Assembly: GCF_964188315.1 (NCBI RefSeq)
Contig: NC_135655.1
Coordinates: 52,514,001-52,578,000, forward strand
Length of the DNA stretch: 64,000 nucleotides
Source: Podarcis muralis
Lineage: Eukaryota
Direction of reading: 5' to 3'
Position numbers and translations under genes: made by a program. Shown one piece after another: positions 1-64,000 of this stretch. How positions within the stretch are numbered: position 1 is the stretch's first letter; the number at the start of each line of letters is the position of its first letter. The notes beneath the pieces were generated by a model. That model searched no databases and had not been told where the DNA came from. It saw only the letters and a program-made list of their open reading frames with translations.

Positions 1-339
1 ACTCAAAAGCCATCATTACATGCTCTCTTCCCCCTGGAGCTGGTGCGCACAAGCCCTCATTCTGAGCAAGCACTTCTAACACCCAATTACTCATACTTAA
101 CCCCCTAGAACGGAATCCAAGGCAGCTCCAGCAAACCATTCATCTTTGCGGAGGAGAAACCTTTTAAAGTCCCTGCTCCGCAGCCATTCTGTTTATTGTT
201 AAGATGAGCACATGGGTTACACGAACTGTTCTTATTTATCTTCAGCGCTTGCCTTTTAGGTCATATGGGGGGGAGGGGGCTTGCCCGGCATTTCCCAATG
301 CTGTCTTTACCAAATTACTCTTATTTATACCCCCAAGAT

Positions 340-492
340 CCCAGCGTTATAGCTTCCAGATAGAAGATGGTGGAAGAGAAGCCCAAGAAAGGCTTCCGAA
401 GCTTCGAGAGGCCCTCCAAAGTTTGAGCCTCTTATTCCTGCAGAAGGGTGAGAATATCGCAATGGCAAAAGAAAGGTCAACGTTCTGAGGAC
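340..492 (-). other. Weak candidate exon (possible terminal exon) of an unidentified minus-strand gene
   Basis: Minus strand reads ctcac (branch-like) gtttctctttggacacatttgccacccag|GTCCTCAGAACGTTGA. Entered in phase 2 it gives ..RSSER*; entered in phase 1 it gives GPQNVDLSFAIAIFSPF..KL*. Several CpGs are retained. A plus-strand exon reading is also possible. Confidence 0.2.
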
Positions 493-654
493 CTGGGTGG
501 CAAATGTGTCCAAAGAGAAACGTGAGCAAGTACCATGCCTGTGTTTGGAGAGGGTGAATGGGAGTATTATGTGATCATACCTCTGGCTAATCTTATTTAT
601 TGCAAAAGGCTGCTTCCCATCCTCAGAGGCATTCTGCATATGCTCTATGGCACT

Positions 655-839
655 GAAGAAGAAGAAGAAGAAGAGTTTGGATTGATACACTCTGTGAAGT
701 GAGTGGGGCTGAGAGACTTCAAAGAAGTGTGACTAGCCCAAGGTCACCCAGCAGCTACATGTGGAGGAGCGGAGACGTGAACACGGTTCCCCAGATTACG
801 AGACTACCGCTCTTAACCACTACACCACACTGGCTCTCC
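655..839 (-). mobile_element. tRNA/CORE SINE, Squam3B-like, internally deleted, with (CTT)n tail
   Basis: Reverse complement begins GGAGAGCCAGTGTGGTGTAGTGGTTAAGAGC (A box), contains CORE-like GCTGGGTGACCTTGGGCTAGTCAC, and ends ATCCAAACTCTTCTTCTTC. Confidence 0.8.
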
Positions 840-1524
840 ACAGTTTTAAAAACTGTGTCCAGTTTTTAAAAAACCAGACACTGTTACCTTTAGCAAAGAG
901 AAGAAACATTTTGTGCATGTTCACGGGCACTTTGATATTAACTTCTTTAAAACAAAGTAATATTGGAGAAAGCACTGCTTAGAGGCACTATATATATCAA
1001 CATAAGAAGAGGAGGAGGAGGAGGAGAAGGAGGAGAAGGAAGCAAGCAGCCATTCTTTAATATTTTGGGGTGCAATATGCAGTGGCGGGTAGCTTATGCA
1101 GCTCTTGTCCTTTTCTGAGTAAACCTGGAAGTAGAAGGCTTGGCAACATCAACAAAGTGATCATGAGTCTCCAAAGTGCTAGCTGTGTCCATACTGTCTA
1201 CACCAAGGATGGTGAAGCTTTCTTTGGCCCAGTGCCATATCTAAGCAACCTTCTGAGGACCACAAGCTGGTAGTGAGTGGGGCCATGGGCAAAAACAGTA
1301 GGCCAACAAATATAGTTTACATTTATCCAGTGAGGCCCTTCTCTGCTCTCCATCCAGGGGAAGGAAGAGGCACAATCAGAGTTTGAGGACACATTTCAGC
1401 TGGGTAAAATATAATCAAGGAAGGTATGAAACAGGGCTGATTAGGCGTGTGGCCCAGGAGAGGGCCAGATAGGCTGAGAGGTCCACTTCTGATCTCCCTG
1501 GGTCTAAGGATGTACTGCACATCC

Positions 1525-1630
1525 CTGGTCCACACTACCTGGCAGTGGCTCTCCCAGCCCAACCTACAAATGCTATGAATCGAACTTGGTACCTTTTGCA
1601 TGCAAGGCGGCTGCTATACCACGAAGCTCC
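1525..1630 (-). mobile_element. Degenerate tRNA-derived SINE (Squam2-like)
   Basis: Reverse complement GTGGTATAG..TTGCATGCAAAAGGTACCAAGTTCGATTC..GGGCTGGGAGAGCCACTGCCAG resembles the copy at 17129. Confidence 0.55.
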
Positions 1631-1931
1631 ATTGTATGGGGATAAATAACACAGTAAGAGGAGGAACTGATTCAGACAGATGTTGTGAGAGGATACAGGT
1701 GGGTAAGACTCACACCTGGGACGTAATGCTTTGTTAAAGTTAAATAAAACAGAAATCCTGTTGAAGGAAAGGAAGAAACATCAGTGTTAATCATCAGATA
1801 AAGGGAAAGAGCTTCAATAGTGCCCCTTAGGAGGGCAGGAACCATATGGTATGATAATAAAAATACCCAACCTTTATACAGCATGTGTGAAGTAATTCAA
1901 GTGTTTCTCTTACCTGAGCTCAGTAACCTTC

Positions 1932-2447
1932 AATAATAATAATAATTTATTATTTATACCCAGCCCATCTGGCTGGGTTTTCCCAGCCACTCTGGGCGGC
2001 TTCCAACCGAATATTAAAAACAATACAGCATCAAACATTAAAAACTTCCCTAAACAGGGCCACCTTCAGCTGTCTTTTAAAAGTAAAATAGTTGCTTATT
2101 TCCTTGACATCTGATGGGAGGGTATTCCACAGGGCGGGCACCACTACAAAGAAGGCCCTCTGCCTGGTTCCCTGTAACCTCACTTCTGGGGGAGGAAGGG
2201 AAAGGAGATTGTTAGCCGCTTTGAGACTCCTGAAGGGGAGTGAAAGGCGGGATATCAAATCCAAACTCTTCTCTTCTTCTTCTTCTGGCAGCGAGGGAAC
2301 CACCAGAAGGCCCTCAGTGCTGGACCTCAGTGTCCGGGCAGAACGATGGGGGAGGAGACGCTCCTTCAGGTGTACAGGACAGAGGACATTTAGGGCTTTA
2401 CAGGTCAGCACCAACACTTTGAATTGTGCTCAGAAGTGTACCGGGAG
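1932..2447 (-). mobile_element. 5'-truncated L2-type LINE 3' end, interrupted by a SINE fragment
   Basis: ORF 2031..2417 (HLKERLLPHRSARTLRSS..LWNTLPSDVKEISNYFTFKRQLK) matches the L2 copy at 27655-28368. (AAT)n tail at 1932. Confidence 0.9.
2188..2286 (+). mobile_element. 3' fragment of Squam3B-like SINE inserted into the L2
   Basis: GGAAGGGAAAGGAGATTGTTAGCCGCTTTGAGACTCC..ATATCAAATCCAAACTC(TTC)n splits L2 sequence that is contiguous at ~27800. Same tail as the SINE at 655. Confidence 0.75.
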
Positions 2448-3183
2448 CGTATTATTTGTTAGGTAAGATGCCCAAGGACACTTTTCTGATTTTACACAGG
2501 GATATGGGAAATACAGAAACACATGGTTTACCCTTGATGCTGCTGCTTGTGTATGCACATTTACATTTGATTGTGTTGGATTCTACATATTTATTAATTT
2601 TTCTTAGCCACTTTGAAGGTTTTTTTTGTTTTGTTTTGCAAAACAGAATGCCAAAGTTTAGTGACTTAAATAAATTCCAGAGAGATTCTAAAATACGGTA
2701 CATTAATCGTTGCACAATCCATGATGTGGAATGAGACAATTGCCTCAGGTGGTGGGTGTGAGGGGCAGCAAATTGCCACCCCATGAAGAATTTTTAACAT
2801 TCTGGTGGTCCCAAAAGCTTGCTCTCTACTTTGTGATGTTTTGGTTGGTGATAAGAAAGGAATTTTTCAAAAGGACATTGCCACTCTAGCCCTTAGCCCT
2901 ATATGGAACCTCTGTTGGCAACCCCTTTCTCTGTTTCGCTTATTTGGTGCCATGCAAAGGACTGGCAAATAGCACCTCAGGAGATGATGCCCTCAATCCC
3001 TCTGTGAAATAAATGGTGGTTCATGATTGCTTTCCATCCCTTCTACACTGGGTAGACTTACACTGTAGCGTGTTGCATGTAAGATGGAGATCTCTGCACA
3101 TGTGATCACCACAAATTAACACACTGCAGTAAAAGCTCATAAAGATGAAACACCATGTAATATACTGCCACCACACAATCTTA

Positions 3184-3225
3184 TCTGTAACAAAGATCTA
3201 GTGGCGACCAGATCTTTGTTACAGA
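3184..3225. repeat. Perfect 16-bp inverted repeat with 10-nt spacer
   Basis: TCTGTAACAAAGATCT-agtggcgacc-AGATCTTTGTTACAGA. Confidence 0.95.
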
Positions 3226-4232
3226 AATGACAGCTCAGCTGAGAGAAGGCAGACAGGGAGAGAACTTTTAAAAGTAAAAAGAAGAAGTTGTGCTTTTCAT
3301 AGGGTTTCCTATAGTGGGGATTTCACGTAACTTTCCTCCTTGTCTTTGGGACTGGTATGAACATGATTGCTATAGTATAAGCCTGCATCAGTACTATTGA
3401 ATTGACACCCATCTACATCTATCACATATATATCATGGTTTGGGGAGTTATACTTGTCACTAGCTATAACTCAAGCTTTTATTATAATCATGACCATATG
3501 GTTAATGGGACTTAATAAACCACGGCTGACCTGGGCTCTGCATCACAAATCTCCCCCTTCTGCCTTCCCCTGCCCAGCTTATCGCTACATGATCTGCAGA
3601 GCAACTGCAATTTAATGATGTCAAATGGCTGGCATGTCACATTTTCACTGGCCATTTACTAAATAATGGAGAAGAAATAAAGTGCCTCCAATCCAAAAGT
3701 GCCAGAGGTGACTGATAGCTGGCTTGTGTATTGTATAAAAACACGTCCAAGTAAATCTGACCAGGAAACAAAAAGAAGACCACTTTCCAAATGATTTCAG
3801 GCAACTTGTTGGTGAACATTCATAATACACTTCTTATGAGTGGAGGGAACCATGTCAGACACAGTATGTGCTTCTACACCAGTTGCTACAAATTACAAGT
3901 TGGGTGAGTGCTGTTGCTCTCAGATGCTGTTTGAGGGCTTCCCATAGTGGCTGAACTGGACGGGTCTTTGGTCTTATTCAGCCTGACTCTTCTTATGTTC
4001 ATACCCTGCCAATAATTTTCTGTTGAGAATATTAACAAATAAGGGATGTAAAGACATTGACTTGTATTGCTGATTAACAGATAGAAAGGATAAATGTTGG
4101 CACCATACAGTGAACACACATATAATCATAGTATTTATGCAAGTGCTAACATGTTTTTTTTCTGAATAAAAAAGGTGTATGGAAACCTCTCCCCCAGACC
4201 CTGTGATTGGTTAATTTATTTGTATGCATGAG

Positions 4233-4360
4233 TCTCCCACAACCTAGTGCTTTCCAGATGTTTTGCACTACTACTTCCATTTCATTTCTGACAATTGGCC
4301 AGGCTGGCTGGGGTTGATAGGAATTGTAGTTCAAAACACCTGGGAAGCAGGCTGGGGCAG
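4233..4360. mobile_element. Degenerate palindromic hAT-type MITE (GACTACAACTCCC..GGGAGTTGTAGTC family)
   Basis: CCAGATGTTTTGCACTACTACTTCC..GGAATTGTAGTTCAAAACACCTGG; same family as 6099, 11112, 18716 and 30322. Confidence 0.65.
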
Positions 4361-6098
4361 AGTAATATCCATTCTATTCAAAGTCTTAGTAAGCAGTTAC
4401 CCCTTATTTATATCTACTGGACAGGATCATTCCTAGTTACACACACACACACACACACACCAGCACCACCATTTCCAATGCACAATTCCATGTTAGTGGA
4501 AAAACTAAATTGATGTTGTGATATTCTAGCATTGGTGGTAACATATTCCCAGCAATGCCCATGTCACAATATCCATCAGTAAGCCCAGATGACATGTAGA
4601 AGGACATGAGGAAAATTATATGATATATTTGAGAAACTCCTGTTTCCGAAATTCCAGAATCCTTTTACACTTCCACTAATCTAAAATAAAGTTTCTCTAA
4701 AGTTTCCACAGCATTAGCTAGATCTTTCAGAAGATTTCTTATACACTTTCTTTATGCTAATCAAGTGTAAAATTAAAGGCATCCTTTTTTTAAAAAATGA
4801 TACATACATTTAATATATTGAGCCACCCATGTAAGTATTTCTTACGGTCATAGGAGCAGAATTCATTTCTAAGACTCTACAGATGTGAAAGCCAGGTAGT
4901 ATCCTGGATTATATCCTATTGAACATAAGTAGGTTTTGAACTAATTCTGTGTAGGACATCCATTTCCATGTCAGCTATTACACCCTTTTAAAGTTTTGGT
5001 GTTAGTGTTTTCTTTCATAGTTGTTGTTCTTTGCCTACTTAAGATATTTCAGTATCTTTTTTAATTGTGAGCGTTTCTCTATCTACCTCCACCTTCCCTT
5101 GCTATCTCTAACATAACCCTCTTGGCATTATATTATCAGTGCCTGTCTCACAAAGATGAAAATCCTTCCTCTTGGAGTATAATTGCTGTATTGAAGCAAC
5201 TATATGCAATTAACAGTGCAATTGTTTGCTGCTATCCTCAGATCCAGCAAAGATCTGGGTGGTTTGATCATGTCTGCTCACTGACATTTTCCTTGGACAG
5301 TCAGAAGATATCATTCTTAACCAATCTGAATATAATCGTGTGAAGGATCAACACAAGGCAGGCAAAAGAGGGTAGTAGTGATTTTACTATAAGAATGCAC
5401 TGTACTAAACAAAATGTCAGCTGCTGATATACAATGCTGTCCCAAGAGAGGGACATTTTCCTACTTTTCCTGGTCATGTGCAGAACATTGGCAATCACAC
5501 AGGAAGCAACCATTCAGTCCAACATTTAACAGATACCTTCCATGCTAAGTATTGTTGCCCCAGGAGAAGAGATCTAGGAGGGCTCCTAAGTGCTATGTGC
5601 ATGGAGCTTGCCCAAAGGACCTCAAAGCATGTGTGCTATTCAATTTCCAGTTGCTGGCTGCCTGCTTTTTCTTTCTTTCTTTTTAACAAAGCCAGCTGCA
5701 CCAATGTGGTTCTGGTCAGAAAAGCAAGTGTCAAAACCCAGACCTGGAAGACGCACACAAATCGTCAGTCACTTTGTGTAATGAAACACGTCTTTATTGT
5801 GCTGGGGAAGCTGTTTTTGCTGCCTAAATGTTGGGTCCTTTCTTTTATCTCCCCACCCCCTTCTACGAATAAGACACGGTGCAGCACTGACCCCTGCTTC
5901 AATGAAAAGTGGTAGTCCATTAAGATGTGTTTCATTATTTAAATGCAGCCGAGCACCTGTGTGCCTCAAACGGCTTGCCTTTGCGAAGTTGGCACTGACA
6001 GCCCAGGATTGGCCTGAGGCAAATGCTGTGATATGAGCATCCTCCAGCTAAAATGGAGTTCAGGCTGAGATATTGCAGCCATCTTTCATTCCTTAAGG

Positions 6099-6236
6099 CA
6101 GCCTTCCCCCAGGCTGGTGCCCTCCAGAAGTTTAGGACTGCAACTCTCACAGTCTCTGACCCTTTGCCACTCTGGCTGGGGCTGATGGGAGCTGTAGTTC
6201 AAAACTTCTGCAGGACACTGGGTTCAAGGAAGGCTG
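6099..6236. mobile_element. Palindromic hAT-type MITE
   Basis: TIR CAGCCTTCC..GGAAGGCTG with an internal inverted GGACTGCAACTC / GAGCTGTAGTTC pair. Confidence 0.75.
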
Positions 6237-6460
6237 CTCAAAGACAATGGACCCAACAGCACCCAGGACCGCTCTTTTGACCACACTCTATTGCCTCAGC
6301 CCTTCAGCCATTCTTGTGACTCAGAAAAAAAACAACCCCAGAGCTGCTCTGTGTGGCTTGTTGGCTTCAAAGCAGTGGCAGACATTGGGCTGTCAAATTT
6401 CACCAGCACCCTGTGTGACACCAAAATTCAGTGCCCCACTGCCTCTCATGCTCCCTTCTA

Positions 6461-6839
6461 GGTAAGGTAAAGGACCCCTGGACAGTTAAGTCTAGTCAAA
6501 GGCAACTATGGGGTGTGGCGCTCATCTTGCTTCAGGCTGAGGGAGCCTGAGTTTGTCTGCAGATAGCTTTCTGGGTCATGTGGCCAGCATGACTAAACCA
6601 CTTCTGGCACAACGGAACACCGTGATGGAAGCCAGAGCGCACAGAAACACTATTTACCTTCCCATCAAAGCAGTACTTATTTACCTACTTGCACTGATGT
6701 GCTTTCAAATTGCGAGGTTGGCAGGAGCTGGGACAAAAGCAACAGGCGCTCACCCTGTCGTGTGGATTCAAACTTCCGACCTTAGGATGAGCAAGCTCAA
6801 GAGGCTTGGTGGTTTAGACCACAGCACCACCCGTGTCCC
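6461..6839 (-). mobile_element. Sauria SINE (Squam1), full length
   Basis: GGTAAGGTAAAGGACCCCTG tail; GGTCATGTGGCCAGCATGACT and TATTTACCTACTTGCAC body; tRNA-like head ending CCACCCGTGTCCC. Imperfect TSD gctcccttcta/gcttcattcta. Confidence 0.92.
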
Positions 6840-6964
6840 GCTTCATTCTACAGCATTGTTGTGGCACCCCCTGCAGTGCAGCAGCCAGTGTGGCCTAACT
6901 GGTTGCATTTCCCTGAAACCGCCTCTGTTCAAAGGCAAAGGCAATCCATCTCCAGATCATGGTA

Positions 6965-7206
6965 CAGTGGTACCTCGGGTTAAGAACTCAATTTGTTCCG
7001 GAGGTCCGTTCTTAACCTGAAACTGTTCTTAACCTGAGGTACCACTTTAGCTAAAGGGGCCTCCCGCTGCCGCCACGCCACCACCGCACGATTTCTGTTC
7101 TCATTCTGAGGTAAAGTTCTTAACCTGAGGTACTACTTCTGAGTTAGCGGAGTCTGTAACCCGAAATGTTTGTAATCCGAGGTGTTTGTAACCCAAGGTA
7201 CCACTG
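6965..7206. mobile_element. Tigger/pogo-type (Tc1/mariner superfamily) MITE
   Basis: TA|CAGTGGTACCTCGGGTTA ... TAACCCAAGGTACCACTG|TA; inverse copy at 44317. Confidence 0.9.
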
Positions 7207-7399
7207 TACTCCACAGAATCAAAGCAACAGGGAAAAAAAGAACATAAGCCTTTCTCATCCACAACTTTTCCCCCATAGCAGGATTATCTGTCCACCAGCA
7301 ACCTCAGTCCATGAATTTCAGGTTATTGTCTGTCACAAGCAAAGAGGAGAAAGACTGCAGAAAGATTCTGAGGGAACAAACATCTTGAAAAGACCTATA

Positions 7400-7490
7400 G
7401 CACAATCCTAACTACGCCTATGCAAGCATAAGTAATACTGAATTCAGAGGGGCTTATTTCCAGCAAAGTGCCATTAGGATTGCAACCATA
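7400..7490. mobile_element. Short degenerate palindromic MITE (GCAATCCTA..TAGGATTGC family)
   Basis: GCACAATCCTA..TAGGATTGCA termini; a related copy lies at ~8052-8140. Confidence 0.55.
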
Positions 7491-10400
7491 GACACTGACC
7501 AAGAGCACATTCCTCAGAAAAGTACAACCTCTTTCACTCACCTTGCTGGCCTGAGGGAAAATTTATTCCCGAAACCCAGGTTCCCATCCTTCAAAGGAAA
7601 TGTAACTGGGTCCATTTCTGCACCAACAGTAACCCTGTTCCTAGTTGACACCTTTCCAATGCCAAAGAGTCGCAACATAAAGAAATAGCACAATATTCTT
7701 GGTGAGGTTCTGGAAATATTTTTGCTCTGACACTCTTCTTATTTCAAAATTGCATTCATTAGCATACAATTTGCAGCCACTGACTCTTGTCCCTGCGGCC
7801 TTCTTTAAACGAAACCAAAGTATCTCAATTAGTTATAGCACCTATTTGGACTTATCTAATGTCCTGTAAATGTAGTGTGCTCTCATGTCTCTTCTAAGGT
7901 TTATTCCCCCCCCCCCCCAATATTTAAAGAGGGACTAGATGCAAGTCAACTAAAGAATGCGGCTATTGATTGATGAGGGTTTAATGTCCTCTTTCTGCTT
8001 ATTGTACAAAAGCAAATCAGTTTTGCTGCTGCTCCTGCTGCTGTCACCTAAGGGTGCAGTGCTATACACACTTACGTGTGCATTCAATTAATGCAATGGT
8101 GTTTATTTCTCAGTAGACATGTACAGAATTGCACTGTAAGCCTGGCCCCTGCTCAGATCCTCTGCCTGCCACACTGAGGCTGCTTAAGACAGGCACTCAC
8201 CTGCCTGCTTGCCTGCTTGCTCTTGGTAGTTCTGTTTAGTTTAGATAGCAGTTAGTCTTTGTGCCTTTTACATTGCTGTAAAATAGGAACCCTTTGTCAT
8301 TTCTTACTATATAATAGGAATCCTCTGTGATAGCTCAGAATGACTGAAATTTATTCCAATAAGATCACAAGCACAGAGGTTACTAGCACGAGAAAAGCAA
8401 CTGGGTTTCTCACTGAAAGCAATGGGAAGTTGACAGGTTGCCCTCTAATTTTTTAATTCCCCCAACCTGTTTGATATTTGGCAGATCTGACGCCTTGAAA
8501 TAGTGATAAGGTGCCTGAAAATGTTGTGCAATTTGGATGGAAACTACCAAAGTTGCCAACAGTGGAAGGCTGACAGGGCATCCCACTGAAATTAATGGCG
8601 TGCAAATCAGAGTTAAGAAAACAACTGAACAATGTTGAATTAGTAACAAAATGAATGTAATTCTAAACAATGTGTAACAAAATCATTATTTCTCCCTGGC
8701 CCACTCCTAATTTGCAGTCACCATTTTATCTATTGGACTCTTGTTGAGAGGCACCACCTAGTCTACAGGAGAGATAAATTATGTAAGCTAAACAAAATAA
8801 ATATGGGAACAGGGTTTGAGGCAGCTATACATATAGAGGAAGAGGACAGTGTGAGGACTGGACCAGAGACCAGAGTATTTCTCAGAGCTTTATAATTCTA
8901 CAATTTAAGACTATCACAAGTCCTTAAAGTCATTTCAACAAAACATAAACGCCCCCCCCCAATTACTGTTATTTCTAAAATGTAGCTCATACATATACTC
9001 TCTAATATTCTTTGAGTTCTGCCAGATTAAAGGAAAACTCCAGAACAAAGATGGGATCTGATTTAGTGGTTGAGACAGCAGAACTTAATTTGCTCTCAGG
9101 GGTAAGACTCTTCCAAATAAGTCATGAACCACAGCAAATAAACTTTGTTGAAGTAGCAATACCTTTGGGAAAATTCATCATATATATTAATATTCCATTC
9201 TCCAAGTGACAAAAGGTATACAGCCAAAACAGCCATCCAGCCAGCAGAGGGAAGTAGCAGCCGGCTTGGGAGAAACCTCAAAGTTTGCAAAAGGACAAAA
9301 TACATTTTTTTTAAGGGTAGTAAATCAATATCCGATTGAGGACTGAGCATGCTCGGTGGACCCCAAATGCTGACTGACTGGGGGTGGAAACTGAGTGGAG
9401 TAGGGAGAATGGAGTATTCTGAAAAAGAGCATGATAGGCTGGCTGGAATCCTGAAGAGAAGACTCCATACTGCAATGTTTAGTTGCAAATCCCACTTGCT
9501 TTAGATTCCTCCACTGCATTTTGGTTTGCTAATGGTTCCTATACCTGGCCTGTCTTTATTGATGCGCTGCTACATCATGTGAAATCATGGCAATCTGTAG
9601 CATCCTCAACACTGACACATTGCAAGAAAAGCAGTGGCTATTGTTTGCTTAAAACAATGTAATGAATATCTTACTTTCTGCAAGAAGGGCTAACTAAGGA
9701 ATCAAGTTGCCAATTTCTATGATACTGAAAGACCCAGTAATAAACTCAATTGGGATAGAAAACACTGGTAATCCTTTCTGGGATGACCTAACTTTATTTC
9801 AATCTCTACTTATATCCTGTTGAAGTAGAACTCCTGTAATTTCCAGTTATGGGAGACGGCCTTGAGGACAGCTTGCATATGTAGAAAAATATTTTTTACT
9901 TTCATAGAAGTGCTGATTTGCGGGAGGGCGCAACAACATTCTGCGCGGCATCCCACACGTCATCCAAGCAACCTTCGCAACTTGACATTCCCCCTTTTTC
10001 ACCACAGGGAGGAGCTCGCACTGCTTCGGTCTAGGGCTACACCTCTGCTGCTGCCTGGGCAGATGTAATGCCTCTGAAGGAAACGTAGAAAGAATATTTT
10101 CTCTGCACTGCTAAATCGATAATAAAGCAAAGCATGCAGAGGGGACAGGCTGTTAATGGGTGATTCATGGCTCTTGGGTCAACGAGGTTAAAGATTCTCA
10201 TCTGAAGAGGATTAGATTTTTCTTCAGAGTCTCCTGTGCCTCCAGCCTTTCCTTGTAGCTTTTGGAGTCTAGCAACCTGCTTCAGGCCTGCCTTGTTATC
10301 CTTCCCTATCACCATAAAATTCCCTCTTGTGTTATAGCATGAATGAAGGGGGAACGAGAAAGCAGAGGTCTGACTCAGGCAGAGCTTATGGCATATGGAT

Positions 10401-10519
10401 GGACAGGGGGAAAGAGAGAAATCCCTCTGAAGGAAAGCAATTCTCTATAGCAAGATATTCTAACCAGATAATCCATACCCTCCAATATTTCTCCGATGGA
10501 AATAGGGACTTTCTATTCA

Positions 10520-10554
<35 letters not shown>

Positions 10555-10633
10555 TTCAGTGAAACTATCAGAGAGGATTTGTGGGATTTGTTAGCTTGAA
10601 TAACACTATTATTGTTATTGTTATTATTATTAT

Positions 10634-10784
10634 TAGTGCTTTTTTCTTAAAAAATGTTTAGGGGTACTCTCATTTTGACTCAAGAAAATCACCATTTTAT
10701 AGTTAGTAAATGGACAAAAGAAGAAAGATTCACAAAATGTTTAGGGGTATGTTTACCCCTGCGTCCCCCCAGAAAAAAGCACAG
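10634..10784. mobile_element. hAT MITE, CAGTGCTTTTTT family
   Basis: TAGTGCTTTTTT..AAAAAAGCACAG termini in an ATT microsatellite; interior matches 19739 and 57744. Confidence 0.85.
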
Positions 10785-10895
10785 ATTATTATTATAACCC
10801 CAACCACTCTGGGTGGCTTCCAACATATATAAAAACATAATAAAACATTAAACATTAAAAAAACTTCCCTATACAGGGCTGTCTACAGATGTCCC
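10785..10895 (-). mobile_element. L2 3' tail fragment
   Basis: CCACTCTGGGTGGCTTCCAAC..AAAACTTCCCTATACAGGGCTG matches the L2 ends at 1990 and 27610. Confidence 0.8.
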
Positions 10896-10919
10896 CTTGG
10901 CTAGGAGGCCAGATAACTC

Positions 10920-11007
10920 CATACCCTCCAACATTCCTCCAATGAAAACAGGGGTGCCCTAAGGAAAAGTAGAATCCAATCAGAAACTGGGACACTTGGA
11001 GGGTCTG
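10920..11007. mobile_element. Small MITE (CATACCCTCCAA..TTGGAGGGTCTG); half copy at ~10478-10512
   Basis: Inverted termini ACCCTCCAA / TTGGAGGGT. Confidence 0.6.
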
Positions 11008-11111
11008 GATAATCTATTTACCCTTAAGTAGCTAGAATTCATCTTGTAATCAATATAACATCTGTGATGCGGAATAGCATCCTTATGAAGCAGCTATAGT
11101 ATGCTCTGCAG

Positions 11112-11193
11112 CAGGCTTCCCCAAACTGGTACCATCCAGATGTTTTGGACTACAACTCCCATAAGCCCCAGCCAGCACGGCTGGGGAAGGCTG
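11112..11193. mobile_element. 82-bp hAT MITE
   Basis: TIR CAGGCTTCCCC..GGGGAAGGCTG; 8-bp TSD ctctgcag/ctctacag (7/8 match). Confidence 0.85.
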
Positions 11194-12071
11194 CTCTACA
11201 GTATATATGCTATACTATATCATATTTTATCACATAATTTTATGTCCATTCGAAACTATGATATCAATGAAAATTACTATTAGTTTATGGGCTGCGCCTG
11301 AGAGATCTATTATAAATAAAAAAAAACATATATTATTGGTTGTACTTGTTCAAACACTCTGTGTCCCCTTGCTGTGTGGAGAACATTTGTTTTGTGATGT
11401 ATATATGGGCTTTCAGTGACTCCTCTTCCTCTCTTGATCAATGTTTCAAAGTGATCTGGTTCAATATTGTCCCTTAGGTCTTTTCCTCTGACATCTGGAA
11501 TGCATGATCCATTGTTCTCAGGTTGGTGGTTAGTGGCACACATGTTTTGGCTGTTAGGTTTCCTCGTGATGCTACACATATGCAGGCATGTGCAATGTAA
11601 AAAATGCCCGCCTTTCTTTTAACATTTAGAGACGTCAATTATTACTTATTATTCTTTCATGAAAGAATAAAGCCACAGGTACTCACAAAGCGTTTATTCC
11701 AAAAAAAAATAAAAAAAATAAGTGCCCTACATGTTTTCCATCCTTTATGAGATCTTCACAAAATATTATACTGTTTGCTTCTGATGAACAGCCATGCTTA
11801 AAAGGTATAGGGTCTGTGTACCTGTGGCTTTGTTTTTCTGTACTATTGTTTGCTGGTTTGGAGGTTGTCCTTCTGGATTGCTCTTGTTAATCATTAAATA
11901 TGACCATTATGGGTCTAATAAGAAAACATGGAAGCCAAGAAAGTCACTGGGAGCAGCAGAAAAAAAACCCAAAGGAAATAGCAGTGATGGGAGAGGAGGG
12001 AAGAGACAAAGACATCAGTGAAACAATCAGAGAGGATGTTAGTTTGAATAACACTAATATCACTAATTGGT

Positions 12072-12210
12072 ATCTGAAGAGGTGTGCATGCACACAAAAG
12101 CTTATACCCAGAACAAACTTAGTTGGTCTCTAAGGTGCTACTGGACATTTTTTATTATTATTTATTTATTTCAACTGCGTCAGACCAACACAGCTACCTA
12201 CCTGATTCTA
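12072..12210 (+). mobile_element. Penelope-like element terminal fragment with hammerhead-ribozyme remnant
   Basis: CTGAAGA-g-GTGTGC-at-GCACAC-AAAA-GCTT, then AAACTTAGTTGGTCTCTAAGGTGCTACTGG..CAGACCAACACAGCTACC, recognised as a reptile Penelope end. Confidence 0.7.
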
Positions 12211-12793
12211 ATATCAGTAATGTCACTGACACGAGCTCCAGTATAATATTTCGTGCATTTCGTTTTGGTGGCGTTAAAGCATGAACATTATAATAGCACT
12301 GCTTTGTGATTGGCAAGAAAGAAGGGGAAACCAGGTGAACTGGGGTGCTCCCAGATTGTCACTATCTTTACCTGCAAATTCAGGTTGCACAGATTAAGTT
12401 GATTTGGACCTCTTGCAAAACAAACCTGCTCCCTGGTGGCTCCCTTCCCTGCAACTCAAACTTTTTGCAATAGGGAGCATGACAGGAAAACACACTGGAA
12501 AGTGTGTGATGATGCTTCATTCATGCAACACAGTGCAATCTCCCTGCAAACTTGGCGCAAGCAAATCAGTAAGAATGTTCAATAAACAGGTAACCTAGAA
12601 GCAACCATGGAGTGAAACTCGGCCACCACAACTCTATTAAGTATTTAGAGGCATTGTACATTTTTTTGCTTTAAATCAATGAACATGTAGCAGCTCTTGC
12701 TCACTAGCCTGGCTGCCCGCTACATTTGCTTCTTGAATGGCCAGCTCAAACCTGAGCCTTAGTGAAGCCCTGATTCACCAGAGTATGCAGCTG

Positions 12794-13380
12794 GGCTGCA
12801 TCAATAGGAGTATAGCATCTAGATCAAGGGAAGTAATAGTGCCACTGTATTCTGCTCTGGTCAGACCTCACCTGGAGTACTGTGTCCAGTTCTGGGCACC
12901 ACAGTTCAAGAAGGACACTGACAAACTGGAACGTGTCCAGAGGAGGGCAACCAAAATGGTCAAAGGCCTGGAAACGATGCCTTATGAGGAACGGCTAAGG
13001 GAGCTGGGCATGTTTAGCCTGGAGAAGAGGAGGTTAAGGGGTGATATGATAGCCATGTTCAAATATATAAAAGGATGTCATATAGAGGAGGGAGAAAGGT
13101 TGTTTTCTGCTGCTCCAGAGCGGAGCAATGGATCCAGACTACAAGAAAGAAGATTCCACCTAAACATTAGGAAGAACTTCCTGACAGTAAGAGCTGTTCG
13201 ACAGTGGAATTTGCTGCCAAGGAGTGTGGTGGAGTCTCCTTCTTTGGAGGTCTTTAAGCAGAGGCTTGACAACCATATGTCAGGAGTGCTCTGATGGTGT
13301 TTCCTGCTTGGCAGGGGGTTGGACTCGATGGCCCTTGTGGTCTATTCCAACTCTATGATTCTATGTTTCTATGATTCTGT
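12794..13380 (+). mobile_element. Young 5'-truncated CR1 LINE with intact RT C-terminus
   Basis: ORF 12737..13294 contains [56 protein letters not shown]; CTATGATT-type tail. Confidence 0.97.
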
Positions 13381-13419
13381 AGTTCCCATCTGCAGAATTT
13401 GCCCCATACCTTCTAGGTG

Positions 13420-13570
13420 TAGGGATGGATGCATCTATCAATTTCAGTTCTCTCATTTTTTGATTTTTCCAATCTTGAATTCAGTTCTCCACATTCCTGT
13501 AATATATGTATTACAATTTGTCAGCAACTTGGTGTGAATTTCTCCTAATATACACATTTTGCGTACAAGT
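13420..13570. mobile_element. Fragment of an AT-rich non-autonomous DNA element with TAGGGATG..CATCCCTA ends
   Basis: TAGGGATGGATG start; related pieces at ~19965-20078, 26310-26690, 30884-31278 and 51075-51372. Confidence 0.6.
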
Positions 13571-15087
13571 ATGACTACAAGTGTGAGATGAGTTTCTCAT
13601 CAGTGAATATCCTGACATACAGGTTTGCAGCCACTAGCTCACCACCAGCCCTGGAATCCGCACCACACAAATTATGACAGTTGATTGTGCTCTTGTTGGC
13701 TGTTTGGTACAGCCACATAGCAAGGATAAGGTGGCCTACTCATAGTTCCACACCATGTACAGCACACACACATATAAACCGGCACTATAGAAAACCATCC
13801 ACAGCCTCCAAATGGATTTTGGCGCTCCTGTGTCCCGTTATGCAGCCTTCAGTCATGGTCTTCCATGTGGCTGAATATCCAGCCCAAACTGAAGGAGAAA
13901 TAATGTGACACCCACATACCCTATATTTGGCTTAAAATGATCAGTGGATATGCACTGGAGCACTGACGTGTATACACGTGTGCACACAGAGGTGTGGGGC
14001 ATAGCAATATGACAGACAGCTTGTTTCAGCTGTGCCATCCACCCGCTTTGGCCATTTTTCGACCCTTGACATTTTGCAATCAAGCCCCTATTTTCCCTTT
14101 AATATCCTCTGCTAAGCATTTTCTGGCCTCCCAGTAAGGCTACTATTACAAAACCGGACGTTTATCAGGCGTTATGAAACACAGAGAGGCAGTTAAAGCT
14201 AAGTGTGTCGAGCTGTTTAATGAGAGCTTTGGCAAAACTATTGTGCTCTTAAAAGTGTCATAAAATTTAATGTGCTGTTGCCTTTTGTTTCACTATGAAG
14301 ACCGATTCCAGTGCACACAGGCCCAGTCGCCATTGGTTTCCTGAATCCTCATCTCTCCCTTGTACTATAGATTGTAATGTTTTAATAACTTGCTTATGAA
14401 TTGATTGTTTTGGAACTCATCACTCTATAAACAGAAGGTGCACCCTTCAAATGTTGCCTTGCTAGTTACTTATCATGGAGAAACTGACTCCCAGAGCTAT
14501 AACAAAACCGAGCAGCTTGCATTTATTTCCTCTTTCATTTATTTGGGGTTTTTTATTATTAATTTCCTTTTAGCTTATGGTGGATAAACCAATGGAATGA
14601 CTTAGAAATTTTGCATCATTATGGATTTTAATATCTATGTTGGTTAAAAAATAAATAATATTAATAAAATATAATAATGCCATAAACTTTAATGAAAGGG
14701 AGGCAACATACCTCGCTGGTACAGCATACACTTTGCATGCAAAATCTCCCAGCTTCTGCTGCTGCCTTCCCCAGTTCAAGACTCTCATGTAGCTGTGCTG
14801 GGACAAATCTCTGTCCCTGAGGATTATGAGACTGACAGCCGCTGCTTGCCATGGCAGAAAGAGTACTGGACTAGACAGACCACTGGGTGTCTTGCAAGAA
14901 ACTGATAGCAGCTAGTGAGAACTTCTTGCATACATTAGGTGGACTAGTGTGCAAAGTTTTGCTGCTTTCCTGAGCTCTGCAACTTGGACTTTCAGGCATC
15001 GGTACAAGGCTTAGCAAAATCCCAATGACTTGTGGATATCTGATGCCTTGATTCAGCCAAGCTGACATCAAAAAAAAAAACAACCCC

Positions 15088-15234
15088 CAGTGGCGTAGCG
15101 TGGGGGGTGCAGGGGGGGGCGGCCGCACTGGGCGCAACATCTGGGGGTTAGGGTTAGGGGGCGCAAATCCACGGGTTAGGGGGTGCAAATTACTTGCCTT
15201 GCCCCGGGTGCTGACAACCCACGCTACGCCACTG
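15088..15234. mobile_element. 147-bp hAT MITE containing TTAGGG units
   Basis: Perfect 17-bp TIR CAGTGGCGTAGCGTGGG/CCCACGCTACGCCACTG; perfect 8-bp TSD ACAACCCC. Confidence 0.95.
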
Positions 15235-16444
15235 ACAACCCCCAAACAATCAGGGAACACAGTATAACAAAGCTCTTTGTATATGTCCTCATGATTGTTC
15301 TGGCCATTTTTTCCTAAAGGAAAGAAAAATGAAAGTTTTGTCCTACTGGAAGAGACTAAGGCTTGTAGCACACTGCTACAACATTTTTGAGCGTATGTTC
15401 ACATGTTATCTTTCAGAGGGTATTCAAAGGTTGAGAAGAATCAGCTGTGTAATCTCACTAGAATCACTGGCTCTGTTATCTTGGTGTAGTCCTCCCCCCC
15501 CCCCCCATCACCAGCAAATCTTCCTCGTCTTAGATAAAATTCCCACAGGCAAACTCATGGTTTAATTGCTCACAGGATGTTTTAGCAAGTGATGCTACTT
15601 CTTATTAATTTAGTATGTTTTTAGACCACCTTTTGGGATCAAAATCGCCCGAAGGAGGTTTCTAACATATAATTATGCTGATTCCAAATGTGTTGCTTGT
15701 AGGGATGTTGCAGAACTCCATCGGAAACAGAAAAGAGCACGATCAATCACCTCATTGTGCATGTTTATCATAGGTTAGGAACAGAAAACATGAAAATGAA
15801 GGTGAGTGGCATTAGCTATAGTTTTTTTAGTCTGCAAATTGGTTGGCACCTGTATCTCTTGAGAGGCAATGGAGGAGTGTACCTGTCTGTTTTAAAAATA
15901 ATTATGATGGGTTTTTGCTGTTTCTCTTCCATCAAAATGCATTGAAATGAATCACATAATTAATTAAATAAATTTCAACCCTAGCAATAGCAGGATGAAC
16001 AATGTAGGTTTTAGCAGAAGTTGAACTGCAGTGGAATGGAAACAGAGATTTTGACAACAAACACAGGACAGGATGGAAATCACTGCCTCCTTACATCCCT
16101 AGTTACTTGCAATCACTTGTGTGAGGTTTTATTTACTTACAGACATGGGGGGATTCTAACTGGGAATACAGTGCATAGGGAGGGGAACTTCAATCTTTCC
16201 CCCACTGTGATCGCAGTGGAAATTCTCTCTGCTGCAGTTAGGTTTAGGGTGAAATTAGGACCCCTCCCTTTCCTCCAAGCCTAATTGCAGTATTTCCATT
16301 GCAAAAATGGCAATACAATGTTCTCTCTCTATACAATGTTTTCCTAATTAAACCCCCCTTCAATGCCTGTAATTAAATAAATGAATAAATAAATAAAGGC
16401 AGACAGACACACTCAGTTAGTGTCACCTGTCGTTAGGTCCTCAT

Positions 16445-16521
16445 CAGTGTTATATTTCTAGAAAAAGAGGTGCCAGAACTCACCCTTGTTCTCTTATAGT
16501 TCCAGCTGAAAAAAATCTCTG
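16445..16521. mobile_element. 77-bp hAT MITE
   Basis: CAGTG..TCTCTG ends; perfect 8-bp TSD GTCCTCAT; same family as 35388. Confidence 0.85.
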
Positions 16522-17128
16522 GTCCTCATTCTACCTAGAGTAAACTTCTACAATATCATGCAGCAACTAGCACCCAGACCAAGCAACCCATAGGTCCCCA
16601 CCAATTTGTTAATTCTTGTAAACATTTCAAGCTGGGGAACTCATGGCATAACGTTTCGTTTCTTTTTAATGGCATCTGCATTATCTGAGCCCATCTCTGG
16701 AAGATTTAATGCGAGCTGGTAACTCAGTGGTCCCCAAGCACCTCTTTTATTTGGGATGAAAGAATAAGCATCCCACCTGCCTTCTTCCATCCAGACTCCG
16801 ATGCACTCCTGCAGGCATGATGTTCTAGTCTGCGCATCTGGCATTAAGAGCCGAATATTAGGCTTAGTGATGTTAATGCTTTAATGACAGGAGATGAAAG
16901 ACCTGATTCCAATAACTTTCCATGCTCCAGTTCCCACTGCTTTATGAGGTGCCGTGCACTTTGGTACCTCTGAGAGAGAATGCGCTTCCATGTCTTACTT
17001 CAACATCTTTATTGCTTTTGTTCCACAGATAGGAGTCATTAAACTACAGTAACTTAAGCCAAGGAAGAGGGGGAAGGGATTTTGCTGAGGCAACATAGGT
17101 ATGTAGGCTTTCTGGCAGGAAGACATTA

Positions 17129-17818
17129 GGGGAAAGGCCATAGCTCAGTGGCAGAGCAGCTGCTTTACATGCAGAAGGTCCCAGGTTCAATTCCCGCATC
17201 TCCAGGTAGAGCTGGAAGAGAACACTGCCTGAAACCCTGGAGAGTGATGGTCAATCAGTGCAGATGATATTGCACTAGACCAGGGGTCTGCAACCTTTAA
17301 GACAAAAAGAGCCACTTGGACCCGTTTCCGAAGGGAGAAAAAACGGGAGCTGCAAAACCATTGCGACATTTAAAACAAATATATCCTCGTCATTATAAAA
17401 ATAACTTTTTTGTCACTTTTTTATTATTATTTCTTTGTTTGACCCCTCAGAATTACTCCTCCTCATAGAAATAAACATTAAATTAACAAGTTACCTTTTT
17501 GTGTGTGTGTGTGTTCTTCACTCCCCTTCAAAACAGTGACCAGCGTACATGCCCCTTACAATGTAGCGGGCGGGAAGGTGACGTCGGGACGGTGCGTGAC
17601 TAACCCACGCACCGACCCCATATGATGTCACAGCCAGTACAGCGCCCGCCACAGTGGGGAGTGTCGGGGCGCACAATGCGCCTTCTCCACTCACTAGTAT
17701 CCGCCCCGGAGCCGCGGCAAAGGTGTAAAAGAGCCACATGTGGCTCTGGAGCAGCGGGTTGCCGACCCCTGCGCCAGACAGATCAATGGAATGACTCTAT
17801 ATAAGGCAGCTTCTTATG
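17129..17818 (+). mobile_element. tRNA-derived SINE (Squam2-like) split by a hAT MITE
   Basis: GGCCATAGCTCAGTGGCAGAGC (A box), GGTTCAATTCCC (B box), body to 17280; resumes at 17772 with ..TATAAGGCAGCTTCTTATGT. Confidence 0.88.
17281..17771. mobile_element. hAT (Charlie-type) non-autonomous element, 491 bp
   Basis: TIR CAGGGGTCTGCAACC / GGTTGCCGACCCCTG; TSD cactagac/cgccagac (6/8 match). Confidence 0.88.
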
Positions 17819-17820
17819 TA

Positions 17821-18028
17821 CAGTCATACCTCGGAAGTTGAACAGAATCCATTCCGGAAGTCCGTTCGACTTCCAAAACATTTGGAAACCAAGCTCCTGC
17901 AGCCTACTGGAAGCTGCATTGGACATTTGGGTTCCAAAGAATGTTCACAAGCACTCACTTCGGGGTTTACGGCGTTCGGGAGCCAAAACGTTTGAATTGC
18001 AAGGTGTTTGGGATCCAAGGTACGACTG
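17821..18028. mobile_element. Tigger/pogo-type MITE
   Basis: TA|CAGTCATACCTCGG ... CCAAGGTACGACTG|TA. Confidence 0.88.
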
Positions 18029-18379
18029 TACATAGAAAAAAGAGGGGAGCTGTTCTAAATTGTCCCACTTAGAGAGATATCCGTTGTCTCTCCACTATCT
18101 TATTGAGTGTGAGGGGAGTGACTGTATAGCTTTCCTCTTTTGCTTCATTCTAGTCTGTCAGAGTTTCTAATTTATACTTCTTTCATTTTGAGTATATGTT
18201 GAACACACTTAACGTTCTATAGGGCCCCACAGTCACCATCACACACACACACTTTGCATATTCAGGTTTTCCCATTCACTTCATAGGAGACTTAAGCTCC
18301 AGATGTATACACAGAAGTGTCTCCTTCATGGCAGTGAATTGGGAAGTGCTTTAGGTGTGAAGAGCTTCTTGTGCATCCT

Positions 18380-18465
18380 CTATTTTATTCTGTGAACTGC
18401 CCTGAGATCTTATGATGAAGGGCAGTATATAAATCTTAATCTTAATAATAATAATAATAATAATT
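18380..18465 (+). mobile_element. L2-type 3' tail with (AAT)n
   Basis: TGTGAACTGCCCTGAGATCTT..GAAGGGCAGTATATAAAT followed by AAT repeats. Confidence 0.6.
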
Positions 18466-18715
18466 ACTTTGCCATGCCAAATGTTCTTAAAGCCAATGAA
18501 TGGCATTGGGGCGGGTATGACGACTTTGGCTGCTATTCAACTGTTTTACGCAGAGGAGACTGACTAAAATGAATGAACATGACTAAGGGAGGTCCATTCA
18601 TTTCAATAGGTCAATGGTAAAATTTAGTTGACTACCACCCAAGGGGACCAACTTCACCAAGAACTGCTGGCTACTACGGCCTCATGTAAGAATTCATATA
18701 AGGAAATGGATAATG

Positions 18716-18840
18716 GGGGTGGGGAACCTGTAGCTGTCCAGATATTGTTGGACTACAACTCCCAGGTATCCTTGGCCATTGGTCATGCTGCCTAGGGCTG
18801 ATGGGAGTTGGAGTCTGACAACATCTGGAAGGCCACAGAT
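18716..18840. mobile_element. Palindromic hAT-type MITE
   Basis: TCCAGATATTGTTGGACTACAACTCCC..GGGAGTTGGAGTCTGACAACATCTGGA. Confidence 0.75.
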
Positions 18841-19537
18841 ATTCTTCAACCTGATCATAGCATCTGGTGTGCAACACTCATTTATATAGAGTTAAATCTC
18901 TGCTATCTTCCAGCCCTGCTGCACCCCTGCTAGACAGAGCCCACATTACCTTTTCCCTGTTAAGAAGGGAATGCAGTTATCCTTTTTGCAGCAGCTCTGC
19001 CTGTGGCATGTGTATTGTGCTACCTTGCAGCCCACCGTGCCCTCCCAGGGAAGGAAATGGGGCTTTAATGAGACTCAGCTGTGCTCAGATCACGGACTCC
19101 TTGAATTAGTTCTGCTTTAGCATCAAAGGCACGATAAACAGGAGGCCAGGCGCTGCAGGCCGTTATCACTACAGTACCTAAAATCTCACCCGGGGCTTAC
19201 ATAGTCTGTCCCCTTTGAAGGAAAATTCAATGTAACTTCCCATAATCTCAGAGCTCTTTGGTATTGTCAGCGAGACATATCTCAAGGGTGGTAAATGTTC
19301 CTTTCTATACTCTGGCAGGCTAATGCCTTTATGACTCCCATACTTAAGGCAATAGAAGGAGTCTAAAAGAGAAGTCTAATATAACCTCGGATATTAGTAG
19401 GTCCTCTCCAACTCAAGGTTATGGCTACAACTAGTGGCCAAGGATGGTGAACAGCTGACCCCTAAGAGTGATGGAAGAGTATGGAGGGGCGAGGCTTTGC
19501 AAGCAACCTAATTAACCACTAGTGAGGCACATGTTTA

Positions 19538-19725
19538 GGGTTGTATCCTGTACTCACACAACAAGACTTTCCCTTCTTCTCCTCCCACTCAAAATCAGCG
19601 CAGAATGTTCCCCAGCCCTCTGGAGCAAATTTTGAAGGTGTATAAGAAAAGGAGAAGAAGGCAAAATTCAGCCACACACATGGAAGTTTGTTGTTTGAAT
19701 GTGACCACAGCACTGAATACAATCC
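19538..19725. mobile_element. Harbinger-like MITE (GGGTTGTATCC ends)
   Basis: GGGTTGTATCC..GAATACAATCC termini; family shared with 32316 and 26158. Confidence 0.5.
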
Positions 19726-19738
19726 TTAGTTATATCAC

Positions 19739-19889
19739 CAGTGCTTTTTTTCGGGGGGGGGGGTGCAGGTGTACGCATACCCCTAAACACTTTGTGGATC
19801 TAACTTTGGCCTCTTCATTGAGGGGCAGTATTTCAATATGAGTAGGAAAATGAGAGTACCCCTAAACATTTTTTTTAGAAAAAGCACTG
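19739..19889. mobile_element. hAT MITE, CAGTGCTTTTT family
   Basis: TIR CAGTGCTTTTT/AAAAAGCACTG; perfect 8-bp TSD TATATCAC. Confidence 0.93.
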
Positions 19890-20089
19890 TATATCACTGC
19901 CTAGTGCCTACTCTTTATATAGTGCACTAGCGCAACACCTAATCATATAGAAATCAAAGTGGCAATTGGGTAAAAGTAAAACTGAATTTCGAAGGGTATC
20001 TGCATTTTAGTTTGAATGTTGGTTCAAGAAATGAGAATTGTTGAAATATGAACGAAATCAAATTCCTCCTCCATCCCTACTTTAAAATG

Positions 20090-20358
20090 CAGGAATCTCA
20101 ACTAAAGCATCCAAGACAGATGGCCATCCAACCTCTACTTAAAAACATCCAATGAAGGGAGTCCATTCCACTGTCAAACAGCTCTTACTGTCAGAAAGTT
20201 CTTCCTGATGTTTAGTCGGAATCTCCTTTCTTGTAACTTGAAGCCATTGGTTCAGCTCCTACCCTCCAGAGAAGGAGAAAACAAATTTGCTCCATCTTCC
20301 ATATGACAGTCCTTGAGATATTTGAAGACAGCTACCATATCTCCTCTCAGTCTCCTCT
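20090..20358 (-). mobile_element. Older CR1 fragment
   Basis: CCACTGTCAAACAGCTCTTACTGTCAGAAAGTTCTTCCTGATGTTTAG is the antisense of the CR1 RT end. Confidence 0.85.
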
Positions 20359-20433
20359 TATCCAGGCTAAACATACCTCTGTTTTTAATATTAATTTTTT
20401 ACTATCCTCAGTTTTTATATTTTTGGGGGAGGA

Positions 20434-20435
<2 letters not shown>

Positions 20436-20480
<45 letters not shown>
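20436..20480. repeat. (CT)n microsatellite
   Basis: Direct reading. Confidence 0.95.
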
Positions 20481-20484
<4 letters not shown>

Positions 20485-22879
20485 TTTACAGAAAACTTCA
20501 CAGGGGCTACTTTCTTAAGGAAACAATAGCTTTCCTTAGGGGACAGGAGCCTTGGCAGAATATTCTATTCCAGCGTTTTCAAGAATTATTAGTTGGCTGG
20601 AATTCCTGTCCATAATTTAAATAACACATTCTGTATTTTTGAAAGGCCACCATGACTTCTCCCTTGAAATAATAAAATAGCCAGAGGGTGAAACCCCCTC
20701 TTTCCCTTTCTTTAATTCATTCATTCTCCCAACTTCAGAATGATAAATATTTTTTCTCTCTCTTTCTGGTCTGTCAGCCACATGGTGCAGTTTAGGGAAT
20801 AGCCTCCTCCTCCTCCTCCTCCTCCTCACAGCCACAATTCTCCCAGCCTGGTCTGTGCATCTAAATAGGGTCGAGCCAAAATCAACAGCACATTTCATGA
20901 AAAACACAATTCTTGTTTCAGTAATTGTGTGGGTAGGAGTCCTGCAGAAAGGGGAGGGGGATATCCACCCATTCACAATTAGGGCACAAAGCTTTGCTCT
21001 CACTCGGATTTGGCTTCATTATATTATTGTGCCGACTGGCTTTTGTAACCATGTGACATCATCATATCGAGTACTTGGTCCCTACCACTTCGGGATTGCC
21101 TTGGGGAGGTGTCCCTGAGTATTATTTTTTAAATGGTACTCAGTGTGCAAATCAGGGAAAGAAGCCATTGCAGAGAGGTGACAAGAAATGGTAAGAAAAG
21201 GCCGAAACCTTTCCCCTTCACCTTGGCCATATTCATAGGTAAAAATTCCATGCAGTCTGCTGCTTTTGTATTTAAGGATTCTTTTGGGACATGGCAAATA
21301 TTTTACATTGTCTGCTAGATTTCCATTACCGGCCTGTCTCATTAAAAGGCTGGCAAGTGGCAGGGAGAGAGAAGAGGGAGAGTTCATTCAGATACACATG
21401 GAGCAGTGTGTGTGTCACGCATGGCCATCTGCAGGACTTTTCCAGTGTGGGAGGGGCCAAAGTAAATACTGCAAATAAATGAATAAATCAACAAACAAAC
21501 GTAAGTGAAATGTTGGAGTAGGTTAGTATCTCACTAAACAAGGGAGAAACAAATGCATTTCCCCTCACATCTCAGGTTCGACAAATGCTGTAAACTCTTT
21601 CCTTTTTAAAAATGAAAGCTGGGAATATGCACATTATGGTTCATCCAGGGATGAGCTGCTGCCCCCTTTGCCCTTTGTAGGTATCAGTGCTACTGCATCA
21701 GCAACCATCTCCACCACTATAGCTAAAGGATGCACTAAAAGAAGCACTGGGGGCAAGAGATATCTTGAAGACCTTTTGTCTGCCTCGGGGACAAGATAAT
21801 GTTATAAAAGACATGCAGTGGTTCTTCTGCTTCAGAAACACACAAGTAAGTAACAGCCTTATTTCTTTTCTGTAACTCAAGTCAGGTATGAAGGTTGAAA
21901 TCCACACCAACATTAGTTACTGGCTTCTATTTCCTTCTTTGCTTCCGAAGACTACTTTAAAAGTCCTTCAGTGAGCAGGGTTCATTTTAGATAACCTTTA
22001 GAGGTTCCAATTCCAAGGACCAGCTTTATGATAAGTCTTTCTACTGCCGCTTCTGCGAAGGTCTGTGAGGTATTTACTGGTGGTCCTTGGAAAGCTGTGA
22101 GATCACATGGTGTTGGCTTTGTTCCCTGTTTCCAGCTGCTTAATTGCATTAAAAGCAGCTAAAAATATAGTACATTCTTTCCTAACATTGCTTTTCTGTG
22201 TAAGCAATTGCTGAGAGTCACCGCAAACATATTGCAAGTTGGATGGGAGGAGGTCCATGCTATTGTGAAGAGAGTGTCCCACACCACCTAGAAAAGCGTA
22301 AGAAGAATTCAAGATGACTTTCACTATTATTTATGGTCTGTCCTCTAAACATTCTCAAGGATATCTTTCTCAATTCACTCATATTACCATTGTAATTAAC
22401 AAGTAGCAAAATATCCTTAGTTCCTCAGTGGTGTCTCAGATTGCATTCTGTGGATGGGGAAATGTGATACTTGGCTCCATAAATTGTCACAGGCCCTTGT
22501 CAGTGGCTGCCCATCACACTGGTGTGTGCATCTGTGGAACTGACCATTGTTTCTTCCTTATTGTTGGAGGAGTCAGTTTTCTCAGGTGTGGATTGTGATG
22601 TGGAATCCTAACGACTATGGGTAGGATCCAAGTCTACCCCTCTCTTTCCACTGAGCTCCTCATGTTAGCTTTCCCCCAACTCCAACCCACCTTCTTTGCC
22701 TGCAGGTTTTTGTATCCTCATGAAATGTGGAGGGTTGCATATGGTGGTTGAGATGCAGGTCCTTGCCCTGCCTTAGTGAGTGCCTCCTCATTTATTTTTT
22801 CCTGCTCTACTCTGATACAATGACTGAACCATGCTTCATGTTCCATCTTTGAGACAGGAATATTAGGATGAGTACTTAC

Positions 22880-23270
22880 AGCAGGCCTTCTCAGTTGTGG
22901 CACCGTAGAAACGCTTTTCTCCAGACGGCCTTCTGAAGATAACACGTTCTATTTTTAAAAGATTACTATCCAGGGCTCTTACTCACTTTGCTGCAGCTTT
23001 TCTGTTACTACTAGTAGTAATAGTAGTCAGTAGTAGTCAATTACCGTACTAGTAGTAGTAACCCATCCACCCTGACTAGAGTGGTGGGCAGACAATTCAA
23101 AATACGACACAGCAATATCACACAAAATCAATGAATATAATTTTTTTAACAAACCACAGCCAAGTGTCAATTTTTAAAATCCATCGTCTTCATAGGCTTG
23201 ATAGAAGATAAATGTCTTAACTTGACTTTAAAAAACAAAGGGAGTTAGAGATTCTGGGTGCCATAAGAGA
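22880..23270. mobile_element. Old L2 fragments with (AGT)n tail
   Basis: GGCCTTCTCAGTTGTGGCACC (plus-strand L2 motif); AGT repeats followed by a degenerate minus-strand L2 tail. Confidence 0.45.
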
Positions 23271-23780
23271 TGCTGTTCAACTTTATTTTAATGTAATTTG
23301 TCCCTTTTTAAAAAATGCAATTGTCTTTTTTTAAACTCTGCATTGCCTTGAGCACTTTCTGGAACAAGTAACTAACAACCATTTAAAATGAATGCAATCA
23401 TGGACAGAGTCACTGACAGTCCCAATTATACACCCAAATGCCTGCAGTTCCATGATGTGCTATTTTGAGGCAAACTTTTGCATCTGGCTTTGACATGTGT
23501 GTTGCATGTGTCACAGCCTGACGCACAGCTACATAGTGCAATGTGACTCATTTATTCTGAAACACCACAATATCTATTGTCAGCTTTAGAATTGTTGAAT
23601 TGGCCACTGTTTCTGATTGTTTCAGAAATACATTGATAAGCCTGTATTGCTTAGAATTATTTACAAAACATGCCACTTTCTGGCTCACAGCTGAGTAAGT
23701 AAACTCCACCCACTGAAAGATTTAAGAAAAAGGGAGAGACTAAACCTCACTGTGCTAGCTCTTGATCAATGGGCTGTGCC

Positions 23781-24203
23781 CAGGGCTGGCCCAACACTTT
23801 TTGGCACCTGAGGTAAGCTGTGCCACCAGCACTCTCCAGATCCAAGCCCACGCCCTGGCAGGGTGGGAGGAGACCAGCAGCACTGCAGCCATTCTGTGAG
23901 TATGCCCCCTTTTCTCTGAGAGTCTTGGCGGAAAGGGGGTGCTCCATGAGGCATTGCTACTGCTCCCACTGGCTTTGGTTTTTGGCTGCATCTTTTGTTT
24001 ACTTGAAGCCAAGTCTGGATCAGGATCTCCCTGTGGCCTTTTGTTACCTGAGGCAGGTTACTTCATACTGCCGCATTGGTGTGCCGGCCATGCTAGGGCA
24101 GCAAGCTAGCTGCAGGGCTGCAGGGCAGACATGACCACATGACATGCCTTTTTAGCCGCCTGAGGCAGCTGCCTCATTCTGCCTCATGGTAGGGCCAGTC
24201 CTG
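23781..24203. mobile_element. hAT-type non-autonomous element, ~423 bp
   Basis: CAGGGCTGGCCC..GGGCCAGTCCTG termini; TSD gctgtgcc/gctttacc (6/8 match). Confidence 0.65.
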
Positions 24204-24352
24204 GCTTTACCTGCTGAAAATCACCCTATTGCTATTTGCCCCTGTAGCTGATTTTTGTGCAGCAATTTATTCAACCAGCAGCTTTGGGGGAGGCTGAATT
24301 CCAGCATCAGAATGGTGCGAGTCCTCTTGCACAATAGTCTCAGCACGAATTC

Positions 24353-24358
24353 ACACAC

Positions 24359-24393
<35 letters not shown>
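24353..24393. repeat. (CA)n microsatellite
   Basis: Direct reading. Confidence 0.95.
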
Positions 24394-24394
<1 letters not shown>

Positions 24395-24476
24395 CTCGTG
24401 TGAGCGTAAAAAGAGGAGGAGCATCCCAATCACTAGATTCAAAGATGTGGCTAACATAATATTAGAGATGCTAGAA

Positions 24477-24913
24477 CAGAGGTTCCCCAACTGTGATCTG
24501 CAGACCATCTGTGGTCTGTGAGCTTCATATAGGTGGTCTGCAGCATGTCTGTGAAGAATAGGAAAAGCAGCAGCAAGGGGTGCAGTGGGTGCTCTGTCAT
24601 TCTTAGAACCTGGTGCTCCTCTCAGAAGGTGAGCAGGACAGACTGGAAGTGACAGGGGAAGGAGGCACTTGAAATCAGTGGAGAGGCTTAGCAGCAAAGT
24701 TAATGGGAGGCTAGAATAAGAAGCTTAATTCATGGATATACATTTCTATGGAATTCAAATTGTAATGCAATAGAATAGAATATATATCATGTCGCATCTA
24801 GCAAAGCATGTTGCAATAGCCTACAACAGGCAGGGGAAATATCATTAAGTGCTCCACCAGGACCCTCAGCAAATTTCAAGTTGTCCATAGGAGAGAAAGG
24901 TTGGGAACCACTA
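24477..24913. mobile_element. Old hAT/Charlie-type element
   Basis: CAGAGGTTCCCCAAC..GGTTGGGAACCACT termini; no clean TSD. Confidence 0.6.
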
Positions 24914-26157
24914 TAGTGGGAGACATTTTGTCCCTTTGTGTACATCTCTTGATTTCTTGCTCTCTGCTTGATGGGTCACAATCGAAGAAGTAAACTGGCT
25001 CCTTTAGAAAACATTGTATTTGTTATCAAGGTGTCATCTCTGATGCTTGATCGATGGCAACTTATTAACATACGTTGATATCTTAACTAGTTAATGCTTC
25101 AGTCAGCAAATGATGCACATGCATGTGAACCAAACCTTGAAGCTGCAACCACCAAGTCATGGACATGCATGTTTTAAGCCCATAACATTACACTCTCCAC
25201 CCATGTGATCTAACATTTAGAAAGGGCAGTCGGTTGAGAGCTGCACAGAATAGGAAAGTGCAGCACAATTCCTGTCCAGAGGGCTTGTGATCTGCTAGGG
25301 GCCTCAAGAGTTCACATTGCTTGCATTATACCATAGATCCAGTTCTAGGTACTGAGCAGCCTTCCCCACATGATACTCCACAACAACTCTCATCAGCTTC
25401 AGGCCGCATGGTGAAGATGATAGGATTTATAGCCCGAAATAACTGGAGGACACCAGATGGGCAAAGACTGCATTAGAACATATAACAGATTCAGAAAATG
25501 TTCTAACCACACACCCCATCACACCAGCATAAAGATAATGCATAAAAGGGAGTTGTGATGAATTGTGGTTGTTTTGTAAAATGGCCTTCCCACCGTTGAG
25601 AAATAAATCCATATTTTTGTATAAATGCATGCTTGTTGCAGCGACTGCAAAACAGAAAGAAGACCCTGGCGGCCTGGATTGTGCTGCCTGTGGGGATCGC
25701 AGCAGGATTCTCAGTTCTAGACAGCTATTAAATGTCAAAATGTTGTCTTGATTTTAACAACTCTGAACATCATCCTATGCTGCATTCTTTTGGAATGAAT
25801 AAATAGAGCATTAAAACCAGACAATTTTCTGTGGTTAGTCTATAACCCATCTGTCCTTTCCCCATTTCAGCTTTGTTGCTAATGTGTATGGCTCTCAGCT
25901 GCTGCTGCTGCTGCTGCTGCGGAATACGATGGAAGATTCCGTATAGTTAACAGGCCTTGTCTACTGAGATTTTTCTTGAGGAACTATTTTGAGGTAATTC
26001 TGTGAGAGGATGAATGCTCTTCAGGGACTGAGTTCAGGTTAATCAAGGATAAAGCAACAGGGTACATTTTCCCCTCATGTTTGAGGTTTTATTTTCTAAA
26101 ATCAGTTTGAATTGTCCTCTCTCATTCCCTATCATTAAAATAAAAAAAGGAAGAAAG

Positions 26158-26267
26158 GGTAGGATTCAACTACAGTATGCCCTACTCAGAGTAGATCAGA
26201 GTAGATAGTAGGTCTATTAAATTCAATGGGCCTATTCTGAGTAGGACTAGCATTGACTATCATCCCA
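26158..26267. mobile_element. Palindromic Harbinger-like MITE
   Basis: CTACTCAGAGTAG..TTCTGAGTAGGACTAG inverted interior; GGGTAGGATTCAA..TTGACTATCATCCC ends. Confidence 0.55.
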
Positions 26268-26907
26268 AATTTGCCGCACAAAGCCTTCTTCACACATTCT
26301 CTAAAGGGGTTATGTATGGGGGTGAGCTTGCTCACTCCATCATCATTCTCACATCTTCACATCACTTCCTGATTTTTTAAAAGAAGTCCTTTTGAAAATT
26401 AATTAGCATTTCAGTGTGATTCTTCTACTATGCACAGTTTTGCAAAGCAGGATGCCCTCATATAATGTGTCTTATGCTATTTTCACTGATATGGGCATTT
26501 ATATGGGCACTTCAGCTTAGTACATTATACATTACATGACAAGTGAAGAGGATTGCAAAATTCAGAGACGTGCAAATTTCAAAGGTTGGCTGTGTTTTAT
26601 CTTTCTTTTTGGAGAGTTCTGCACAATTAGGCAGGCTCGCCTTTAAATCTGGACTAAACCAGATTTAGCTGGTATACTTGTTGGAAATCTGTGGTCATTC
26701 ATCATGTACTTCCGTCCTGTTGATTTCAACAGGAATGCCACTGCATTTTGCAGAATTGCAAGCTAGTTGGCTTCCTTTTCCCCATTAGCATCTCTGATGC
26801 CTCCAGACTGTCACTATTTTCAGGTGAGACTCAGTCACATCCAAGCAAATTCAGGCTGCACAATTAAAGCAGACGATTATTTAGCCAGCAAGATGACATC
26901 ACAGCAT

Positions 26908-27145
26908 CACATAGAAGGCCTTCTCAGTAGTGGCACCCTCCCTGTGGAAAGCCCTCCTTTCAGATGTCAAGGTTGTTAAGAACTACATAATTTTTAGAAG
27001 ACATCTGAAGGCAGCCCTGTATCAGGAAGTTTCAATGTTTGATGCTTTATTGTGTTTTAAATATTCTGTAGGCCTCCCAGAATGGCTGGGGAAACCCACT
27101 CAAATGGGCGGGGTATAAATAATAAAATTATTAGTATTATTATTA
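26908..27145 (+). mobile_element. L2 3' end
   Basis: GCCTTCTCAGTAGTGGCACCC..AGACATCTGAAGGCAGCCCTG..GGCTGGGGAAACCCA..GGGGTATAAATAATAA. Confidence 0.88.
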
Positions 27146-27249
27146 GTCAGGATGATGTCCAACACTGGTAATACTCAGAGGAGATCCATTGAAATCAGTG
27201 GACTTGAGTAATAAGCCAATTAATTTGAATGAGGCCCATCTGCACTATA

Positions 27250-27516
27250 CAATGGTAACTCGGGATGCGAACGGGATCCGTTCTGGAGCCCCGTTCACAT
27301 CCTGAAGTGAACGTAACCCATATCCGCGTGTCTGTGCGTGCGCGGGTCACGCTTCTGTCCTTCTGCGCTTTTGAGCATGTACGTGACATCATTTTGACGG
27401 TCTGCGCATGCGCGCACGCGAAACCCGGAAGTAACGTGCTCCATTACTTCTGGGTCGCCGCGGAGCGCAACCCGAAAATGCTTAACCCGAAGCGTATTCA
27501 TCCCGAGGTATGACTG
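27250..27516. mobile_element. Tigger/pogo-type MITE, CpG-rich
   Basis: TA|CAATGGTAACTCGGGATG ... CATCCCGAGGTATGACTG|TA. Confidence 0.85.
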
Positions 27517-27528
27517 TACATTTAAATC

Positions 27529-27529
<1 letters not shown>

Positions 27530-27573
<44 letters not shown>

Positions 27574-28368
27574 TATTTGTACCCCACCCATCTGGCTGGG
27601 TTTCCCCAGCCACTCTGGGCGGCTTCCAACAAAGATAAAAAATACACAAAAATGTCACATATTAAAAACTTCCCTGAACAGGGCTGCCTTCAGATGTCTT
27701 CTGAATGTCAGGTAGTTGTTTATCGCTTTGACATCTGATGGGAGGGCGTTCCACAGGATGGGCGCCACTACCGAGAAGGCCCTCTGCCTGGTTCCCTGTA
27801 ACTTGGCCTCTCGCAGTGAGGGAACCACCAGAAGGCCCTCGGAGCTGGACCTCAGTGTCCGGGCAGAACGATGGGGGTGGAGACGCTCCTTCAGATATAC
27901 TGGACCGAGGCCGTTTAGGGCTTTAAAGGTCAGCACCAACACTTTGAATTGTGCTCGGAAACTTACTGGGAGCCAATGTAGGTCTTTCAAGACCAGTGTT
28001 ATATGGTCTCGGCAGCCGCTCCCAGTCACCAGTCTAGCTGCCGCATTCTGGATTAGTTGTAGTTTCCAGGTCACCTTCAAAGGTAGCCCCACGTAGAGCG
28101 CATTGCAGTAGTCCAAGCGGGAGATAACCAGAGCATGCACCACTCTGGCAAGACAGTCCGCAGGCAGATAATGTCTCAGCCTACGTACCAGATGGAGCTG
28201 GTAAACAGCTGCCCTGGATACAGATTTGACCTGTGCCTCCATGGACAGTTGTGAGTCCAAAATGACTCCCAGGCTGCGCACCTGGTCCTTCAGGGGCACA
28301 GTTACCCCATTCAGGACCAGGGAATCCTCCACACCTGCCCGCCTCCTGTCCCCCAAAAACAGTACCAC
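27530..28368 (-). pseudogene. L2 LINE 3' fragment with open RT C-terminal ORF (27655..28368, 237 aa)
   Basis: LKDQVRSLGVILDSQLSMEAQV..LVISRLDYCNALYVGLP..LQLIQNAAARLVTG..LHWLPV is the canonical L2 ORF2 end; (AAT)n tail at 27530. Confidence 0.96.
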
Positions 28369-30054
28369 TACAAGTAGTCATGCCCACGCCCCAAATCCTG
28401 AGATTCCTCCTCCTAAGGAGGAGACTCCTGTTCTCCTCACAATCAGTCCCTCTTCCCAGGGAACTCTTGAAATAAGCAACATTTCCCAGAATGCTTTGGG
28501 GGGAAGCCATGACAGTTTGGCATGATCCTGCTTTTAATTTACAGTGCAGATTGGCCCTGACTCTGCATATAATTAGCTGGATATCACCCACTGATTGTTA
28601 TATTCCTGCATGCCCCCTGTAAAAATCATCCCAAATGAGGGGATTTCTTTGGTGCTTCAAAAATGATTGCAAAAATCAGCCCCCTGTTTTGAATCAGATT
28701 TAGTAATTTAATGACTACTGAACTATTGACTGCTTGTGATATTTTATATTTAAAAGTTCCAAAATCAAAACCACTGAGGTGTGCCAATCATTCTAAAATA
28801 TTCCAGGTTTGAATTATAATTTAAAACGATCTCATTCAGAATGTGAATCCAAAGTTTGCTTGACAGTTTCTCATTCACAAAACTTATTAGTGAACCAAAG
28901 GTACGTTTTTGGCTAAACTCCTCAAAAAATATAACCAGCAGAGTCAAGCGATCAAAGATTCTAGGCTGAATCTTGATCTTTCATGGATTTAAAACACACA
29001 CACACAATGTGAGCAATCTCCTAAGGTTTAGGTGCCTTGGGATGTCATCAGATATGCATTCATAGCAGACAGAATCCTTTGACATATTAGCATTTTTTGA
29101 AAAGAATTCAATATGGATATGAAGCACAATCAGGAGGGATGTAGCGACTTTTACGGTAAACAAAGCTTTGCATAAGATCATGCTCTGAAATTACCCAGTA
29201 CAGATGTCTGCCGTCTGTGCTTACCCTGGGGGTATCTCTGATGACAGTCTGCACTGGCAGGAGGGGAATGCGACAACACTCTGGGCTCAATATGCTGTTT
29301 GTTTCCTGCTTCGTTCACCAAGGAGTCAATGTCACTTCCAATCCACTTGGAGAGCACCAGGCCTTGCTGGAAAGCAACACTTAGTCCTTCAGGCAAAGGC
29401 AGAGACTTTGACAGTTTTGATGGAGGCCTTACGAGAGCTGAGCCCAGCTAAGGAGAGGGAAATAAAACCTGCCTCTTCACAGGGAGGCTGCTACAGGTCA
29501 AGAGTGCAGCCAACAAAAGACAAGCAGCGTGTGATCCAGATAGTTGGTGTTTCCTATCTCTTACCATTCTCATGTCATAGAATCATAGAACTGTAGAGTT
29601 GCTATCTCTCTCACTGTAGTTTGTTGCATAATAATGTCAGCAGAATTTGATTTTGATTTTATTTTTTAGTGTAATGAAAAGTGGGGTGCCATCTCTTTTT
29701 GTGGGCACAGTTTGGCAGCTGCAAAACAGACAAATCAACAGGTGGGACTTTTTTTCCTGAAAAAGCTCCACCTATGGATTTTGGTTGTTTCTTGCTATTA
29801 TGCACTTGTTAAAAGCACATCACCCCTGCACATAAGTTGACATAAAGGCTGTTTAAATGGCCTGCCAAATGCTCAAACAGAGGTAGTAAGTTGTGGACTT
29901 AACAGCTTGGCTAAACATTCCTAAGGCCTGATCAGTTTGCAAGGTTGACTTCTGAATTTCATAACTGCAGAGATTGACCCTGCTCCTCCACCAGTCCGAT
30001 TCTCTGTATTTCTTTCCCTGCATTTCCCTGAGAGTAAGTTTGAAGGCAAGGTAA

Positions 30055-30172
30055 GGAAACTGTCTGCGGACAAACGCCAGCTCCCTCGGCCAGTAAAGCG
30101 AGATGAGCACCACACCTGAGAGGCGTCCGTGACTGGACTTAACGGTCAGGGGCCCCTTTACCTTTACCTTTT
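30055..30172 (+). mobile_element. Sauria SINE 3' fragment
   Basis: TGTCTGCGGACAAACGCCAGCTCCC..GGGGCCCCTTTACCTTTACCTTT. Confidence 0.8.
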
Positions 30173-30321
30173 TAAGGATAACTACTGAGCTACTTAACTA
30201 TGCCCTTGAGATAGATCCCATGATGCCCTGGGAATCTTTCCGAACACACATTATAGGCATAACACCCTTAACAGTGTTACAGACTATAGCATCTGCATAT
30301 AAGGGCAGTGATATTATACTG

Positions 30322-30445
30322 CAGCCTTCCCCAAGTCGGTGTCTTGGTCTACAATTCCCATCTGCCCCAGCTCCTGTGGCCAATGGTCAGGGATGGCGGG
30401 AGGTGTAGCCTCATACATCAGGAGAGTGGCAGGTTGGGAAGGCTG
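30322..30445. mobile_element. Palindromic hAT-type MITE
   Basis: CAGCCTTCCC..GGGAAGGCTG termini. Confidence 0.7.
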
Positions 30446-30883
30446 CCAGAATGTACTGTTGCAGGATTGGGAATTGGACAGGAGAGGTATAATAGAACTG
30501 GTAGGATTGCTAGAGATGACTTGTCTTTAATAGCCCTGGCAAATTTCTCTTTGGGAAATTTCAGGTAAATGGCCAGGCAATATTCTGCAAAGTGGAAGTC
30601 ATTTAGAAAAATGGACCTGTCTTTCCACTGCAACCAACAACCCCACTTCTTCTGGAGATGATGTCATCAATTTGTCGGGGGGGGGGAAGAATTGCAGTCT
30701 GAGAGAGGCACTGGTGTTTTGTTGTTTTTTTTACTCTATAGGCTTGGAGTGTTTTGGGGTGCTGGCTGTTTCTCCAGAAATCTGTTTTCGTAGCAGTGGA
30801 CTTGTTGGCTGTCTGTTGGAGTGCTCCAGCAGTGCACAACCTGCAAATTAACTCAAATGTTACTAAACGCCCTAAGCCTCATC

Positions 30884-31278
30884 TATGGATGGGGAAGAAA
30901 TTAGTCCAGTTTACATTTTAATGCAAACTGGCCTAATTCTTACTTCCCAGACCAACAAATGAACTGAAACACAGATAACCTTTGAAATTTGCAAATCCAG
31001 ATTTTATGATGAGGTTGTCCGGATGAAAGTATGTGCAAAAATGCAGACATTGGTCAAAACAAGAAGCAAAGCTACATTATATTAGGCAAAATTGCTTGCA
31101 AAAGTCTGCATAAAAGGCAAATTTATTTACAAAAATGCATATATTGGGAGAATTAATGTGAAATGCACATTAATTTTCATTCTGGCTTTTGAATGAAGAA
31201 TTTATAAATCGATGAGGAAATGGTGCAAACAACTTAAGGCTTGGGAAGATGAGAAACGGACAAATTCACCCATCCCTA
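30884..31278. mobile_element. Near-complete old TAGGGATG-family DNA element
   Basis: TATGGATGGG..CCCATCCCTA termini around an AT-rich interior. Confidence 0.6.
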
Positions 31279-31781
31279 GCTTCCCTGATGTACTTGCAAA
31301 GGAAACCAGATCTGAGGAAATGCTGTACCCCTTGGGGTAAGTGTAACAACACCATTTTTAAGTGCTGCAGTATTGAAATAACTTTCCAAATAACCACTGA
31401 TTTGTGAATATATTTACTATCTGTTTAATTCTGTGCAACCAATGAATCTCAATCACCAGCCTAAAATGGTTCTGAGCCCGAGAAAGGGAGAACACTCTGG
31501 CAATGAAGGTCTTCTTTGCTTGAGCACTTTTCATGGACCAGCTTAATTTCTGTAGCGTTTTCCTTTCTCAAGTCTTCCTGGTTATTGTTTATTTTCTGTC
31601 AGCGATTGACTTTTGCATCCATCTGGGATAAGAAGCAGATGTACTCTGTCCAACACACACATGAAATGTGACTGATCCTGGGTTGTTTCAGGTCCAAACA
31701 GAAAACACTAATGTCCTTCAATGCCGCTACAGGAAAATAATGTTCCAGTAACATGGATTTCTCTAGAGACCCAAAGCTTAC

Positions 31782-31830
31782 CGATTACTACATGATATCA
31801 GAGTTCCTCTGCGGCGGCACCATGTGACCT
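31782..31830 (-). CDS. Candidate 49-nt stop-containing exon of an unidentified gene (..GHMVPPQRNSDIM*)
   Basis: Minus strand tttggttttgtcag|AGGTCACATGGTGCCGCCGCAGAGGAACTCTGATATCATGTAGTAATCG|gtaagc. Canonical acceptor and strong donor; phase-2 entry matches the exon at 61647-61707. Confidence 0.45.
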
Positions 31831-32315
31831 CTGACAAAACCAAATCAGGCTGCTGTTGTTATTGCTACTATCAAATAGGAGTGCAACTCATGACCCATCA
31901 AGCTAAACACAGATCACCTGTCAGGCCCACTAGAAACTTGAGGAGTGCGCTGGGGCTGTGTACACACTTCAACCTTCGAAGCACTGTGGTTTGGGGTTTT
32001 CTTAAAACACTTTTGTAGTCATTGCTTTGCAAGTGTCCATACCTGCACACTATGCAAATCAGTTGTTAAATCACTGCCATCTGTACACACAGAAGGTGTG
32101 TCATCTATGGCTAGCACACACTCCGTACTTTGCTCCCTTTCATTCAATGTCCATTGCACTTCTTTAAAAAAAATAATCCTGCAAATTTATTGATATACTG
32201 GAAGTCCAGTAGCACAGGCTGTTAGCTATATTGCACCCAGAGGCTTCCTTCCCTTGCACCATGTGGGCAACTTCATGACTACATTTCTCCTTGCAGTGGG
32301 AGGGCAAGGCACTCT

Positions 32316-32423
32316 GGGTTGTATCCAAGTAGCATCTACTCAGATTAGACCCACTGAAATGAATGGTCCTGAGTTAGCCATGTCTGTTAATTCTCGGAGT
32401 ATGACCTACTTTTGATACAACCC
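32316..32423. mobile_element. Harbinger-like palindromic MITE
   Basis: GGGTTGTATCCAA..TTGATACAACCC with a 3-bp flanking duplication (tct). Confidence 0.7.
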
Positions 32424-32551
32424 TCTCTGTGTGTCCAAAGGCTTCCTTCCCTTGTACCATGCAGGCAACTTTATGACTCCCTATCTCTTTTATTTTGGCA
32501 CTTCGAGTGTGCTCAGAGGCTGCCTCTTCCAGCACTAGACACAGGTAGTTA

Positions 32552-32661
32552 CTGAGTTTGACCAAACTGTGGGAGGCAGTGGAAGACAGGAGTGCCTGGC
32601 GTGCTCTGGTCCATGGGGTCACGAAGAGTCAGACACGACTAAATGACTAAACAACAACAAC
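32552..32661 (+). mobile_element. Bov-B (RTE) 3' tail
   Basis: GGAAGACAGGAGTGCCTGGCGTGCTCTGGTCCATGGGGTCACGAAGAGTCAGACACGACT followed by (CAA)n. Confidence 0.9.
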
Positions 32662-34301
32662 ATGTCTGTTTATTGCAAAGCACTCATGATATGGTATACT
32701 CAGAGTCTCCCCGCCCTGGCATCAGGCATCAGGGAACATCACACAGTGTGGTTTATTGAATGAGGAGTGCAGAAAAAGGCATTTCAGACTTCCCAAGTAT
32801 CTGCTCCCTGTTATGCCAATTACTTCTGCTCACGAGTCATTGTGGTTTCTTACAGGGCAACTTACAGCTACATTTTGTTAAAAGGCAACACACAAAATAG
32901 ACCTGCCTCAAATCTGTCATGCTGCCACCACTAGCAGTCAGAGAATGGGTTTTCTGGTGTAAACAAGTTTATAGTGATTGAGTCCTTAAGATGATCAAAG
33001 CTTTGGGATTTTGATAAACTGGAGAGATTGCTTAAATAGCAATACTAAATAATGCTGTGGTGGAAGCCAGCACCTTTCCAATTATGTTCGAGTACAGTGG
33101 AGAAAGGGTTCATGGCTGCTTTTTCCACCCTTATTTTTAAAAGCATAAACACTTAATGGAGACAGTTTCTGCCCCTCCTTTTAAAGAGTGGAACATTAGT
33201 GAAAACTCTGTGACTCTCCAAAAATCGAAATGTCCAGTATATTGACAGACATAAGAAAAAATACTTTACAAAAACTGACTTGATTATCTCTGAGGTAATC
33301 TGGAAAATGGAGTAGCTTAGATGGCTCTCAGGTTAATCTGTGCTGGGGGGCGGGAGCTACACAAGTGCAACTCAGCAACATCATAAGAGCCTCCCCAGAG
33401 AAGGCAATCTCAGTTTCCACACAAGGCAAGAGGTGCTTCCGAATGTGTGAGGTGGCTTAGAACCGCTCTACTGAAATGCGCTTTCCAAACACCATATACC
33501 AACCATGTGGAGATGATAATGTGTGTACAATGACCAAAAACGGTTTCTGCTAAATGCTGCAAATGCACTTTATGAATGGGCATGTACACAACCCAGGACT
33601 GGGGGTGGGGGGTGGGGACCACACTCAGTTATCTTGTCAAGCACCTGGAAGCCCATAACAGATAGCTGGCAAGCTTGTGATGGTCTAGCCTATGACACGA
33701 ATGTCGTCTATTTCTAGGAGTGACTCAGGCTCTTCCTCTCCTCTTTTCCCCATTCAATTGCCATTCTTAAGAATATTTTCCCCCTCCCGCCATAAAGCAC
33801 ATACAGATGTTGTGTGTCTGCCACAATCAGTAGGCTCAGGTGAGTAATGGGGAATGGCAGTCCTTGGCATGTACTTGTTTGCCTTACTGCAATTTCCCCA
33901 TAATTGCACTTCCTAGCTTTTCAGCATCTGTGAAAGATCAGTTTGTGACACAGCAAAATCGGCCTCACACTTCTCTCTCCCCCTCTGTATTTGGAGGAGA
34001 GTGTCCTCCCTTTGGCTTATACAATTTAAATGCGGGTGCAGGAGGCAAGGGGAGAGAAAGCTCATCTTTTATGCATAGGGCTTAAATCTGAATTTTAAAG
34101 TCTAGCAAGAACTCAGCCCTTGAAGCTCACATGGGTCTTAGGCAGCTTAATTGCTCCAGTCTAGAGATGAATGAGCACACAAAAGAATGTGCAAAGGGCA
34201 TAAAGGGGAGGACGTCTTTCAAGGTCAAAGTGTGGGCTTCAGTGCAAAGAGATGCAAAAAATCATTCCTACAGGTAAAATGTCCGTGGGGATTTCCCTTA
34301 C

Positions 34302-34361
34302 AGGTAATGCTTAATCTTCAGTTTCTGGAATCTTTGCTTGAGAGGCAACAAGCTGTAGGCT
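34302..34361 (-). CDS. Weak candidate 60-nt frame-preserving exon (AYSLLPLKQRFQKLKIKHY)
   Basis: Acceptor ..ttttcatcaaatgttcctgtag| and donor CCT|gtaagg. Only the phase-2/2 frame is open. The donor is suboptimal. Confidence 0.2.
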
Positions 34362-34884
34362 CTACAGGAACATTTGATGAAAATCAAGATAACAACAGTG
34401 CAGACATAGGCCAAAATCCATTGAATATGAGAAGATGTGAGAGGCACACAAAAACAGTTTCCAGCAAAGCATGTTTCTGCCAAAATCTGGGCTGCAGTTG
34501 CCACCTGCTTATGGTTTTTATGGGCTGTTCTTATGTCGGGACCTCTGTCCATAATAATTAGGAAACCCATTGTGAACAGAGCTTGTCCCTAGTTCCTGTG
34601 AAGGCAGAATCGTGTATCTGATCATACTTTAATCAGTGGCTGTCTTGAATTACGAGCTTTTGTTGCCTACAGAACACACCTGCAGACCATCGTTGTGCTT
34701 TTTTTAAAAAAGAAGTGATAAAAGTAAGTTACTTTGCAGAGATGGGAATGTCCAGCACTGGTATTCTGAAGACTGAAATAATTTGCAGTACATAAGGGGC
34801 TGGATATCAATTGCCAGATTTCCAATTCTGTATTTTAAATGTAAAATTGAACAATGTTAACTAATACACAATTTCTTTCTAAAA

Positions 34885-35110
34885 ATATATTGATATCCCC
34901 CTTTCCTCCAAGGAATTCATGGAGGACTATATGGTTCTGCTCTCTTACACATACCCCACCCCCATTTTATCCTCACAACCACCCTGTGAGGTAGGTTAGG
35001 CTTAAATATAGGGACTGGCCAAAGGTAACCCAATGGGCTTCATGGCTGAGTGGGGATTTGAACCTAGTTCTGCCTAGGCCTAGTGTAAACACCACACCAG
35101 GCTAGCTCTC
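34885..35110 (-). mobile_element. tRNA/CORE SINE (Squam3A/MIR-like), degenerate
   Basis: ATCCTCACAACCACCCTGTGAGGTAGGTTAGG..GGCTTCATGGCTGAGTGGGGATTTGAACC..CACACCAGGCTAGCTCTCC. Confidence 0.8.
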
Positions 35111-35387
35111 CATTACAGTGGTTGTACCTAGTTACTATAACCCATTTGATTAGAGCTGATGGGTGAAGCTACATGTTTTCCATTCTGCATCACTTTCACA
35201 TATTTTTACCCAGAATTCCATTCCATTTATACAATAATCTTATTTTTTAAAAAATAAATAAATCAAAATATCTATTTTATTAGGTATGAAAATGTATATT
35301 TTCTCTCAAGACACTATTTAAAGGCATATGCTATTAAATTATCTAATGAGAGTGTAGTGTATAAAATTAATCAGCAGTAGTAGCAAT

Positions 35388-35507
35388 CAGGGCCTTTTTT
35401 CAGTTGGAACTCACCAGAACTGAGTTCCTGCACCTCTCAGGTGGGCGCCATTGCAATGATAAGAGAACAAGAGAGGCATTCATCTTTTTTCTGGAAAAAT
35501 AGCACTG
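35388..35507. mobile_element. 120-bp hAT MITE
   Basis: CAGGGC..GCACTG ends; perfect 8-bp TSD GTAGCAAT. Confidence 0.9.
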
Positions 35508-35720
35508 GTAGCAATAACATGTAAACTACTTTTAATCCATTTTTTTAAAATGGCACTTACATGGAAATCGATAAGCTTTTATTTAAAAAACCTCAGATGC
35601 CTTTCTAGAATTAATTTTATGTAACAAAATTTATATACCGTTTGATTCTACTTGGAACCTCTAAGCGGTTTACAAAAAACAAAAGAAACATTAAAATTGT
35701 CAACAAAGTTTACTTTTCTT

Positions 35721-36845
35721 CATAGAATCATAGAGTTGGAATAGACCACAAGGGCCATCAAGTCCAACCCCCTGCCAAGCAGGAAACACCATCAGAGCAC
35801 TCCTGACATATGGTTGCGTGTGTAGGTCCCCAGGCCACCCCTCAAATAACTTCACACATAACACGTAATTTTAGTTTTGGTTTTTGGGCACTATTTTGGC
35901 CACAACTTTATTAAAATACAAAATCAGTGAGTGGTTGTTTAGACATTGGTTATGACTATCTGTCCCCCCGCCTGGGACAGAACTGACATCCCGAGGTCCG
36001 ATCGGTAGCCAGTAGAAGAGAAAGTCAAACTTGGGGGTCATTTGAGCTAAGCGTCGGACCCACGCCGCTCACCCCAGCAGCTCCCCGAAAGCTTGCCTGC
36101 CCGGTCCTATGACAAGGATTCCCATAACAGGGATTGGGCGGCCCTGGTCCCATAACAGGGATTGGACGAAATCATGGCAAGCCCCAGGATTCCTTTAATG
36201 GAATTCCCTTCAGCGCAATAGGAGGGGCAGGCCCAGCCTGACCCCTCCACCACCAGCATATTATAACCAATGCCTAACCACAACCTTACAAGTTGTGACG
36301 AATTGCTGAGTAGTAGGTAAAAACCAAATGGCACAGCCAATCACCAAATGGCAAAATTCCTACTAGGCCCCTGCTCCAAAGCAGACGACCCCATGACAGG
36401 CAAAGCAAGGTCAACCGGAAAGAGGGTGGGCGGGCGGGTGATCCGATGCACTCTGCAAAGAGAAAGAGAAACCAGAGTGCACCAATATTTAAAGACTATG
36501 GTCCCACCCACCCAATTTGCAACATACAATTTGCCCCAGCAACCCGGTTACCCAATCATGATGCCAGGCAACAACTATTAACCTGCCTGGCAACAAGAGG
36601 CCTGGCCTGGTGGCCCACACTGCAACACATGATCTCATTTATTGGAGAACACGCTTTGTCAAGCCTCTGCTTAAAGACCTCCAAAGAAGGAGACTCCACC
36701 ACACTCCTTGGCAGCAAATTCCACTGTCGAACAGCTCTTACTGTCAGGAAGTTCTTCCTAATGTTTAGGTGGAATCTTCTTTCTTGTAGTTTGGATCCAT
36801 TGCTCTGTGTCCGCTTCTCTGGAGCAGCAGAAAACAACCTTTCTC
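35721..36845 (-). mobile_element. Young CR1 3' end, split at 35816/36655 by an insertion
   Basis: CATAGAATCATAGAGTTGG tail. GACATATGGTTG|TCAAGCCTCTGC is contiguous in the antisense of the 12794 copy. ORF 36556..36837 contains [24 protein letters not shown]. Confidence 0.95.
35821..36651 (-). mobile_element. Probable solo LTR (831 bp)
   Basis: TGT..ACA termini; minus-strand AATAAA about 85 bp from the 3' end; internal 18-bp direct repeat TCCCATAACAGGGATTGG (36120, 36148). Clearly an insertion into CR1, but there is no clean TSD. Confidence 0.6.
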
Positions 36846-36989
36846 GTTTGTTATGAAGGATGTGCTTAGTGGGACGTGCAATCTAAGCATGTTTGTTTGT
36901 TTATATATTTTCGTCCCACACCTTGCATCAAATAAGTTATTCCAAGTGACTCCCATCCCATAGTAGATATAACAAATAATAAAACATCT

Positions 36990-37341
36990 ACTGAAGGCTT
37001 ATTTTGTCAGGATTCATCCAACCTGACATCTCCTTGGATGCAGAGCAAGGGGAACTGGGCCCTCTAGCAGATCTCCACACTGCCAATGATCCTGAGGAAC
37101 CATCAGACCATCCTTCCCTGGCTCTGGGGGTCCACATATCAGCTGCCTTGGATCATGGCTATCTCTCAGAACCTCACCCCACTCATCTCCCACAGGTCCA
37201 CAAGAACAGTTGGTGTGTTGGGTTAACTGCACCTGAGATCCTTGGAAGGAGGAGAGAGTGCATGGAAACAGTCGCTCAGGTCAGGGCCTGACTGAGAGCC
37301 TGAAAAGGGTGTAGCTTCCAAATCCTATGTTACTTGAGCTG

Positions 37342-37392
<51 letters not shown>

Positions 37393-37450
37393 GCCTCTCT
37401 TTTCTGAATCTCTTCCTATGAGGCACCCCAAATTCATGATATAAATAAAC
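36990..37450 (+). mobile_element. Possible degenerate LTR-like element with (CT)n and AATAAA
   Basis: Composition and layout only; ends not defined. Confidence 0.25.
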
Positions 37451-38047
37451 ACATGCAGAACTATTGCATATATAAATACCCAAAGCATTTGCATATATAA
37501 AAACAATTTAACCCACCTCTCTCCCTACACACATACAGTTGGGTTCTCACAAATATGCTTTAACATTTCTGTCGCCAAATTAGCCAACTTCTCGCTGGTC
37601 ACTTTAATCAGCCAGGAAGAACAGGCAGCAGGCAAACAAGTGGTGATCTTTAACCCTCCAAAGAACCTGTCTACAGACTGCACTAGCTGAAAAGTACTCA
37701 TATGAATCTGACAAGATGGATCTATGATTTCACCCAAAACTGACTGCAGGTCAACTCAGAATAAGTGTGATCGATTTTGTCTGCAAAGTGTCTACTCGTT
37801 GCAGGCATTCTAGGTCTCTCCTACAACTCCTTCAGATGTAGAAGGTAAAAGGCCTCTCACTATTTGGAACAGCTCCCCTGGGCAGCATTTCACAGGTGCA
37901 ATTGTGGTAAAAGAGTACAACTTCTTATCTGCCCCAGAGTAAAACCTTAATGTGTGCTCTAGTCTAGTTGGATCTAATCATCCATGCAATTTCATCACTT
38001 TCAGTTCCACAGAAAACTATGGATTTGACTAAGTTCAAATAAGTTCA

Positions 38048-38542
38048 AATAACCTAGACAACATCTTAAAAAGCAGAGACATCACCTTGCCAACAAATGT
38101 CCGTATAGTTAAAGCTATGGTTTTCCCAGTAATGATGTATGGAAGTGAGAGCTGGACCATAAAGAAGGCTGATCGTCAAAGAATTGATGCTTTTGAATTA
38201 TGGTGCTGGAGGAGACTCTTGAGAGTCCCATGGACTGCAAGAAGATCAAACCTATCCATTCTTAAGGAAATCAGCCCTGAGTGCTCACTGGAAGGACAGA
38301 TCCTGAAGCTGAGACTCCAATACCTTGACCACCTCATGAGAAGAGAAGACTCCCTGGAAAAGACCCTGATGTTGGGACAAGGAGAAGGGGACGACAGAAG
38401 ACGAGATGGTTGGATAGTGTTCTCAAAGCTACCAGCATGAGTCTGACCAAACTGCGGGAGGTAGTGGAAGACAGGAGTGCCTGGCGTGCTCTGGTCCATG
38501 GGGTCACGAAGAGTCGGACACGACTAAACAACAGCAACAAAC
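38048..38542 (+). pseudogene. Bov-B (RTE) LINE 3' fragment with RT C-terminal remnant
   Basis: VRIVKAMVFPVMMYGSESWTIKKADRQRIDAFELWCWRRLLRVPWTARRSN is Bov-B ORF; 3' end GGGGTCACGAAGAGTCGGACACGACT(AAC)n. Confidence 0.96.
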
Positions 38543-41128
38543 AAGTTGGAGAAGCCTTCTTAGAAGCAATTATTTCACCACTCATTCAATTCTTCTATGC
38601 CAGAGGTTGGACAGGCTTCATAGAGAGTTGTGGGCTGCAGGAAATTTCACTAAAGCCACAAGGAACCCTTCTGGACCCACTAGTTTCTGAATACAGATTT
38701 TCCTCATACTATCTCTGCAGAGTTTTGGAATGCCAACAAGCCTCCAGCCTATCTGTCCCAAACTCTCCCATCAAGATGTCGTATCTTCCTGTCTACTACA
38801 AACGCCAAACTTTAAGCATATGAGATAGCCACATTAGTCTGCAAAGCAGCAAACAGCCTTGTAGGAGAGGCTCGTTGGAGATTAACTTCTTAGCTTCTAA
38901 GGTGCCATTAAATTCTTCCTTGTTCCACATACCCATCGAATATGGTTTGCTATCATGCAGGAGAGTCCTTGAAATGGCTTCTTAATGCACCATTTCCAGA
39001 AAGTGTCACTGTTGCTTGGTACAAACTTCCCAGTGGCATTCCTATTACATGAATGAAAGAGCGAGGGAGGAGAGGGAGATAATTGTTCCAATTATGCCAT
39101 AGATTCCTGCTAAGCTACTTGGTCTGTAGTCCGGTACTAACACGAGACAGTGGTCCATTGCTTTAATCTTATTCCTTCAAACCCCACCAGATTGATTTGC
39201 ACGGCAACAGACAGAATCCTGAGCCAGCCAAGAGTCACCTGGAAGCAATCTCTCTTAAACCCAGCTCCTTAAAAGCTATAGTCATTCACTTTGATAGTCC
39301 CAAATTGCATCTCTTAAGATTTTTTTTCCAGAAGACCAGCAAATGGTAAATTGACCCCTGCTAGCCTAACAAAAGGAGACGCGGTGCCTCTCAGGCTATC
39401 AAAATGATATTATTCAGTCGCAGAACTTCAGCTTAGAGCAGTCAGCTCCGAAAGGTGATCTGGAGAAGTATAACGAACTTCACACAAAATAAACGTGATG
39501 GGTTTTGCTGCGCTTTGCTTTTGCTCTCTTTGATGCTCAAGAAACAGCAATTTTGTTCAAAAAAAAAAAAAAGATCCCAGGAAACTGTAATTTTGTTCAA
39601 AAAAAGTTCCCAAATTTATGACTGGAGTAAATTAGGCATATCACAGAAATGCATATTTACTGAATTTGTGTTTTTAACTAAACACAGAAGAGTGCTTATA
39701 GATGCAAATATTAGTGTAAGAGGCACCCCCTATGATGCCTTCAGTGCAGCAGAGAAACCCCTACATGGTTCATGGCAGATAGGAAAGGGCAGAAGTAGCT
39801 GTGGGGTGGCATGGGGTGGGGGTGGAGTCACTACACTAGTTTCCTAGCAGGTTGGTCTCTGCTACTTCTTGGGAAGGACAGGAGAGGAGAGGAGCCAGGC
39901 AGCAGGGAGGTCAGTGTTGTGCAAATTGTGAGAGGTGACAATTGCAGCTGTTTTGAGCTCTATCCTAAAGATGAGCAGGCAACAGTAAGACTGACTGTTG
40001 TAGTCTCGGGTATGGTACATGTTTTGATTTAGGAGTAGTTGAATTCAAATCTCTGAAGTTTGCTCATGGTGCTATTAATAAGATTAAACTTATCAGAACT
40101 GATAGGCTTACTATGGTGTCAGTGGTCAGTACTGTTCAGCACTTGATGAGGCCCACAACCTGGCTAAGAGCCCAGAAAGACCAGAACTCCTGAAATTGCT
40201 TCTGGATAGGAGGGGCTCAGTCTGCTGTTTGACTACCTGCTTGAGTACCTCTCTTCACTACTATCACCAGTTCCCTCTTTGGTCCTTTCCCTCAGTGGGA
40301 CTCAACCACTCTTAGTGCTGATGGTTGCTGCTGCTGTTCCTGTTCCTCCTCATTGGTTCTAATGTGTATCATTCCTTTCTACCGTTGTTGAGATTTAGAC
40401 CATTGAGTCAAAAATGTTAAACTGTCATTCAAAAATGTTGTTTCAGTTAATTGCACACTGAAATGAAGAATGCCTGTATGTATATTTTTGAAGGGTTTAA
40501 CACTGGAAAATTCCATTGTGGTATACTAAAGCTAGAAGAGAGATTTCTTAGCTTCTAGCTGGGTTAACGATTAACTGTTGATGTTCTCTGCTCTTTCATG
40601 TGAGTGTTTAACCTTTGATCATATGAGTAAGGTATTCAGTTGCAAAACTCCATTTTGAAGGGTTTTTGTTCCTAAGCACAGTCAGAGAAGGATGTGCTAA
40701 TGAAGTCTCTTCATGAATGCAGGCTGGAATGCCAGCTAATGGAATCTTTGTGTGGAGAGAGAGGCCTTTGAATCTAGGCATGTTTGGAGTTCTATAATAT
40801 TCCTAAGAAAATGCTGAGCCTATGCTTTGACAAACACATGTCTTATGGAACTATTTGGATGCATCGTTGATCGTTTTTGTACCTGTTTTGAAGAAGTTCT
40901 GGTTAGTATAGCTTTGAATAATATTTATAGGTCTGGACAATTTCTATTCCAAAAGGAGTCAGTTTTTATGCATCCAATTGCTTCGAGCTGCACAATATTA
41001 ATATCTGCAATAGTGTCAACTCTAAAGCAAATCTTGTGCATTAAAACCAAGTAAATAGATGGATCACACAGTTTCCAGTACAAATTGCCATCACCTCAGA
41101 TCTGGTGAGAACCACAAAAACAATGATA

Positions 41129-41205
41129 GTGAGTTGAGTTGAGTTGAGTTGAGTTGAGTTGAGTTGAGTTGAGCTGCGCTGAGCTGAGCTGAACTGAGAG
41201 CTTAA
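41129..41205. repeat. (TTGAG)n pentanucleotide array grading into (CTGAG)n
   Basis: Direct reading. Confidence 0.92.
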
Positions 41206-41309
41206 GCTCAGAGATCGAAAACAGTGATGAGAGATGAAATGTACATCTGAAGACTGGTAGTGAAAAGTGCTCACAAGCTCTCACTTGTGAAGCATGACAC
41301 TTGTGTGTG

Positions 41310-41313
<4 letters not shown>

Positions 41314-41355
<42 letters not shown>
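41314..41355. repeat. (GA)n microsatellite
   Basis: Direct reading. Confidence 0.95.
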
Positions 41356-41358
<3 letters not shown>

Positions 41359-42287
41359 TTTGATGAAGCTCACTCTTTTGCTCACTTTTAACAAACTTCA
41401 GCACCCTGCCTACTCTCCACATTTGAAAATCTCAAGGCTAGCCAATTTCCTTTAGCCAATAAATTTTTAAGGAGAGCATTTACCAAGGCATGTTAGTAAA
41501 TATTCACACCAAAACTCAGGATAACATTATTTCTGACATTTACCCCTACATTTCAAGAATCACCAAATCTCTCCAACAAATAATCCAGCATTCATTTACA
41601 TTCTACTCTGTGTTTACTTGGAAACTGAAATACTAGTTCATCTTCTTAACGATTTGTGAGCTTCCTGTAATTTTAGAATACTGCTTGTCCCCAAAGAGTG
41701 GCACTTATACATTAAATTGGGCAAGATGTGTTGCTGATTCCCTGGCAGGGGGTGGGGTGGGGGTGAGAACATACCTCCCCACTGCTAAAGTATTTTCTAG
41801 GAAGTAACTTCAATGGAACTTTCTTCTAAGTATGCCTGTGGAGTATTGCAGCTGAAGTTATTGTACACTACTGTGATGTAAATCACAGACATTTTGACAA
41901 GCTCGATCACCCACTAAATGGATCAGGTAATTGTCCTGGGGCTAGAGTGTGGAGGAATGGGCACCAGCATTTTTCTGTGTGCACCAGATTTAACAAAATG
42001 ACCTGATAGAGCTGAAGAAAGACTATCCAAGGGCATAAGAAAGAAAGCAGGGAGGGGGCAGATGTACTGGAGTAGCTGTGTTTCAGAGAAAAAACTAGGA
42101 GGGCACTGATCCAGGAATTAATGGTTACATCTCTCCCCAGATTTCAAATTTGCTGATTTCTTTGCCATTCTTATGGCCCTTAGTCATTTCCTGTACAACA
42201 CAGAATAAAGTAGCACAATATAATTGTTATACACAAATTGGAGAAGGTCCCAAGCTGCATATTTCTGTTGCATATTCAAACGCCAAA

Positions 42288-42645
42288 GGGACGCGGGTGG
42301 CGCTGTGGGTAAAACCACAGTGCCTAGGACTTGCCGATCGTATGGTTGGCGGTTCAAATCCCTGCGGCAGGGTGAGCTCCCGTCTTTCGGTCCCAGCTCC
42401 TACCCACCTAGCAGTTCAAAAGCACCCTTAAAGTGCAAGTAGATAAATAGGTACTGCTTTATAGCGGGAAGGTAAACGGCGTTCCGTGTGCTGCTCTGGC
42501 TCGCCAGATGCAGCTTGTCACACTGGCCACGTGACCCGGAAGTGTCTGCGGACAGCGCTGGCTCCCAGCCTATAGAGTGAGATGGGCGCAGAACCCCAGA
42601 GTCTGTCAAGACTGGCCCGTATGGGCAGGGGTACCTTTACCTTTT
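42288..42645 (+). mobile_element. Sauria SINE, full length
   Basis: GGGACGCGGGTGGCGCTGTGG head through GGGGTACCTTTACCTTT tail. Confidence 0.95.
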
Positions 42646-43290
42646 TTATCCAAATGCCGCATGATTCAGATTCATGTTTGGCTAAGGTCAGTTCCTCTTA
42701 CAGAGACACTTGATTTCTTCAACTGGATTTGAGCAAAGGAAATGTGCCTTGTTATTTGTTACACCCCCAAGCCAAAACCCAGTCCCAGTGAATCCCCCCG
42801 CTCTCTTTGTTCCCGGTTGTTGTAAATTTCACAAGCTCCATTTTGTCATTATGACCGCTAATTACATCACTGCAGTGCAAAGAGCACAAGTTCTGTGTTG
42901 CTGTTATATCTAATTGCTGCAATAAAATTTAGTACTGTTATTGTGGTTTTTTGTGCATAACTTGTCCATAGGCACGTTTTGGTAATTAAATCAATATAAG
43001 CTCTAAAATACTAAAGCAGAATTTAATTCAAGGAGCATGATCAACATCCTTTATCAAACAATTATTTCATTAGCATAGAGAACCAAAATGATATCCCCTT
43101 ATCTAAGGGTTAGGATAGTACTTGATGGATAGCTGTAAAATAACTGTGAATTTTGGTGTCTTCTATCATGGCTGGATTGTATTTATGTGAGATACCGTAA
43201 GTCCTGTGATTAATGATCTGACCAGGAATTGTGGGGGAGTTGGGTTCATTTGTACTGCAGCAGTGATCAGCAGATGGTATCCTTTCAAAG

Positions 43291-43455
43291 GGGAAGCACC
43301 ATAACTTAGTGGTAAATAATCTGCTTTCCAGACAGAAGGTCTCAGGTTCAACCCCTTGCATCTCCAGGTACACCTAGGACAGACTCCTGTCTGAAGATCT
43401 GCCAAATACTGAGCTAGAGGGACCAATGGTCAGATTCAGGAAGAGGAAATGTACT
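43291..43455 (+). mobile_element. Degenerate Squam2-like SINE
   Basis: ACCATAACTTAGTGGTA..GGTTCAACCCC..CATCTCCAGGTA..ACTGAGCTAGAGGGACCAATGGTC. Confidence 0.75.
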
Positions 43456-43499
43456 ACACTGCTGATGAAAAAGCTACCATCAGAAAAAGCACCCCTCTG

Positions 43500-43820
43500 A
43501 TGAGAAATCAAGATAACAAACTTTTTTTTAATAAAAGAATGGAAATGGTTTATTGAATATTTAACAGATAAACTGTAAACAGATAAGAACATTGGCAGGA
43601 TTATCATAATAACCTGCAGTTTCATAAGAGTATATATTTAAGTAGATGAATAAATGAACCAATTAAGTTAATTTGGATATGCAGAAGATATTGAAAATAA
43701 ATTAAAGGAACTACAGAAAGAGGGGGAGGGAAGTTTTGAAATGTTAAAATGACTGTAAAATTATTGAAATGTATAAACCTGAACATCATAAATACAATTT
43801 TAAAACAAGAAAAAGAAAAG
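43500..43820 (+). mobile_element. L1-type LINE extreme 3' end/UTR
   Basis: Remnant ..KEWKWFIEYL reading, A-rich UTR and A-rich tail. Confidence 0.6.
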
Positions 43821-44316
43821 GCCTCCCTCTGCCCTTTGCTGGTTGGATAGCTAATACCATGGGAGATTTATGGCCATATTTCTTGCAGGTGTGAGATCTT
43901 TCCTAGATAGGTTTAATCCATTACCCCTAGCTTTTCTGAATGCTGATCACACAGGACTATCAAATGCCTCTACATGAAACATGAGGCCTCTGCACTGTGC
44001 TGTAAATTGGGTTCTACCAGCAGGTCCTCGGCGTCTGGTAAGCAATGTGAGGTAGAGAAGCTGTGGGTGGGGGCCCGACTTTCAGAATAAACCACTGCAG
44101 TATAATCAGTAGCGTTTGGATCTGAAATCACAATATTTTTGCCTTGTGCGACTGGCCCTGGGCTAGTGGTCCAGGAAATAGTCCAGTTAACTCAAACCAC
44201 GCCAATCATAGTGGAAGGGGTTCGCCCATCTTCAAAAGCGACAGGCCTCAGGAGAGAGTCTGGCACTCACTTGGCTACGTGTGAAGCAACAGAGGAGACT
44301 GAGCCCCAAGTGAGTA

Positions 44317-44542
44317 CAGTGGTGCTTCAGGTTACAGACGCTTTAGGTTACAGACTCCGCTAACCCAGAAATATTACCTCGGGTTAAGAACTTTGCTTCA
44401 GGATGAGAACAGAAATCGTGCTCCGGCGGCGCGGCAGCAGCGGAAGGCCCCATTAGCTAAAGTGGTACCTCAGGTTAAGAACAGTTTCAGGTTAAGAATG
44501 AACCTCCGGAACAAATTAAGTTCTTAACCAGAGGTATCACTG
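44317..44542. mobile_element. Tigger/pogo-type MITE (inverse of 6965)
   Basis: TA|CAGTGGTGCTTCAGGTTA..TAACCAGAGGTATCACTG|TA. Confidence 0.9.
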
Positions 44543-45699
44543 TATCTGTGAGGTGTCTGTGTGTTTCTTCTATCGGCAAATGTGAGACGCTTGCAACATT
44601 GTATCTTTTAACATTTCCTTAAAAAGCTAATTGAGTTGATTTCCTCTGTCTAGCTTGGGGGTGATTACTTAGTTAATCTACAATGTGTACTGCTCCGGAA
44701 TCTTTAAAAAAGGAAACAAACAAAAAGTCCTAGCAATGATAAAGGCTGCTATACACACTGCCCTCCTTTTATACCAGATGGAATAAGTTCCAAGTATTGA
44801 AATCTGTATGTGCATTATTTCTTAGAAGCGGCTTGGTATCAGATAAATGAACAAAGAATTGCTATAAACTCAACAAATCAGTGACATCTGGTGCATTCCC
44901 AAAAGCTCCAGAAACCTATTCCTCCATTTGACTTTTTAAAAAACAAACAAACAACAACTACTACTTGTTTATTACTTTAATATATGTCAGTTCAAACCTC
45001 CACTCTTCCCCTAAGCTCCACACTCAGTTTGCCTTCCCAAATAGCTTTGTCTACCCAGGCTGTGCCTGTCCCACACTGTAGCTCCTTCTGCCTTTGGTAT
45101 CTGTGAGGAAGATTTGTAAATAAGCATAAATTAAAACATGTAACAAGGAATGCGTATCACTCTGTTATTTGCATGCTTGATTCATGCTCAGAGAGTTGCC
45201 AAAAGTATCAGTGTGGAAAAAATGCTTAATTGGGTATGAATGAAACCTCAGAAAAAAGGAAATGCACCAATCCATAGTTTGCTTACAAACCTTTAATCAG
45301 CACTTGATCCCTGCTCTAGCTCAGGGAATAGCGTACAACCCCTAATAATGGACCAAGAGAGCTGAGGAAAGTCTCTGCAAGGGTTAACAACCAGCTACCT
45401 TCAGCATCCCATGGATAAGTCAGTTCTTCAGTCTATTCCCTATAAGTGTCCTTCTAATGTAGATCATGTTTGGCCTCAAAGCTGATCATGGCTATTGTTG
45501 TTTTCAGAAGTTACCCTCAGTCAGTACAGAGGGACTTCCTCCCCACTGTCTTAAACCCAACTGATTCCCAGCATTCGTGTGATGAGAGTGAAACATGTGG
45601 TCTGTACTAGCAGTCACTTCTCAGGAAAGAGATATTGGGATTATGGTGGGTAGCTCAATGAAAATGTTGGCCCAGAGTGGGGCAGCTGTGGGGAAAAGG

Positions 45700-45837
45700 T
45701 GAATTTCATGTTAGAGATCATGAGAAAAGGAACTAAAAATAAAATTGTAAATATCATAATGCTGCTGTGTGAATATATGATGGGCCCACACTTGGAATAC
45801 TGTGCACAGTTCTGATCTCAACAAGGATACTGTGTCC
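45700..45837 (+). mobile_element. CR1 fragment abutting the gap
   Basis: CCACACTTGGAATACTGTGCACAGTTCTG (PHLEYCAQF). Confidence 0.65.
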
Positions 45838-45981
45838 NNNNNNNNNNNNNNNNNNNNNNNNNNNNNNNNNNNNNNNNNNNNNNNNNNNNNNNNNNNNNNN
45901 NNNNNNNNNNNNNNNNNNNNNNNNNNNNNNNNNNNNNNNNNNNNNNNNNNNNNNNNNNNNNNNNNNNNNNNNNNNNNNNNN
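45838..45981. other. Assembly gap (144 N)
   Basis: Run of N. Confidence 1.
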
Positions 45982-46195
45982 TATAAATATTTTTTATTAA
46001 ATTTTATGTTTTACAATTTAGAATACTCATTTAAACATCCTTCAAATATCAATGACTTTCCTTCTTCTCTTTCCAATCTTCTCTAAACGTATGTTCTTCT
46101 TGTTCTCTTATTCTATATGTTAAGTCTGCAAGCTGTGCATATTCCATCAGCTTAAGTTGCCATTCTTCTTTAGTTGGGACCTTTCTCGTTTTCCA
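45982..46195 (-). mobile_element. L1-type LINE 3' fragment
   Basis: Minus strand translates WKTRKVPTKEEWQLKLMEYAQLADLTYRIREQEEHTFREDWK, typical of an L1 ORF2 C-terminus, followed by an A-rich tail. Confidence 0.75.
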
Positions 46196-47060
46196 GATAC
46201 TGCATCCAGTTTTGGGTACCACAACTTAAGAAGAATATTGACTTGACAAGCTGGAATGTGTGCAGAGGAGGGCAACCAAGATGATCAAGGGTCTGGAAAA
46301 CAAGCCCTATGAGGAACGGTTGAGAGAATTGCATATGTTTAGCTTGGATAAGAGGAGATATGAGAGCAATCTTCAATTATCTAAAGGGTTATCACATGGA
46401 AGATGGAGCAAGCTTGTTTTCTCCCACTCTGAAGGGTAGGACCTGAACCAAAGACTTCAAGTTACAAGAAAGGAGATTCCGACTGAACACCAGGAAGAAC
46501 AGCAAGAACTGTTCAATGGTGGAACAGACTCACAGGAGAAGTGGTGGCTTCTCCTTCCTTGGGGTTTTTAAGCAGAGGTTGGATGGCCATCTGTCATGGA
46601 TGATCTAGTTAAGATTCCTGCATTGCAAAGGCTTGGATTAGATGATCCTTGGGTCCCTTCCATGATTCCGCGATTGCATAATAGTACAGAAAAGAGCAAC
46701 CAAAATGATCAAGGGCTGGAGCAACTCCCCTATGATGAAAAATTACATTTGGGACTTTTTAGTTTAGGGGGGAATGGCAAGTAACAGGGCGGGGGAGACA
46801 TCATAGAGGTGTATAAAATTAAGCATGGCACAGAATGGCTAGAGCAAAGTTCTTCCTTGTCCCTCATAATACTGGAATGTGGCCATCCAATGAAACTGAA
46901 TATTGGAAGATTCAGGACAGATAAAAGGAAGTCCTTATGTACACAGCACATAGCTGAACTATGGGAATTTGCTAATGCAGGATGTAATGATGGGCACCAA
47001 CTTGGATGGCTTTAAAAGGAGAGATTGGACAAATTCATTAGGGATAAGGCTATGAATAGT
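46196..47060 (+). mobile_element. Two consecutive decayed CR1 3' fragments (46196-46670 and 46685-47060)
   Basis: GTGCAGAGGAGGGCAACCAAGATGATCAAGGG and GTACAGAAAAGAGCAACCAAAATGATCAAGGG (QRRATKMI motif). Confidence 0.88.
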
Positions 47061-47299
47061 ACTCAGATCCCAAAACATCATTTTTGGGGCCCAGTGCAAC
47101 CCAGTACACAGACCAACTCCCACACACACACTGTGATTCCTAATGAATACACGTAGTCTCATGAGCCATGAAATAAAAGTTTCTATTTTAATTCTGTACA
47201 TCTTCTACATTTCTGAGCTTAGACCATTGCCTACACAGGGGCTTTGTACCATACTCCGAAACACCTCCCTTTTCGCTATTTTTGCTTAACATAACATCC

Positions 47300-47375
47300 A
47301 GCCAGAATAAGAGGTTCACAAAGCTTGCTGGCAATTCTGTAACTTGTTTTGGTCCTAATTAAGGTATTATTCTGT
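47300..47375 (+). mobile_element. Highly degenerate Penelope-like end
   Basis: AAAGCTTG..TTTTGGTCCTAATTAAGGTATTA. Confidence 0.35.
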
Positions 47376-48997
47376 TGATGTTTTATTCTAGTGTTCCAAT
47401 GCAGCTGCAAACATTTTGTAAATAAACCGATTCACTTTGAAGCTTTCTTTTTTCTCTCTCCCTTTTCATTGCAAAATCATAAATTATTTCCCAATAGTAA
47501 ATTTCTCATGCACAGTCACACTGGATGGACAAAGGTGGCTTAGCTGTTCTTAATACCATAGACTGCAGTTTTTGATGAGTGCTAATTTGCCGAAACTGCT
47601 TTCAGCTTCTAACAGAGTCACCAGTAGTATGCAAAAAAAACCCATGGGGTTATGCATACTTTCACTGAAAATTAGTTGCAGTTGGTAGGCTTTAAGTTGT
47701 TGTTTTTGTTGTTGCTTGTGTAAATCTCATTTTGTAAGGTCAGTGGGGATAGTTCACATTCATTTCCAAAGGAGACTTAAAGGTTGTTTTTTTTACTGAT
47801 CTGATACTTTCACAAGGAAACTTCTCTGTGAATTAGATATGTAGGAGTCTTGCCCAGTTTCTCGGGCTCTAGTATCATATTTTCATACTGAGCAGGATGT
47901 AAAATAAATGTGATTGGTTGCTTTGATCTACAATTCCACCTCATTTTTCCTCTCATAGCAAAGGGGTGGCAGCCAGGTGCCCTCCCCCTCCCCAGTCTGC
48001 AGACCCAACTAATGCATATCCTCATGCACACCAAGCTTGCAGGCAACTGATTGGCCACTATGGTTAACAGGATGATGGTCCAATACATCTTATGAATGGG
48101 AAGCCCACATGGATAGGCCCTTCTTTTGAGAGGTCATGACTCACAGTCAGTGTGTGAACAGGGTGGGGCCCAGGGATGCGTGACATCAAGGGTGCAGCCA
48201 GGAGGTGCAGTTCTGCACTTATGTATGAAGGGCACCTTGTGAAAAGAGCTCACATTATTCCTACAAGGGAGGGAAAAACTGAAGCTGAAACAAAGTGCCA
48301 CCTAAGCAAGATTGAGGCTGGGAACCAGACCTCTGGACTATGTTGCATTACCTGCCGTTCCATCCTTTCTTTTAACCCTCACCAAAGTAAAGAGCGAATT
48401 GAGACAAATCCAAGGGAGAGAATTCGATTGGACCCTGTGCTGCTGCCAGACTCACATGGATGCATGTTTTCCAATGGCAACAGGGCAAATGTAAGTCAGA
48501 TGTGGGCCCCCAGCCTTTTCAAGGTGACACAAACGAGTTAATTTTCATTGTATCCTGGGGCTAATTGGAAACAGCCCACATCCCTTGTAAAACATTAAGT
48601 CGGAGGGCAAGTGATAATTGTTCACCTGCTGCATGGAGCTGTAAGAGCCTGCACTAACTAGCAGAAGAGAGGAGGGGGTGTCATATCCCTGATCCTATCG
48701 CAGCTGGACTTTCTGTGCCTGCCGCTTTCTCAGAACATTACACTGCCGAGCATCAACAACAATTCATCAAGGGGAAGTGATTGAACTTCACTTGGATTCT
48801 AGAACTAGTCTTCCCTCCCTAGGAAGAAGCAGGAAAGAACGATGAAGGTCGCTTTGTGTTTATTTTAATCTTAAGTCTTTGTGGGATGTATAGAGAGCAC
48901 CCCTATTAAAAATAATGAAATGCCTCCTAAGGTGGGCCAGGTCTCCTGCTTTACAGAGGACATTCCTCTATTTGAATGGCTTTATTTGAAGGTGTCC

Positions 48998-49685
48998 CGC
49001 TAACAAAATGAATTCCAATAGGAACAAATGTAAGGTTCTGCACTTAGACAGGAAGAACTAGATGCACAGATATAGGATGGGGACACCTGGCTTACTAGCA
49101 GTACATGTGAAAAGGATCTAGGGGTCTTGATGGACCACAAGCTTAACACGAGTCAACAGTGTGATGCAGCAGCAAAAAAAGCTAATGCTATTCTAGGCTG
49201 CATCAAGAGAAGTACAGTGTCCAGATGAAGGGAAGTAATAGTACCACTCTAGTCAGTCACTCTTAGCCAGGCCATACTTGGAATACTTGGAATACTGTGT
49301 CCAGTTCTGGGCACCACAATTGAAGAATGATGTTGACAAGCTGGAACGTGTGCAGAGGAGGGCAACCAAGATGATCAAGGGTCTGAAAACGAAGCCTGAT
49401 GAGGAGTGCTTGAAGGAGCTGGGTATGTTTAGACTTTTCCTGCTCTCTCTGCATTCCTTGATATCTCTGGAGGGTGGGGGCAACCCCAAGAGGTTGTGAT
49501 TCCTGCCATAAGGTAGGATGAAACATCAGTTGCAGCAACAAAATTGATAGCACATTTGCAAAGCTAAGCAGGGTCTGACATGGTTTCAAATTGGATGGGG
49601 GACCACGTGTTGAGTTTCCTGCATTGTAGAGGGTTGGACTAGATAACCCTTGGTGTCCCTTCCAACTCTACAATTCTATGATTCA
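48998..49685 (+). mobile_element. Decayed CR1 with internal deletion
   Basis: AAATGTAAGGTTCTGCACTTAG (KCKVLHL); ORF 49278 [27 protein letters not shown]; TTCTATGATTC tail. Confidence 0.92.
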
Positions 49686-50387
49686 AAGTAAGCTTCTTCC
49701 CTCTGATGAGACAAAACAGAACTACTGATTTCCTGTAGCATTAAGAAAATGGCAGCTGCTGTCAGGGCGGCCACATTAGAGTGGCTGAGCTGGTGAGGGG
49801 ATCACAAACGGAACCTGACAGAACAACTGAAGCAAAGCAGCCCTTGACACTGGAGAACTCATTGGGGAGATTCTGGTGCAATCAGGGAAGTTCATCCATT
49901 GCAGGCGGCACACTGTTAAATAGTCACATTCCATCCCTGAGGCAAGCGCATTCTGTCCACATCTTCCCCTCCTCCAAATTCTTCGTTAAACCTTCGTTGT
50001 TTCCAATCTACCTGATGCTGTAATCCTCAGCTATTGCTGGTATTCACTGGTATTCTGCCAAGGCCAAAAACGTTGCCAGCATTCAACAAGATGTCTGCCA
50101 GGGAGCTGCAGCTCATCTGAAGGGAAATAATATAGAAAAAAATACATCTAGTGGGTTGTTTCTATAATTACAGCAGAGCACGGGTAGGGGGTAGACTTTT
50201 TCTTTTCTTTTGTAATTACAGCAGAATGTCACTCAGCTGCAAATCCATGCAGGGGTACAAAGGGAGAATTGTTACCTCTGCCTCTCACCTCCCGTTTTAT
50301 ACAACATACGTATTAACAGCAGAAATCCCTTTGCTTAAAATACAATGAAGTAACATCAAGGGGTGGGGGGGTTCCAGCTACCCCAGT

Positions 50388-51402
50388 AGTCCGTCCCTGA
50401 GAATCACAGTCAGCCAAGGGATGGAAGAGGATTTTGTTCGATACACATTTTAAAAAATCTGATTCACACCTACTGTGCGAATGCATGGATTGGAACTTAA
50501 TTATATTTCAGATTCTGCACTTTTCCCCAGAAAAATTCCCACACTTGATGGGTATGTGGCTGCAGGAAAGAGGCTGTGAGAAAAATCATGGGAGATTTCT
50601 AGGACTAAGGTGAAACTGTGAAGCTCCCTTCTTAGTTCTGCTATTGGATGCTGCATGGTGCTTAAGTAATCTTGCCCTATTTATAGTATTGAAATGTGTG
50701 GGGGTGTTGTTGTTTTTTGCATGTTATTATATTTTCTATTATTTTGCCATGTTCGCATGAAATTGTTTTTGTAGTGTTTGTTTTTGAAATGCATTCCAGT
50801 TTCTTTGTTGAAAGCCAATTTGAGTGTGGTTTTTTTTTTTTGGGGGGGGGTGGAAAACCAGCATACAAATAAAAGGAATGAATGAAATAAAAACAGGAGG
50901 TAGTACCTGTTTGTTGTATTGAGAAGACTGCTAAAGTTTTTTGAGAAGAATTAAAAAGGAGAAACTAACTGCAACAATTGCTCTTAAAATCTGATGCTAT
51001 TTTGCAACTTAACTGGATTTTTGCTTAATCATTGGACCTTACTTAAACCCACTGCCACTGTACAGACACAGTACTTCAGATTTCAGTTTTGCATGTGCTC
51101 ATTCATAAGTCAATCCTGTTTTCATATCAATCTGAGATTTATAAAAAAACTGTACAAAATCCATATTTAAATCCATATTTTATCTCTATGCGTTTTTATC
51201 AAATATGTAATTTTTCACCTATTATGGTACTTTTTATTAGGAAAGAACTGCATCGTAACATTTGGGAAAGTGCAAAATCTGAAATATAATTATGTTCCAA
51301 TCCATGCATTCGTCCAGTAGGTGTGAAGTAGATTTTTAAAAATGTGTATCAAACAAAATCCTCTTCCATCCCTTGGCTGAATGTGATTCTCAGGGACAGA
51401 CT
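50388..51402. repeat. ~135-bp inverted repeat arms (50388-50525 / 51265-51402) around a ~740-bp spacer
   Basis: GTCCCTGAGAATCACA.TCAGCCAAGGGATGGAAGAGGATTTTGTT..CAGATT.TGCACTTT is present on both strands, with about 9 mismatches by manual alignment. Confidence 0.9.
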
Positions 51403-52101
51403 CATATGTTTTCCTGCTGCCTTTCATCACAATACCACCTTGGGTGTGTTGGCTGTGCTGGAGGAGGACAGTGCAAAGGTCAAGATGGGCAGATAGGGTG
51501 GCCTTACGGCTCAGGGTGACCCCCGTTGGCTGAACGGATGAAGCAGCTGGAGATGCTTTTTTCTAACCTTTGTGCCCTGCAGCAAACTGGTCTATGGGCA
51601 CAAAGCTCTCTATTTCTGTCAGGAAGAATGACCCTTACTCACTTGCCTTTTTGCTCTCATTTGTTGCAGTTCCTTTCTTTTATCAGATTAACTATAATGA
51701 GCAGAATCAAAATCACATGGAGAGGGAAGGAAACACTCCAAACTCTGGACACTGACTTTCAGTAAAGATGAGAGATGTTTATGAAACAAAATGGAACGAT
51801 TTATTTATTCTTTTTTTCAGAGTTGGGCAAAGCACACACATGCGCAAGGGTCTGACTGGAGGCTAGGGAGGACATGTGGCTGCCAGCAATCCATCTCTCT
51901 TTCCACATGTCTCCCTGGTAACATCTAGTAAAATATCATGATACCATCACCATCAGCTCTGCAAAGCTGCAGCCAATGAATTGGACTGTGGGTGAGAATT
52001 CTGAATAGGATAATGTCACATCACACATTTTGTTTCCTAGATGCTGCTTGGGAGGTGCGCGGGGAGACTATAGGTCATCAGGAGCACTACATGCCCCTAT
52101 A

Positions 52102-52462
52102 AGGTAAAGGTAAAGGTACCCCTGCCCGTATGGGCCAGTCTTGACAGACTCTAGGGTTGTGCGCTCATCTCACTCTATAGGCCGGGAGCCAGCGCTGTCC
52201 GCAGACACTTCCGGGTCACGTGGCCAGCGTGACGAAGCTGCTCTGGTGAGCCAGAGCAGCACACGGAAACACTGTTTACCTTCCCACTAGTAAGCGGTCC
52301 CTATTTATCTACTTGCACCCGGGGGTGCTTTCAAACTGCTAGGTTGGCAGGTGCTGGGACCGAGCAACAGGAGCGCACCCCGCCGCGGGGATTCGAACCG
52401 CCGACCATGCGATCGGCAAGTCCTAGGCACTGTGGTTTTACCCACAGCGCCACCCGCGTCCC
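52102..52462 (-). mobile_element. Sauria SINE, full length, young
   Basis: Canonical sequence; 14-bp TSD TACATGCCCCTATA (52088, 52463). Confidence 0.97.
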
Positions 52463-54007
52463 TACATGCCCCTATAGGTGAGTTGAAATATTGCATATGC
52501 GCCACAGGCGTCCTTTGTTTTCATTTCTGTTTGCTCGGTATTCCTATCTGCATTACAAAAAAATTTCTCACACTTGATGGGTATGTGTGGGCATGTGGTT
52601 CTGTGGATGGGGGGGGGGATCCCACACAGATCCCAATTCTAGAGTGTAGCTGGATGGATCAATGTGCATGTGTTCACCCATATGCCCTTTCCATCTGTTT
52701 CTGTATTAATATGCCATTATTAAATATCCAAATTTAAATACTTGTTTTGGGATATAGTTTCCCTTAAAAACTGCATTTTAACTTATACGTTTTTTATTTT
52801 GCTTGCTATATTGATTTAACCAAGAACTGTGTACAACATTCAAAGAAATGTGGAACACCATGGAGAGCTGCATTCCTATCCATCAGTTTGTCTGAGTGGT
52901 ACAGATTCAGGACAGTTGACTGCCAACTCCGTGCTTCCCCTGCCCATCCTAGTCCTGGCAAGTGGCAATACTACTGCCACCAGAAGGGCAGCTCAGTGGC
53001 AGCAGTACCACCTCATTCACTGCAACAGACTTAGGGAGTAAAGACAATGACCTCTCTCTCTCTCCCTCCCTGCCTCTCTAGGGAGTACTGGGCAGGATTT
53101 GACTAAGTTGTTGTTGTATGGAATGAAGTCTGCTCACACAACAGGACTCCCCCCCTTCCTAAATCAGCTTTGGCGAGTTGAAGGAAAGCCCAGAAAAGAT
53201 TTGTGGGGGCCATGGGGAGTCACATGGGGAGACCTCATTCAATGTACATGTACCCCACTATACTGAATTCCACAATTGTCTCTCTGTGTGTGCATCTGAA
53301 TGTGGTGCATGCACTGTGTGTTGTAAATGTCAGTTTTGTAATTATGTGAAATTTTGTTCTTAAAGAAATCAATGCAGTGCTCCCCATGGACTACTAACCT
53401 GTCAGAACCAGTCATGAGGACTGAAGAATAAGTGAGAACTAAAGGATAAACCGGGACTACAGGACAACTAAGGATACAGAAACACACCAGAGCTCAGGAA
53501 GCCCTTGTTGCTCAAGACCCCTTGTACTACTTTCTGTCCAGCAGCTAGCCTTGGTAGACAGGGCAGTCCCTGTCAAGAAGTTGCTACCTGCGGTTTCAGT
53601 GGATCACCACATGGGGCAGCTGTGAGCAGATACTGGCAGCTCCTGTGACCAAGTAGCTGGAGTGAATGAGAGCCCATCATGTGTGTTACTTCAGGGTAGA
53701 AAGGGAGCAACATAATTGTGGGATAATCCTTATTGGTGTGGGAAACCCAACAAGATCAGGAAGAATAATTAACCACAGCTCATCAGCTTCAACCACGGTG
53801 ATACGTTGCTCTGTTTACCGTATTTTTCGCACGATTGGACGCACCGGACCATAGGACGCACCTAGTTTTTTGGGGGGGAAATAAAGGAAAAAATTTTCCC
53901 CTTTATTTCCCCCCCAAAAGCAGGTCAGGGAAACCGAACCAGGTCGAGGAACAGCGGGATAGTGGCGCTGCGCCTCCCTGCTGTCCCCCAAGCTTGTGGG
54001 GCTGGCC

Positions 54008-54483
54008 GATGTCTGTCTGGCGGGCGGGGAGCTCTGCTTCAGGGCGCCCCACCCGCCGGGCGGCAGGCTGCTATCCGCAGCGTGGGGAGCCTTGTCGGGA
54101 ACTCCTGCAAGCCTCCCCACTCTGCGGATGTCTGCCTGGCGCGAGGGGCGCTCTGCTTCAGGGCGCCCCACCCGCCAGGCAGCAGGCTGCTATCCGCAGC
54201 GTGGGGAGCCTTGTCGGGAACTCCTGCAAGGCTCCCCACTCTGCGGATGTATGCCTGGCGCGAGGGGCGCTCTGCTTCAGGGCGCCCCACCCGCCAGGCA
54301 GCAGGCTGCTATCCGCAGCGTGGGGAGCCTTGTGGGGAACTCCTGCAAGGCTCCCCACTCTGCGGATGTCTGCCTGGCGCGAGGGGCGCTCTGCTTCAGG
54401 GCGCCCCACCCGCCAGGCAGCAGGCTGCTATCCGCAGCGTGGGGAGCCCTGTGGGGAATTCCTGCAAGGCTCCCCATGCTGCG
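54008..54483. repeat. Tandem array A: 4 x 119 bp
   Basis: Unit starts (GATGT.TG.CTGGCG) at 54008, 54127, 54246 and 54365. Confidence 0.97.
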
Positions 54484-54567
54484 GGTGTGTTCCCGAAGCG
54501 CCTGGAGCTCTGCTTTCAGGGCGCCTGGCGCTCCGGGAAGCAGGCTGAGCGGAGCGCTAATCCCGAA

Positions 54568-54975
54568 GCCCCAAGCTTCGGGATTAGCGCGGCGCTTCGC
54601 TAGCCCTGGGAGAGCCACGCAACGTCGCGGGGCTCTCCCAGGGCTAGCGAGACCTTGCCGGCACCCAGAAGCTTGGGGCGCGCTGAGCTCCACGCGCCCC
54701 AAGCTTCGGGATTAGCGCGGCGCTTCGCTAGCCCTGGGAGAGCCACGCAACGTCGCGGGGCTCTCCCAGGGCTAGCGAGACCTTGCCGGCACCCAGAAGC
54801 TTGGGGCGCGCTGAGCTCCACGCGCCCCAAGCTTCGGGATTAGCGCGGCGCTTCGCTAGCCCTAGGAGAGCCACGCAACGTCGCGGGGCTCTCCCAGGGC
54901 TAGCGAGACCTTGCCGGCACCCAGAAGCTTGGGGCGCGCTGTGGCACGCCCCAAGCTTCTGGATTAGCGCAGCGG
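54568..54975. repeat. Tandem array B: 3 x 128 bp plus a partial unit
   Basis: GCCCCAAGCTT at 54568, 54696, 54824 and 54948. Confidence 0.97.
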
Positions 54976-55928
54976 TCCGCTAGCCGTGGGAGAGCTGGGT
55001 CTCCCACGGCTAGCGGATAGCTTCCTGAAGCCTGGAGAGCGAGAGGGGTCGGTGCGCACCGACCCCTCTCACTCTCCAGGCTTCAGCGAAAGCCTGCATT
55101 CGCTCCATAGGACGCACACACATTTTCCCTTGCTTTTTGGGAGGGAAAAAGTGCGTCCTATGGTGCGAAAAATACGGTATATACCTCGTGCCTGTAGAAT
55201 CAGGTCTATTGGCCAGGCTGGCTGGGTCCTGATATGTTTTTTCCATCCCACTGCTTACGGTAGTAAACACATGTGCAAATGCCTTTGCATTTAAGGCATA
55301 TTTGCAGATCTTCATGCGCAGCCCATAAAATGTGGCATGGTGCAGGGTGGGGAGATAAGCTTTCTGCAGTATTCTCAGAAACTTCTGTCTAATGTCTGGT
55401 TGCAGATATACTTGGCAATATGAGTGTAATGGGGAAGTGTATCAGAAAGGCCCTTACTCCCCTTTCCAACTATGGACACCCTGTCATATTAATTGCATCC
55501 ATACCCTACGAGGCTGATCTCAGAGATGTTCACAGGTGCATCCTTTCTAAGAGCACACAGTGGAGGCACTCTAAAGAAATCAGGACCAGATGTGGAGTGG
55601 CAGGCGCTTCCTCCACAGGAAATGTGCCCTCAGGTACAGCCCAGGCAAGGGAAGCCCAGGACTGTTTAGAAAAGGATGAGCCAAGATGCCTGTGTCATGT
55701 ATACCTTTCTTGGTTATCACTCTTCCCCATTGCTCTTCCGCACTCTGCTTCTGCATTCCTTCAGTTTAGCCTTCTCAAAGCCTTTGCTATTCAGATCACT
55801 TTCTTTCCTTGGTAAGATAATGCAATTCCCTCATTGGTGTGATCAACCTACTTCATATCTGCCCCATTTTTGTCCCTTATGTGTCAAGGTATCTTGGTGG
55901 TGGTAACAGTCACTAGCACAGTGGTGTA

Positions 55929-56278
55929 AAGGTAAAGGGACCCCTGACCATTAGGTCCAGTCGTGACCGACTCTGGGGTTGCGGCACTCATCTCGCTTTA
56001 TTGGCCAAGGGAGCCAGCATACAGCTTCCAGGTCATGTGGCCAGCATGACTAAGCCGCTTCTGGCGAACCAGAGCAGCACACGGAAACACCGTTTACCTT
56101 CCCGCTGGAGCGGTACCTATTTATCTACTTGCACTTTGACGTGCTTTCGAACTGCTAGGCTGGCAGGAGCTGGGACCGAGCAATGGGAGCTCACCCCATC
56201 ACGGGGATTCGAACCGCCTACCTTCTGATCGGCAAGTCCTAGGCTCTGTGGTTTAACCCACAGCGGCATCCACGTCCC
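55929..56278 (-). mobile_element. Sauria SINE, full length
   Basis: Canonical sequence; 14-bp TSD AGCACAGTGGTGTA (55915, 56280). Confidence 0.97.
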
Positions 56279-57743
56279 GAGCACAGTGGTGTAGGTGAGA
56301 CTAAATGCCTTTCCTAGCATCCCAGTGCCGTGTGGCTGCCAGTTACTGATGGAGGGGGCAGACAAGGCTCCACTGAGACACTCACACCATTCCAAGCTCC
56401 CTGCTGCCTTGCCCCCATCTCTCCTGGTAACTAGCAGTGACACACACAGCACTGAGAAGCCAGGGGAGCAATGCCGCCCCACCCACTCCACCATGCCAGC
56501 TACTGCTTCGTGACAGCTTTGGTAGGTGGAATAGGGCAGTGAAGATTTTTCTGCTGCTTAGATTTTGAATTTCTCCACTGCTTGATTTTGGACCCTGGGC
56601 AGAGGAGAAAGATCAGGCTTTAGAAAACTTTCTTCTTTTCTGGGCCCATGCAAGTTTTTCTTGAAGCTCAAGCTGAAATAAGTTCCCGGTATCCTAGCAT
56701 GCTGCAGGGAAGCTAGAACGCTAGTGCTAGAATGGGGAACTGCATGTGCTTCAAGTGATGCCCTAAGGCAGGAGTAGCCAATATGGTGCCCTCATGGGCG
56801 TAGCCAGGATTTTTGTTTAGGAGGGCACTCAAGATGTGGCTGGACTCCAGTTCCCACCATCTCTCATGCCAACTGGGCCTGAAGGGAGTTGGAAGCCAAC
56901 AACACATGAAGGGCGCCACATTTGTTACCCCTATATTAAAGGAGAGGCAGAAGCCCCAAGAGGGCAGCTAAACACATCTCTTGAGAAGGATATGGGAGAA
57001 GCAGAATGAGAAACTGGGCATGCATAGAAGCGATGTGTCAGCATGAGCCAGACTTTCCTCAGAGAGGTGCATATAGCAAACAGGCTGCTAGAAGTGTAAG
57101 CATAGGCAGCACTGGGGAGCCACATACACAAAATTGTTCACCGCACATACAGAAAAGTTTGCAGACATTTCCCCCCCAAGTTCATCAAGATCCAAAGAAA
57201 ATGAATGCACATCTTCAAAGGATCATCAGGTGAGGAGGAGAGCTTTTACACTGGCATGCAGAGACCAGAAGAAGTTACAATTTCCTTAGAAACAAAGGGA
57301 AGGGAAGACCAATTCGATGATAGCGTACAGGTAGGTGTGGCCTGTGGTTCAAAAACTCAAGAGTAAGCCTAGCAGGAATGTAAGCAGAAGTTACAGAGTG
57401 ATCAAACTGATGGTTAAACAGCAGAGTCTGCAGTGTCTTAGAAATATGGTATATTCACACATATTTACATCTTAATCCTTCAATGGAGGGAGTGCACAAC
57501 ATTATACCCAAAGAGTATCGTGCTCCTCTTATAGCTTCAGCAGGCTTGGGTCCAACACAACAGCCAGTCGTGGTCCCTGGTTTCTGAGTGCAGCAGCTCC
57601 CATCTACTTCCTCCTTTTTCCCATCAGCCTTTGCAGAAAACAATTCCTCTCCTTCCACTTCTAGCATCCCCCCTGTCACCCTGGCAACCTCCATTTCAAA
57701 AGCTTCCTCCTTTTTTCTGTGGTTACATCATGCCCTCTGTAAT

Positions 57744-58034
57744 TAGTGCTTTTTTTCTTTAAAAAAAATGTTTAGGGGTACTCTCATTTTGGCATGCTAC
57801 CAGCATGAGTTTGACCAAACTGGGGGAGGCAGTGGAAGACAGGAGTGCCTGGCATGCTCTGGTCCATGGGGTCACAAAGAGTCGGACACAACTAAACAAC
57901 AACAACATTTTGACTCAAGAAAATCACCATTTTATAGTTCAAATTGGGGAAAATAAATACAGTAAATGAACAAAAGTACAAAAATTCACAAAATGTTTAG
58001 GGGTATGCATACACCCCCCCCCGAAAAAGCACTG
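57744..58034. mobile_element. hAT MITE (CAGTGCTTTTT family) carrying a Bov-B tail insertion
   Basis: TAGTGCTTTTT..AAAAAGCACTG; TSD tctgtaat/cctgtaat. Confidence 0.88.
57797..57907 (+). mobile_element. Bov-B 3' tail
   Basis: CAGCATGAGTTTGACCAAACTG..GGGGTCACAAAGAGTCGGACACAACT(AAC)n, with CATTTTG duplicated on both sides. Confidence 0.9.
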
Positions 58035-61000
58035 CCTGTAATACTGGTGGCCTCTCCCTTTCTTGTCTGATGCTGAATGTCTCACCTTTTGTCAGGGTAA
58101 TGACTTTGCTATCACTTGCCTTGTTCTTGGATGGTATCTCTCTAAGTTCAGCTTGACTTCAAACCCCACATTTACTGATTTCAGAAATTATGGGGATAAG
58201 CCGGCACTCAGGAATTTTAGGGGTTCCTTGCCCACTAGATGCCCATAACAGTAACAATGGGTTTTAAACTATCTTTCTCCATTAAGAAACAGCAAGGAAG
58301 TCAAGATGAAATTTTAAGAAGATCTAAAGAAGATAGATTGAGTGACATTCATTCAATCTTCCTTTTCTCTCACTAGACATTGATTAACAAAAAGAAAGCC
58401 CTGTGTGGTGCCCGGAAGGAACTGAATCAAAACTGAAGCACTGTTGCTCAGACAATCCTATCCCTGTTCATCTGCAGAGCGTGAAAATGTATAGCTAGAG
58501 CAAATCAATTCTGCTTCACATCCCTTTCCCGTATAAAACGTGGAGATCCGCTTCAGTGTTACATAAACAGCATCCTGCAATTGCATTCTTAAGGCAAATA
58601 TTATGCCTTGAGTGCTCTGCTAGGGGAAGGGTCTCCATATAAACTAATTACGAGGGGCAAGCCACTTCCTAGAGAGGAAGCAGAATAGTACATTTATCTA
58701 AGGGGGCAATTTTCTGTCTGTCTGCTGATTGTTGCGCAGACATTGCATACAACAAATGCTGCCATCTATCACTTCCATGCCCTGTAGAGCTGGGGTGATT
58801 TATAGTTGGGTGAATATAAATTTTCTTGCTTTAAAAAAACATTTCTTAACCAAGTTATAAGAAAGTAAATTGCATTTGGGAATTAGAAATGAAATGAAAT
58901 TTCGGAGAAATGATCATGGGTGGAGTGTGGACTTGTGTCGTGCTTATCATACTTTCAAAGCGGTTGAGAGCTTTTGCGATTGTGCTTTGGGGAACCACGA
59001 GAGGAATAATGGGTTTTCCTGCGACACTTTCTCTCTCATTCTACAAATCCTCTCCACGGGTCTGTCCTCAATTGCAGCACAGGAGGTGTGCAGCTAGGCT
59101 TGCTGTCACAGCCGACCAAGTGCTCCCATCGCTCTTGCCACTACGCTGATCCACCCCATCTGGGAATAGCAGCTCTCTGAACTCCTAGTAAGTCTCAGTA
59201 GCCTTAACAAACTATAGTTCCCAGGATTATTTAAGGGAAGCCATGGCTATTAAAGTGGCAAAAGCATGTTTTAAATATGCGCCATGGGTGAGACCCTTCC
59301 ATGTTTCCGACATATTACCTCTGTCTGCACTTAACTTGCCTATGGGAATCCACTTTGAAAACTCACCTAGATGAAGCCACTGCATATGAAGGAAACAGAC
59401 CAGGAGCTTCTATTCCAGAAGAAACCTCATACATGACCAATAATATCATAATATATGCATTTCTTCAAAATTGTTTGGTGCAAATAAACCAAAATGAAAA
59501 GATCTTCTTACTTTTCTGGCTTTTCGAAAGGCTATTATGGGCTGGGGAAAATTGTTTGGCACACCCTGCGGGAGGGAAAAACTAGGCCTTGAGCTTGTTC
59601 TTGGGCCTGGTTAGTGTCTCTGTGCTCAAAACAAAACAGGAAGCCATGATCGCTCCACACACCAGGCAATTCTCTGGCTGGCTCAGGAACATTGGGTCTG
59701 GTTTGATATGTGATCTTCAGGGATTTCCCCTTCCAGGCTCCAAACCAGAGTGGTTCATGTCAGGCCTAGGGAGATTATCAAATGCAGAGCAGCGGGAAAT
59801 CCATCCTCCAAGACTGAGACATGTTAGATTTCGTTTGTATATTTCATTTTCATGTCTCTTCCTCTTTCCCTCATCAAAACAGACAATCTAATATGCAAAG
59901 ATTAAAATCAGTTGAAATATCTGCAGTTCCCACATCGCTGTTCATATCATCACGGCACACTTCAGTAAAAGCCAATGTGCTGGAATGTGATGAGAGAAAT
60001 TTTGTTCAGGCTGCTGGGAATTCATCTGCATTCATTTGCCCTCTAACTAAAAAAGAAAATTATTAGACATTTGTATTTTATCTAGTTCATATGTAAGCCC
60101 AGGCTCTAGGACCTTTATCCATTTGTCTTATGCCTTTCAACTTACTAATAAAATCAGTTGGGTAAGTACATTTCTCTCCCTCGCACCACCACCAAAACGG
60201 TGGAGAACAAAGCAGTATGTGAGGCATTATGGGAAAATAAAATGGTGCCACCCAGGAGTGGCTTTCAAAATCACCACACACACACAAATGTACAAATAAG
60301 AAAAAAGACCAAAAAAACCTTTAAAAATATTTAAACAAATGAATAATTGAATGAATGTGATTTTTAAAAGTGAATTAAGACCACTGTGGTCTTTAATAAT
60401 GACGATGAATTGAGTAACAGAACAAAATCTAACACACCCTTATATTGCTTTCCTCCAAGTAAACTTGTGAATGCATTTCAGTTGTGCATTGTAATATCCT
60501 AGCGCATCACACATTCTTTTACACATGATTGTCCCTGGCAGCGTGGCAGTTCGTTCTCCCTTTTCTAATTTTCTCTTGTTTGGATAGGTGATTTGGATCT
60601 GCCCAGCACCACAACTGTTCTGCACCTGCTCCTCATGTTCAGCGCCTTTCAGCTGCTGCCTCAAAATCCCATTGGCCAGGAGAATCAGCCTCTGAAAGAC
60701 AATCTGGTTGACCCGATGTGAGAGGGATTTTGCTGGTGTTAAGAAGGGAGGGTTGATTTGGGCTCCCCCTTCTCTCCCGCTCCTATCTTTCTGACAGAGA
60801 GCAAAGGTAGAAAAATGTTCCTTTTAGTGACACTTCATTAGCTTGTTCCCTCTCAACAAAACCAATGACTTGAGGCTTAGTTCAATTATTGCTGTGTTTG
60901 TCCAAAAACCCTCCTTGTATCAACTTGGTGATGATACTTGGCAACAGCCAAAATGGCCCCCAAGCCATGCAAATACAAAATTCAAGCAAAATAACAACAA

Positions 61001-61646
61001 TAATGCAGCTTGCAACAGATGGGGCAGGGCAAATGAATAATTCCAGTGTTGGGGAGTGAAAGAACAATATTAGCAATAAGTTACATGAACCAGTAGGGGG
61101 AGATAGAAAAGCAACATGTCCGTCCTTTCTGCTTTAGGAAGTACTTGTTGGTAAAGTAGATTATTTCCTTTCAGGCTTTTACATCCTTCCTGCTTCTTAT
61201 CCAAATTCAGTTAGTCCAAGTGTGAATTAGTATGCGATAGTGTTAATTTATTGGCTTCATCCTTGGCCATTTCACACGAGATGTCTAAACATCATCATCA
61301 TACCAGGTGTCTAAACAGAGGAGATAGCAATGACAAAAAGTCTTCTTAGAAGTTTCTACCTATTTTTAAAAAATTGCTTTAGTCATTTGAATTAGGCAAA
61401 AACAACTCCTTGGAATGACATAGAATGGCAGAAAATGCCTTAATCCATGGAGATTACTCCAGATCTGGACGGTGCTACTGGTTTCACCTATCTTTGGCCA
61501 AAGAGCGTAAACTAAGTGTAATGTCGGGTTGCCACTGTATTGGTAGTTTATGGTCCGAATCCGGGAAATACATGCAAATGTCTTAAAGTTTCCTTTTATT
61601 GCAAAGCAGTCTCCAGTGGTGTGTATGTCAGCACAAGATTTCATAC

Positions 61647-61707
61647 CTTGGCCTACTGTACTTGCGCTTCTGCGAATGTTCGTTGAAAAGTGGGCAGGAA
61701 TCAGAAG
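61647..61707 (-). CDS. Candidate 61-nt coding exon of an unidentified gene (xSDSCPLFNEHSQKRKYSRP[R])
   Basis: Minus strand cttcacttatatttgttacaattcag|CTTCTGATTCC..AGTAGGCCAAG|gtatga. Strong donor, open phase-1 to phase-2 frame, retained CpGs, and UGCAUG 70 nt downstream. Confidence 0.5.
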
Positions 61708-64000
61708 CTGAATTGTAACAAATATAAGTGAAGTCATGGGAATAGCATAAATCGGTAGAGGAGGAGGAAAGAGAAGGTTTTGAGAAATATTTATGTTGTG
61801 ATCACACTCTCTTTTGCTTTCTAGCCCAGAAATCGGTCGTTTTTCAAATCCTGCTGCTAATCTCAGCTTTCATTTTAAAACTGTGTTCTACTGTGCTACC
61901 AAGTAGCAGGGAGATTTTCAGAATTGCCCTAGAGAAACAATTAGGGATATTTTTCTTCCATATATCACAGCTGCTGAAGTGTTACATACCATGTTTTCTT
62001 TTTCTTCTAGTGTCTTTCGAAATGTTGTCATTTGTTGGCTGGCTGGGTACATGGAGCAAGGCCAGTGTTGCATGAGCACATAATCCTTGTAGGTCTGTTT
62101 TCCGTTGGCACAACATGGCATTTGAAAAACAAAAACAAATATTTGCTTCTCTTCACTGGACAATATATGCAGCAGGATTGAAAACTACCTACCAGTTATA
62201 GATATGGGAAATTGCTCCACAAGTTGGATGAATCAACTGGATGATTCAGTCTAACCTATGTCTAACCTACACTGAAGTTTGTTAAGGGTGTTGGGAATTG
62301 TAGCTCTGTGAGTGGGGAACTACGGTTCCCAAGATACTTTGAGATACTTCTACTGTATAAATGTATGGTATGTACATAGCCTAAAATTGGGCCACCCACT
62401 CACATGCACATTGGAAGGTGTTGGTATTTTTCACACAGCCGAAGGTAGAAGCTTTGAGTTGACTCTGTAGGCCCAAAACATCCATGGCACAGCTATGGAG
62501 TGAGTATACTTTATATCACTGGCTGTTGAGGGGACTGCTGCTTGGGTTGTGTGTGAGTTTGGTTACTGCCCTGTTACACTTTCCCAGCTCTGTGACATAG
62601 TTGGGCACTTTTCCAGTTTAATGTAGAAATATTTTGTATTTATTTTTGTTCAGGTTGCCCAAAGGCTTTACGGGGCATACATTTCCCATGAATGGAATGT
62701 TATTAGTGTTAGTAATATTGAATAACACCTGAAAGAGCAATGAGCAGCAAGCAAACACCAATTTTGTCTCCACAGGGAAAGGATTGCATAGTTACTTCCC
62801 ATTCTCTAAAATGCCATCTGTTTTGCTAGTTACTAAGGAAAGAAAGGAGAAAAATATTCAAAAGACTTGAAGTTTTTCATTAGAGAACCTCTGTTTAGGA
62901 AAAGAAAAACACGAAAAAACACATAAACATTGAAACTTTGAATGGTTCGCCTGCATTATACTTGTTGAAAGTGAAGACAGACAGATAATCACAAATTGAT
63001 GTTTGATCACCTTTGGACTTTATCATATTCTAAATGCCATTCTATATCCCACACGACTTTGTTTATCCCTGGAATCTTCCATAGGTCAATGTGCTATCAA
63101 AGCCAGATTTGCTGCAGAGAATTTCAAAAACTTGACATGGGAACATATCCACACATCCATGTGTGAAATATGTATGGTATGTGTTGCTTTCACGGCACTG
63201 TCCTGCCTACAGAAGACAACTCTATTAAGCCACTAATCCAAAGCTAACAATGTTCCAAATGTCCATGATCTCATGAGCAAAGTCTGTCCACGCTTCAGTG
63301 TTTCCATTTTCACACAGTCTCCCTACCAACACCAACACCACGCTTTGCTGCTGTGTGGTTGGGTTCACTCATCCTGAGCTAATGGAAGAAATCTTGCACA
63401 TTAGAACCACCAAGCTCTTTCAACAAGTTCTGATAAATTCCAAGAGTCAGTGAGCATAATCTTTCATTAGCAATCTGGATAAGTGAGGCCCTGATGTTCT
63501 TCACAGGATTGGGCCCTGTAGGATTCCATATGTTCACCAATCTGGCTGTTCTTTGGCTCAGTGTAACATCACATTTGCAAAATGCCCTTTTTCCTGTAAG
63601 CGAAATGCTATCCCAATAAACCTGCTCTTTCTCCTTGATTAGGTGAGATTTCTGCTCTCATCTTTGGGTAGCCTTTGCTGTTGCCTTCACTTTTACTTTC
63701 AGTGGCACATCTGGCTGAAGAGGATGGATGTGATGGGGGCTGAGGTGGTTCCTTTTAATTTCCTTTTTGTATCTTGTAACTTGCAGAAGGAAACAGACAA
63801 GAACAAACCAATACTCCTGCCACTGATCCTCTACAATGAAATCTCACAGGGAATATTTTTTGTTGTGAGTATTGTATTAGCTGGTGCTTTTTCCCTTAAG
63901 CTGGGAAGCATTCAAGTCACTTCAGAGTCTCAGCATTTAATAGAAGGAGAGGGGGGAGTCCAAGACACTAGCACTTTGCTATTAAAGCAAACCTGAAGAT

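What the first reader, a model, noticed from the sequence alone, without database searches (positions are those of the whole stretch)
53818..55177. 1.36-kb 'all-hairpin' Tc2/pogo MITE: a transposon shell filled with serial near-perfect stem-loops
Seen: between CCGTA-type TIRs and a TA duplication, almost every segment is a local inverted repeat. These are a 20-bp perfect stem at 53868-53887/53900-53919, two stems in each 119-bp unit (x4), a 16-bp perfect stem at 54554-54590, 20-bp and 15-bp perfect stems in each 128-bp unit (x3), a hairpin at ~54976-55017, a 62-bp palindrome with one mismatch at 55025-55086, and a terminal hairpin at 55105-55163. That is roughly 18 stems. Known: CCGTA termini with TA TSDs mark Tc2/pogo-type elements such as MER104/Kanga, whose MITEs are usually a few hundred bp. 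Inference: this is a recently active foldback family that could extrude cruciforms, stall replication, or yield structured RNA or small RNAs from intronic transcripts. I cannot tell whether it is already catalogued.
Basis: partly seen in the sequence, partly recalled or inferred. Interest (0 to 1): 0.72.

Follow-up and report, generated by a model that had tools for sequence, protein, structure and literature searches.

The report
Hairpin-packed Passer transposon copy in lizard
This is a real, young and still polymorphic copy of a very abundant non-coding cut-and-paste transposon (Passer family, pogo superfamily) whose 1.2-kb interior is built of GC-rich palindromic repeat units. It is a neat example of a known kind of repeat-carrying transposon, and nothing shows it to be a special RNA or regulatory device.

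Summary
The 1,360-bp element at 53818-55177 has 27-bp CCGTA-type terminal inverted repeats (TIRs) and TA on both sides. It carries two tandem arrays (119 bp x4.3, 128 bp x3.4) and about 18 strong hairpins. Folding z-scores are -18 and -30, and 13 of the window's 15 perfect stems of 12 bp or more lie inside it.

An individual of the same species carries the exact empty site with a single TA, so the insertion is young and polymorphic. Summed word depth in three DNA runs is about 10^4 times the flank depth at the ends, 10^3 times on the 119-bp units and 10^2-10^3 times on the 128-bp units. It is therefore one copy of a very large family.

Both ends are homologous to the ends of Passer transposons (pogo superfamily, DD35D transposase). 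This includes published lacertid, Anolis and Varanus elements and a transposase-bearing relative fetched here.

The hairpin interior is lineage-specific cargo. Related fish MITEs fold only weakly (z -2 to -4). It probably arose by inverted duplication or template switching plus array slippage.

No RNA reads cover the flanks of this locus, and no Rfam family is matched.

The scan had already noted at least nine such elements elsewhere in this genome. This is a new member of a known kind, of modest interest.

The parts
53816..53817 (.). Left TA of the target-site duplication
   Evidence: The empty allele (X3 record 9) joins 53815 directly to 55178 and keeps one TA.
53818..53844 (+). Left 27-bp terminal inverted repeat (CCGTA terminus plus GGACGCAC motif)
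   Evidence: (I20). It aligns to the ends of Passer relatives.
53845..53862 (+). Second, directly adjacent copy of the ATAGGACGCAC motif (the 'tandem-motif' end). Presumed transposase-binding site.
   Evidence: The same two-motif arrangement occurs in L012, L004, L002 and L006 and in the published Anolis, Vipera and Varanus Passer ends. Binding is inferred.
53818..53895 (+). Left 'chassis': the stretch homologous to the end of autonomous PasserC-lizard elements. It includes the 5' arm of the first hairpin.
   Evidence: 20-mer with 1 mismatch at 53850-69. By-eye comparison with the Anolis, Zootoca and Varanus rows of Table S1 in PMC9976928.
53868..53919 (.). Hairpin with a 20-bp perfect stem. 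The 5' arm is ancestral and the 3' arm is a new perfect inverted copy.
   Evidence: 20/20. The published autonomous ends continue A-rich without the inverted copy.
54008..54525 (.). Array A: 119-bp unit x4.3, each unit with two hairpins (about 51 nt and about 75 nt)
   Evidence: Depth is about 10^3 times the flank depth.
54548..54596 (.). Junction hairpin with a 16-bp perfect stem. Its 3' arm is the start of the first B unit and its 5' arm is the inverted copy of that.
   Evidence: Module comparison Hmid against B_out gives z = 15.6.
54568..54995 (.). Array B: 128-bp quasi-palindromic unit x3.4, with a 20-bp perfect inner stem and a 15-bp stem between neighbouring units
   Evidence: (I1-I3, I10, I11). 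Depth is about 200-900 times the flank depth.
54971..55022 (.). Variant B-type hairpin with an 18-bp perfect stem. It differs from the B inner stem by a mirrored substitution on the two arms, and by eye a matching extra base on each arm.
   Evidence: pair 59/94, CG to GC, changed on both sides.
55025..55086 (.). 62-bp palindrome with one mismatch and no spacer
   Evidence: (I18). Its bin is as deep as the termini.
55092..55177 (-). Right 'chassis', the hairpin end: outer TIR 55151-55177, a spacer of about 33 nt, and an inner inverted copy of the motif at 55105-55117. It is homologous to the transposase-proximal (5') end of Passer elements.
   Evidence: alignment with L012, L002, L010 and L013. 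(P. muralis Passer, about 85% over 86 nt by eye). (exact 18-mer at 55092-55109). Many family copies diverge exactly at 55091 (loose ends).
55178..55179 (.). Right TA of the target-site duplication

Best explanation
The element is a non-autonomous derivative of a Passer transposon (pogo superfamily, DD35D transposase). Only about 80 bp at each end remain of the ancestral element. Those ends carry the CCGTA termini and three to four copies of the ATA(A/G)GACGCAC motif, two in tandem at the left and one outer plus one inverted inner copy at the right.

A Passer transposase made elsewhere in the genome would recognise these ends, cut the element out and paste it into a TA. This copy inserted recently enough that the species still carries the unoccupied site.

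The 1.2 kb between the ends is non-coding cargo made of four or five families of GC-rich palindromic modules, two of which have been amplified into short tandem arrays. The modules most likely arise and stay near-perfect through DNA-level processes. These are inverted duplication or intramolecular template switching during replication or gap repair, which copies one arm onto the other, and slippage or unequal exchange, which expands the arrays. The modules spread by hitch-hiking on the mobile ends.

Shown: the structure, the TA duplication, the empty site, the high copy number, and the end homology to transposase-bearing Passer elements. Inferred: mobilisation in trans, the role of the motifs as binding sites, and the template-switch origin of the hairpins.
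For: - Structure and statistics.
- Precise empty site: X3 contig record 9 (2,174 nt, depth 46.3) runs 53300-53815 and then 55178-55700 with adjacent record positions 1401/1402. X1 record 1 runs from the flank into the TIR to 53841 with no differences.
- Copy number: flank depths are 84, 46 and 20. The ends reach 0.2-4.1 million, array A 24,000-690,000 and array B 10,000-46,000. X3 lacks this insertion yet holds 76% of the sampled 31-mers.
- Family assignment: 13 metagenome loci carry TA|CCGTATTTTTCGGACTATAAGGCGCAC ends.
- L012 has both ends 1,758 bp apart, enclosing HTH_Tnp_Tc5 (7e-13) and DDE_1 (1e-23). [quoted passage not shown]
- The asymmetric end architecture is conserved.
- Table S1 of PMC9976928 lists CCGTA/CCGTA termini and TA/TA for Passer, including Anolis, Zootoca, Podarcis, Varanus and Vipera. 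An exact 18-mer and a 20-mer with one mismatch from those ends match the window.
- The cargo is lineage-specific. Related 580-bp MITEs fold with z = -3.6 and -2.3.
- There are no binding motifs inside the arrays.
- The arms change together: 4 pairs in the A hairpin and 1 in the B hairpin changed on both sides. The 3' arm of the 20-bp stem is absent from the autonomous ends.
- Template switching is a documented way to create and perfect hairpins (PMC8794818).
Against: - No autonomous partner was recovered from this genome itself. The P. muralis autonomous copy has a somewhat different motif (ATAACACGCA), so the actual mobilising transposase is not identified.
- The summed word depth is, by the tool's own warning, not a strict copy number.
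- The empty site rests on one contig in one run. X4 was ambiguous.
- The both-sided changes come from only 4-5 paralogous units. They cannot separate DNA-level symmetrisation from selection on a hairpin.
- High CpG content could also reflect protection from methylation and not just youth.
Confidence: 0.85

Rival explanations
1. The hairpin modules are functional at the RNA level. The element, or the family, would be a source of structured RNA, miRNA-like precursors or endogenous small RNAs processed from host transcripts.
For: - There are many 50-75-nt near-perfect hairpins.
- There are weak, sub-threshold resemblances to generic miRNA-precursor models.
- Family sequences appear in an RNA run. 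They may also appear in small runs that the tool only guessed to be RNA.
Against: - RNA depth on both flanks of this locus is zero.
- 96% of RNA reads on the element run on into unlike sequence, so they come from other copies. Both strands are represented equally.
- All Rfam hits are far below gathering score and occur on both strands.
- The palindromes are symmetric at the DNA level.
- No small-RNA data were available.
Confidence: 0.07
2. Pack-MITE-like capture: the ends enclose a captured host CpG island or promoter fragment.
For: The interior has GC 69% and CpG observed/expected 0.74 over 1.2 kb, which is CpG-island-like by composition. Other scan notes proposed cargo capture for similar elements.
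Against: - The interior is repeated 10^2-10^3-fold relative to the flanks.
- It consists of tandem palindromic units.
- There is no coding or RNA-gene similarity.
- The published autonomous P. muralis Passer copy already carries GC-rich subterminal tandem repeats.
Confidence: 0.04
3. The hairpins are selected cis-acting parts of the transposon. They might be extra protein-binding or synapsis sites, or structures that favour excision or gap repair, which would explain why they stay perfect.
For: The terminal hairpin (outer motif plus inverted inner motif) is conserved from fish to lizard, and its two copies covary. The 62-bp palindrome bin is as deep as the termini.
Against: - Interior modules lack the end motif.
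- Many family copies carry other interiors, or short forms that join the left end to the right end directly (joints and loose ends).
- Fish relatives lack such cargo.
Confidence: 0.04

Closest known systems
Passer (PS) transposons, pogo superfamily, in particular the 'PasserC-lizards' elements of Anolis, Zootoca, Podarcis and Varanus (Gao et al. 2020, PMC7386202; Wang et al. 2023, PMC9976928, Table S1)
   Same: - TA target duplication, CCGTA termini and TIRs shorter than 30 bp.
- The same repeated ATA(A/G)GACGCAC-type motif.
- The same asymmetric ends: tandem motifs at one end, and motif, spacer and inverted motif at the other.
- About 85% identity over 86 nt to the P. muralis 5' end and about 80% to the Anolis end (read by eye). 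The short-pattern matches were confirmed.
- The P. muralis copy also has GC-rich subterminal tandem repeats.
   Different: - There is no transposase gene.
- The interior is replaced by 1.2 kb of palindromic modules.
- Copy number is orders of magnitude above the 4-59 copies listed for autonomous Passer in lizards.
- The paper does not mention non-autonomous derivatives or tandem repeats.
Tandem-repeat-containing MITEs such as DTC84 of the clam Donax trunculus (PMC3879986) and the Tetris element of Drosophila virilis (PMC4079207). Also the Xenopus Xstir/Xmix system (from my own memory, not checked here).
   Same: Short mobile ends enclose a short array of satellite-like units. The families are high-copy and can disperse and seed tandem repeats.
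   Different: - Here there are two different arrays plus several single modules.
- Almost every unit is itself a near-perfect GC-rich palindrome.
- The host is an amniote.
- The superfamily is assigned (Passer/pogo).
- Tetris is a true foldback element with long TIRs, which this element is not.
Template-switch (quasi-palindrome) mutation as a generator and maintainer of hairpins (Monttinen and Loytynoja 2022, PMC8794818)
   Same: Perfect stems with mirrored changes on both arms. One ancestral arm plus a newly made inverted copy (20-bp stem at 53868-53919).
   Different: That work concerns RNA genes and single events inferred on phylogenies. Here the process is only inferred from paralogous modules within one element.

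Membership tests
Passer family (pogo superfamily), non-autonomous derivative | TA target-site duplication | tested here: met
   TA lies on both sides. The empty allele retains a single TA (X3 record 9).
Passer family (pogo superfamily), non-autonomous derivative | Short TIRs (under 30 bp) with CCGTA termini | tested here: met
   25/27 TIR beginning CCGTA. CCGTA/CCGTA is listed for Passer across taxa in PMC9976928 Table S1.
Passer family (pogo superfamily), non-autonomous derivative | Ends homologous to those of an element that encodes a DD35D transposase with BrkDBD/HTH_Tnp_Tc5 and DDE_1 domains | tested here: met
   L012 has both ends, HTH_Tnp_Tc5 and DDE_1, and a spacing of 35. Relatives carry PF09607, PF03221 and PF03184. 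Published lizard ends match.
Passer family (pogo superfamily), non-autonomous derivative | Own transposase gene | tested here: not met
   The only long open frames are stop-free runs through the GC-rich repeats. There is no transposase-like sequence. The element is therefore a non-autonomous derivative and not an autonomous member.
Passer family (pogo superfamily), non-autonomous derivative | A matching autonomous partner in the same genome | not testable with these tools
   Only this 64-kb window of the genome is held. The strict TIR pattern found nothing in metagenome contigs.
MITE (miniature inverted-repeat transposable element) | TIRs, a target-site duplication, no coding capacity and high copy number | tested here: met
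MITE (miniature inverted-repeat transposable element) | Small size (usually below about 800 bp) | tested here: not met
   This copy is 1,360 bp. Short forms that join the left end to the right end exist in the family (joints such as 53864 to 55072 and 53918 to 55157).
Tandem-repeat-containing MITE | A central tandem array between TIR-bearing flanks | tested here: met
   Two arrays.
Tandem-repeat-containing MITE | Repeat number varies between copies | tested here: inconclusive
   Contigs that skip 300-425 bp within array A were seen. The skips are not clean multiples of 119 and rest on short anchors.
Foldback (FB-like) element | Long terminal inverted repeats that make up most of the element | tested here: not met
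   Only 27-29 nt at the termini pair with each other. All other inverted repeats are local.
Pack-MITE / captured host fragment | An interior derived from a single-copy host gene or promoter | tested here: not met
   The interior is 10^2-10^3 times deeper than the flanks and is built of tandem palindromes.
Known structured RNA or miRNA family | A match at Rfam gathering score, and transcription of the locus | tested here: not met
   No match at gathering score. Only sub-threshold generic hairpin hits on both strands. RNA depth on the flanks is zero in run X23 (one run, 12% of it read).

The most novel reading that the evidence does not exclude
A Passer-derived element family is currently active in an amniote and works as a genome-wide breeder of self-perfecting GC-rich palindromes. 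New hairpin modules would be born by template switching inside the element, amplified into arrays, and dispersed to around 10^4 TA sites. This would create thousands of polymorphic, cruciform-prone, CpG-island-like loci that could seed satellites, fragile sites or small-RNA loci.
Probability: 0.25. Interest if true: 0.5.

Novelty: new member of a known kind. Interest (0 to 1): 0.3.

Why it matters
Active cut-and-paste transposons are uncommon in amniotes. A polymorphic insertion of a family with roughly 10^4-fold depth indicates recent Passer activity in this lizard.

The family also gives a compact natural series of palindromic modules. The birth and perfecting of hairpins, and the step from transposon to tandem repeat, can be followed in it.

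For annotation the practical point is simpler. These CpG-rich, hairpin-dense blocks are transposon cargo and should not be read as promoters, CpG islands or RNA genes.

Tried and rejected
- The strict lizard TIR pattern found 0 hits in metagenome contigs. A loosened pattern was needed.
- A literal TIR string searched in papers gave only irrelevant primer hits.
- Literature searches for lizard, MITE, Tc2 or Podarcis gave nothing specific.
- A look-up of earlier findings by sequence was blank.
- A P. muralis subterminal repeat motif was not found in the window. The A and B arrays are therefore not simply that repeat.
- Rfam at gathering score and at E up to 1 gave only generic sub-threshold hairpin hits.
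- The bacterial-type promoter and terminator scan found nothing and does not apply to a eukaryote in any case.
- The first whole-element shuffle script timed out. It was replaced by strand folding on the two halves.
- The host gene, and whether the site is intronic, was not determined. The long ORFs of the window look like LINE and SINE remnants.
- The large HMMER search, structure prediction and the protein atlas were not used, because Pfam and the word search settled the transposase family.
None of the fetched contigs looked human (their relatives are teleost and other animal proteins).
- The N run near 45.8 kb was left alone.
- No consensus of the element was built. Only the short TIR consensus printed by read laying is quoted.
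Full report
**Observation.** The sequence at 53818-55177 is exactly as described.

The termini are inverted repeats: 25 of 27 positions match, or 27 of 29 with the flanking TA. TA stands on both sides.

Tandem Repeats Finder reports a 119-bp unit x4.3 at 54008-54525 and a 128-bp unit x3.4 at 54568-54995.

- As RNA the whole element folds to -1036 kcal/mol with 81% of bases paired. It forms 22 hairpins, 17 of them with 18 or more pairs.
- As single-stranded DNA the two halves have z-scores of -18.0 and -29.8 against dinucleotide-preserving shuffles.
- Thirteen of the fifteen perfect stems of 12 bp or more in the 64-kb window lie in this 2% of it.
- The element has 66% GC and a CpG observed/expected ratio of 0.77. 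The window has 43% and 0.28.

**It is a transposon, and a young one.** Contigs of three DNA runs and reads of one RNA run of the same species label were laid on 53300-55700.

In run X3 a 2,174-nt contig (depth 46.3, equal to the flank depth) covers 53300-53815 and continues without a single extra letter at 55178. That is the unoccupied site with one TA.

In run X1 a contig runs from the left flank across the TA into the repeat as far as 53841 with no differences. X1 differs from the window at three flank positions, so it is another individual with the filled allele. X4 could not be called.

The flanks of the X3 haplotype differ from the window by 7 substitutions and a 16-bp insertion in about 1 kb. 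This looks like ordinary within-species variation.

A clean TA with no footprint points to an insertion that is still polymorphic.

**It is one copy of a very large family.** Flank depths are about 84, 46 and 20 in X1, X3 and X4. Depths over the element are far higher:

| Part | Summed word depth |
|---|---|
| Terminal bins | 0.2 to 4.1 million |
| 119-bp array | 24,000 to 690,000 |
| 128-bp array | 10,000 to 46,000 |

The tool warns that summed word depth is not a copy number. Even so, the contrast of two to four orders of magnitude in three runs from three studies is unambiguous.

X3 lacks this insertion yet still holds 76% of the sampled 31-mers of the stretch. Near-identical copies must therefore exist elsewhere in that genome.

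Loose ends show that many copies carry a slightly different TIR (CCGTATTTTTCGCTCTATAAGACGCAC) and another interior abutting 55091. Joints show short forms in which the left end meets the right end directly.

The scan's own notes list at least nine similar elements on other pieces of this genome, one of them with a 119-bp hairpin array. These are leads and not evidence, but they agree with the depth data.

**Family assignment.** An exact-match scan of public metagenome contigs with the strict lizard TIR found nothing.

A loosened pattern found 13 loci whose elements all begin TA|CCGTATTTTTCGGACTATAAGGCGCAC. Most are 570-590-bp MITEs.

In L012 the two ends lie 1,758 bp apart. They enclose, in two overlapping frames with one frameshift and one stop, an HTH_Tnp_Tc5 domain (E 7e-13) and a DDE_1 domain (E 1e-23). 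[quoted passage not shown]

Its relatives are mostly teleost proteins. A salamander and a thrush also appear. The proteins are named 'pogo transposable element with KRAB domain-like' and often carry the Brinker DNA-binding domain.

This combination is the published definition of the Passer family of the pogo superfamily (PMC7386202, PMC9976928): DD35D, BrkDBD plus HTH_Tnp_Tc5, TIRs shorter than 30 bp, TA duplication, and an overall length of 1.6-4 kb.

The end architecture is shared in detail. One end has the terminal motif followed directly by a second copy, which is the window's left end.

Table S1 of PMC9976928 lists CCGTA/CCGTA termini and TA/TA for Passer in many phyla, and gives elements from Anolis, Zootoca, Podarcis, Lacerta, Varanus and snakes.

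- Read by eye, the first 86 nt of the Podarcis muralis element are about 85% identical to the reverse complement of 55092-55177. An 18-mer from it matches exactly at 55092-55109.
- The Anolis, Vipera, Varanus and Zootoca ends match the window's left end through about 53895. A 20-mer matches with one mismatch at 53850-53869.

In current nomenclature the element is a Passer derivative. I did not test the stated relation to human MER104/Kanga.

**What the interior is.** Homology to autonomous Passer ends stops at about 53895 and 55092. The 1.2 kb between these points is cargo.

It is not a general property of this TIR lineage. Two related fish MITEs fold with z of only -3.6 and -2.3, mostly through their TIRs. 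The published P. muralis autonomous copy, however, already has GC-rich tandem repeats next to its end.

The end motif does not occur inside the arrays.

The modules fall into a few related groups:

- A hairpin 1 with the partial fifth A unit (z = 6.4).
- The junction hairpin with the B outer stem (z = 15.6).
- The B inner stem with its variant at 54971-55022 (z = 5.9).

Where related modules differ, the two arms change together. Four pairs in the A hairpin and one in the B hairpin changed on both sides. By eye, the variant B stem also has a matching extra base on each arm.

In the first hairpin, the 5' arm corresponds to sequence present in the autonomous elements. The perfectly complementary 3' arm is absent from them.

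With four or five paralogues this is only suggestive. It is, however, what inverted duplication or intramolecular template switching produces, and that is a documented way of creating and perfecting hairpins (PMC8794818). Array growth by slippage or unequal exchange explains the 93-95% similar units.

Because the palindromes read almost the same on both strands, a DNA-level process is the more economical explanation than selection on an RNA.

**RNA.** One RNA-seq run was examined, with 12% of it read. Depth is zero on both flanks, apart from a trace (0.84) at the short repeat at 53462-53542.

The 1,324 reads on the element are mostly under 95% alike. Of them, 96% continue into unlike sequence, and they lie equally on both strands. 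They therefore come from other copies embedded in other transcripts.

Rfam gives nothing at gathering score in the window except a weak tRNA-like hit elsewhere. In the element it gives only sub-threshold hits to assorted miRNA-precursor models on both strands, which is what any hairpin gives.

A small-RNA role for the family is not excluded, but nothing supports it. Cruciform formation and replication stalling are plausible for perfect GC-rich palindromes but could not be tested.

**Comparison and verdict.** The element works like, and by its ends belongs to, the Passer family as a non-autonomous derivative.

- It is too long to be a MITE in the strict sense.
- It is not a foldback element.
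- It is of the same kind as the tandem-repeat-containing MITEs described in clams and Drosophila (PMC3879986, PMC4079207).

What is particular here is the density and perfection of the palindromic modules, the very high copy number in an amniote, and the insertion polymorphism.

I could not check Dfam or Repbase, find the autonomous partner in this genome, or determine the host gene.

I rate it a new member of a known kind, with modest interest.

Noticed in passing
window 55082-55162 versus 53786-53866: The right (hairpin) end of the family is about four times deeper than the left end in all three DNA runs. Other subfamilies or solo ends probably share the right end.
   Followed up: no
window 54029-54514: Depth of the 119-bp units relative to the flanks differs 4-10-fold between runs (about 6,000-8,000x in X1, 500-2,000x in X3, 1,400-3,400x in X4). 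This may be sequencing bias on GC-rich hairpins or a real difference in copy number.
   Followed up: no
window 53568-53575: Runs X3 and X4 carry 16 extra letters here compared with the window. This is an indel polymorphism on the haplotype that, in X3, lacks the transposon.
   Followed up: no
window 53462-53542: A short stretch about 8-12 times deeper than its surroundings in three DNA runs. It is a separate low-copy repeat.
   Followed up: no
window 27655-28368 (-), 12737-13294 (+), 2031-2417 (-), 36556-36837 (-): Open frames share the same C-terminal peptide motifs. They look like tails of a LINE reverse-transcriptase family present in several copies.
   Followed up: no
window 42150-42431 (+) and 56117-56494 (-); also 17141-17197: Two frames translate to the same 'WVKPQ.LGLAD..VGGSNP' string, so a dispersed short repeat (SINE-like) is present twice. 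A weak tRNA-like Rfam hit (31.7 bits) at 17141-17197 may be a SINE head.
   Followed up: no
L012:442-2199; L010: A nearly intact Passer element (one frameshift, one stop) and a second truncated one sit in public metagenome contigs. These are evidently animal (probably fish) DNA within metagenome assemblies. L009 also carries a TANGO2 gene.
   Followed up: partly
TIR motif: window 53836-53844 and 55105-55117/55151-55163; L012 ends; P. muralis row of Table S1 in PMC9976928: The terminal motif and its inner inverted copy differ between lineages but always match each other (fish ATAAGGCGCAC, P. muralis ATAACACGCA, this element ATAGGACGCAC). This is expected if both copies are bound by a co-evolving transposase.
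   Followed up: partly
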